The notes: generated by a model not told the origin, from the sequence alone. A DNA stretch of 42,555 bases from a virus (IMGVR_UViG_3300037124_000019:1-42555), one strand, 5' to 3'. Positions 1-42,555 are shown, numbered from the stretch's first letter. Numbers and translations are program-made.

Positions 1-127
1 AGAAGTGCGGTCGAGTGGAGCATCAACTCTTCCGCGATCGACCGAAGGGACAGCGAGCGAAGTTCGTCTGCTACAGGTGTCTTGGTGCTGAGGCTCCGAA
101 GCCGAGTGATGAGTTGCTCGAGCTGTC
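1..127. repeat. Direct terminal repeat, left copy (circular-assembly overlap)
   Basis: Identical to 42429..42555. The 127-bp length is typical of an assembler k-mer overlap. Confidence 0.95.
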
Positions 128-172
128 AGAGATAATCGAATCAGCTCTGGCCATCCCGAAGGAGGAGCTACA

Positions 173-391
173 ATGAAACGCTGGGTAGTACATGCAGAAG
201 GCACGATCACTCTAGTGACGGTTGTCGAAGCTGATTCGGAGAAAGAGGCTCGAGCGCTGGCACTCGAGAGGTCTCCTACTAGGCTGGGGTATCAGGCAGA
301 GATGGAAAGCGATGATACCGCTTGGGTGACGACTGGAGAGCTCGATTGCGATGTGCAGGAAGAGGACATTGTGTCGGTTGAGGAGTTGTAG
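173..391 (+). CDS. Small acidic hypothetical phage protein
   Basis: RBS GGAGGAG; ATGA overlap with the ORF that spans the circular junction. Confidence 0.75.
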   Translation: MKRWVVHAEGTITLVTVVEADSEKEARALALERSPTRLGYQAEMESDDTAWVTTGELDCDVQEEDIVSVEEL

Positions 392-401
392 GAGGAGCTG
401 C

Positions 402-428
402 ACTAAAACGTATTAGCTCATGGAGGTC
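402..428 (+). promoter_or_regulatory. 27-bp intergenic repeat, copy 1 (ACTAAAACGTATTAGCTCATRGAGGTC)
   Basis: 26/27 identical to 1816..1842. Both copies are intergenic and end in a GAGG RBS before an ATG. Confidence 0.6.
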
Positions 429-433
429 AAGCG

Positions 434-688
434 ATGAGTATGGGTTTGGCAAGAAGCCTTCACAGACGCAGGATAGATGTCTGTGATGAATGTGGTGAGG
501 ATATCCTGGACTACTTTAACGACCACTATGTTGGGTGGATTTTAGGGCGTCGTTGGGACTTGCACAAAGAGTGCTTCGACAAGCGCAGGTTGGACATGGA
601 CGACGACAGCCCATGTGCCATACATATATGGCAACGTATGGCAACATATGGCAATTGCACTACGTTGCCATATGTAAAGTTTTCATAG
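434..688 (+). CDS. Hypothetical protein, possible Zn-binding (CxxC...HxxC)
   Basis: RBS GGAGG; motifs CDEC and HKEC. Confidence 0.6.
   Translation: MSMGLARSLHRRRIDVCDECGEDILDYFNDHYVGWILGRRWDLHKECFDKRRLDMDDDSPCAIHIWQRMATYGNCTTLPYVKFS
616..676. repeat. TATGGCAA repeat cluster (3 direct copies at 10-bp period plus inverted copies)
   Basis: TATGGCAA at 627, 637 and 647; TTGCCATA at 665; TGCCATA at 616. Confidence 0.75.
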
Positions 689-708
689 CTAGACAGGAGA
701 GTAAACAG

Positions 709-1101
709 ATGAAGACCATCTACATCGCAGGACCGTTCCGTGGGAAGACACCATGGGACGTCGAGACCAATATCCGCAATGCGGAGACCTTTGGGTTGCA
801 TGTCGCCCGGCTCAATGCGATCCCAAGAATCCCCCACACCATGTATCGATTCTTCGAGGGCTCGTTGCCGGACGCGTTTTGGTTCGAGGCAGCCATGAGC
901 CTGTTGCGTGATTGCGACGCAATCTTGCTTATTCCTGGCTGGCAGCACTCGAGCGGCGCTATGGCTGAAAAGGCTGAGGCTGAGCGGTTGGGCAAGAAGG
1001 TGCTGTACAGTGTGACCGAGGTCGAGGAGTGGCTCGGTTGGGTAGTTGGAGGACCCAGGTTTCCAATTCAGGCAGCGAGCAGGTCCACCGATGTACCATA
1101 A
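709..1101 (+). CDS. DUF4406/DUF1937-like (nucleoside 2-deoxyribosyltransferase-like fold) protein
   Basis: IYIAGP...CDAILLIPGWQHSSGAMAE motif; RBS AGGAG before ATG 709. Confidence 0.8.
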   Translation: MKTIYIAGPFRGKTPWDVETNIRNAETFGLHVARLNAIPRIPHTMYRFFEGSLPDAFWFEAAMSLLRDCDAILLIPGWQHSSGAMAEKAEAERLGKKVLYSVTEVEEWLGWVVGGPRFPIQAASRSTDVP

Positions 1102-1122
1102 CGGCACAATGGAGGTCGAGAG

Positions 1123-1800
1123 ATGAAAAGGAGCTGGCCTAGGGCCGAGGTCGATTTGGCCCGCGTGGTCATTACCTACCTCAGAGATAATCAATGGGAC
1201 GTGTACCAAGAGGTGGAAGTCTTTGGCTGGGTAGCTGACATTGTCGCCGTCAATGGGCGGATGGTGTGGGTTATCGAAACGAAACGTAGTCTCACCTTTG
1301 AGGTCATCCAGCAAGCTGAGCGCTGGGGCAGGTATGCACACTACGTATCGATTGCTGTGCCAGAGGTCCGCCTGTCCGCCGGCCGCGAATTTGCTTATCG
1401 TGTTTGCGAGAAATTCGATGTAGGGGCAATGTCCGTCAGCAGCCCTCTTGGGTACCCGCCCAGCGGATATGTCAAGGAGAACGTGGTCTCACGTCTCAAC
1501 CGTAGAGCCATGGCCGACAGAATCCGTGATCGTCTCACCGATGCTCATCGTACCTACGCCGAAGCCGGCAATGCTGATGGACGACGGTGGAGCCCGTTCA
1601 AAGAAACCTGTGATCGTGTACGCATGGCTGTGGAACGACAGCCAGGTATCACGATGAAGGAGCTCCTCGACGGCATCACCACTCACTACGCATCGACAGC
1701 GTCGGCCAAGAGTTCCATTGCGTATTGGGCGCGACAGGGTAAGATTGATGGTGTGCGATGTGAGCTCGATGGACGACGGCTGAGATTTTTCCCAGAGTGA
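1123..1800 (+). CDS. PD-(D/E)xK nuclease-like protein with possible C-terminal winged helix
   Basis: VYQEV...ADIVAV...VIETK motif; RBS GGAGG. Confidence 0.7.
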   Translation: MKRSWPRAEVDLARVVITYLRDNQWDVYQEVEVFGWVADIVAVNGRMVWVIETKRSLTFEVIQQAERWGRYAHYVSIAVPEVRLSAGREFAYRVCEKFDVGAMSVSSPLGYPPSGYVKENVVSRLNRRAMADRIRDRLTDAHRTYAEAGNADGRRWSPFKETCDRVRMAVERQPGITMKELLDGITTHYASTASAKSSIAYWARQGKIDGVRCELDGRRLRFFPE

Positions 1801-1815
1801 ACAACTCCCCACTCA

Positions 1816-1842
1816 ACTAAAACGTATTAGCTCATAGAGGTC
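1816..1842 (+). promoter_or_regulatory. 27-bp intergenic repeat, copy 2
   Basis: Matches 402..428. Confidence 0.6.
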
Positions 1843-1870
1843 GCGAGATGAGAGGCAGGAGGAAAAAGAC

Positions 1871-2464
1871 GTGATAGTAGGCAAAGCCAAAACATCTAAG
1901 GACCCGGAGACCAATCGCAGACGGCAGGAGGCTGGTACGCCGCGGGGGTTGTTCGAGCAGTTGCACAGCGAGTGCCTCTTTACGGTCGATATATGCGCCG
2001 TGGCTCACAACGCGAAGCTGGTGCGCTACGTGTCTCCAAAAGAGAATGCTCTGACAGTCGCGTGGAACGCTGAAGGCCTCTCTTGGTTACCGAGATGTCC
2101 TTGTCGTAAGGCCGAGCGCGTCTGGTGCAATCCGCCGTACGATGATATCCCGAGCTGGCTCATACATGCGCTGGAGCCGGAGATTGCCGTGTACTTGCTG
2201 CCGGCGCGCACCGATCGCGATTGGTTTCGCCAGTGGAAGCCGCGAGCCGAGGTACATTGGTTCGTTGGCGAGAAGCCGCACCGGCGCTTGCAGTTCGAGC
2301 CGCCGCCAGGCTGCACCTACTCGAGCAATCCTGAATGTCACCTGCTGATGTGCTTTGGGCTAGGATTCATACCAGGTCGGGAGCGCTGGCGTAGCGGGCG
2401 TACATACGAGATGTTACCGAGGTTTCGTTTCGCAGGAGGAGCCAGAAATGGAGTGCAGTTGTAG
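1871..2464 (+). CDS. Phage DNA N6-adenine methyltransferase (Dam_MT-like)
   Basis: TP..LF, FTVDICA, VWCNPPY and LLPARTD..WF motifs. Confidence 0.85.
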   Translation: MIVGKAKTSKDPETNRRRQEAGTPRGLFEQLHSECLFTVDICAVAHNAKLVRYVSPKENALTVAWNAEGLSWLPRCPCRKAERVWCNPPYDDIPSWLIHALEPEIAVYLLPARTDRDWFRQWKPRAEVHWFVGEKPHRRLQFEPPPGCTYSSNPECHLLMCFGLGFIPGRERWRSGRTYEMLPRFRFAGGARNGVQL

Positions 2465-2523
2465 TGTTTAGGGGTCGACATTGTCACGGGTGAAATTGAC
2501 GAACGAGGAAATGAGGTGACAGC

Positions 2524-2904
2524 ATGAAACTGGTAGAAACAACCATTGGCGAGGTCCCCGTTGGAGGGACGTTCTATGGGAAGGGGTCAAAAGATAGATA
2601 CACAAAAATAGGTCGTGTCGCAGTACGTCCAGAAGAAGGTCCTGGCAAAGGGGATGTGTGGATTATGAAGGAAGACTCTACGGTTCTGGTCGAAGCGCCC
2701 CAGCCGCCTACATCTCAGCAAGATGAGATTTGGTACGACTCGCTTGCTGCCGCCCCTGTCAAAGAGCGGAAGCCGTGGCGCACGTGCTTTTTGTGCGAGT
2801 ACAGGCAGGACGAGGGTGCTTGCGATGACTGCGATGACTGCTACAGCGAATGGTCGCCTTGCAAACCAATGCTGGAGTGGCACAAGAGCCTGACCCCTCG
2901 GTGA
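2524..2904 (+). CDS. Hypothetical protein with Cys-rich C-terminus
   Basis: RBS GAGGTG; CxxC...CxxCxxC. Confidence 0.65.
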   Translation: MKLVETTIGEVPVGGTFYGKGSKDRYTKIGRVAVRPEEGPGKGDVWIMKEDSTVLVEAPQPPTSQQDEIWYDSLAAAPVKERKPWRTCFLCEYRQDEGACDDCDDCYSEWSPCKPMLEWHKSLTPR

Positions 2905-2941
2905 GCGCGACCACAGCTAGCTGCATTTTTTTTGTCGTTTT

Positions 2942-2977
2942 TGTTGAAGTCTCCGACAAAATCGGCGATAGTATATG
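2942..2977 (+). promoter_or_regulatory. Putative promoter TGTTGAA-N17-CGAYARTATATG, copy A
   Basis: Same bipartite motif and spacing at 8348..8383; upstream T-tracts; directly before ATG 2979. Confidence 0.6.
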
Positions 2978-2978
2978 T

Positions 2979-3398
2979 ATGGCGACGCAAGAGATGCAGC
3001 AAGCCTATCGACACGGCAAAGCCCATGCTGGCCAAGACATGATGGGCATCGCTTACGGGCCAGACGGTGAGCACTGGGGCCATTGGATGGAAGACCCGGT
3101 GCTGCGTCTGTTTTGGGGCGCTGGCTACGAAGAGGAGCAAATGCCTCGCTGGGTCGAAGCGGAGCGCTACGGGGATCTACCCGAAGCGGGTGTGTCACGC
3201 AACTACGCGGACGACAAGGCCGAGGATGGCGTGTCGGTGGCGCGGTTGCTCGACGGGAGCGATGATTACAATTGGATGATGGGTGCATGGGGTGAGGATA
3301 GCGCCTACGCACGCCCCGTCCGCAAAGTAGCGGGGTGGCTGAACTACAATAGAGGCAGTGATGGCGAGCCGCTGTTGGTCGGCGCCATTCAACTTTAA
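2979..3398 (+). CDS. Hypothetical protein (probably leaderless start)
   Basis: ATG 2979 follows the promoter motif with no RBS; RYG..P..G.SRN...EDGVSV and GSDGEPLL segments look protein-like. Confidence 0.7.
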   Translation: MATQEMQQAYRHGKAHAGQDMMGIAYGPDGEHWGHWMEDPVLRLFWGAGYEEEQMPRWVEAERYGDLPEAGVSRNYADDKAEDGVSVARLLDGSDDYNWMMGAWGEDSAYARPVRKVAGWLNYNRGSDGEPLLVGAIQL

Positions 3399-3432
3399 AG
3401 AGACGATGACACAGACACAGGAGACGAAGACG

Positions 3433-3723
3433 ATGACACAAGCAGAGATCACCAAAGCTATCCTCAGCAGCCGCCATGCAGCCCGCACCAAAGTCGAGAA
3501 GACCTTCCGCGCCATCAGCCCGGACCTGGCCGACTGCTGGCACGCGGAACAGCCGAATGAGCCGGTGGGCGTAATCCGCGCTGCCGTCGAGGCCGGTGAG
3601 GACTACGAGGCGGTGGCCTACAGCGCACTGGCCGACACCGCGCGTAGCTGGTGTGACGAGGTCGCGTCCGAATGCGACGGCCCCACACAGACCAAAATTG
3701 CTGCTGCCAAGGCGGCGCTGTAA
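3433..3723 (+). CDS. Hypothetical protein
   Basis: RBS CAGGAG before ATG 3433 (alternative ATG 3406); the stop abuts hairpin repeat 1. Confidence 0.7.
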   Translation: MTQAEITKAILSSRHAARTKVEKTFRAISPDLADCWHAEQPNEPVGVIRAAVEAGEDYEAVAYSALADTARSWCDEVASECDGPTQTKIAAAKAAL

Positions 3724-3795
3724 GGCAGTAGCCAGTCTGCCGCGCTCTCCAGCCCCGCGGGCCGGAGGGCTAGGCAGCGCTATCGCTGATAGGAG
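3724..3795 (+). ncRNA. Structured intergenic repeat, copy 1 (long imperfect hairpin plus RBS)
   Basis: GGCAGTAGC-CAGT-CTGCC-GC-GCTCTCC...GGAGGGC-TA-GGCAG-C-GCTATCGCT-GATAGGAG; three copies with stem-preserving changes. Confidence 0.7.
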
Positions 3796-3801
3796 CAAAT
3801 C

Positions 3802-3972
3802 ATGGAGACCATAGCGGCAGGAAGCGGAAGAGGGTTCACGGTCGAACTCGGGAAGGCGTTTGGCAAGTATTCCGTCTACGTCAATGGCGAGCGTTTTTAT
3901 GGTCCGACGCCTGACCACGACAAAGCTGTCACTGAGTACACCATATTACTCCGCAGGTACACCGGGCAGTAG
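3802..3972 (+). CDS. 56-aa hypothetical protein (METIAAGSGRGF...RRYTGQ), below the ORF-track cutoff
   Basis: Translated by hand; RBS supplied by repeat 1, stop TAG inside repeat 2. Confidence 0.75.
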   Translation: METIAAGSGRGFTVELGKAFGKYSVYVNGERFYGPTPDHDKAVTEYTILLRRYTGQ

Positions 3973-4039
3973 CCAGTCTGCCACGCCTTCCAGCCCGCCC
4001 GCGGGCCGGAGGGCTAGGCAGCGCTACCGCTGATAGGAG
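3965..4039 (+). ncRNA. Structured intergenic repeat, copy 2
   Basis: Near-identical to copies 1 and 3. Confidence 0.7.
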
Positions 4040-4048
4040 ACAAAGACG

Positions 4049-4528
4049 ATGAGCAGAGACATCCCAAAGTGTTCTAAGTGCGGCTGCTCAGCCATCGACC
4101 ATGTAGTCGACGATGAAGAGAGACGTGAGTGTTGCTTGTGTGAATGCGAGCAATTCGAAGCCCCCTCATCAATGGACACCATTTCGCTAGCTGCGAAAGT
4201 CGCACACGAAGTAAATCGCGCCTACTGCGAGTCTATTGGCGATGACAGCCAAGTCCCGTGGACCGAGGCGCCTGACTGGCAGAAACAATCTGCCGTGGAA
4301 GGAGTGAGAGCTATATCTGCAGACCCATGTCTATCGCCAGAATCCATCCATGGTCTGTGGTGTAAAGACAAAATGGCAGACGGGTGGGTATACGGGCCGA
4401 AAAAAGATGCCGAAGCGAAAACCCATCCATGTCTGGTGCCGTACATCGACCTCCCAAAAGAGCAGCAGACCAAAGATGCGCTATTTAGCGCAGCTGTGAG
4501 ATCTGTACTAGGCGTCGACGGGCAGTAG
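4049..4528 (+). CDS. RyR-domain phage protein with N-terminal Cys/His cluster
   Basis: H..W..DK.ADGWVYGP.KDAEAKTHPCLVPY.DLP.EQQ.KD motif; stop TAG inside repeat 3. Confidence 0.85.
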   Translation: MSRDIPKCSKCGCSAIDHVVDDEERRECCLCECEQFEAPSSMDTISLAAKVAHEVNRAYCESIGDDSQVPWTEAPDWQKQSAVEGVRAISADPCLSPESIHGLWCKDKMADGWVYGPKKDAEAKTHPCLVPYIDLPKEQQTKDALFSAAVRSVLGVDGQ

Positions 4529-4593
4529 CCAGTCTGCCACGCTCTCCCGCCTGCGCGGGCCGGAGAGCTAGGCAGCGCTACCGCTGATAGGAG
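4521..4593 (+). ncRNA. Structured intergenic repeat, copy 3
   Basis: Near-identical to copies 1 and 2. Confidence 0.7.
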
Positions 4594-4602
4594 ACAAAGA
4601 CG

Positions 4603-4764
4603 ATGAAGAGAAAAAAGACTTCGTTGAGAGAGAAAAAGGCTTCGATCAAAGAACGCGGCCAGAATAATCCGGGCGGCAACTCCAAGTACGGCAGAAAGCA
4701 TGCATACTGCGCCAAGAACAAGGTTTGGGGGTTTGATGTACCTGAGCCGAAGCCCTGGAAATGA
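4603..4764 (+). CDS. 53-aa basic hypothetical protein (MKRKKTSLREKK...PEPKPWK)
   Basis: Translated by hand; RBS supplied by repeat 3; the stop abuts the hammerhead. Confidence 0.7.
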   Translation: MKRKKTSLREKKASIKERGQNNPGGNSKYGRKHAYCAKNKVWGFDVPEPKPWK

Positions 4765-4826
4765 GGCGAAACCGGGCTAGGCCCGGTCCGCGGGAATTGC
4801 CCTACCCGTGCTGACGTGCCAGGGCA
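4765..4826 (+). ncRNA. Type II hammerhead ribozyme, core variant CUGACGU
   Basis: GGC-GAAA; stem III ACCGGGC/GCCCGGT; GTC with cleavage after 4788; stem I CGCGGG/CCCGTG; core CTGACGT; stem II GCC/GGC; pseudoknot of loop I TGCCCT (4798..4803) with AGGGCA (4821..4826). Confidence 0.85.
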
Positions 4827-4842
4827 GACGAAGGAGACGCCA

Positions 4843-5037
4843 GTGAAAAAGACCTATCGCGCATGCTACTGGGTGGCTAATGACCGTCAGAGCGATGTAG
4901 TCCTGACGTGCGAGGCTCAAGCTAATCTCCCGGACGAGGATTTGCTCGCGATCGCGCGCCGCAATGCTCACGAGATCGGGCTGGACCTATCGACCGGCGA
5001 GCTCAAGGTCGGTGAGTGGCGACCGTTCAACCTGTGA
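4843..5037 (+). CDS. Hypothetical protein
   Basis: RBS AAGGAG before GTG 4843. Confidence 0.7.
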   Translation: MKKTYRACYWVANDRQSDVVLTCEAQANLPDEDLLAIARRNAHEIGLDLSTGELKVGEWRPFNL

Positions 5038-5050
5038 AGAGTGGCAATAG

Positions 5051-5641
5051 ATGATTCACAAGACGGCATACATCCACCCGACCGCCACCATCCACCCGTC
5101 TGCCCGCGTGGGCGCCTGGGCCTACGTTGGCGACGGGGCCCGCGTAGGTCTCGATGCTCGCATAGGACTAGGAGCTTGCGTGGGCGACGGGGCCATCGTA
5201 TGCGCAAGAACTCGCGTGGGCGCCAATGCTAGCGTGTGTAAGAGAGCCTACGTAGGCCCAGGCGCCATCGTGGGGGCTTTGGTTCGCGTGGGCGTTGATG
5301 CCCGCATAGGCGAGCTGGCTCGCATAGATGACGGAACCCTCGTGGGCGACGAGGCCAGCGTGGGCGACGGGGCCAGCGTGGGTGTCGGTGCTTACATAGG
5401 TAATAGAGCCAGTATTGGCCTCGGGGCTCACGTGGGAGACGGGTCTAGCGTGGGCGCCAATGCTGGCGTGGGCGTCGGAGCCCGCGTGGGCTATATGGTC
5501 TACATAGGCGACAGAGCATGTGTGGGAGACGGAGCTCGCGTGGGCGACGAGGCCAGCGTGGCCGCCGGTGCCCACGTAGCTGACGGTGCTGTCGTCGACG
5601 ACGGTACCTACGTCGGGCCCAAAGACGAAAGGACACCCTAA
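5051..5641 (+). CDS. Hexapeptide-repeat (left-handed beta-helix) protein
   Basis: About 30 tandem [IV]GxxAx hexapeptides; no obvious extra catalytic domain. Confidence 0.9.
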   Translation: MIHKTAYIHPTATIHPSARVGAWAYVGDGARVGLDARIGLGACVGDGAIVCARTRVGANASVCKRAYVGPGAIVGALVRVGVDARIGELARIDDGTLVGDEASVGDGASVGVGAYIGNRASIGLGAHVGDGSSVGANAGVGVGARVGYMVYIGDRACVGDGARVGDEASVAAGAHVADGAVVDDGTYVGPKDERTP

Positions 5642-5865
5642 TGCCGCCGCGCAGCTTTGATCATGGGACTCTCGAGCAGGTCATGAGCATGTTGCATAAG
5701 CCAAGGACTTTCGAGTACCTCCAACGTCAGCTCGGCGTTGACCGCAGTACGGTGTATGTGTGGTTGAAACGCGCACATGATGCGCAAAGCACAATAGAAG
5801 TAATCACTCGGCGAATTAATGGCGTCGTACATTACCAACTGATAAACTCTTGGAGGTTGCGGTGA
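5641..5865 (+). CDS. Small HTH DNA-binding protein
   Basis: LQRQLGVDRSTVYVWLK helix-turn-helix pattern. Confidence 0.7.
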   Translation: MPPRSFDHGTLEQVMSMLHKPRTFEYLQRQLGVDRSTVYVWLKRAHDAQSTIEVITRRINGVVHYQLINSWRLR

Positions 5866-6062
5866 GACAGAGACGTAATGATGACACCGTGGAGGTCGGA
5901 TATTGGTGGGTGCTTGTCCCGTCATACCGCATGGTCCCCGAGCCGCCAGGTGGCGATTGGCTACCTTTCCAGGTCGAATCACGAGAGGACCTCGGCCGTG
6001 TGCTTGTCTACTGCCGGCGCGAGCACCCATCAGAGATTGGCGATAGGGGGCTCCTAACATGA
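5850..6062 (+). CDS. Hypothetical protein
   Basis: Fills the gap; ATGA overlap with the next gene. Start uncertain. Confidence 0.55.
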   Translation: MEVAVRQRRNDDTVEVGYWWVLVPSYRMVPEPPGGDWLPFQVESREDLGRVLVYCRREHPSEIGDRGLLT

Positions 6063-6460
6063 CGACCTTCGATTTTCAGGATGGCAATGGCCCAGTCCCA
6101 GCTCACAAGCACCAGAATGGAGGTGGTTGGGTCGCCGACACGGCATTCGTCGATGAGACGGCCTACGTGGGACCCGACGCACGGGTCTACGACAACGCGC
6201 GGGTCTGCGACGATGCGGTGATCGCTGGCACTGCGCAAGTATTCGAAAGAGCGTGGGTCTACAACTCAGCAGTGATCTTCGACAACGCGCGGGTCTACGG
6301 CGCTTCGCACGTCTTTCACCACGCGCAAGTCGGCGGCAATGCGTGGGTAAGCGGTAATGCGCTGGTCTGCGGTAGTACGCAGATTGGTGGTAATGCAGTG
6401 GTCTGCGGCGACGCGCAAGTCGGCGGCGACGAAGTGGTCAAACAGGTGATTTTGACATAG
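6059..6460 (+). CDS. Hexapeptide-repeat (VxxNAx) beta-helix protein
   Basis: HKHQNGGGWVADTA.V N-terminus followed by VYDNAR-type repeats. Confidence 0.9.
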   Translation: MTTFDFQDGNGPVPAHKHQNGGGWVADTAFVDETAYVGPDARVYDNARVCDDAVIAGTAQVFERAWVYNSAVIFDNARVYGASHVFHHAQVGGNAWVSGNALVCGSTQIGGNAVVCGDAQVGGDEVVKQVILT

Positions 6461-6663
6461 TGAACCATTGGATCCACCATAAAAGCGGAAAAGGGAAAAC
6501 CCATCTCGTCCGTATAGTGGCGCATGGAGCGCCTCGGTCAGAAGATTTGTATGTTACAGCGTGCGGTTGGTATTATAGAAAAGACGAAGTCGTTGATGGG
6601 CAGAAAGGATTGAAGTGCCTAACATGTCTCAAAAGCAAGCGCGCATTGGAATTGTTCTCGTGA
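6460..6663 (+). CDS. Small putative Zn-finger protein
   Basis: H...TACG...CLTC. Confidence 0.6.
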   Translation: MNHWIHHKSGKGKTHLVRIVAHGAPRSEDLYVTACGWYYRKDEVVDGQKGLKCLTCLKSKRALELFS

Positions 6664-6953
6664 CCGCGTGGGTTGTATTCAACTGTGCTATGGTGTTGTT
6701 GGCCAATAATAGATTGATCGTCATCGGCAGTATTGCGTTGTCGACCACTTTGATTGGTATATGGATCGATACAGTCACGAAGCGCTGCGAGGCTGAGCGC
6801 AAGTCGTGTTGGTACTCTGTCAAATACGACGGAAGTTGGTACATCGTGGATGAGAGCACTCATAGCCAGCCAGTTGCGGTTGTACCTCGAGGTAAAGATA
6901 CGGCGGACGAGATTTGCCGGCTGAAGGGATTGAGCGATGAAAAGAAACCTTGA
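6615..6953 (+). CDS. Membrane protein with two predicted TM helices
   Basis: Two hydrophobic N-terminal segments; start uncertain (6615 or 6624). Confidence 0.6.
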   Translation: MPNMSQKQARIGIVLVTAWVVFNCAMVLLANNRLIVIGSIALSTTLIGIWIDTVTKRCEAERKSCWYSVKYDGSWYIVDESTHSQPVAVVPRGKDTADEICRLKGLSDEKKP

Positions 6954-7125
6954 ATACGAAGCTACCCGAATGAAAATGATACCGCATGCAGAGAGGCATG
7001 CCAACGTATCAGCTGGCAGATGGCCAAAGCCAGGGCAGAGTCGCATAGAATGGTATCAAATATGGAATCGCGCGTTTCACAGTGAGATGGAGCGGCTGGT
7101 CAATATGGGGGAGACGAGAAGATGA
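6937..7125 (+). CDS. Hypothetical protein
   Basis: Operon-like overlaps at both ends. Confidence 0.6.
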   Translation: MKRNLEYEATRMKMIPHAERHANVSAGRWPKPGQSRIEWYQIWNRAFHSEMERLVNMGETRR

Positions 7126-7304
7126 GTAGACAGGTATTACGACACGGTGATCGAGTCAAATACACGCGAACCGGCGAGCTCGGGTGGGTTGTTATGGTCT
7201 TGTCTGCCGACAAGAAACATGGCCGACCATTACCGGTGGTGCGTACCAAACTCGACCGCGGTGGCATTATGGTCACCACAGCGGATTTTCTGGAGGCAGT
7301 ATGA
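7122..7304 (+). CDS. Small SH3/KOW-like protein
   Basis: GDRVKY..TGELGWV pattern; ATGA overlaps. Confidence 0.65.
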   Translation: MSRQVLRHGDRVKYTRTGELGWVVMVLSADKKHGRPLPVVRTKLDRGGIMVTTADFLEAV

Positions 7305-7678
7305 AGGTAAGACTGACAACCGACAAGCTAACTAATAAGGTTTGGCGAGTATCACGAGGCGATAAGACTATCGGTCGTATACATCGTCTCTATACCGGGG
7401 AGTATTTTTTCAACGCCAAGCCGATGGAATTTCTGCATTGGACAGAGCTGTCCGAGCTGGCGGCGTTTATGAAGAATGCAGAGGACAACGAGAAAGGGAA
7501 AAGTTATGAAGAAGATCCTGTGGTGGTGTATTCTGCTGTTGACGATGCAGGCATGTGTTCATGGGTCGTGGACCTACGACCATCTCACGCCAAGAGCGTG
7601 CACGGCTCCGATCCAGATCCAGGTGGACAACCCGAGAGTCCGAGCGGCCGCAAAAGTCGCAGCGGCTCTTTGGAATGA
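7301..7678 (+). CDS. Hypothetical protein
   Basis: RBS GGAGG; ATGA overlap at 7301; the 3' part overlaps the next gene by about 170 nt. Confidence 0.55.
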   Translation: MKVRLTTDKLTNKVWRVSRGDKTIGRIHRLYTGEYFFNAKPMEFLHWTELSELAAFMKNAEDNEKGKSYEEDPVVVYSAVDDAGMCSWVVDLRPSHAKSVHGSDPDPGGQPESPSGRKSRSGSLE

Positions 7679-8027
7679 ACGACTTGGCTGGACCGCGTTT
7701 GTCTTCGACGAGTCGAAGACAGTCGCGCGAATCGTCGTTGGGATACCGCGTGCAGAGACGGTGGCGGTGACCATTTTGGCGACCAACGGCCGATGCACAC
7801 CGAAGACGCAGATCTGGGTGATGCCAATTGGCATGCGAGAGCATCATCGGCTGGTCTACGTGGTGGCTCATGAGCTGGGTCATGTGCTTGGTCTTGAGGA
7901 CACTGGTCAGCTCGGCCGGCTGATGTACCCAATCATGCCCCATCGGATCGCAGCTGGCCGATTGGGGTGGGTTACCGACGCCGAGGTAGAGCTCATCGAG
8001 TACTTGCATGGAAGGAGATTGTACTGA
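7506..8027 (+). CDS. Exported metzincin (matrixin-like) Zn metalloprotease
   Basis: Signal or lipoprotein-like N-terminus MKKILWWCILLLTMQAC; HELGHVLGLED zinc motif; LMYP Met-turn. Confidence 0.8.
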   Translation: MKKILWWCILLLTMQACVHGSWTYDHLTPRACTAPIQIQVDNPRVRAAAKVAAALWNERLGWTAFVFDESKTVARIVVGIPRAETVAVTILATNGRCTPKTQIWVMPIGMREHHRLVYVVAHELGHVLGLEDTGQLGRLMYPIMPHRIAAGRLGWVTDAEVELIEYLHGRRLY

Positions 8028-8028
8028 C

Positions 8029-8280
8029 ATGACCGCTATCGACCATATCGTCAGGATTCCGGAGATCGAAAAACGACTCAGAGATCCACAATGCATTGGC
8101 GTTTACGACGCTGTTTATAATCTGGTGCGCGACTATGAGTATGCATTGTGCGAGCTGCGGGCGCTCAAGCTTGAGGCGAAAAGCACCACACCCAATGCGC
8201 TGATCAACCGGGTCGACGAACTTACCCGTCGCGTCGACAACTTGACCAGCCGCGTCAACAATATCTCCCGCCGTATTTGA
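8029..8280 (+). CDS. Coiled-coil protein with C-terminal heptad repeats
   Basis: RBS AAGGAG; RVDELT/RVDNLT/RVNNIS heptads. Confidence 0.65.
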   Translation: MTAIDHIVRIPEIEKRLRDPQCIGVYDAVYNLVRDYEYALCELRALKLEAKSTTPNALINRVDELTRRVDNLTSRVNNISRRI

Positions 8281-8347
8281 CAACCTGTCAAACAAGAGGA
8301 CCGACCTAGACTCACAGCCTGAAAAAAGCGCTGTATGCACCGATTTC

Positions 8348-8383
8348 TGTTGAAACCTAGTACTTTTTAGACGACAATATATG
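8348..8383 (+). promoter_or_regulatory. Putative promoter TGTTGAA-N17-CGAYARTATATG, copy B
   Basis: Matches 2942..2977 in both boxes and spacing; precedes the RBS and ATG 8401. Confidence 0.6.
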
Positions 8384-8400
8384 AAAGAGAGGAGGTCGAA

Positions 8401-8679
8401 ATGACAGCGACTGCCTACAGGGTCAGAAACAAGGGCTTCGAGTACGGGTTGTCAGGCGACGATATCACCAGACCGGTGGAGGTCGTCCCTCAGCTCGCCT
8501 TCGACGATGTCGTCGTCGAGATGCGCAAGGCCACCGACAGAACGGCATCCGAGGTGACGAGCCGACTCGGCACCCACGAGGAAAAGATGACCGAGCTCGA
8601 GCAGGCTCAGCGCGAGCTGGAGGAATCGATTGACCGGGCCAATAGAGCAATGGCAATCATTGCGAAGCTGAAGAGGTAG
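8401..8679 (+). CDS. Coiled-coil hypothetical protein
   Basis: Strong RBS AGGAGG. Confidence 0.75.
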   Translation: MTATAYRVRNKGFEYGLSGDDITRPVEVVPQLAFDDVVVEMRKATDRTASEVTSRLGTHEEKMTELEQAQRELEESIDRANRAMAIIAKLKR

Positions 8680-8681
8680 AA

Positions 8682-8978
8682 ATGAACCGACCAGAGGCGA
8701 AACGTTTGGCTCTCGAGTGCGCGAAGTGGTTGCTCAACAAGGCAGCCACGGCGGACTGGGGGGGCTCAATCGTATGGGACTGGTGTGAGGCTCATGGAAT
8801 CAGCAGTGATGAGGAAATCTCGCAAATCGAAGACGAGGTCCTCTCACTCATCCCCGACCTCTTGCAGCAACTCGACAGCGCGAGGGACGCGATCGAGGTG
8901 TTGACGGAGCAGATTGATCGTCAAAGGTGCGAGTACGAGACTTATTGGATACTTACCGACGATGGCTCTGACGATTGA
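8682..8978 (+). CDS. Acidic hypothetical protein
   Basis: RBS GAGG; follows the previous gene by 2 nt. Confidence 0.65.
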   Translation: MNRPEAKRLALECAKWLLNKAATADWGGSIVWDWCEAHGISSDEEISQIEDEVLSLIPDLLQQLDSARDAIEVLTEQIDRQRCEYETYWILTDDGSDD

Positions 8979-9471
8979 CGATATCGGCCGCAGCCTCAGT
9001 CAATTCCTCAAGGTCTTCGTCATATTCGGCCTCTTCCACGTGCTCAGGCAAGCCAAGGGGCGTCTCGGATGCGGCTATTTTGGCGAGCTGCGCGTCGGTC
9101 AACTTGGCGAGGTTTTTGCCAGACACGGTGACGTTGATGTTGTGCTCGCTGGTCGGGCTGTACCGCCGGCTCTGCAGGATGAATTTGGCGAGGGCGTCAC
9201 TGGGGCGGCCCCTGAGTGTAACGATCTTTCCTTCCCCGTCAATGGCATCGTATTCGGGGCCTGCACGTGCCCTCTCAATAATCTCTTCTTCGAAATTGTC
9301 GATGTATTCACCAATGGCATTGTCCCAGGCTCTCCTGAAATACTCATCGCTATCTCGCCACTTGTAAACGGCTTGACGAGTAACTCCAGCAGCTTTCGCA
9401 GCCTTCGAAACGTTGCCGTGTTCCCGAAGTCCGTTGAGAAAATTACGGGCAGTCACTTTAGTTTTCTTCAT
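8953..9471 (-). CDS. terS: Terminase small subunit-like protein
   Basis: FL..L...GNVS.AA.AAGV.RQAVY.WR..D..F..AW..A HTH; E.EI.ERA..G...SDAL..FIL; C-terminal LTDAQLAKIA. Likely start ATG 9471. Confidence 0.75.
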   Translation of the reverse strand: MKKTKVTARNFLNGLREHGNVSKAAKAAGVTRQAVYKWRDSDEYFRRAWDNAIGEYIDNFEEEIIERARAGPEYDAIDGEGKIVTLRGRPSDALAKFILQSRRYSPTSEHNINVTVSGKNLAKLTDAQLAKIAASETPLGLPEHVEEAEYDEDLEELTEAAADIVNRQSHRR

Positions 9472-9481
9472 ATCAGTCGAT

Positions 9482-9510
9482 ATTATGGCAAGCCCGGAGT
9501 GAGAGGTCAA
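9482..9510 (-). promoter_or_regulatory. Sigma70-type promoter for the terS-like gene
   Basis: Minus strand TTGACC-N17-CATAAT with an extended TG, 10 nt before the ATG. Confidence 0.65.
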
Positions 9511-9512
9511 CA

Positions 9513-10088
9513 ATGAGGCGCGACCAATACCTGAGTTTTGACGAAATCTTTCGCCTGAGGAGTGACGCCAGCAAACGGGTGCACGATTCTTCGGCCGACC
9601 GGCTCACGTGGCTATGCGTCGACATGGCGTTGCAGACCGGTCTCAGGGTGTCAGAGATGGCCAAAATCACCGTCGATGACATCGATTTCGAGCGCGAATT
9701 TATCCGTGTACATCGCCACAAGCGCCGGGTGCCGACGAGGGATATTATCGGCATGTCTAAGAGCCTGGCGGCGCACCTAAAGGCGCACATCCAGTGGGTG
9801 AGCGCACGTGAGAGCCCCTGGAAGGCGACTATTTGGCCGGGCGAGCGCGGCCCGTGGACCAAGCGCGGTCTCCAGCAAGCCTGGGACAAGGCGTGCAGGC
9901 GTGTCGGGCTACGCCAGAGTATTCACTGCGCCAGGCATACTGTCGCTACTCACATGCTGCGCAATACCGGAAATCTGCGCATGGTCCAAAAGCATCTGGG
10001 CCATACCTCACCGACGACAACGGCAAACTTCTACGCCGACGTTCCCCTCGAGGACATGATAGCGACTCTTGACGACCTGTTCGGATAG
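9513..10088 (+). CDS. Tyrosine recombinase, catalytic domain only (191 aa)
   Basis: TGLRVSE, K, HCARH, LGH and C-terminal Y catalytic set; no N-terminal core-binding or arm-binding domain. Confidence 0.92.
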   Translation: MRRDQYLSFDEIFRLRSDASKRVHDSSADRLTWLCVDMALQTGLRVSEMAKITVDDIDFEREFIRVHRHKRRVPTRDIIGMSKSLAAHLKAHIQWVSARESPWKATIWPGERGPWTKRGLQQAWDKACRRVGLRQSIHCARHTVATHMLRNTGNLRMVQKHLGHTSPTTTANFYADVPLEDMIATLDDLFG

Positions 10089-10097
10089 TGGCACTCT
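10069..10097 (+). promoter_or_regulatory. Possible sigma70 promoter for the packaging/structural operon
   Basis: TTGACG-N17-CACTCT with an extended TG, 6 nt before ATG 10104, which has no RBS. Confidence 0.4.
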
Positions 10098-10103
10098 GGC
10101 TAC

Positions 10104-10496
10104 ATGCCGTCGATTGTCGATGTCCTAGGTCTACCAGATCGGTCCAGAGATGAGGAGTATTTCTCCAAGTTTCAAGGCGGTGGTAAAAAGCAGGTTTTCC
10201 AGGAAAAAGTGCGCCGAGCTCGACGACGGCGCCAGCGCAGGCGCCGCAAACGCCAGCCAGACATCAGCCAATTGGCGGCTGAGCTTTTCACCGACGACCT
10301 CATAACTGGTGGTCCAGGGACTGTCCCGGCCGAGGGGATAATACCGTACGGCAGCATGCCGGAGGCAATCCGTCGGGAAATCCCACTGAGCGCCCCACCT
10401 ATCGGGTGGGATCCAGAGAAACTGTCGCCCCAAAAGCTTTTCCTCCTACGCCGTCTACAGGCTCTAGGCCAAGAAATGGCCTTCCGACAACAATGA
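10104..10496 (+). CDS. Hypothetical protein with Arg-rich segment
   Basis: RRARRRRQRRRRKR; ATGA overlap with the next gene. Confidence 0.65.
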   Translation: MPSIVDVLGLPDRSRDEEYFSKFQGGGKKQVFQEKVRRARRRRQRRRRKRQPDISQLAAELFTDDLITGGPGTVPAEGIIPYGSMPEAIRREIPLSAPPIGWDPEKLSPQKLFLLRRLQALGQEMAFRQQ

Positions 10497-10831
10497 GCAC
10501 CGCCCACATGCGTAAGCGCCGATACCCGTTCCGTTGGTTGAACGGGGAATTGGTCAGAGAGAAAAGGTATGGAGAGACGCTCAACGAATCGATCGAATTT
10601 GCCGACCTGCTAGAGAACGGTGAGACGCTCTCATCGGTAGAAATCGACGACAGCGGCGTGACAATCACCGGGGAGGCCATAGCCACAGGAATAAAGACCA
10701 ACAGCCAGGTGACGTGCACGGTAACAGGGTCTGGTGTGGCCACGTTCAAAGCAACGACGTCGGATGGGCGCATCTACGAACGCCGAGTGCGGTGGCTGCC
10801 AACCGACAGCGACATAGGGGACTACAAGTAA
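10493..10831 (+). CDS. Small beta-sandwich virion protein (fibre/tail adaptor-like)
   Basis: EF.D.LENGETLSS...ATTSDGR.YER pattern seen in phage structural modules. Confidence 0.6.
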   Translation: MSTAHMRKRRYPFRWLNGELVREKRYGETLNESIEFADLLENGETLSSVEIDDSGVTITGEAIATGIKTNSQVTCTVTGSGVATFKATTSDGRIYERRVRWLPTDSDIGDYK

Positions 10832-10977
10832 TGCCGAGCAAGTCTCGCAAGCAGGAGCGCGCCATGCGCGCAGCGGCCAAGGATCCAGAGTTTGCACGGA
10901 AGATCGGGATTCCTCAAGACGTCGCACGTGAATTCGTGCGAGAGGACAAGAGGCGAAAGGGGAAGAAGCGTGTCTGA
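10831..10977 (+). CDS. Small basic phage protein (MPSKSRKQERAMRAAAKDPEFARKIGIPQ type)
   Basis: TAATG overlap; recognisable small protein type near podovirus packaging genes. Confidence 0.75.
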   Translation: MPSKSRKQERAMRAAAKDPEFARKIGIPQDVAREFVREDKRRKGKKRV

Positions 10978-11212
10978 ATCAGCATTACTCGGCGATGTCA
11001 AGATGGCCTATCTCGAGCCAATGGACAACGGGACCAAAGCAGTCCTTGTTTTTCAACTCGAAAAGCCAATAGAAATCAACGGTAGACATCACACTAGCGC
11101 CGGATGCATCTTAGATGAGAAGCGAATCATGGAAATCGTCGACGGTCTGCATTCAGTGGCCAATATGCGTGAGGCTGCGAAAGAAGCGGAGCGCATCATC
11201 AAAATACAGTGA
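10970..11212 (+). CDS. Hypothetical protein
   Basis: GTG 10970; GTGA overlap with terL. Confidence 0.6.
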   Translation: MSESALLGDVKMAYLEPMDNGTKAVLVFQLEKPIEINGRHHTSAGCILDEKRIMEIVDGLHSVANMREAAKEAERIIKIQ

Positions 11213-12690
11213 ATATAAAAAGTAGCGATGCCGCTGCGGAGCTACTGCAGAGGCGGAAAGCCAGGCAGTCTCTAATAGGATTCACCGAATACACCCACCC
11301 AAGCTGGGAAACCAGTGAGCATCATGGCAAAATATGCGATTTCCTAGAGGCCGTTGGACGTGGTGATATCAGAAGAGGGATAATCGACGCCCCTCCACGA
11401 CACAGCAAAACCGAATTGGTATCTCGCCGCTTCCCAGCGTTCCACATGGGGCGGTTTCCAACATCGCAAATCATAATTTCGAGTTATTGCGACGATATCG
11501 CGCACGACATTTCGCGTAATATACGCGGTATAATCAAAGATCCGTACTACCAAATCCTCTGCGGGGATGATGATGATTTTCCTGGCGCGGTGCTCAACAC
11601 GGAGACAACGGCGGGGAACCGGTGGGAGACTACCGAGGGGGGGATTGTCGTCGCAGCAGGAATTGGTTCCGGTATCGCCGGGCGTGGTGCCGACCTCCTG
11701 CTAGTAGACGACCCGTTCAAGGGGCGCGAGGAAGCCGACTCTCCACGGATGAGAGAGCGGGCTTGGAACTGGTTCTACGGCGAGGCAAAAACCAGGTTGA
11801 TGCCTGGTGGTCGGATCCTGATCATCATGACCAGATGGCATGAGGACGATCTCGTCGGGAGGCTTCTTGATACGGAGCCTGAGAAATGGGAAATGCTGGT
11901 TCTACCAGCCATATCAGACGAAAACACAGAGCACGAAAAAGCGCTTTGGGAGTCGCGCTACCCACTGACCGTATTGCACGAAATCAAGTCGTCGATGGCA
12001 AAGGCCGGCCGGTTGCGCGAGTGGAATGCGCAGTATCAACAGAAACCCACGGCTGAGGAAGGCATCTACTTCAAACGCGAGTGGTACAAAGATCGGTACA
12101 AGGTTCCTCCCGAGCTCATGCGAGTGTACATGGCCAGTGATCTCGCCGTGACCGACAAGAAAAAAAGCCGATTTGCCGACTGGACAATCCACCTCGTGGG
12201 TGGCCTCGGTCCCGATGGAAGGCTGTACATGCTAGATGCATGGCGCCGTCGGTCCGACCCAGACGAATGGATAAGGGCCCTGATCGATATGGTCAAACGG
12301 TACAAACCGATCCATTGGGCATCAGAGGCCGGGGTTATCCGGCGGGCGACCGAGGGGATGATCGAAAAAGCCGCCAGGGAGAACAAAACGTACTTCGAGA
12401 TGAAATGGCTCACCCCTTTGGCTGACAAAATGGCTCGCGGGGCGACTTTCAAGGGCTGGTCATCCATGGGCCGTATCGTTTTCCCGCACACACAGTGGGC
12501 AGAAGAGATCATAGAAAACGTGGTGGGGTTCCCGGCTATGCGAGTTGACGACCCATTTGACGGTATGTCTACCCTGTGCCTATCCCTTGACGAAGCGACT
12601 CCTCCTGTGCGAAGGTCTGAAACACAAGAGAAGCATGATCCATGGAAACGCATCAAAGCGCTACAGGCTGACAGATGGCTAACGAGATGA
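11209..12690 (+). CDS. terL: Terminase large subunit
   Basis: Walker A variant APPRHSKT; GRGADLLLVDDP; IMTRWHEDDL; YQQ.P; RNase H-like C-terminus (SDLA...DDPFD). Confidence 0.95.
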   Translation: MNIKSSDAAAELLQRRKARQSLIGFTEYTHPSWETSEHHGKICDFLEAVGRGDIRRGIIDAPPRHSKTELVSRRFPAFHMGRFPTSQIIISSYCDDIAHDISRNIRGIIKDPYYQILCGDDDDFPGAVLNTETTAGNRWETTEGGIVVAAGIGSGIAGRGADLLLVDDPFKGREEADSPRMRERAWNWFYGEAKTRLMPGGRILIIMTRWHEDDLVGRLLDTEPEKWEMLVLPAISDENTEHEKALWESRYPLTVLHEIKSSMAKAGRLREWNAQYQQKPTAEEGIYFKREWYKDRYKVPPELMRVYMASDLAVTDKKKSRFADWTIHLVGGLGPDGRLYMLDAWRRRSDPDEWIRALIDMVKRYKPIHWASEAGVIRRATEGMIEKAARENKTYFEMKWLTPLADKMARGATFKGWSSMGRIVFPHTQWAEEIIENVVGFPAMRVDDPFDGMSTLCLSLDEATPPVRRSETQEKHDPWKRIKALQADRWLTR

Positions 12691-14741
12691 GGCCCACCAT
12701 CAGCGACGAAGAATTGCTGATGTGCATCGAGCGATTTGACACGTCACTCGAAGCTCTCAAAGATAGTCGCGACAGCGCAATGATTGATCGCGAGTTTTAC
12801 GATGGCTACCAATGGACAGATGAGCAGATCGCAGAACTAGAAAGCCGCGGTCAAGCGGTAATCACCACCAACCACATAGCGCCAAAGATCAACTACTGTC
12901 TCGGCGAGCAGATAGGCGCTCGTGTTGATCCGGCAGCCTGGCCAATAAACCCGTTCCATGAGGAGGGGGCAGACGCTCTCACCAAAGCGATGCGCTCGGT
13001 GATGGACGCCAATGATGCTGACATCTACCAAAGCGAGGCCTTCGAAGAGTTTATGATAGAAGGCACCGGAGCAATCCTTGTCACTCAAGAGAGGATCGGC
13101 GGTCGAGTCAGGATAAAGTTGACACCGGTGCCGTGGGACCGGTTTGCCTGGGACCATAGATCTCGACGACGAGATTTTGCTGACGCTCGATGGCTGGCCA
13201 TTGTGGCGTGGTACGATTTGCCAGACGCCAAGGATGAGTACCCCGGCAACGATGAGATGCTGGAAGAGGCGGTCATGCATGGTTACGATGCGCATGACGA
13301 CATATTTGACGACTGGCCGGAATATTGGGCGGAGCGTAACTCAAAGCGCGTGCGCATTTGCCAGATGTTCTACCAGAAGAAAGGCGACTGGTACGAGGCG
13401 CATTTTACGAAGTGCGAAAACGGATGGTTAAGGAAGCCGGAAAAAGTCACGCTGATTGACGATGATGGCAAAACCCAGTGCCCGTTGATCGCAGCATCTC
13501 CATACGTAGCCAGAAAACGCAGCCACAAGTCTCCAGACAGGCGTGGAGTCGTCCGCGGTTTGATCTCGCCACAGAAAGAGATCAACAAGCAGCGCTCGAA
13601 GGCTCACCATTTGGTCGCCATGAACCAAGTGATCTCAGAAGACGGCGCGTTTGTCATGTCAAGGGAGGAAGTCCTAGAGCAACTGGCGAGACCAGATGGC
13701 TTTGTCGTCGCCGCAAATGGCGCCCTTAAAGACCGAATTATGATACGGACAAACCTCGAATGGGCGCAGAGCCAGTTTGCAATGATGCAGGAGATCAAGG
13801 GTGAGATAAACAACATCGGACCTCAGGCGCCAATGATCGCCTCTGACGAGAGGGTGCAAACAGGTCGATCGCTCGAAAAGCGACAGGAGGCCGGCGAGAA
13901 ACAACTAAAACCGGTGTTCGACTCGCTGCGATTTTTCTTGCGACGGCTGTACCGAGCCGTGTCATGGAAGATAAAGCGCTACTGGACCGCTGAGGATTGG
14001 CTACGAGTGACTGACGACCGCGAGCAACGCGGTTACCGATTCGTAGCAATCAACCGTCCAGTACAACGCTCTGTGCGCCTGAGAGAACTGCTGAGTGAGA
14101 ATGTTCCACTCAATCAGGCTCTGCTGTGTCTTGGATTCGATTCACCGATCGTGGGCGAGGACCTGCTGCAATTTGCCACTTCGAGGGCCAATCAGCAGAT
14201 GCAAGAGATGCAGGCCACCTTGGGACAAAATATGCAGCCTGAAGCCATGATGCCGATCATGCAACAGGCTACAATACAGGCATTATTGGAGATGCCAATA
14301 ATGCAGGAGACCTTTACTCAAAACCCAATCGGTGATATCCCGACCGATATCAAAATCGATGTGACTCCTGAGAGCTCCGTATTGCAACATGAGCAATTCG
14401 AAAAGCTGGTCGAGCTGGCTGGCACTGGTCAAGTCCAGATCCCAAGCAGCGTACTCATCAGGGCATCATCGCTCCGCGAGAAGAAAGAGCTCCTGGCCGA
14501 GCTCAATCCTCCGCCTGACCCAATGGCTCAACAGATGGCCATGCTCAACCTTGCTCTGCTGCAAGCCAAGGTCGAAGAGACCAAGGCCAAGGCTGAGGAG
14601 TTGCGAGCCAAGGCGGCCGACCTCGGCGGGAATGTGCAATTCAAGGCTGGGCCACAAGCGGCCAAAACCATGGCTCAGGCCATGGAAGCCGCCGCCTCTG
14701 CCGGCGAAAAGACTGTTCCAGACGACGAGCGACAACCATAG
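12675..14741 (+). CDS. Portal protein, P22-like
   Basis: D.EFYDG.QW...L..RGQ.....N.I motif; follows terL; C-terminal coiled-coil barrel. Confidence 0.92.
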   Translation: MANEMRPTISDEELLMCIERFDTSLEALKDSRDSAMIDREFYDGYQWTDEQIAELESRGQAVITTNHIAPKINYCLGEQIGARVDPAAWPINPFHEEGADALTKAMRSVMDANDADIYQSEAFEEFMIEGTGAILVTQERIGGRVRIKLTPVPWDRFAWDHRSRRRDFADARWLAIVAWYDLPDAKDEYPGNDEMLEEAVMHGYDAHDDIFDDWPEYWAERNSKRVRICQMFYQKKGDWYEAHFTKCENGWLRKPEKVTLIDDDGKTQCPLIAASPYVARKRSHKSPDRRGVVRGLISPQKEINKQRSKAHHLVAMNQVISEDGAFVMSREEVLEQLARPDGFVVAANGALKDRIMIRTNLEWAQSQFAMMQEIKGEINNIGPQAPMIASDERVQTGRSLEKRQEAGEKQLKPVFDSLRFFLRRLYRAVSWKIKRYWTAEDWLRVTDDREQRGYRFVAINRPVQRSVRLRELLSENVPLNQALLCLGFDSPIVGEDLLQFATSRANQQMQEMQATLGQNMQPEAMMPIMQQATIQALLEMPIMQETFTQNPIGDIPTDIKIDVTPESSVLQHEQFEKLVELAGTGQVQIPSSVLIRASSLREKKELLAELNPPPDPMAQQMAMLNLALLQAKVEETKAKAEELRAKAADLGGNVQFKAGPQAAKTMAQAMEAAASAGEKTVPDDERQP

Positions 14742-14751
14742 GGAGGTTACC

Positions 14752-15927
14752 ATGCTCAACAGGATCGTGATTTTGGCTGTATGTTCCGCTGCACTTTTCG
14801 GGTGCGGCCAAGTAGACCCAGACGACTATGCGCCAGTTGGAAGCCAGTATGGAAGGAGCGACGGGTGGTTCGCTGACAGCTCCGGGAACTGGCAACAGAT
14901 CGTCAACGGGTCGGAGACCGGGACCTACTTTTCGAGTGGCGGCAATCTCGTGGTGGCTGGCACGCAAACATTCACCGGGGATTTAACCCTAAGCGGGGGA
15001 GCCGGTTGTCTGACGGTGTCTGGTAGTGGCGATTCAACGCTGGTCGCCGCAGATGCCGATGCCACCGCGTTTTGCATGGGGGCCGCGGGTGCCCTGGATT
15101 TGGTGTGCCTCGATACGACTGACGCATCTCCAGCATGGGACATCAAAGGAGTCGCCGGGCAAGTTTCGTTGCACGTCGATGCCGGGACCGCGCAGTTTGA
15201 TGAAAGCCCGACCATTGGCGCGGGGGTAGCCGCTACCGACTACACGCTCACTTTTAACGGCGAGACCAACGACTGCGTGATGACCTGCATGGAGGACGAA
15301 ACGCGCCTGGATGTCGAAGGAAATCTGCAGTTCGGCACCGGTGGCGCTGGGGTAGACTACACTCTAACCGCTGATGGGGAGACCAACGATGGCACCCTTA
15401 CATGGAAAGAGGATGAGTCGCTCTGGGATTTCACCGATGCGATCAAGACGCCAACCCCATTGCTCGGATTGAAGACGGCCTACTTTTGCGGCAACGGAGC
15501 GAATGCCACTACTGCAGTCTACATGCCGCCGGTCATCCCCGGGACCGAGGCGGCCGACGGGTCGACTTACGAGTACGGCGAGGCAGGGTGCGATGGGCTC
15601 GACAACACGACCGAGACGAGTGGCGACGATTACATCCAGGGCAACGGGGCTCTGGCCATCAGCGTGGTGGGCATGGCGTGCGGTATCAGTGCGGCTGGCA
15701 CCGACGACACGTATACTTTTCAGCTACGAGACGATGCAGCAGATGTCACCGGGGTGACTTGCAACGTGACGCTGGACGGCTCAATCCAAGAATGCACCGT
15801 ACTCCTGGATGCTCCGGTGGTAATGGCTGCAGGGTCGCTAGCAGCCGTGAAAAACGTCGCGTCGACTGATGACAACGTTTCAGCCGCCGATGTCGAATGC
15901 GTGGTGTTTTACACCTATGCATTCTAA
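14752..15927 (+). CDS. Acidic Cys-rich beta protein with lipoprotein signal peptide
   Basis: RBS GGAGG; MLNRIVILAVCSAALFGC lipobox; internal repeat DYTLT..GETND..(L/M)T..EDE. Confidence 0.7.
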   Translation: MLNRIVILAVCSAALFGCGQVDPDDYAPVGSQYGRSDGWFADSSGNWQQIVNGSETGTYFSSGGNLVVAGTQTFTGDLTLSGGAGCLTVSGSGDSTLVAADADATAFCMGAAGALDLVCLDTTDASPAWDIKGVAGQVSLHVDAGTAQFDESPTIGAGVAATDYTLTFNGETNDCVMTCMEDETRLDVEGNLQFGTGGAGVDYTLTADGETNDGTLTWKEDESLWDFTDAIKTPTPLLGLKTAYFCGNGANATTAVYMPPVIPGTEAADGSTYEYGEAGCDGLDNTTETSGDDYIQGNGALAISVVGMACGISAAGTDDTYTFQLRDDAADVTGVTCNVTLDGSIQECTVLLDAPVVMAAGSLAAVKNVASTDDNVSAADVECVVFYTYAF

Positions 15928-15982
15928 CCCATTGACAATTGTCCAAATTCAGTAGCAGACTGATCTAGAGGAGTATAGCTTT

Positions 15983-16795
15983 ATGGCAAGCAACTTTTTG
16001 GAGGACTTGGAACCTGTTGAGTCCAGCCAAGGCGGTGGCCAACCGACGCCCGACGACACTACGCCGGGTGACGACGCTACGGTACAGCAGGGTGGCAATG
16101 GCTCTGATTCCCCGCCAGAAGGCGAGGCCGGTGAGCAATCTCAAGGGACAACAAGCACTGATGTTGTTGCCCGGCAACCTGCAGCCGTGGATGGTGACCT
16201 CGTCAAGGCGCGCGAAGAGGCGGCGTATTGGCGGGGAGTGGCCGAAGCGGCGGCCAGAAATGGTCAGAGTGCGACACCAAAGACTCCGGACTTGACGGAA
16301 GAACAGCTCAAGGAACTCGAAGATCGTTTCCTGGTCGACCCGAGAGGGGAGACACAGAAAATTATCGGTGAAGTACTTGGAGCTGAGCTCAAAAGGTTCA
16401 CCCAGCAACAGAGCGTCTCACGCATGATGACTGAGGTGGACGATTACGATACCGTTCATCAGAAGGTGAACGAGAGATACAATCGTGATCCAGCCTTCCG
16501 AGCTCACATCGATTCTCAAGTCCTTAATCATCCAGATCCAGCCCGAGTCCTTTATCAAATCGGCAAGCATATGGACTCTTTCACCGCCAACCCAGTGGAC
16601 AAAGACGCTGAGAGAAAGGCAATGGAAGAGAAGATACGCGCCGAGGTAGAGGCCGAGCTCAAGAAGAAGTTTGCGCTCCAGGAAGCCGGCAACACGCCAC
16701 CAACCCCGGCCACTGCCAAAGGTAGCGGCGGGACGTCGCCGGCAAATCCAAGCGGGAATGACCCAGACCCTCTGGCGAATAACCCGTTCGATTGA
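15983..16795 (+). CDS. Scaffolding protein
   Basis: Acidic low-complexity N-terminus, helical core, P.PA...YQIGK motif; directly before the capsid gene. Confidence 0.8.
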   Translation: MASNFLEDLEPVESSQGGGQPTPDDTTPGDDATVQQGGNGSDSPPEGEAGEQSQGTTSTDVVARQPAAVDGDLVKAREEAAYWRGVAEAAARNGQSATPKTPDLTEEQLKELEDRFLVDPRGETQKIIGEVLGAELKRFTQQQSVSRMMTEVDDYDTVHQKVNERYNRDPAFRAHIDSQVLNHPDPARVLYQIGKHMDSFTANPVDKDAERKAMEEKIRAEVEAELKKKFALQEAGNTPPTPATAKGSGGTSPANPSGNDPDPLANNPFD

Positions 16796-16823
16796 GAATG
16801 CCGGTGACGCGTAGGAGCGTCAC

Positions 16824-17894
16824 ATGGCCGATATGGCAGTCGCCGATGCATTGAAGGTAGAGCAGTGGTCCAAAAAGCTCGCCTTTGAATACGTACGAGA
16901 CAACAAATTCCGACCACTGATGGGAAAGTCCGCAAACGCTCCCATCCAACAAATCACCACACTTGAGAAACAGGGGGCAGGGATCGAGGTCACCGTCCCA
17001 TTGATCACCCGCCTGGAGGGGGACGGAAAGACTGGCGATGATACCTTGGTAGGATCCGAGATTGAGCTCGGCAACTACGGGCACAAAATCACCATCGACC
17101 AAATCCGCCAGGCTGTCAGGCGAGGGCGTTTCGAGCAAGCCAAGACGTTCTTCGACCTGCTCGAGGCGGCACGACCCATGCTCAAAAAGTGGGCAATGGA
17201 AAAGGTGCGCACCGACATCATCGTGGCGCTGTACTCGCCAAATGTCGATGGGTCGACCGCATATGCGAGCTGCAGCGAGGCACAAAAGGACGCCTGGCTG
17301 GCAGCCAACACCGATCGGGTTTTGATGGGGGCTGCAAAGAGCAATAACGCCACCGACGATCACAGCGCGGCTCTGCTCAACATCGACAGCACCAACGACA
17401 CCATGACGGCTGAAATCGGATCGTTGATGAAGCGGATGATCAAAAGCACGACCGGCCGTCATGTGACTCCCACGTCGGTTAGCAACCAGGGAGAGTTTTT
17501 CATCTGTTTGTGCCCGTCGTTGCCGTTTCGAGATCTCAAAGACAGCACAACAATGGAGCGAGCAAACCGCGAGGCCATGGCCCGCGGCAGGAACAATCCC
17601 TTATTCGTCGATGGGGATTTGATCAAGGACGGGGTCATCTACAAGGAGATCGAGGAAATCCCCGTCCTAAGCGGCGTCGGCAACGGTGGTATCGACGTTG
17701 CAGCTTGCTTTTTTCTTGGGGCCCAGGCGGTCGGTGTGGCGGTCGGTGAGAAGCTTCACGCCATCTACCACGACGATGACTACGGCAACCTCAAGGGTCG
17801 AGGTGTCGCCGAGATCCGCGGGGTCGACAAGTTGATGTGGAACAGTGTCCAAAACATGGGCACGATCTACGTTGCTGCCGTCGCCGATACCTGA
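16824..17894 (+). CDS. Major capsid protein (DUF4043 / N4 gp56-like)
   Basis: L.G.GK.GD.TL.G.E..L......I.IDQ.RQAV motif, NPLF, FLGAQA; position in the head module. Confidence 0.92.
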   Translation: MADMAVADALKVEQWSKKLAFEYVRDNKFRPLMGKSANAPIQQITTLEKQGAGIEVTVPLITRLEGDGKTGDDTLVGSEIELGNYGHKITIDQIRQAVRRGRFEQAKTFFDLLEAARPMLKKWAMEKVRTDIIVALYSPNVDGSTAYASCSEAQKDAWLAANTDRVLMGAAKSNNATDDHSAALLNIDSTNDTMTAEIGSLMKRMIKSTTGRHVTPTSVSNQGEFFICLCPSLPFRDLKDSTTMERANREAMARGRNNPLFVDGDLIKDGVIYKEIEEIPVLSGVGNGGIDVAACFFLGAQAVGVAVGEKLHAIYHDDDYGNLKGRGVAEIRGVDKLMWNSVQNMGTIYVAAVADT

Positions 17895-17913
17895 TAACAC
17901 AGAGACATGGCTC

Positions 17914-17941
17914 GCCGTTCCCGCTTCACGGCGGGGGCGGC
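17914..17941 (+). terminator. GC-rich hairpin after the capsid gene
   Basis: GCCGTTCCCGC-loop-GCGGGGGCGGC; no U-tract, so it may be a stabiliser or attenuator instead. Confidence 0.45.
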
Positions 17942-17967
17942 TGTCATGCAGCAAAGGAGTTTTAATC

Positions 17968-18435
17968 ATGCCAACATTCACGTATTTGGGAATGACCGAC
18001 AAGGAGAAGGAAGCCATCGCCGAGCGCCAAATGGAGCTGAACCCTTTGGTGCCGCCCGACAAGCGCGGGCATCCACCCGAGTATCGGATCGACAAAAACG
18101 ACGATGAGGACCTCAAGGAACAGAAGCGCGAGCGCAAGAAAAAGTGGCTAGCCGCCATGAGGGCTGAGATCATCAAGAGCATCGAGGACAACGACAAGCA
18201 GAGGGTCTTCCAAAACTCCTCAGTCATCGGGAGCAAAGGCAAAATCGTCTTCAAGAAAGGCGTGCCGGTATTTCTCCCCGATCATCATCCACTCGTGCCG
18301 AAGCTACGCGACCTATCGGCTGGCCAGCCGCAAAAAAAGCGCTTTGATGGCCACCAAGTCGTCGTGCACGAGCAGTTCAAGATGGAGAAGGGCGACACGA
18401 CGTCGGCGGCCGCGCAGCAGAACAAGAAGCCCTAG
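17968..18435 (+). CDS. Hypothetical protein, head module
   Basis: RBS AAGGAG before ATG 17968. Confidence 0.75.
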   Translation: MPTFTYLGMTDKEKEAIAERQMELNPLVPPDKRGHPPEYRIDKNDDEDLKEQKRERKKKWLAAMRAEIIKSIEDNDKQRVFQNSSVIGSKGKIVFKKGVPVFLPDHHPLVPKLRDLSAGQPQKKRFDGHQVVVHEQFKMEKGDTTSAAAQQNKKP

Positions 18436-18444
18436 GGTTAATCG

Positions 18445-18783
18445 GTGTCCTGGTCGGACAGCAAACTGTACGAGATGACCCTCAAATACATGGGGGTCAC
18501 GCCTATGGGGCAATCTCCTTTCGCCGAGGACGTGGCGTTCGTCGAAGCGGCTTGGGTCTCTGTGTACGATCAGCTACAAGACCCAGACTTGGTGCCGTTC
18601 CCTCCGGACGACATACCCGACTACGCGTGTTGGCCAATCATGAAGTATCTTGCCGTCGAGGTGGGCCCGCGTTATGGGAAGGTCTATCCAGAAGACGTCA
18701 AGAACATCGCGTTGTCGGAGCTGAACAGGTCCAGATTCGGTGGAGCCACAGGAGCATTGCCCGCCAAAGCGAAGGATTACTGA
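18445..18783 (+). CDS. Head-to-tail adaptor (P22 gp4-like)
   Basis: Small helical protein (L.YMGV...GQ, YLAVEVGP.YG) before the gp10-like gene. Confidence 0.65.
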   Translation: MSWSDSKLYEMTLKYMGVTPMGQSPFAEDVAFVEAAWVSVYDQLQDPDLVPFPPDDIPDYACWPIMKYLAVEVGPRYGKVYPEDVKNIALSELNRSRFGGATGALPAKAKDY

Positions 18784-20183
18784 TGCCCGCTCCAGTAGCT
18801 CTACCTTTCTGGACTCAAAGCTGGGAGTCCAGATCGCGTAAAGTGACGTCGGAGCGCCTCGAGAACTGGTATCTCGAGCGCAACCCGGACAATGCTAAAT
18901 TCCCCTACGCACTATACCCAACGCCTGGTCTAAAGCTTTTTGCTGAGGTAGGCGAGGGTCCAATACGTGGGTTGCACCGCATAAATGACGAGTTGTTCGT
19001 CGTTAGCGGCAAAAGGTTGAAACGCGTATATTCAACCGCCACTTCGGAAGACCTAGGGGAAATCAAAGGAGTTGGGAACGTGCATACCGCCGGTAACGAC
19101 CAACACGTTTTGGTTGTTACCGGTGGGCAGCATGCTTATGCCGTCAACGGCGATGGTACAATAAGTATCGCCGAGGACAATATGGTAGGCGCAGCTTACC
19201 AAGACGGGTACGGTATTTCTGTAAAGCGCGGTACCGAGATGTTCTACATCTCTGACGTAGACGATCTAACTGGATGGTCTGGAGATTTCTCCAGTGCTGA
19301 CGTTTTGGCAGATCCTGTTCTCTCTGTGCTTTCTCTCCATAGAAATCTTGTCCTTTTAGGGCGCGATTCAACAGAATGGTGGAGCAATACAGGAGCCGCC
19401 GATTTTCCATTTGCCAAAGTTGCTGGTGGGTTTGCTGAAATCGGAATAGTAGCACCCGGTTCAGCGGTCAAGGGTGGAAACACGGCTTTTTGGCTCGGGC
19501 AGGAAGGTAAAACAGGCGGGAAAAATGTTTACGTTGCAGACGGATTCCAGCCAAAACCTATCTCTTCGCCCGGGATTTCCCACCAAATAAGTAAGCGTAA
19601 CTCTCCACAATCTGCCTGGGGGTTCACTTACTCCCAGGAAAGTCATACTTTCTACGTCCTGAACTTTTCGGATAAGACCATGGTCTACGATCTATCAACC
19701 GGACTATGGCATTACCGGAAGAGTAAGGGTATTGGTAGGTGGCGGGCCAATTGTCATGAATATGTATGGAATAAAAACATCGTCGGCGATTATGAGAACG
19801 GGAAACTGTATGAGTTAGACCTAGATACCTACGACGAAGACGGCGAGACAATACGACGCGAAGCGGACACAGCCCCGATACATGGCCGTGGTGATATGGC
19901 CATCATGCATGAGCTGTTTTTCGACATCGAGATGGGAGTTGGTCTTGACGGTAGCGTGCAAGGAAGTGACCCAGAGCTCATAGTGTCTTGGAGCGACGAC
20001 GACGGTAGAACGTGGAGCAATGAAATCACTGTGAAGCTTGGTAAAATCGGTGGGTATAAGTCGCAAGCTCGCCTGTGGGGATTAGGGCAATACCGTCAAA
20101 GGTCGATTAGAATTGCCATATCGGATCCTGTGCCGGCACATATCATGGGATTGTGGGCGAACATTGAGGCAACGCCGACATGA
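18783..20183 (+). CDS. DNA stabilisation / tail hub protein (P22 gp10-like)
   Basis: LYPTPGL, G.IRG, H.FYVL.F...T.VYD..TG.WH and SWSDD.G.TWS motifs. Confidence 0.9.
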   Translation: MPAPVALPFWTQSWESRSRKVTSERLENWYLERNPDNAKFPYALYPTPGLKLFAEVGEGPIRGLHRINDELFVVSGKRLKRVYSTATSEDLGEIKGVGNVHTAGNDQHVLVVTGGQHAYAVNGDGTISIAEDNMVGAAYQDGYGISVKRGTEMFYISDVDDLTGWSGDFSSADVLADPVLSVLSLHRNLVLLGRDSTEWWSNTGAADFPFAKVAGGFAEIGIVAPGSAVKGGNTAFWLGQEGKTGGKNVYVADGFQPKPISSPGISHQISKRNSPQSAWGFTYSQESHTFYVLNFSDKTMVYDLSTGLWHYRKSKGIGRWRANCHEYVWNKNIVGDYENGKLYELDLDTYDEDGETIRREADTAPIHGRGDMAIMHELFFDIEMGVGLDGSVQGSDPELIVSWSDDDGRTWSNEITVKLGKIGGYKSQARLWGLGQYRQRSIRIAISDPVPAHIMGLWANIEATPT

Positions 20184-20623
20184 GTTTCACAATCAAACGA
20201 TCGCCACCGCCGAACCACAGGCTCGTAGATCAATACAGGATGATTGATCAATTCTGGTACACGTTTGTCCAGAGGCTGGTGGCCACCGACGACGATGGTA
20301 CTGTTCTCATTACACAGGAGGACCTTCATTCTCCTACGCTTCTAAATGGATGGACTCAAAAGGCATCCTATGAAACGGCAGGATACTGGAAGGATTCATG
20401 TGGCGTGGTGCATTTGCAGGGCGCTATCACTGGCGGAACAAGCGTGGCTCACACGCCGTTGTTCCTCTTGCCTGATGGCTATCTACCATCAGCTAGAGTT
20501 GACTTTATCGACGCAGGTTCGACAGTGCTCTATGTTGATACATCGAGCGGTGAATTAAGAATCGCAAGCGGTACACCCGCAGATATTTTCCTGGACAGTA
20601 TTACCTATAGGGCGTACGCATGA
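20180..20623 (+). CDS. Tail accessory protein with fibre-type C-terminal beta domain
   Basis: LLNGW....Y.KD..G.VHLQG.I.GGT....LF.LP.GY.P motif. Confidence 0.7.
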   Translation: MSFTIKRSPPPNHRLVDQYRMIDQFWYTFVQRLVATDDDGTVLITQEDLHSPTLLNGWTQKASYETAGYWKDSCGVVHLQGAITGGTSVAHTPLFLLPDGYLPSARVDFIDAGSTVLYVDTSSGELRIASGTPADIFLDSITYRAYA

Positions 20624-21078
20624 ACGTCGGTGAAGCTCAGACAAGCGATATTGGCCGAATCATACCGATGACCAGAGCCTTCCATCATGCAGCTAGGCTG
20701 AATGACTATGCTGCATGGGACGAGGGCAAATGGTCAGCATGGCTGACAGCCTGCATCGAGCACGACTCAGGGCTGTGCATTTTGGCCACCAATGGCAGCG
20801 AAGTACCTGTAGGCTTTGCGACAGCTGTTGTAGTGCCTTCCTACTGGGACCCTGACGTGCTAGTCTGTCAGGAGACAGTGCTGTGGTGCGTGCCAGAATC
20901 ACGCGGTGAGGGAGTCGGTAAAGCGATGATCAACGCGGTGGCGGATTGGGGGAAAGCCAAAGGATGCGTTGTGATGGCTGTCGGCACTCAACAGCACATG
21001 GAGCCACGCAAAACCGCTGTGGTCTATAAAAAGCTAGGCTTCGAATTGGTGGAAAAAGCCTACTCTAGGAGGTTGTAA
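20620..21078 (+). CDS. GNAT acetyltransferase-like protein (P22 gp14 position)
   Basis: PESRGEGVGKAMI and YKKLGF motifs. Confidence 0.85.
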   Translation: MNVGEAQTSDIGRIIPMTRAFHHAARLNDYAAWDEGKWSAWLTACIEHDSGLCILATNGSEVPVGFATAVVVPSYWDPDVLVCQETVLWCVPESRGEGVGKAMINAVADWGKAKGCVVMAVGTQQHMEPRKTAVVYKKLGFELVEKAYSRRL

Positions 21079-21079
21079 A

Positions 21080-23047
21080 ATGCCTTGGTTAGCTGCGGCG
21101 GCTGTAGGTGGTGCTCTGATATCTGGGGTGGGAGGCTATTTGGCGGCCAGAAAGCAGGGCGACACCAGCAAAGAAGCTCTGAACGCTCAGCTAAGGGCAG
21201 CACAAGATGCCCAAATGCGAGCCCAACTAGGCTCGGAAAACATCTACCGGATGCTCGGCGAAACAGGAGGAGCCGCCCAGGGAGTATTGAGGGACAGCAT
21301 CCAGCAAGCCCAAGCTGACATTGCTGGGGCAGGCATTGGCCAACGAAAGCTGCTGGAGAGCGGACTTGAGCAAGCGCGGCAAGATTTAGCCTCCGGTAGG
21401 ACAGGAGCGCTGGACTATTTGAGAGGTGGCCTGCTCGGTGCTCAACAGCAATTGACGCAGGGTGGACAGCAAGCCATCGGACTTTACCAGAGAGGGCTCC
21501 GAGAAGCCCAGGACGTCACGAGACGCGGCGGCGAACAGACCCTGGATTATCTGCGGCAGGGGTTTGGTGGAGCCCAGGACGTCATCAGCCGCGGCGGTGA
21601 ACAGACCCTGGATTATCTGAGGCAAGGGTTTGGTGGCGCTGAGCAAGCCCTAGGCAGAGGAGCCGACATATACGCCAGCGGCATGCAGGGAGCGCTTGGG
21701 GCGCTTGGCGGGGCCCGTGGTGACCTAACGGTAAGACAAGCACAGGCTGAACGAGCTTTGATGCAGGCTGGCGGAGATGCCCGTGGTGCACTCACAGGCG
21801 CCGCCGGCCGCGCAGAGGGTGCTCTGTCCCCTTTGATCGGTCTCCAATCTCTCGGCCCCCAGGCGGCTCAGGCGTTGAGCACCAGAGATGTCACTGGTGC
21901 GCCGAGCCGTGTGGAAGAACTTCTAGGCCAAGACCCATACGCCGATTTCCAGGAGGACCCAGGTTTCCAATTCAGGCAGCAAGAGGGCGAAAAAGCCATA
22001 CAGAGAGCGGCATCGGCCGCAGGTGGCCGCTTATCATCCAACACGCTTCGAAATCTGGCGCGGTTCAACCAAGAACTGGCCAGTCAGGAATACGGCAATT
22101 TCGCCCAGCGCCAGCTGGCCGCCCGTGGACAAACGCTGGGCGCCGCTGGACAGGCAGATGCTCTACGTCAACAGGCCCTACAAAGCCAAGCCGGTATGGA
22201 GCTACAAGCGGGGTTAGCTGCTCAAGCAAATCAGATGGGTCTGGCGGGACTCGGGTTCGGTGCTCAGCGTCAGCTGGCCGATATTCAAACAGGCCTGGGT
22301 CAGAACCTCGCGAATCTGGCTATTGGTCAGGGTGGGGCGATAGCAGCTGGGCGGCAAGCTCTCGGCACCGGCCTTGCTGGATTAGGGCAGCAAGCCGCCG
22401 GTATGCAGATGACTGGCGCGGGACAGCTATCCGGCATTCAGGCCAACCTCGCGAATCTGGCGACACAGGGAGGCCAGGCTATGGCCGGTGCGTACGGTCA
22501 GAACGTCGCCAACCTCGCGAATCTGGCGACACAGGGCGGCCAGGCTATGGCTGGTGCGTCCGGTCAGAACGTCGCCAATCTCGCGAATCTGGCCATGCAG
22601 GGCGGCCAGGGGCTCGCTGGGTTGCGCGGCCAGAACGCGGCCAACCTCGCGAATCTGACTATGCAGGGCGGCCAGTCTATGGCTGGCACATATGGACAAG
22701 GGATGACCAACCTCGCGAATCTGGCCATGCAGGGCGGCCAGTCACTGGCGAATCTCCATGGGCAGACATACGGCAATATCGCCAATATAGGCATGCAGGG
22801 TGGTCAATCGCTGGCTAGCCTGATTTCTGGCACCGGAGCCCAGCAGGCGAATGCCCTGCTCTCAGGATTGGGTGCGCAAGCAAACCTCACTCAGGCCACC
22901 TTGCCTATGTACCAAGCGCCGGTGCAATATGCTGGCCAAGGCACAGCGGCTATTGCGAACGCGGCTAACCAAGCCCTTAGCAATATGCTATTTCTTGGGG
23001 CCTCTCAAGGAATGTTTGGAGGGAGCCCAGCCGAATACAGGCTCTAG
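21080..23047 (+). CDS. DNA ejection/pilot protein with 22-aa G/A/Q-rich repeats
   Basis: Hydrophobic Gly/Ala N-terminus; DPGFQFR..EG.KAI.R.ASA.GG.LS..T motif; 66-nt repeats. Confidence 0.8.
   Translation: MPWLAAAAVGGALISGVGGYLAARKQGDTSKEALNAQLRAAQDAQMRAQLGSENIYRMLGETGGAAQGVLRDSIQQAQADIAGAGIGQRKLLESGLEQARQDLASGRTGALDYLRGGLLGAQQQLTQGGQQAIGLYQRGLREAQDVTRRGGEQTLDYLRQGFGGAQDVISRGGEQTLDYLRQGFGGAEQALGRGADIYASGMQGALGALGGARGDLTVRQAQAERALMQAGGDARGALTGAAGRAEGALSPLIGLQSLGPQAAQALSTRDVTGAPSRVEELLGQDPYADFQEDPGFQFRQQEGEKAIQRAASAAGGRLSSNTLRNLARFNQELASQEYGNFAQRQLAARGQTLGAAGQADALRQQALQSQAGMELQAGLAAQANQMGLAGLGFGAQRQLADIQTGLGQNLANLAIGQGGAIAAGRQALGTGLAGLGQQAAGMQMTGAGQLSGIQANLANLATQGGQAMAGAYGQNVANLANLATQGGQAMAGASGQNVANLANLAMQGGQGLAGLRGQNAANLANLTMQGGQSMAGTYGQGMTNLANLAMQGGQSLANLHGQTYGNIANIGMQGGQSLASLISGTGAQQANALLSGLGAQANLTQATLPMYQAPVQYAGQGTAAIANAANQALSNMLFLGASQGMFGGSPAEYRL
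22445..22774 (+). repeat. Five tandem 66-nt coding repeats
   Basis: AAYCTCGCGAATCTG at 22445, 22511, 22577, 22643 and 22709. Confidence 0.85.
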
Positions 23048-23058
23048 GAGTGTGATGA

Positions 23059-24498
23059 ATGCCGCCTCTTGTCCAGCAGTTCGATCTTGCCAAAATCTTC
23101 TTGCAGGCTCAGCAAGCCACCGCCAACAGGCAACGCCTCGAGGCCAATAGGGAAGCTCTCGAGCGGCAACGACGGCAAGAAGCATTCGCTCAAAAAGTGC
23201 AGCAGGCCCAAGCCAGGGTATTTCAGGCCCAAACCCCACAGGCCCGCCAGCAAGCGGAGGCAGACCTTGGGCTACTCGACTCCGAGCGTCTAGCCAACAT
23301 ACGCGCCGAGAGGCGCACCCAGGAGGCTCATGACCTCGAGCAGTCACGCAAACGGCGCGAGCTCACGATCGATCGCAACCTAGCTGGGGCCCAGGTCATG
23401 GAAGAGATGCTGCCGGCTGCCATCGTCAATACTGAAGCCGGCCCCCAGGTGGACATCGGGGCCCTATTTGGCGCCACTTCGAGGATGAGCCAGATGGCTC
23501 AGCAAGGCCTCGTAGACAAGGCTCAAGCCGCGCGCATGCAACAGCTATTCAGGCAAGCCCGCCAAGCAACCGCCCGCGGTGCCCAAGGGATGCTCACCGG
23601 CGAGCAGATGGCCGAAGAGATGCGCGGCGTCGCCGGGGGCGTCCAGGAACTTCTCGCCGGTGCTAAGCAGGGTGTAGAGCTGTTCGGTGATCCAGACAAG
23701 CGCCAGAGGTTCCAGGCCCAGCTCGAGCAGATAGGCGGCCGAGCGTTTGAGATTGCTGGCGGCGAAAACGACTACGAGTGGCAAGTCAAAAACAACCCGG
23801 AGGCGGTTTCGCAAGCGAGGAGCGAGATCGAAGCTAGCAAGTTGGCGCGCGCTAAAGCCACAGCACCGAGGTTTGTGATTCGGGAAGGTCAGGAATATGA
23901 CCCGGTGACCAAGGGCGCACGTACCAAATTGCAAAAAGATATGTTTGCCTCGCAGTCGATGCTCTCAAACTTGAAATCCATCGATATCGAAAGGGCAGGC
24001 GAATTCCAGACGATTCAAGCAGGGGCAAAAGCCGCTGGGGCTAAAATCCTCGACGCGTTTGGAGTTCTTAGGCAATTAGGAGGAGCCTCTGCTACGGAAT
24101 TTATTGGTGGGCGGCGAGTATTCAGGGAAAAGATAAACAGAGTTTTCAATTCGTATCGGCAGCAAATAACAGGTGCAGCAGCGTCGTTCACAGAGCTGGA
24201 ACGTTTAAAAAATTCCATCATGAACACCGATTTAGGGCCCGAAGAACTCAAGGCCTCATACGAAGCATTTGTCTCTGAGATTGAACGGCTGGATCGCATC
24301 CGTCGCCGCGTCCTACGAAAAGGCATAAATATTTCTGACCCTGAGTCATTCGGAATAGCCATTGACGAGGAGTACGCCAGAGACAAAGGCATCAGTTACG
24401 ACGAAGACGTGGCTCCAGTAATCGAAGATTTGCGACGACGAAATCCAGGCATCTCAGATGAAGAGATCGAACGTAACCTCGAGGTACTGGGCCTATGA
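23059..24498 (+). CDS. Putative DNA ejection protein 2
   Basis: Helical Q/A/E/R-rich sequence; synteny with P22 gp7/gp20/gp16. Confidence 0.65.
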   Translation: MPPLVQQFDLAKIFLQAQQATANRQRLEANREALERQRRQEAFAQKVQQAQARVFQAQTPQARQQAEADLGLLDSERLANIRAERRTQEAHDLEQSRKRRELTIDRNLAGAQVMEEMLPAAIVNTEAGPQVDIGALFGATSRMSQMAQQGLVDKAQAARMQQLFRQARQATARGAQGMLTGEQMAEEMRGVAGGVQELLAGAKQGVELFGDPDKRQRFQAQLEQIGGRAFEIAGGENDYEWQVKNNPEAVSQARSEIEASKLARAKATAPRFVIREGQEYDPVTKGARTKLQKDMFASQSMLSNLKSIDIERAGEFQTIQAGAKAAGAKILDAFGVLRQLGGASATEFIGGRRVFREKINRVFNSYRQQITGAAASFTELERLKNSIMNTDLGPEELKASYEAFVSEIERLDRIRRRVLRKGINISDPESFGIAIDEEYARDKGISYDEDVAPVIEDLRRRNPGISDEEIERNLEVLGL

Positions 24499-26789
24499 CT
24501 ACGATCGAGGAAAAATACCGAGCCAAATACGGCGCAACACGAGAGGCCGACGACCCAATCAGTCAAGAGATACAAGACGAGCTCGAATACGCAGACATGA
24601 TGACCTGGGCAACAGGTACTCAGGAAGAAAAGGCGCGAATTGCCATCAAGCACCTAGGCAATCGTCTGCAGGGTGGGCGAGCCGATTGGGATCGAAACGC
24701 CATAATGATAGGCGAAACGCAGATATTCCCGACTCGACCCATGATCGCAAAATGGGAGAATCGCTTACGGGAGGAACTTGGAAAGGAAGCCGAGAAATTT
24801 CCGGCTCTCGGTCCGGCGGTGCGGGCTGGTGCATCTATCCCCATAGCAGAATCAGCCCAGAGGAAGTATCTGGAAACCCAGGCTGGCGAGCTCGTAAAAA
24901 CTCCGGCTGGGGAAGTGGCCCTGACCCCAGAAGGACCGCGCCGTACCGATGAGCCACCACGACTCGGTCAGGCCGTTCTCATGACGGCCATGCCGGCGCT
25001 GACCTGGGCCGCGCCAATTGTCGCAGAGTTGATCGACCCAGGGACCATTCGGGAGACCATCTCCGACGTGGCGGACATCGCCGGCCCAGCGATAGAGGTA
25101 GCCCCCCAGGCCGCCGCCACCGCTCTCGCTACTCGAGGCGGAGCTGGCGCCCTTGGCCGAGCTGCCATCGAAGGCGCTGGGGGCGCCGTCGGAACCCTCG
25201 CGCGTCGCGCCGTATCAGAAGCGATCCAACCAGGCGAGGATATTGGCCTGGGCGAGACAGCGATGGCGGCCGGTACCGCGGCCGGTATGGGGGCAGGGGC
25301 TGAGCTGGCCACCTCAGGCGCAGCAAGAGCGCTGACAGCGCCGCGTAGGATGGCCATCGAAAGCATGACAGGCAGGGGCCTCAGCTCCAAAGCCGAAACC
25401 GAAGCGCTCGATACCGTCATGCGAGAGATGGGGGTCGAGCTCGACCCGGCACTCCTAAGCCTGAGCGAGCAAGGCGCGCTGATGACGCGCATGCTTCGAC
25501 GGATGCCAGGTGGTGCTGATGCGTGGATGAGAAAGGACGTCCAAAACATTCTGGTCCAGAACAGATTTTTGGACCGGTACATCGATGCTCAGCTCGGCAA
25601 GGCTGGTGCCAATTTAGACCGCACAGTCAACTCTGTGGCCGCAGCTGTCACAAAGCAGGACCAGCTACTGCGCAAGCAGCAACTCAAAATGTTCTCCGAT
25701 GCGATGGACTCAGCCCAAAGCAAGGTTGTCGGGCGTCAACTCGAGTTCGGCAACCTACTCGATACCATCCAGGATCTCGAGGTCAACAGCGGTCTCGATA
25801 TGTCCAAATTCATTCGTGATCTGGACAAATACCAGAATGTCGACGGTGCACCAAGAATGAGCATTGCCGAGATGCAGAGAAAACTCTCTGATTTCGGCAA
25901 AGGGATAGCGCCTGATTTCACCAGTGATGCAGGGGTTAAGCATCACGTAATGGGAAGGCTCAAAGGTGCGCTTCTCGATGACCTGAGAACTGCAGCTGAA
26001 AACCCAGCCTTCGCCGGAGCTGCTCAAGACCTACTGAAGGCCCGCCACACCTACCACGTGATGCAGGCCGAGATTGATACCCAAAAGACACGGCTGGCCC
26101 GCAAAATCCTCGGGTTGAAAAAGGACCAAGGGCTAGAGAATTTACCGTCTGAACTGCTGGGCAAGAAATTCTCCGACCGTCAAGTCAAGCTGTTGGGAAA
26201 GACCTTAGGCAAATTGGCCCCAAGAACAAAACAGCGCCTAGTGCGCGAGATGTGGAATGAAGCGCTATCAAAGGCAGGGGTGACCAGGACTACTCTCAGG
26301 GGGAAGCAGGTGGCCGAAGCTGCACGTGCCCTGGAAGAACCACAATTGGCTCGCCGGCCGGCGGCTGTGGCCAAAATCATCGATGACATCAAGCCACGCT
26401 TGGAATTGCTCCACGGCGCCCCTTTAGATGAGCTCGACCGGATCCAAGACGGGTTCGAGAGGCTATCGCTCATCGACGAAGCGCTACGGCAGTCTCCGAC
26501 GGCGCCCCTATTGGCCGCCGACAAGCTCATAAAAAGCGCTCACAACTTGATTCTAAACCCAGGTGAGTCATTGCCTGAGTTGGCAGTGTATGGGTATCGC
26601 AAGAGACTAACAGCGGCGATGACAAATCCAAATGGGAGTCAAGCACTGGCCACCATGGTCAACCCACCAAAAGACGCGGACGCTAGGACGATATCCAACG
26701 CTCTGCAAACCTTAATGGGTGTCATCTCTAGAGATCGATTACTATTTGGCGAAGACGAACAACCTGGACCTCTTGGAGTAAGTCAATGA
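24495..26789 (+). CDS. Putative DNA ejection protein 3
   Basis: Large helical protein with Gly/Ala hydrophobic segments; synteny. Confidence 0.65.
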   Translation: MTTIEEKYRAKYGATREADDPISQEIQDELEYADMMTWATGTQEEKARIAIKHLGNRLQGGRADWDRNAIMIGETQIFPTRPMIAKWENRLREELGKEAEKFPALGPAVRAGASIPIAESAQRKYLETQAGELVKTPAGEVALTPEGPRRTDEPPRLGQAVLMTAMPALTWAAPIVAELIDPGTIRETISDVADIAGPAIEVAPQAAATALATRGGAGALGRAAIEGAGGAVGTLARRAVSEAIQPGEDIGLGETAMAAGTAAGMGAGAELATSGAARALTAPRRMAIESMTGRGLSSKAETEALDTVMREMGVELDPALLSLSEQGALMTRMLRRMPGGADAWMRKDVQNILVQNRFLDRYIDAQLGKAGANLDRTVNSVAAAVTKQDQLLRKQQLKMFSDAMDSAQSKVVGRQLEFGNLLDTIQDLEVNSGLDMSKFIRDLDKYQNVDGAPRMSIAEMQRKLSDFGKGIAPDFTSDAGVKHHVMGRLKGALLDDLRTAAENPAFAGAAQDLLKARHTYHVMQAEIDTQKTRLARKILGLKKDQGLENLPSELLGKKFSDRQVKLLGKTLGKLAPRTKQRLVREMWNEALSKAGVTRTTLRGKQVAEAARALEEPQLARRPAAVAKIIDDIKPRLELLHGAPLDELDRIQDGFERLSLIDEALRQSPTAPLLAADKLIKSAHNLILNPGESLPELAVYGYRKRLTAAMTNPNGSQALATMVNPPKDADARTISNALQTLMGVISRDRLLFGEDEQPGPLGVSQ

Positions 26790-29293
26790 CCACTTTCCTG
26801 ACCGTAATCACCTCAGTATGTCTCAGTTCAAGTCTCCCGACCCTCAAGTACCGCGCGGTAGACAACGATGGTGAGCCGATAAGCGGGGCGCTGATGTACT
26901 TTTACGAGGCCGGTACTACCACACCGCTGGCCACCTACAGCGATGAAGATTTGTCGGTAGCCAATGCCAATCCAGTGGTCGCCGACGGCAACGGGTGGTT
27001 CGAAGAGATTTACCTACAGACCGACGAGCCGTACAGGGTCGTACTCAAAAGCTCTGACGGTGCCACAACGTATTTTACTGTGGACGACATAAACGCCACT
27101 CAGCTAACGAGCTCATCGCTAAGCCTACGATTAAAGCAGGTGGCAAGTAATCCGGTCGATTACGGTGCTGTGGGCGACGGCGTGGCAGATGAAACCTCCT
27201 ACGTACAGAGCGCTATCGATAACGCCACTGGCGTGGTCGATCTACTCGGCAAGACGTACCGTGTCGATAACACGTTGACATTGGACGTTGACAATTCTGG
27301 TATCATAATCAAAAATGGTACACTAGACTTTTCAAACTCGTCAGAAAGTGCATATATCGACATCGCCGGGACATCGAGTGGTTTAGCGTCATTAACAGCT
27401 GACGCCTCAGCTGGAGATTTGACAATCAGCTTAAACGGCGTGACAGGCCTAGATACAGGAGATTTTGCCCTCTTACAGTCTAACGTTGTATGGGGTGGCA
27501 GCGCTGTGACTGGCGAGATCGTCGAAGTTGATTCAATATCTGGCTACAACGTCACATTTAGAGAGCCAATAGAAGAGCCGTACACTGTTGCCACTTCGTC
27601 ATACCTTTCGTGGTATGATATTGTCGATAATATCGAATTTCTTAACGTAACCTTTATAGGTAACCCATCAGCTAGCGGCACCGGTGATATGATAAAAGCA
27701 CGAACCGTATCGAATTTGAAGATAACCAAATGTCATTTCAGTGGGTTTAAAAATTACGCTATAAATTTATACTCGATCGTTGTAAATGCTGTTATAGATA
27801 ATAATAGATTCGTCAACTCTGGTACATACGGGAAATCTCTTTTTGTAAGAGGGTCTTCATCCAATGTAGCATATACCAACAACACAGTTTCTAGAGTTAC
27901 CAATGGGTGTTTTTTCGGGTTCACTGGGGTCAATACATATGGCCAAGTAAGACACTCGGTAGCAAATGGAAATATATTTGAAGGAGTGACTAATGCTGTT
28001 AGATTCGAAGCCAATTCTCGACATATTGGTATTTCTGACAATGACATAACCTGCGATACGACTGGAGCCGGCGGTTCTGGTTCCGGTATTTACGTCGTTG
28101 GGATCGATTACAAAATCACAGGGAATAAAATACGTAAGGCTGGCGGTTATGGCCTCACTGTGTTAACTAATGTGAGCCCAACAATTTCTGATTCTAGAAG
28201 TCTTATTCTCTCAAATGTGGTGAACGATCCTGGCAGTTATGGCATCTATCTCCAAGATACAGATAGCCAGTCAATCGAGATCAACAGCAACACCATACAC
28301 GGTTCCACTACTGGCATTCACATAGCTGGGCGCACTGGCGATACAATGATAAGCAACAATATCATACGAGAAAGCTCGGCTCACGGTATAAATTTGTCCG
28401 CCAACGACTACATTAATGTAGTTGGCAATATCATAGAGAATGCCTCTGCATCAACAGATTCTTGCATATATTCAATAGGTAGCTCTTACACTGTGATATC
28501 TTCTAATCGGCTTCACAGTGACGGCGGTTACGGCATTAATGGTGTTCTTACATATTCAAATATAGCATCGAATATCATAACTGATGCCGCTGAAGACGGA
28601 ATATCTCTACGAGCCAATTCGTCGTATACGGTAGTGTCTAGCAACTACGTATTTGGCACAACAGCCTCTGTTTACGTAGACGATACCTCTAATGTCACTA
28701 TTTCTGGAAATCTTTTACGCGAGCAGATAGAGATAGACGGTGTTAACAATCGTTTTTCAATATCATCAAACACGATATATTTAGTCGGCAATGACGCGTC
28801 CGCAATTTATGCCAACGCAAGTTCTGAGCTCAACCATGCGACTATCTCCGGAAATCTGATATATGGAGTAGAAGACGCTGCTGGTTACGGCATAAATCTA
28901 GTTCATGGCGATGACATTACTATAACTGGCAATACAATCCGTCGTAACGATAGCACTGCACCATCGATTAATTTGGCTGGAGATGGCGCTGGCGCCATAG
29001 ATAACGTCATTATTTCCGGCAATGTCTTCGACAATGGGTCATACGTAATCGGCGAAGCTACCGACGCCAATGCCACAAATGTTTACGTAGGCGTGAATAG
29101 ACTGGATAATATCCTAACTGGTTACGCCCAGGGGACTGTCACCTCAGACACTTCTGTGGGATCCGGCGCAAACACAGCTTGCTCGACGACATGCGGCACT
29201 GATCCATGTTTGGCAGGGTTTGACACCGGTGCCTCTGTTTTCGTAACATGCAGCGATGCCACGGCAGATACTTGTCTGTGTCATGGTGGCTAG
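26786..29293 (+). CDS. Tailspike: N-terminal virion anchor, right-handed beta-helix, Cys-rich C-terminus
   Basis: G.P..GA..YFYEAGTTTP..TYSD anchor; DYGAVGDGVAD; many I.GN.I repeats; AT-rich core. Confidence 0.9.
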   Translation: MTTFLTVITSVCLSSSLPTLKYRAVDNDGEPISGALMYFYEAGTTTPLATYSDEDLSVANANPVVADGNGWFEEIYLQTDEPYRVVLKSSDGATTYFTVDDINATQLTSSSLSLRLKQVASNPVDYGAVGDGVADETSYVQSAIDNATGVVDLLGKTYRVDNTLTLDVDNSGIIIKNGTLDFSNSSESAYIDIAGTSSGLASLTADASAGDLTISLNGVTGLDTGDFALLQSNVVWGGSAVTGEIVEVDSISGYNVTFREPIEEPYTVATSSYLSWYDIVDNIEFLNVTFIGNPSASGTGDMIKARTVSNLKITKCHFSGFKNYAINLYSIVVNAVIDNNRFVNSGTYGKSLFVRGSSSNVAYTNNTVSRVTNGCFFGFTGVNTYGQVRHSVANGNIFEGVTNAVRFEANSRHIGISDNDITCDTTGAGGSGSGIYVVGIDYKITGNKIRKAGGYGLTVLTNVSPTISDSRSLILSNVVNDPGSYGIYLQDTDSQSIEINSNTIHGSTTGIHIAGRTGDTMISNNIIRESSAHGINLSANDYINVVGNIIENASASTDSCIYSIGSSYTVISSNRLHSDGGYGINGVLTYSNIASNIITDAAEDGISLRANSSYTVVSSNYVFGTTASVYVDDTSNVTISGNLLREQIEIDGVNNRFSISSNTIYLVGNDASAIYANASSELNHATISGNLIYGVEDAAGYGINLVHGDDITITGNTIRRNDSTAPSINLAGDGAGAIDNVIISGNVFDNGSYVIGEATDANATNVYVGVNRLDNILTGYAQGTVTSDTSVGSGANTACSTTCGTDPCLAGFDTGASVFVTCSDATADTCLCHGG

Positions 29294-29304
29294 GAGGATT
29301 TACA

Positions 29305-29784
29305 ATGCGCGCTATTATCTTTTCTATATTCCTTCTATGTCCTGTCGTCGCCGGTGCATCGTTGATGACTCAAAAACTTCGGGTTGGCAGCCAAGAGGTT
29401 CTGAGTGTTTTTGACACAGCGAAAACCAACGACTACAACATCATAGAGGACGCTGCCACAAACGGCTCGCCATCAGTCACCATACCGCTCGACATGGCAT
29501 GGGAAAAACTGCGCGTTTGGGTTTTCGTCACGTACGCCGCTAATACTTACGTGACCGTCGCTCTGTCGTGTTCACGTGATGGTACGAATTCAGGAGCGGT
29601 CCAGACCCGCAAGATAGAAGATGGCACGGCGACGCTCAGCGACCTGACCGACCGAAAGAATCTCGTCGTATCCGACAGGGACTATATGGTCGAGTACGAC
29701 GTCAGGGGTTGCATGACGGCGACGCTTACGTTAGGTGGAGACAACACCGACGTGGCTAACCTCCAAGCGGTAGCGGTGAGGTGA
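29305..29784 (+). CDS. Beta-rich protein with Sec-type signal peptide
   Basis: RBS AGGAGG; MRAIIFSIFLLCPVVAGA. Confidence 0.7.
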   Translation: MRAIIFSIFLLCPVVAGASLMTQKLRVGSQEVLSVFDTAKTNDYNIIEDAATNGSPSVTIPLDMAWEKLRVWVFVTYAANTYVTVALSCSRDGTNSGAVQTRKIEDGTATLSDLTDRKNLVVSDRDYMVEYDVRGCMTATLTLGGDNTDVANLQAVAVR

Positions 29785-29787
29785 CTC

Positions 29788-31086
29788 GTGGATATACTCT
29801 TCGCACTTGCTCTCATTTTCCCTTCCAATCAAATTGGCGAGTCCGGCAGCTGGGGGCTAGTAGAGTTCAGCTCCGGGGGCGAGTACGACCTGGATGGCGA
29901 CTGCCTGAAATTCGATGAATCAGGAGACCCGAATACCTATTTGTGCCCGAGTGCCGCCGATGAGGTGACGCTGACTTGCGGCGGGGTCGATGTGTGGGTC
30001 TGCAACGCGTCGGGTTGCGATCTGGCGGGAGAGCTCGGCGCGGTGACGTCGCTGGATGCTACTACACTCGCTACTGTCGTCGCAGCTATTAGCAGCAATG
30101 GTTCCGAGTACGATGATGACGTGGCAGTGTGCTTCGGGGACGATGATGATTTCTGCGTCGAGCACGATACGGACGGCTCCCCGGACGGTCTGCGACTCAC
30201 TCAAGCGGACTGCGACGGTAGCGCGTGCAACCCGTTGGAGTTTTATAAGAGCGGTGGGGATAATGCAATTGCAATGCGGGCGAGCTCATTTACCAACCCG
30301 GACGGTAAAATGACATTCGGAGCCGCTGCTGCATCTGGTCACTCTTTAGGTGCAAATGATTCGCATTTTACTGGTAACAAGTTTGAGGTTGATGGGGTTG
30401 CATATTTCAACGATGATGTGAATATGTCAAAAAATATAATAATGGGATCATTACGTTACATTATTGGTCCTTACGGGAGCGGTTTGTTAGTTTCTAACAC
30501 ATATCAGACGAATGAAGGCGTCTCTATACTTACCGTCAATGGAAACTACGTACTAATAAGCGAATATGCAGATAGATCAATTAACTTCAATCATGCTGTT
30601 CAGACAGACCCGCCAATTTTTGGTCATTCTGCGGATGAAACAGACATCACTCAGTTTTTCTCTTTGAAATGGAACCGCCTAGCCCTGGGAGGTGACGGCG
30701 GCGGCCTTGGATGCATCAACCAGACTTTTGCCTACGATGACTTCACGGATGGCGGCGGGTTAGTTGGAACTCTCGTACTCGATGAAGGCATCCCGGACGG
30801 TGCGGTTGTGCAACGTTCTCTTTTGCACAGTTTGACTGGATTTACCGGTGGCGCTAACACAACGGCGACCGCCCAGATAGGCGACGGTACTGACGCAGAC
30901 AGATACACCACAGGCACACCAAGCATCTACACGACCAATGCAAGTGGTGTCGATCTCGGCGTCCCGTCCGGTACAGCCTGGCATGACGACGCAAAGAGTG
31001 TGACTGTCACCGCCACAGTCGATAATGATTGGAGCACAATTGCAGCTGGGGAAGCAACCGTAGCAGTCTGCTATTGGACACCTTGA
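29788..31086 (+). CDS. Acidic Cys-rich tail-fibre/decoration-like protein with hydrophobic N-terminus
   Basis: RBS GAGGTG; beta-rich; C-terminal IP.GAVV...F.GG...TA.IGDGTD.DRY module. Confidence 0.65.
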   Translation: MDILFALALIFPSNQIGESGSWGLVEFSSGGEYDLDGDCLKFDESGDPNTYLCPSAADEVTLTCGGVDVWVCNASGCDLAGELGAVTSLDATTLATVVAAISSNGSEYDDDVAVCFGDDDDFCVEHDTDGSPDGLRLTQADCDGSACNPLEFYKSGGDNAIAMRASSFTNPDGKMTFGAAAASGHSLGANDSHFTGNKFEVDGVAYFNDDVNMSKNIIMGSLRYIIGPYGSGLLVSNTYQTNEGVSILTVNGNYVLISEYADRSINFNHAVQTDPPIFGHSADETDITQFFSLKWNRLALGGDGGGLGCINQTFAYDDFTDGGGLVGTLVLDEGIPDGAVVQRSLLHSLTGFTGGANTTATAQIGDGTDADRYTTGTPSIYTTNASGVDLGVPSGTAWHDDAKSVTVTATVDNDWSTIAAGEATVAVCYWTP

Positions 31087-31101
31087 CGCAGAGGATTTGA
31101 C

Positions 31102-31413
31102 ATGACAGGAAAAATCATCGCATTGATCGCAGGTATTATGCTGGGTGGGATTTCGGCTAATGTACCTAAGACCTTCTCTTTATCTCTCGATAATTCCGGA
31201 GCAGTAGCACAAGCGCTGTGGAATTGGATTGAGACACGCAGTTGCGGTTCTTTCGATACCGCCTATGGGCTGTCAGCGGGCACGTGCGCTACGCTAATGG
31301 ACCCATGCATTGCCGGGACGGTCTTCTCTGCTACGTGCAACGGCACCACGAATCAGACGGATATGTCTGTCTCGTACAACCCGCCCGGACAATTCGAAGT
31401 GACCGTCCCTTAG
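31102..31413 (+). CDS. Small protein with signal peptide and 4 Cys
   Basis: MTGKIIALIAGIMLGGISA. Confidence 0.7.
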   Translation: MTGKIIALIAGIMLGGISANVPKTFSLSLDNSGAVAQALWNWIETRSCGSFDTAYGLSAGTCATLMDPCIAGTVFSATCNGTTNQTDMSVSYNPPGQFEVTVP

Positions 31414-31423
31414 GAGTAGAGAA

Positions 31424-31669
31424 GTGGCAGTACGAAGCAAAGGTCTGAAGTGGTGGGGGGCTGGTATCGGTATCTTCACGACGCTGCTTGGGGGATCGAT
31501 TGCCGGGTTTACGCTCTGTGACAGAGTCAACGCGGCGGATCCGTGGTCGGCCCGAAAAGAGATCGACAATCTCGACGCGCGTGTGACGGTCATCGAGGAT
31601 AGCCAAGCGGAGATCAAAGGGATGCTTCACGCAGTCGTCGAAGCTACCGGTGCCAAGTACGAAGATTGA
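31424..31669 (+). CDS. Single-TM coiled-coil protein (lysis-associated?)
   Basis: RBS AGGAG; N-terminal TM followed by a heptad pattern. Confidence 0.65.
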   Translation: MAVRSKGLKWWGAGIGIFTTLLGGSIAGFTLCDRVNAADPWSARKEIDNLDARVTVIEDSQAEIKGMLHAVVEATGAKYED

Positions 31670-31694
31670 CGTCATAGAATAGATCGGGTACTAT
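31666..31694 (+). promoter_or_regulatory. Sigma70-type promoter before the endolysin
   Basis: TTGACG-N17-TACTAT. Confidence 0.65.
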
Positions 31695-31714
31695 TTGTTT
31701 CAGCAGGAGTTCGT

Positions 31715-32320
31715 ATGTCAATGCCAGCCAGCCCCGAGCTCATCAATTCTACGTGGGCCTGTTATACTCCAGGATTTGGTAAACTACATCTCCCAGTTAA
31801 TTTCGTAGTTATTCACCGCCTCAGTTTGGAGCGAAAAACAGTAGCCAACCCGATACCCGTATCTGATGATCGTCTGGACGCTCGCTCTGTAAGTAGGGTT
31901 TTTTCCAACCCGGCCATGTGTACAGGTGGTAGAGTTCCATACCACGTACTCATTCGCAAGGACTGTCGCGTAGAGCAAATGCTTCCACTACTGGTGCGTG
32001 GTGCCCACGCGAGAAAATGGAATGCTAGTTCTTGGGCAATTGCTGTGGTTGGAGACTACAACAAGGAAGATATGCCACCAGGGATTAGATTGCTCACCTG
32101 TCAAATAGCATCGGTACTCAGCGTGATTTCCAACATGGGTATGTTTGGTCACTCAGAATTGCCAGAATCCTCCACCGATCCAGGAAAGCATTGCCCAGGG
32201 ATTCGTGTTGGTATGGATTCAATAAGACGAGATACTGCTGCCTTGAAGCCTACAGGATATCGTCACTGGATTCTCGAACAACGGCTCCGGCACATTACCA
32301 AGGCCGGCTTTTCATTGTAA
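31715..32320 (+). CDS. N-acetylmuramoyl-L-alanine amidase (Amidase_2) endolysin
   Basis: VVIH, PYHVLI, GAHA..WN..S..I...GDY, GHSE and K.CPG zinc-ligand motifs. Confidence 0.9.
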   Translation: MSMPASPELINSTWACYTPGFGKLHLPVNFVVIHRLSLERKTVANPIPVSDDRLDARSVSRVFSNPAMCTGGRVPYHVLIRKDCRVEQMLPLLVRGAHARKWNASSWAIAVVGDYNKEDMPPGIRLLTCQIASVLSVISNMGMFGHSELPESSTDPGKHCPGIRVGMDSIRRDTAALKPTGYRHWILEQRLRHITKAGFSL

Positions 32321-32332
32321 AAAGGAGCTATC

Positions 32333-32587
32333 ATGGATACGAAACCGGGCTGGAAGACGACCGAGTTTTGGCTGTCGTTCCTAGCTATTCTGGCCGGCGC
32401 GGTTATGGCGTCAGGCATTCTCGACTCTCTCGGCAATGACCACTGGGCAGTCAAGGCCGTAGGTCTAATCGTTACGATTCTTTCCGCGATTGGCTACACG
32501 GCACAGCGAGGTATCGTAAAAGCATCGACGGTCAAAGCAAACTCGCTCAAGTCGCTTGCGGCCGAGGCCAAAAAGGACCCTCGCTAG
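32333..32587 (+). CDS. Holin-like protein, two TM helices
   Basis: KPGWKTTEFW N-terminus, two TMs, basic tail; follows the endolysin. Confidence 0.8.
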   Translation: MDTKPGWKTTEFWLSFLAILAGAVMASGILDSLGNDHWAVKAVGLIVTILSAIGYTAQRGIVKASTVKANSLKSLAAEAKKDPR

Positions 32588-32619
32588 GCCCGAGGCTGCT
32601 CGAGACAGTTAGCCCGAGA

Positions 32620-32826
32620 TTGGACCGCACCGAACGTCTCTCCCCCGGACACGGTGCGGTCAATCTCGGGCTCATTGCCGCCGAAGACAAGATAGGCGCA
32701 GTCGTGGGTCTTGACGCTCGACTCTCCAAGTCGCTCAGCGCGTTCGCCGAGGCGAATGCTCTGTGGGACATCTACGGTAGGTCTCTTGACTACCAGGCGC
32801 TCGGAGGACTGAGATTCAGATGGTGA
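32620..32826 (+). CDS. Amphipathic beta-strand ORF, possibly the -1 frameshift extension of the holin
   Basis: Only a TTG start with no RBS; frame open from 32440; ends GGLRFRW. Confidence 0.5.
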   Translation: MDRTERLSPGHGAVNLGLIAAEDKIGAVVGLDARLSKSLSAFAEANALWDIYGRSLDYQALGGLRFRW

Positions 32827-33176
32827 TTGTCAGGACCAAAATTCTGCCGCCCGGGGCCGGGGCGTTCACCGCCTACCCGTTCATTTTCATCAACCCGAGG
32901 TACAGCGTACGGTCGACCATGCTCGAGCACGAGCGCGTTCACTACGAGCAACAGCGGCGGTGGGCGCTCTATGGGCTAGGAGTTGGTCTGTTGGCGTGGT
33001 TTTTGCTGTACCTGTTTTTCCTCCCGGTGTGGAAAAACCCGTTTCGCGATCGATGGGAGCGCGAGGCATACCACAAGGCACAAGGGTACAGCGACGAAGT
33101 GATCGACGCCATCCTGGTCCGTCGGCCGTATTATCTCTGGTCGCTGAGGAAAGGTAAGTCACCGTGGGCGGTTTAG
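32820..33176 (+). CDS. Membrane-associated HExxH peptidase-like protein
   Basis: A.T.YPFIFI...LEHERVH..Q, a TM segment, NPF...WEREAY. Confidence 0.7.
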   Translation: MVIVRTKILPPGAGAFTAYPFIFINPRYSVRSTMLEHERVHYEQQRRWALYGLGVGLLAWFLLYLFFLPVWKNPFRDRWEREAYHKAQGYSDEVIDAILVRRPYYLWSLRKGKSPWAV

Positions 33177-34177
33177 ATCATGAACTGCGGGCGAAGGGGA
33201 TCGGATCCAGCGAAATTGCCATGCTGGTTATCGACGACAATGGCCAACCGCTGTCGCGATGGGGTGGGCCTCACAAGCTCTGGCGCATCAAAACCGGGGT
33301 CGAGATACCAGACGCGCGTGAAATCCCGTGGTTGGCCCGCGGACTGGCCCTAGAGCCCTGGATTTTGGCCCGGTACGCCGAGAAGACCGGCGCACGCTTG
33401 CGCAAATCGCCCGGGACCATCCAGCACAAGCGGTTTCAATACGTCGTCGACTCCGTCGATGCGATCGCATGGATGAACCACGACGGTAAGCTCCCAAGCA
33501 CGGCCGTAGAAGCGAAGGCGCCGCTGCACTTCCAATCTTTCCACTTCGGTGAGGAGGGGACTGACGAGATAGATCCGCAATACCTCGTCCAGGGAGCGTG
33601 GCACATGGGGACATGGGGTCTGCAGCGCTGCGACTACCCGGTGGACCTCGGTACCGGGGATATCAAAATCTTCTCGTCAACTCACGATGAAGAACTGTGG
33701 ATGTCCCTTGTGAGCGTCGCTGAGAAGTTCTGGGTCGACCACGTCGAGTCCGGGGTCCCCCCGCCACCAGATGCGACAAAGCAGACCTCAGATTGGCTCT
33801 CTCGACGCCTGAAGCAACGCGACCAAGACATCATCGATGCCGACGACGACATCGCCAAAAAGCTCCTCGAGATGCGCGAGCGGAAGATCGCGCTTTCCGC
33901 TGCCGCTGTGGAGTACGATAAGCTCGCCAACGAGATCAAAGCTGCGATCGGTGAGCACAAAGGAATTTGTTTGCCGGGTAACCCCAAAGCTCGGGTCACT
34001 TTCGGTGAGCAGAAGGGGCGCAGAACGTTCGATTACGAGGCATTCATCAGCGAGATCATCAAGCGGTACCTTCCGGAAAACGAGGCGCCGCCTGACCGAA
34101 AAGAGTTCTATGTACAGGGGAAGCCCTACCGGGTCTTCCGTACCAAAAACCTCATAGATATGGAGAACGAAAAGTGA
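33164..34177 (+). CDS. YqaJ-like (lambda exonuclease family) recombination nuclease
   Basis: R.KGIGSSE, G..LEP.I, S.D, EAK and Y.VQ..W.M motifs. Confidence 0.9.
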   Translation: MGGLDHELRAKGIGSSEIAMLVIDDNGQPLSRWGGPHKLWRIKTGVEIPDAREIPWLARGLALEPWILARYAEKTGARLRKSPGTIQHKRFQYVVDSVDAIAWMNHDGKLPSTAVEAKAPLHFQSFHFGEEGTDEIDPQYLVQGAWHMGTWGLQRCDYPVDLGTGDIKIFSSTHDEELWMSLVSVAEKFWVDHVESGVPPPPDATKQTSDWLSRRLKQRDQDIIDADDDIAKKLLEMRERKIALSAAAVEYDKLANEIKAAIGEHKGICLPGNPKARVTFGEQKGRRTFDYEAFISEIIKRYLPENEAPPDRKEFYVQGKPYRVFRTKNLIDMENEK

Positions 34178-35295
34178 TCAAGGGAATCAGACCTTCACTA
34201 GCGCAGGCTGGGTACATCAAAATCGGCGAGCTCTCGGGACAAGAGAGGGTCGCCAAGAGCGGTCGGAAGTGGCGCCCTCCGGTAAAGCTCGACCACTTCA
34301 AGGTCACGAAGACCACGCGCGGCGACGATGGAAACCTCGAGGTGGACACTTCCGTCATGGATGCGCTCCAATTCGACTTCGCCGATAGCGATGGCTTGGT
34401 GCGTACCGTGCCCATCATCCTGCATTCCGACAACATCGATGATGTCTTCCCGACGCAGTACGCAGCCTACGCCGGCAAGCAAGTCGTCTGCCGTGGTAAT
34501 GGTGAAAAGGCCACGCGTTGGCGCTACCGAGACAAGGTGCGTACGGGAAAGACCTTCGACCATCCATGCCCATGCCCGTGGTTGGAACGCAATGACAATG
34601 GCGTTCAGCTATGCAAGCCCCACGGTGCTCTACACTGCATGCTTGCCTTGCCAGGTCACGCTGTAGCTGGAGCAGTCTATCGCTACAGGACAGCCGGGAT
34701 AATCTCTGTGCAGCGGATCATCGGGTCGCTCGAGCAGATCATGGCGCTCGTGGGCACCATCTCAAATATCCCGCTGATGCTGCGCGTCCAGCCGGTTCAG
34801 GTCTCGCCGGAGGGGCAATCGCAGACCGTGTACGCTGTGCATGTCGAGCTCAGAGCCAGCGACATCGTCGAGGTCCAAAGGAGGGCCATCGAGGCGCGCG
34901 AGACGCGGTCGCGACTTGGCGGGGGTACAGATGTGCAAATCCGTGCCCTGATTCAGCCCCCGGCGAGCGACGACGAGAGCCCCGAGGAGCAAGAAGAGGT
35001 CGCCAACGAGTTTCATCCATCGCCGCCGGACGACGACCAGCCATCAAAGCGCACCGATGCTGTCAAACAAGCCGCCCAAAATACCGCTGGCAAGAAGCGC
35101 CGGGGGCGCCCACCGAAGAACCCCCAACCCGAGCCAGAGAATGCATCTCCACCCGCCGCGTCCCCCGAAGAGGCGCAGCAAGCTCTGGAAGAGACGAAGG
35201 AGGCCCACCATGGCCAAGCTGAAATTGGCCCCGATGAGCCGCCGGCGCAGACTGACGACGACAATCCGGACTACGGGGAACCTGACGAGGAATAG
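34174..35295 (+). CDS. Gp3-like recombination-associated protein
   Basis: G.IKIG......P.KLDHF.VT, CRGNGE.A, CPC...CKPHG.L; acidic tail; next to YqaJ. Confidence 0.75.
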   Translation: MIKGIRPSLAQAGYIKIGELSGQERVAKSGRKWRPPVKLDHFKVTKTTRGDDGNLEVDTSVMDALQFDFADSDGLVRTVPIILHSDNIDDVFPTQYAAYAGKQVVCRGNGEKATRWRYRDKVRTGKTFDHPCPCPWLERNDNGVQLCKPHGALHCMLALPGHAVAGAVYRYRTAGIISVQRIIGSLEQIMALVGTISNIPLMLRVQPVQVSPEGQSQTVYAVHVELRASDIVEVQRRAIEARETRSRLGGGTDVQIRALIQPPASDDESPEEQEEVANEFHPSPPDDDQPSKRTDAVKQAAQNTAGKKRRGRPPKNPQPEPENASPPAASPEEAQQALEETKEAHHGQAEIGPDEPPAQTDDDNPDYGEPDEE

Positions 35296-35297
35296 CA

Positions 35298-36977
35298 GTG
35301 ATCGAGCCCCGCAAATACCAGCTAGACGCCATAGCGGCATTCATGGCGAACCTGGACCGCGGGATTCGTCGCCAGCTCATAGTGTTGCCAACCGGCACCG
35401 GGAAGACGCTGACAGCTTTGTTGCTGGCTCGTCACCTCGGAGGGCCGGTGCTCTGGTTGGCACACCGCGACGAGCTCGTCCAACAGCCGTTCAAGGCAGC
35501 TAAAACGGTGTTGCCCGATGTTGAATGCGGGGTCGTCAAAGCGGCGCGCAACGAGTGGCGACGCGACCTCGTTTTCGCTTCCATCCAAACGGCATTCAGG
35601 GAAAAGAGGCTAGAGCAGCTCCGCCGGCGCGAGTGGAAGCTCGTGGTGATCGACGAGTGCCACCACGCGCCCTCGGCGAGCTGGAAAAAGGTCGTCTCCG
35701 GGCTCGGGTGCCTCGAGGACAGCGGCGGGCCACCTCTGCTCGGGCTGACCGCGACGACGGAACGATTGGACTCAGCCAGACTCGATGACATTTTCCAACA
35801 GGTGGCCTACCAATATCACCTCAACCAGGCGATAAAAGACGGATTTTTGGTCCGTCCTGACATCGTGTTCGAGCCCATCCAGGTGAATCTGGACAGTGTG
35901 CACAGCAGGCGCGGCGACTTCGACCCCAAAGAGCTCGATTTGGCGCTCCTCGAGGGCGGCATTATCGATGCCATCACCAACGCTGTCAAAGCCCATGCTG
36001 AAGGTCGAAAGACGCTGATTTTCACCGTCTCAGTGCGTCAGGCCCAGATGGTGGCTGATGCCCTGAAGGCCGAGGGGCTGGCGGCCGGGTCAGTAGACGG
36101 CAAGATGCATGTTGACGAGCGCCGATACGCCCTGCGTAAATTCGCCCGGGGCGACACCCAAATCATGGCCAATTGCGCCATTCTGACCGAGGGATTCGAC
36201 GAGCCGTCCATCAGCTGTATCATCTTGGCTCGCCCGACGCAAAGCAAGAGCCTGCTCATACAGTGCGTCGGGCGGGGGCTGCGGCTCGCCCCGAACAAGC
36301 AGGACTGCAAAATCGTCGACATGGTGGCGATTACTGGCCGCCACAGCCTCGTGCAGGCCCCAGTGATATTCGGCGCCGAAATCGAAGCCGAGGCCCATGA
36401 GGCGAGCCAAGAAGCCCTCTTCAAGGTCGACCCGGCTGAATACTGGCGTCAGCGGCTGTCGACCCAGGTCATGGGCCTGCAATCGATCTCCCGCTCCGAC
36501 ATGAACTGGATCCGGGGCGCCGCCGGCGAGCTCCTGCTGGGGGTCGGGAATTTCGGTACCGTGCGCCTGCGACCAGATGAGGAGCATGGCGACTGGCGGA
36601 TAGAGGTAATCGGCAACCGTGAGACGGGCCGCGACCTCGAGCCGCTCGCCGAGGGCACGGTCGAGATCGAGCTCGGTCAGGGGCTCGGCGAGGACTACGT
36701 TCGCCGGTGCAAGGCCGTTGTTCTGGCCCGGGGCGGCCGGTGGCGCGACCAGCCGGCGACCCCCGCCCAACTCGAGGCCCTCCGCCGGTGGAATATCGAC
36801 CCGCCGCCCGGGCTGACCAAGGGACAAGCCTCCGAGATGCTCACCGCCGCGGCGGCACGGCGCTACGAACCGGCGACCCACAAACAGATAGCGTACCTGC
36901 GCCGACTCAGAGTTAAATTCGACAAGGGCATTACCAAGAAAGAGGCTGGGCGCCTCATCGGCGCCTCGAGAACATGA
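35298..36977 (+). CDS. SF2 DExH helicase
   Basis: PTGTGKT, DECHH, GLTAT, LTEGFD and QCVGRGLR; C-terminal PAT..Q repeats. Confidence 0.93.
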   Translation: MIEPRKYQLDAIAAFMANLDRGIRRQLIVLPTGTGKTLTALLLARHLGGPVLWLAHRDELVQQPFKAAKTVLPDVECGVVKAARNEWRRDLVFASIQTAFREKRLEQLRRREWKLVVIDECHHAPSASWKKVVSGLGCLEDSGGPPLLGLTATTERLDSARLDDIFQQVAYQYHLNQAIKDGFLVRPDIVFEPIQVNLDSVHSRRGDFDPKELDLALLEGGIIDAITNAVKAHAEGRKTLIFTVSVRQAQMVADALKAEGLAAGSVDGKMHVDERRYALRKFARGDTQIMANCAILTEGFDEPSISCIILARPTQSKSLLIQCVGRGLRLAPNKQDCKIVDMVAITGRHSLVQAPVIFGAEIEAEAHEASQEALFKVDPAEYWRQRLSTQVMGLQSISRSDMNWIRGAAGELLLGVGNFGTVRLRPDEEHGDWRIEVIGNRETGRDLEPLAEGTVEIELGQGLGEDYVRRCKAVVLARGGRWRDQPATPAQLEALRRWNIDPPPGLTKGQASEMLTAAAARRYEPATHKQIAYLRRLRVKFDKGITKKEAGRLIGASRT

Positions 36978-36986
36978 GGAGTTACG

Positions 36987-37799
36987 ATGACTACGATCGA
37001 ATGGACCGACGTCACATGGAACCCTGTCACTGGATGCACCAAAATCAGCGAAGGGTGCGAAAATTGCTACGCTGAGCGTATGGCAAAACGTCTACGAGGG
37101 CGGTGTGGATACCCGAAAGACGAGCCATTCAAGGTGACGTTGCATCATGATCGGCTCGTACAACCATTGCGGTGGAGAAAAGCCAAGCGAGTATTTGTCT
37201 GCTCAATGGGGGATTTGTTCCATGAGGATGTGCCAAACAGCTACATTCAAGCGGTTTTCACTGTAATGGCACGATGCTGGCAACACACATTCCAGATTCT
37301 CACGAAGCGTCCATCACGAATACTGGAGATAATATCTATATGGGTCAACAATGGGTTGACGTTGCGTGAAGGATTTGGGGCCGTGCTCCCACCAAATGTC
37401 TGGCTCGGCGTAAGCGTAGAGAATCAGAAAACCTCTGAGGAGCGCATCCCACTACTTCTGCAGACCCCGGCTGCAGTGCGGTTCGTCAGCGCTGAACCAT
37501 TGCTTGGAAATATTTATTTAAATCACCTGGAATATGAAGCCATTTCGGAAATCGATTCGCTTCGAGGAACACATGGTTTAATCAGACCACATAGTGGGAA
37601 ATGCAACAAACTAGATTGGGTAATCGTAGGTGCAGAGTCAGGACCTCGACGTCGTGAGTGTGACAATCAATGGATTGCAAGAATAGTGAAGCAATGTGTC
37701 GATAGCAACACACCTGTCTTTGTAAAGCAGGCGCACGAGGGGAGGAAGGTTGTCAAGATGCCTAAAATCATGGGGCGAGTATGGGACGGTATGCCCTGA
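36987..37799 (+). CDS. DUF5131 (Gp37/Gp68, radical-SAM-like) protein
   Basis: IEWTD.TWNPVTGCTKISEGCENCYA, SMGDLFH, LTKRP, S.EPLL and WVIVGAESG. Confidence 0.93.
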   Translation: MTTIEWTDVTWNPVTGCTKISEGCENCYAERMAKRLRGRCGYPKDEPFKVTLHHDRLVQPLRWRKAKRVFVCSMGDLFHEDVPNSYIQAVFTVMARCWQHTFQILTKRPSRILEIISIWVNNGLTLREGFGAVLPPNVWLGVSVENQKTSEERIPLLLQTPAAVRFVSAEPLLGNIYLNHLEYEAISEIDSLRGTHGLIRPHSGKCNKLDWVIVGAESGPRRRECDNQWIARIVKQCVDSNTPVFVKQAHEGRKVVKMPKIMGRVWDGMP

Positions 37800-37808
37800 C
37801 GTGCAACT

Positions 37809-38630
37809 ATGACAACCAGCTGGCAGGCCAATCTCGACAGCGTCAACATGGGCGCACACGCCTTGGCCTACGCCAGGCGCGGTTGGGTGGTAATTCCTAT
37901 ATGGTGGCCGAGCTCCGCCAAAAAGTGCGCCTGCCACAACGACGACTGTGAAAACCACGGTAAGCACCCGATAGTGGGGTTCAGCGGCTCCACCGACAGC
38001 GCCGTCATTTCCAAATGGTGGGCCAGGTGGCCGAACGCCAACATCGGCATTCTCACCGGGGAGCTCTCTGATTTTACCGTTCTCGACATCGACGGGTTGA
38101 GGGGTCAGAGCACGTTTCGTCGGCTGATGGAAAAACACGGCCGTCCGAACAACACCGTGGTGTCGATTTCAGGCAGCTTCGGGATGCACATTCTATTTAA
38201 GTACCGCCCGAGCCACACGATAACGACCAACGGGTTGCCTGGCATCGACGTTTTCGCCAACCGAAAATTCATGATCGCCCCGCCGTCGATGCACGCCAGC
38301 GGAAACCGCTACCGGTGGCATCCATTGGGGCACCCGCGCAACACCAAAATCGTCGAGGCTCCGACGTGGGTAGAGCGGATTTTCCGCGGTGAGTACACTT
38401 CCAAGCGCCGGTCAAACGGCAACTCGTCAAATGGCGGACCTGCCTGCGAGGGGGACCGCAACAACACGCTGTTCCGGCATGCATGCCGGATGCAGCGCCA
38501 AGGACTTCCTGACGAGGAGCTCTCTGACAGGGTGCATGCCCTAAACCGAGAGATGTGCAAGCCGCCGCTGCGCGATCGCGAAGTGGAAACTATCGTGTCA
38601 AGTGCACTGCGCTACAAGAAAGGTGCGTGA
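37809..38630 (+). CDS. Bifunctional primase-polymerase domain plus PriCT-1
   Basis: AL.YA..GW.V.P, GKHP, WW..WP.ANIGI, VLDID, G.H, APPS.H.SG..Y.W, EG.RN.TLF. Confidence 0.9.
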   Translation: MTTSWQANLDSVNMGAHALAYARRGWVVIPIWWPSSAKKCACHNDDCENHGKHPIVGFSGSTDSAVISKWWARWPNANIGILTGELSDFTVLDIDGLRGQSTFRRLMEKHGRPNNTVVSISGSFGMHILFKYRPSHTITTNGLPGIDVFANRKFMIAPPSMHASGNRYRWHPLGHPRNTKIVEAPTWVERIFRGEYTSKRRSNGNSSNGGPACEGDRNNTLFRHACRMQRQGLPDEELSDRVHALNREMCKPPLRDREVETIVSSALRYKKGA

Positions 38631-39034
38631 TGGCCAAACACAGACGTCGAAACGCCCCTCGCCGGCTGCGCGAGTTGGAATCGTCCAGTGGTAACGACTA
38701 TTTTTCGGAATTCACCGGATGCTTTTACAAAGTCGCTTTTCCGTCAAAAAGAATAGCGACCGCCAGGGCAAAAAAGCTCCGCATGCGCGTCTATAAATGC
38801 AAGCATTGTAAAAAATACCATCTCACAAAAAAAAGGTTGCATTATGCCACGTCGTCTGAGGTTTTTCCGGAAGTACGATATGAAAAACTCACAGCAAAGG
38901 AAATATCGCCTCACAAGATTACGAAACGAGCTAAAGGAGACACAAAAAGAAATTCGCGAGCTCGAAAAAACCGCTGGAAAACGTCTCGAGGTACTACGCC
39001 GGCATCAACGGCAGATTTTGAACCTGATTGGTAG
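38630..39034 (+). CDS. Basic hypothetical protein with a YKC..C..YHLT Zn motif
   Basis: TGATG overlap; C..K.AF.S...A......R.YKCKHCKKYHLT. Confidence 0.65.
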   Translation: MAKHRRRNAPRRLRELESSSGNDYFSEFTGCFYKVAFPSKRIATARAKKLRMRVYKCKHCKKYHLTKKRLHYATSSEVFPEVRYEKLTAKEISPHKITKRAKGDTKRNSRARKNRWKTSRGTTPASTADFEPDW

Positions 39035-39056
39035 AGTGGAGAATTTCCATGGTTGA
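38880..39056 (+). CDS. Small coiled-coil protein
   Basis: Clear heptad pattern; overlaps the 3' part of the previous ORF. Confidence 0.45.
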   Translation: MKNSQQRKYRLTRLRNELKETQKEIRELEKTAGKRLEVLRRHQRQILNLIGRVENFHG

Positions 39057-41043
39057 CGATGACCTATTTTCGGTCCCGGGCCCGCCCCCGGAGCCACCGG
39101 AGCCTCCACCGGAACGACCGGTCATCCAGTACATCAAGGCCGATGTTCACGATGCTGTAGATGATGCCATCCCGTTTGTGGCTGCCTCCGACCTGATTTA
39201 CCAGCGGTCCGGGCGGTTGGTGAAGGTCGCCTACACGAGGGGCATCCGCGACGGCATCATCCGCGAGGACGAGTGCCCCATTATCATGAACGTGACGCGG
39301 GGCTACCTCATCGAAGTCCTCAGCCGTTGCATCTACTGGATGAAGTACGATGGCCGATCGCAGAAACTCGTCGGCTGTGAGCCCCCCCAGGCCGTCGTGG
39401 CTGCCTTTTTGGACCGGGGGGAGTGGCCTGACATCCCAATTCTGCGCGGCGTGTCCACAATCCCAATTCTGCGCGATTCCGGCTCGGTCTGCATGAAACA
39501 GGGCTACGACGAGCAATCCGAGTACTTCCATGCCCCAACGGTGGACAAATTGTCACCTGACTGGTCCTTCGACCAAGAGGGGGCCTCCGAGTGCTGCAAG
39601 GAAATCCTCGATTGGGTCAGCGATTTCCCCTTCGCCGAGGAGTGCCACCGGTCCGCGTGGTTGGCGGCCGTGCTCACCGGGGTGAGCATCCCAATAATTG
39701 ATGGACCCACCCCCCTGACCCTCATCGACGCCAACGCCCCCGGCACCGGTAAATCGCTGCTCGTCGACGTCGCCAGTGTGATTTCCACCGGGATGAGCGC
39801 GGCCCGGTCGCCAGATGTCAGAGATGAGGAAGAGCTCCGAAAACGCATCACCAGCCACCTGATGGCCGGCGACCGCCTCTGCATGATTGACAATGTCCGT
39901 GGCGGCTCGAAAATCGGCTGGCCAGCGCTCGACGCCCTCCTGACGTCCGAAACCTGGTCCGACCGGGAGCTCGGTAAATCCGGGGTCGTTCGGCTCCCAG
40001 CCAAGACCCAGTGGTTTGTGACCGGCAACAACCTCGCCGTGGGCACCGATATCGCGCGCCGCACACTTCGCGTCCGCCTCGAGGCCAGCGTCGAGCGCCC
40101 CGAGCTCCGCTCAGGCTTCAAACACGACCCACTGCTCCGAGAAATCCGCCGGATGCGCCGCGACCTCATGAGCAAAGCCCTTCTAGTCGTCAGGTCCTAC
40201 ATCTACGCCGGCCGACCCGACGTCGGGGTAAAACCTCTCGGTAGCTTCGAAAGCTGGTCCGTCATTGTCCGCAACGCCATTATCTGGGCCGGCCTCGCCG
40301 ACCCGGTGGACGCGCTCGTAGGGAACGAAGAGGGCGTCGATGAAGAGGATAGCGCCAGAAAAGTCCTCCTGCTTAATTGGAAATCTCTCAAAGGATTTCC
40401 TCCCGTCGAAGGCGGAATTACTGCCTCTGAAGCACTCAAAGAAATAGAAAATCATCGGGACGAGTACGGCGATATCATTGAGGCTTTAGAAAGCCTTTGC
40501 TATATAAATAACAGAAACGGCCTTCCGAGCGCCAAAAGCCTTGGTCGTGTACTAAACGGGATGCTAAAAAGAATTCACGTCATCGGTAATGAGCGCTACC
40601 AATTTACCAAAAAGAGGAATCGTAGAAATACTTTCATGTGGGACGTGGAAATTTCACCCCTCGAGCCTGATTTTTTGGCCAAAAGCCTAGTTTACGATGA
40701 TCCAAAAAATAAACCCGACAGCAAACCTCGCACTCAAGTACCTGAAATCACAGATGGTCACGGGTATGATGGGTCTATTGGTTTAAATATATTGTTGAGG
40801 GGGAAATCAAATGACAGTTTCTATATAAGGGGAAAAAATGGTCCATATGGCCGGCATAACCCGCATGGCAATAATTCCAATAACTTAGATAAAAACGACA
40901 TGCTTACCGATTTGGTAAGCAATCCGGAATTGAGCATGCAAGACCGGAAAAAAACTGAATGTGATGAAAAAAATGATGATAATCAGGATTTTGATGAGGA
41001 AATTTTCGGGTTTAATTTTGAGGACGAAAATAATGAAGATTAG
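39049..41043 (+). CDS. Primase-associated P-loop helicase/ATPase
   Basis: Walker A PGTGKS, IDNV, R.LG.S, TGNN....D..RR; AT-rich acidic tail. Confidence 0.85.
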   Translation: MVDDDLFSVPGPPPEPPEPPPERPVIQYIKADVHDAVDDAIPFVAASDLIYQRSGRLVKVAYTRGIRDGIIREDECPIIMNVTRGYLIEVLSRCIYWMKYDGRSQKLVGCEPPQAVVAAFLDRGEWPDIPILRGVSTIPILRDSGSVCMKQGYDEQSEYFHAPTVDKLSPDWSFDQEGASECCKEILDWVSDFPFAEECHRSAWLAAVLTGVSIPIIDGPTPLTLIDANAPGTGKSLLVDVASVISTGMSAARSPDVRDEEELRKRITSHLMAGDRLCMIDNVRGGSKIGWPALDALLTSETWSDRELGKSGVVRLPAKTQWFVTGNNLAVGTDIARRTLRVRLEASVERPELRSGFKHDPLLREIRRMRRDLMSKALLVVRSYIYAGRPDVGVKPLGSFESWSVIVRNAIIWAGLADPVDALVGNEEGVDEEDSARKVLLLNWKSLKGFPPVEGGITASEALKEIENHRDEYGDIIEALESLCYINNRNGLPSAKSLGRVLNGMLKRIHVIGNERYQFTKKRNRRNTFMWDVEISPLEPDFLAKSLVYDDPKNKPDSKPRTQVPEITDGHGYDGSIGLNILLRGKSNDSFYIRGKNGPYGRHNPHGNNSNNLDKNDMLTDLVSNPELSMQDRKKTECDEKNDDNQDFDEEIFGFNFEDENNED

Positions 41044-41446
41044 GCGTTTTGAAAAGCTGGTTGAGAGAGAAGCGAGACTGGCGATTAACAGGGCCAAAAA
41101 GAAGGTGTCTCAGAAAAAGGAAGATGCCGAACAACAGGATTTTGTAATTTGGGCTAGGGCCATTTTTAATCTCGTATGGCATACTCCAAATGCACGAGAG
41201 AAAAAGACGGCCCGATTATATTGGCACTCGATGGGGGTCCTCGCCGGGGTGCCGGATATCTGCATCGTTCATCGAGGCGTGAATATAGCCCTGGAATTTA
41301 AATCGGCAGGCGGTAAACTATCTCCTGACCAAAAAAGAATCATGAGAACCCTTCACGAAAATGGATGGCACGTGGCTGTTGTTTATTCCGCCGAGGAAGC
41401 CAAGGATTTCGTGCGCTCCGTTCTCGGAATGGAAAAAGAGGAGTGA
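41033..41446 (+). CDS. VRR-NUC nuclease
   Basis: E...Q, WHTPN, MGVLAGVPDI and LEFKS..GKLS..Q. Confidence 0.9.
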   Translation: MKIRRFEKLVEREARLAINRAKKKVSQKKEDAEQQDFVIWARAIFNLVWHTPNAREKKTARLYWHSMGVLAGVPDICIVHRGVNIALEFKSAGGKLSPDQKRIMRTLHENGWHVAVVYSAEEAKDFVRSVLGMEKEE

Positions 41447-41622
41447 GCCCTTTGATTTTGAAAAAAAATGGCGCTCGGGTATGAGGGGGGCGCATTTTTG
41501 GGACCCACTTTGGAAAACCGGATCCATGCCACCCCCGGGGCGGGGTCGCGCGAAAGGGTCCCTTTGGCCGACCAGGAGCGCTTGTGCTGGTGCACCGGCG
41601 CCGCCGGCGGCGCAAGCCAGCG

Positions 41623-41635
41623 TAAGTGGTTGATA
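41623..41635 (-). promoter_or_regulatory. IHF consensus binding site
   Basis: Minus strand TATCAACCACTTA matches WATCAANNNNTTR exactly. Confidence 0.6.
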
Positions 41636-41646
41636 TTACGTGGGCA

Positions 41647-41678
41647 ACTCAGTACATAATTACTATTGTGTACTGAGT
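41647..41678. other. Putative tyrosine-recombinase target site (13-6-13 palindrome, dif/lox-like)
   Basis: ACTCAGTACATAA-TTACTA-TTGTGTACTGAGT; arms 12/13 complementary; CATAA-N6-TTGTG resembles the dif core CATAA-N6-TTATG. Confidence 0.65.
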
Positions 41679-41908
41679 CAGTGATTAGGGATGTGGGTTG
41701 GAGTAGTTTTATGTGTGTTGAGGTGATGAACTGTGCTGTATCACCAGGCTCGGGCGCTCGGCAGGGGCGTGGAGAATCCACCCACCATACCAATTACGGA
41801 AACAATCAGCAGGTATTGTTTCGTAGGAGGAAACAGAGATGAGCAAAACCCAAATAACGCAAGGTGGAAAGACCATTCTGCAAGCTCGAGAGTGATGGGA
41901 GGTGAGCT

Positions 41909-42103
41909 ATGAATAAGCTACAGAGAGATCTCGACGAGGCTAGGTTGATGGTGCTGCGGTTGGTCGTCTCAATGTCTCGGGTTGGTCGTGAGAGCAATGA
42001 GGACGCCGTCAGTGCGGCCCGTGATAAACTAGCAAATTGGGGGCTAGACATAAATAACGACCGGATGAAGTGCGAGAAGTTGCTCGGGTTCAAGTTTTGG
42101 TGA
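41909..42103 (+). CDS. Hypothetical protein
   Basis: RBS GGAGGTG. Confidence 0.7.
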   Translation: MNKLQRDLDEARLMVLRLVVSMSRVGRESNEDAVSAARDKLANWGLDINNDRMKCEKLLGFKFW

Positions 42104-42125
42104 GAGGTTTGAGGAGGAAACAGAG

Positions 42126-42389
42126 GTGAGCGTCTACGTTGACAAGCTACGGACCTATTCGGACGAGTGGTATTCGAATCATCAAGCTGCTCGTAATGGC
42201 AAGCGCCACGGGCACCAATGGTGTCATATGTGGGCTGATACCGAGGATGAGATGCACAGGCTGGCCAGGAGGATTGGGTTGAGGAAGGAGTGGGCACATA
42301 GGCGACGTGATGGCTCAGTCCACTACGACTTGGTACCGACAAAGAGGCAGAAGGCAATTGAGCTCGGTGCGGTCGAGGTCGAGCGATGA
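42126..42389 (+). CDS. DUF4031 family protein
   Basis: M.VYVD...WCHM.ADT.DEMH..A.RIGL...W....HYDL...KR..AI.LGA. Confidence 0.88.
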   Translation: MSVYVDKLRTYSDEWYSNHQAARNGKRHGHQWCHMWADTEDEMHRLARRIGLRKEWAHRRRDGSVHYDLVPTKRQKAIELGAVEVER

Positions 42390-42555
42390 ACCGCTGGATA
42401 GCAAATACGAGGTCATTCATGCGATGCGAGAAGTGCGGTCGAGTGGAGCATCAACTCTTCCGCGATCGACCGAAGGGACAGCGAGCGAAGTTCGTCTGCT
42501 ACAGGTGTCTTGGTGCTGAGGCTCCGAAGCCGAGTGATGAGTTGCTCGAGCTGTC
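42386..42555 (+). CDS. 72-aa Zn-ribbon-like protein spanning the circular junction (continues to TGA at 174..176)
   Basis: Translated by hand: MNRWIANTRSFMRCEKCG...CYRCLG...KEELQ; ATGA overlaps at both ends. Confidence 0.75.
   Translation, partial: MNRWIANTRSFMRCEKCGRVEHQLFRDRPKGQRAKFVCYRCLGAEAPKPSDELLEL
42429..42555. repeat. Direct terminal repeat, right copy
   Basis: Identical to 1..127. Confidence 0.95.

Follow-up and report, generated by a model that had tools for sequence, protein, structure and literature searches.

The small-gene cluster of the phage described here carries, at three successive gene junctions, copies of a structured repeat that constitutes a genuine family of RNA hairpins, one that is absent from the catalogs and is known at present from two phages. 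We tentatively read these repeats, at a probability a little short of even, as RNA hairpins under selection on the message strand that act as cutting signals for a host enzyme of the RNase III type, which would split the transcript of the small genes, a job that a neighboring hammerhead at the fourth junction is predicted to do by itself.

The window, by which we mean the whole stretch of 42,555 bases that was analyzed, corresponds to a complete phage record, which carries a terminal repeat of 127 nt. Its genes include those for terminase, portal, capsid, head-closure and ejection proteins, tail spike, and amidase, as well as a RecE-like exonuclease, a helicase, a primase, and a 191-aa tyrosine recombinase. 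From the capsid and portal set, the phage reads as a podophage, and the closest cultured capsids share 35-37% identity with that of the window. The junction elements sit among small plus-strand genes that are mostly without a family, the exception being a gene for an RyR-domain protein. These genes are ORF A (3433..3723, 96 aa, no family), ORF B (3802..3972, 56 aa), the RyR-domain gene (4049..4528, 159 aa, PF02026), ORF D (4603..4764, 53 aa, basic), and ORF E (4843..5037, 64 aa), the last of which lies 3' of the hammerhead.

Several other features of this genome were recorded. Two genes of the early region (5051-5641 and 6059-6460) encode hexapeptide-repeat (left-handed beta-helix) proteins. 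A second intergenic repeat of 37 nt (402-438 and 1816-1852, 89% identity, including a core of 20 nt that is exact) lies 5' of two early genes and is possibly a promoter or operator, and a perfect 14-bp A+T-rich inverted repeat before the early region (41645-41680), located within the best-folding segment of the scan (z -6.2), is possibly an operator. A T-tract followed by a -35/-10-like pair, which was recognized by eye and not called by the promoter scan, occupies 2925-2978, 4 nt 5' of the ATG at 2979, and is a possible promoter of the cluster that is perhaps leaderless. A 32-nt direct repeat (97%, 1048-1079 and 21952-21983) is common to two unrelated coding regions, while the arms of a 34-nt inverted repeat (91%, 8735-8768 and 39378-39411) are separated by 30 kb. 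The short tyrosine recombinase (9513-10088, 191 aa, catalytic domain only) has approximately 40 close metagenome relatives, mostly of 160-220 aa, in a search limited to proteins of near length.

The three copies of the repeat, which lie on the plus strand at 3724..3787, 3965..4031, and 4521..4585, are real, as an earlier note on this DNA had claimed. Each arm motif has three matches in the 42,555 bases, with 0.04 and 0.00 expected, and a covariance model run across the genome recovered these three plus-strand copies only, at 98-104 bits, with the best unrelated match at 16.8 bits and no fourth copy anywhere in the window. The repeat extends through the Shine-Dalgarno (SD) sequence (3791-3795, 4035-4039, and 4589-4593, respectively) and, in copies 2 and 3, also through the start codon. 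The 18-nt leader has exact matches at 3419, 4035, and 4589 (0.10 expected); the first of these (3419..3436, plus strand) provides the RBS and start codon of ORF A without a preceding hairpin. The hairpins lie across or just 3' of a stop codon, with their base 14-18 nt 5' of the next start codon. A placement exactly between stop codon and RBS, as originally described, applies to copy 1, which directly follows a TAA stop, whereas the TAG stops of ORF B (3970-3972) and of the RyR-domain gene lie inside the 5' arms of copies 2 and 3. Neither a promoter-like site nor a U-tract was found in window 3700-4850, repeats included.

A protein search with ORF D led to an 80% identical protein and to its phage record of 43,752 bases, hereafter G042, the nucleotide likeness of which to the window is limited to this cluster and two stretches near window 30.1-31.2 kb. 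The orthologue of copy 2 in G042, at 616-690 on the 3' side of its ORF B homologue, is a clear homologue of the repeat (56.9 bits, E 1e-10), and the orthologous fourth junction carries a canonical hammerhead (40.2 bits, over the Rfam cut-off). The next junction has a shorter rod (1329-1378; 15.4 bits, E 0.19) with a strong fold (z -4.5, plus strand better than minus), the upstream TAG in its 5' arm, and the basal motif common to the repeats, and this rod is a probable distant member of the family; it is counted among the five hairpins below and is left out of the four clear copies. Junction 1 has collapsed to a remnant in G042, and junction 3 keeps the 3' arm alone, within a gene that reads through it. 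Since two homologous junctions have decayed in G042, the element is dispensable at some junctions.

On the plus strand, each window copy folds as a single GC-rich rod of 25-26 pairs (z -2.2, -3.7, and -2.6; -38 to -43 kcal/mol) that leaves the SD sequence outside. The asymmetric CAGU/C loop of the fold first proposed is better drawn as a bulged CA, a single G-C pair, and a bulged U. When 30-100 nt of flanking sequence is included in the fold, other pairings are predicted to displace the lower stem of copy 1 (pair probability 0.00-0.07); that of copy 2 is predicted to be no more than partially stable, and copy 3 and G042 616-690 to hold. An alternative fold as two small hairpins was rejected as it was not conserved in G042. 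Loop-loop pairing of at least three bases was absent from all three window copies and no pseudoknot was available; in the G042 copies, loop-loop pairings do exist, but involve the SD sequence.

Pairing is strictly conserved among the four clear copies, in which 92 of 92 cells over 23 pairs are paired, with two pairs changed on both sides and three on one side, whereas slid controls of the same alignment were 25-52% paired. We relied on this four-sequence count because a five-sequence MAFFT alignment misregisters the distant G042 copy (94% paired, 18/500 shuffles). A covariance model was built and scored the G042 homologue, and the helix was found to be kept, whereas covariation with four sequences did not beat the shuffle control (130/500); the earlier note had called for such a model, a search for homologues, and a test of covariation. 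Among the three window copies, all five stem-column substitutions keep plus-strand pairing, versus 27-28 of 50 random transitions (approximately p 0.05 by our own arithmetic), and across the homologues the six variable stem positions all pass through G-U on the plus strand and none through A.C (sign test 1/64, also our own arithmetic, for sequences that are related). The wobbles had been described as working on the plus strand only, which agrees with the variable positions but not with the fixed ones: an invariant plus-strand A.C mismatch is a G.U pair on the minus strand, and the minus-strand fold is the more stable one in copies 2 (-47.7 versus -43.1 kcal/mol) and 3 (-44.5 versus -39.3 kcal/mol). 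Because the fixed A.C mismatches become G.U on the minus strand, we base the strand evidence on the variable positions, and RNA-level selection on the mRNA strand is supported by the pattern of these substitutions.

The unpaired parts of the hairpin behave differently from its helix. The 5' bulge is CA in the window copies, UCCAA in the clear homologue (a change from 2 to 5 nt), and missing from the probable one; the 2x2 loop turns into a single pair and a mismatch, and the apical loop is different in every copy. The sole unpaired feature fixed in all five hairpins is the A.C mismatch beneath the RUAG/YUAY helix, and this basal mismatch is accompanied by U-A, A-U, and G-Y steps that are also invariant (5/5). 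The UAG in the lower stem doubles as a stop codon in four of the five hairpins, copy 1 being the exception, and this use partly explains its conservation.

Known families were searched for matches to the repeat. The judgment by eye that it matched none of seven known ribozyme classes was borne out by Rfam 15 including the RAGATH motifs, which gave only generic hairpin matches far below gathering scores (E up to 10), and an Rfam scan of G042 returned nothing but the hammerhead. A partial CRISPR-DR28 match (E 6) was rejected. Three pattern scans of viral sequences yielded five loci (four chance matches in apparently one coding sequence and one identical record), one locus (an identical record), and six loci (five without the fold and one identical record); these scans are a weak test because all three missed the real G042 homologue. 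The best of 15 loci from a metagenome pattern scan (19.8 bits) lay inside an ORF on the other strand, and no BLAST match to the repeat in phages and plasmids went below E 0.9. Model R1 found a member in none of 26 records reached via RyR and terminase homologues (28 loci) and matched one of 15 further records at E 0.59, while the best E of model R2 over 93 loci (0.9 Mb) was 0.31. A literature search, outside of which most subscription papers lay, found no publication joining self-cleaving ribozyme, phage polycistronic RNA, RNase III, and hammerhead, or ribozyme and RyR.

Regarding the fourth junction, the earlier note had predicted a hammerhead there, and the element (4765..4826, plus strand) is, from its sequence features, a type II hammerhead with a variant core, for which self-cutting is predicted. 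It has three stems, a GAAA at 4768-4771, an NUH triplet (GUC, 4786-4788, predicted cut after 4788), and a 6-bp pseudoknot between loop I and the 3' tail (4798-4803 with 4821-4826), with the SD sequence following at 4832-4836. Although it was missed in an Rfam scan of the whole window, a scan of 1.25 kb gave a Hammerhead_II match at 4764-4833 (30.1 bits, below the gathering score of 37, E 8.5e-4), and the call is supported by orthology to the canonical copy in G042. The core at 4811-4817 does not read CUGANGA but CUGACGU, with U in place of A9, and the activity of this variant may be reduced. The same core was found in record G037 (33.6 bits; intact stems and a possible pseudoknot), which was one of five other loci from a pattern scan. 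This change is not among the core variants named in the relevant section of PMC3088659, and a search by title of the literature on hammerhead A9U gave no paper on a natural hammerhead core; the natural occurrence of CUGACGU in two unrelated records is a small addition to the known cores. A homologue of ORF E, P0054, has extra N-terminal residues that fit read-through of a hammerhead-like 3' end and RBS, a hint that this junction recurs in a third phage.

The first interpretation of the repeat was as a functional equivalent of the hammerhead, either a new self-cleaving RNA or a nuclease-processing site. The slot shared with the hammerhead agrees with this interpretation, and the nuclease-site half now appears the better of the two, whereas the half proposing a new ribozyme is weakened by the changing loops and the lack of loop-loop pairing. 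As a new class of self-cleaving ribozyme, the rod would be a minimal one with its active site in the CA-containing 5' bulge, interchangeable with hammerheads at phage junctions, and the G042 hairpin that lacks the bulge would have to be an element of another kind; we consider this highly improbable. The occupation of the same slot as a hammerhead speaks for it, as passages of PMC6765202 relate that twister was recognized through a slot in common with the hammerhead, and so do the lack of an Rfam match and the CA step of the 5' bulge, which is kept in the four clear copies. Very simple internal-loop ribozymes also exist, and the TS-like (lantern) ribozymes in the portions of PMC11620745 concerned with them demonstrate that a simple rod may be catalytic, provided that it has a conserved 5/6-nt loop. 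Like twister-sister and TS-like ribozymes, the window repeats are rods interrupted by internal loops, with a CA step on the longer strand of a loop; however, the 5/6-nt catalytic loop is absent, and their bulges of 2+1, 5+1, or none and 2x2 or 1x1 loop, which vary among homologues and have no Rfam match, set them apart from that class as described in those portions (PMC11620745). The clear homologue differs in the length and sequence of its loops, the probable one lacks the bulge, and the rod has neither a multi-helix junction nor, in the three window copies, loop-loop pairing. A helix that is kept, loops that are not, and the lack of a pseudoknot in the window copies together favor a double-stranded processing signal over a new ribozyme; a long fixed helix with free loops would suit a double-strand ribonuclease, not a ribozyme core.

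For processing by RNase III, we propose that the enzyme would dock at the conserved basal RUAG/YUAY helix and nick the 3' arm a few bases 5' of the SD sequence, which in the window copies would be 5 nt before it (predicted cuts at 3785/3786, 4029/4030, and 4583/4584). The upstream message would keep a protective 3' hairpin and the downstream message would begin at its ribosome-binding site, as in T7. A single nick in the 3' arm is favored because the matching cut in the 5' arm, immediately ahead of the UAG stop, would deprive the upstream message of its stop codon. Parts of two sources give the substrate of RNase III as 22 bp or two helical turns (PMC3867540) and state that the E. coli enzyme is satisfied by 11 bp of helix to one side of its cut (PMC1540722). 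The ladders of the five hairpins, at 23-30 positions, have this length, though they are bulged in four, and bulges break the 11 pairs above the predicted site in four of the five. In the proximal box, according to passages of the same sources, the enzyme prefers G-C at pb1 and A-U or U-A at pb2, and G-C is disfavored at pb4 (PMC3867540, PMC1540722), and every register of the five rods was scored by the pb1-pb3 rules as given in that part of PMC1540722, with G.U allowed at pb1 and A-U or U-A at pb3. One shared basal register, the sole one to agree with pb1-pb3, was found in all five hairpins and agreed with pb4 too in three, versus 14-38% (pb1-pb3) and 6-23% (all four) of shuffled ladders, these being E. 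coli rules and hairpins that are related to one another. The fit is thus not significant for any single hairpin and, although it agrees with RNase III processing, does not prove it. Copies 2 and 3 fail at pb4, where they have G-C, which is described as a catalytic antideterminant for E. coli RNase III in the portion of PMC1540722 dealing with it. The distal-box spacing, judged by eye, is off the consensus quoted in a passage of PMC4357697; the distal box is not conserved across species according to a passage of PMC3867540. In the excerpted results of Altuvia et al., the two central positions were paired in approximately 90% of double-cut targets (PMC6212723). One of these two positions is a mismatch in all five hairpins, unlike in most double-cut targets.

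Intercistronic stem-loops act in segmental mRNA stability, and the hairpins may thus remain uncut and serve as exonuclease barriers that set the stabilities of segments, including the pieces freed by the hammerhead, a possibility that we regard as unlikely while still giving it some weight. Strong GC-rich rods (-38 to -43 kcal/mol) with a kept helix and free loops would be adequate for this role, for which enzyme-specific sequence is unnecessary, and E. coli RNase III would be impeded by the G-C pair that copies 2 and 3 have at pb4. However, a barrier would need far fewer than 25-29 ladder positions, the basal mismatch and its neighboring steps are invariant in all five hairpins, and the slot is common with a cutter, the hammerhead, in two phages.

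The position of the stop codon also bears on a translational-coupling switch, in which a ribosome ending at the 5'-arm UAG would open the stem and free the next RBS. The stop in the lower stem of four of the five hairpins and the distance of 14-18 nt between the base and the next start are consistent with such a switch, whereas the SD sequence lies outside the rod and the UAG of copy 1 is not a stop. When upstream footprints of 18-25 nt were modeled, an open 5' arm lowered the opening cost of the initiation region in one of five cases (G042 616-690) and raised it in the other four, while footprints of 12-15 nt gave mixed results. Translational coupling is not supported by this modeling, and we assign it a very low probability.

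The comparison with G042 also revealed gene replacement within the cluster. ORFs B and D are common to the two phages (71% and 80% identical), while ORF A, the RyR-domain gene, and ORF E give way to genes without alignment, so that three of five genes are replaced. In this one comparison, the two blocks of homology, window 3793-4060 and 4567-4837, begin and stop at junctions, and the junction series of both phages mixes rods with a hammerhead. The repeated hairpin-plus-RBS unit likely gives short homology for swapping whole genes between phages as a by-product, a reading that we adopt because swapping also occurs at the hammerhead and because the pairing evidence points to the RNA strand.

A main role at the DNA level, with the repeats serving in a PeSL-like or attC-like manner to swap gene cassettes and the hairpin as a passenger, is rather improbable. 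The beginning and end of inter-phage homology at junctions, the replacement of ORF A, the RyR-domain gene, and ORF E around the kept ORFs B and D, the duplication of the RBS leader along with the hairpin, and the 191-aa tyrosine recombinase encoded by the phage would all fit such a role. The variable pairs, on the other hand, hold on the mRNA strand only, and swaps also occurred at the hammerhead junction, such that the hairpin was not required, in the two phages compared. The attC sites of integrons carry R boxes (RYYYAAC / GTTRRRY) and go with an IntI integrase. Neither strand of any of the five hairpins has R boxes, nor was AAC or GTT present, and the recombinase scored 58 bits versus the 265-bit cut-off for integron integrases (TIGR02249); integron attC was therefore rejected. 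The PeSLs of T4-type phages mediate gene shuffling (Arbiol et al., 2010; PMC2839356), and, as far as the relevant passages of that study describe them, share with the window a repeated intergenic stem-loop motif and the exchange of small genes between related phages, which was observed here in one comparison. They differ in having a sigma70-like promoter and a terminator U-tract (PMC2839356), neither of which was seen in the window repeats, and selection in the window points to the RNA strand.

Another DNA-level explanation, that the repeats are host REP-type palindromes of the GTAG family that landed in the phage, is largely refuted, and we give it a negligible probability. On the minus strand, copies 2 and 3 show the geometry of E. 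coli REPs, with GTAG at positions 1-4 and a 2x2 mismatch at 12-13, the bulge sequence would still be cleavable by TnpA-REP, and GTAG REPs often provide a TAG stop, as described in passages of PMC8266576 and PMC3733652. The REP foot GTAG tolerates no change according to the same passages (PMC8266576, PMC3733652), and it has been lost on the minus strand of copy 1 and, via a compensatory change, on both strands of G042 616-690. Furthermore, T11 is not kept, the phage has no Y1 transposase (PF01797), the RBS forms part of the repeat, and a GTDB pattern scan returned one locus at 14.2 bits, which is chance level.

The RNase III signals of T7 are the closest parallel to the processing that we propose. 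In the accessible descriptions, the T7 polycistronic precursor carries five such signals (PMC3867540), which, similar to the window hairpins, separate the genes of a polycistronic phage message and are imperfect hairpins of two turns in which the helix matters more than the loop, and a single nick may leave a stabilizing 3' hairpin (PMC3867540, PMC1540722). The window hairpins differ in being G+C-richer, in their partial fit to the E. coli box rules, in overlapping the upstream stop, and in alternating with a hammerhead. Clustered hammerheads that flank single genes have been described in prophages (Perreault et al., 2011; PMC3088659; RF02276), and the passages of that study on phage gene junctions report that such hammerheads cut 2-kb polycistronic RNAs in vitro (PMC3088659). 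Junction 4 is similar to these in being of type II with a loop I/3'-tail pseudoknot between small genes (PMC3088659), whereas three of the four window junctions carry a non-hammerhead rod and the window hammerhead has U for A9.

Hammerheads at small-gene junctions were also noted in two other phage records. Streptomyces phage phiScoe1 (L065 432-4735) has six type II matches within 6 kb, several of which carry one more base 3' of the core; its junction at 3657-3737 holds a plain hairpin. Record G001 (L124 8703-10582) has four type I hammerhead-like elements that are duplicated with an RBS leader, only one of which gives weak Rfam matches in a scan of the locus. Two repeats of 32 nt, 62 nt apart, lie at a gene junction of the same record (L124 12166-12259) and may resemble the type I-E CRISPR repeat.

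According to the part of PMC6765202 on these ribozymes, it has yet to be settled what purpose hammerheads serve in bacteria and phages, and the layout described here, with junction hairpins, junction hammerheads, and gene swapping at repeats, is already known in parts. If it were true that the hairpin cuts itself, it would represent a new ribozyme class. In the processing that we favor, a protein-cut hairpin and a self-cutting RNA would share one job within a cluster of 1.1 kb, and the window phage and G042 provide two natural versions of this cluster, with swapped genes and decayed junctions; one transcript with two chemistries would allow a clean test.
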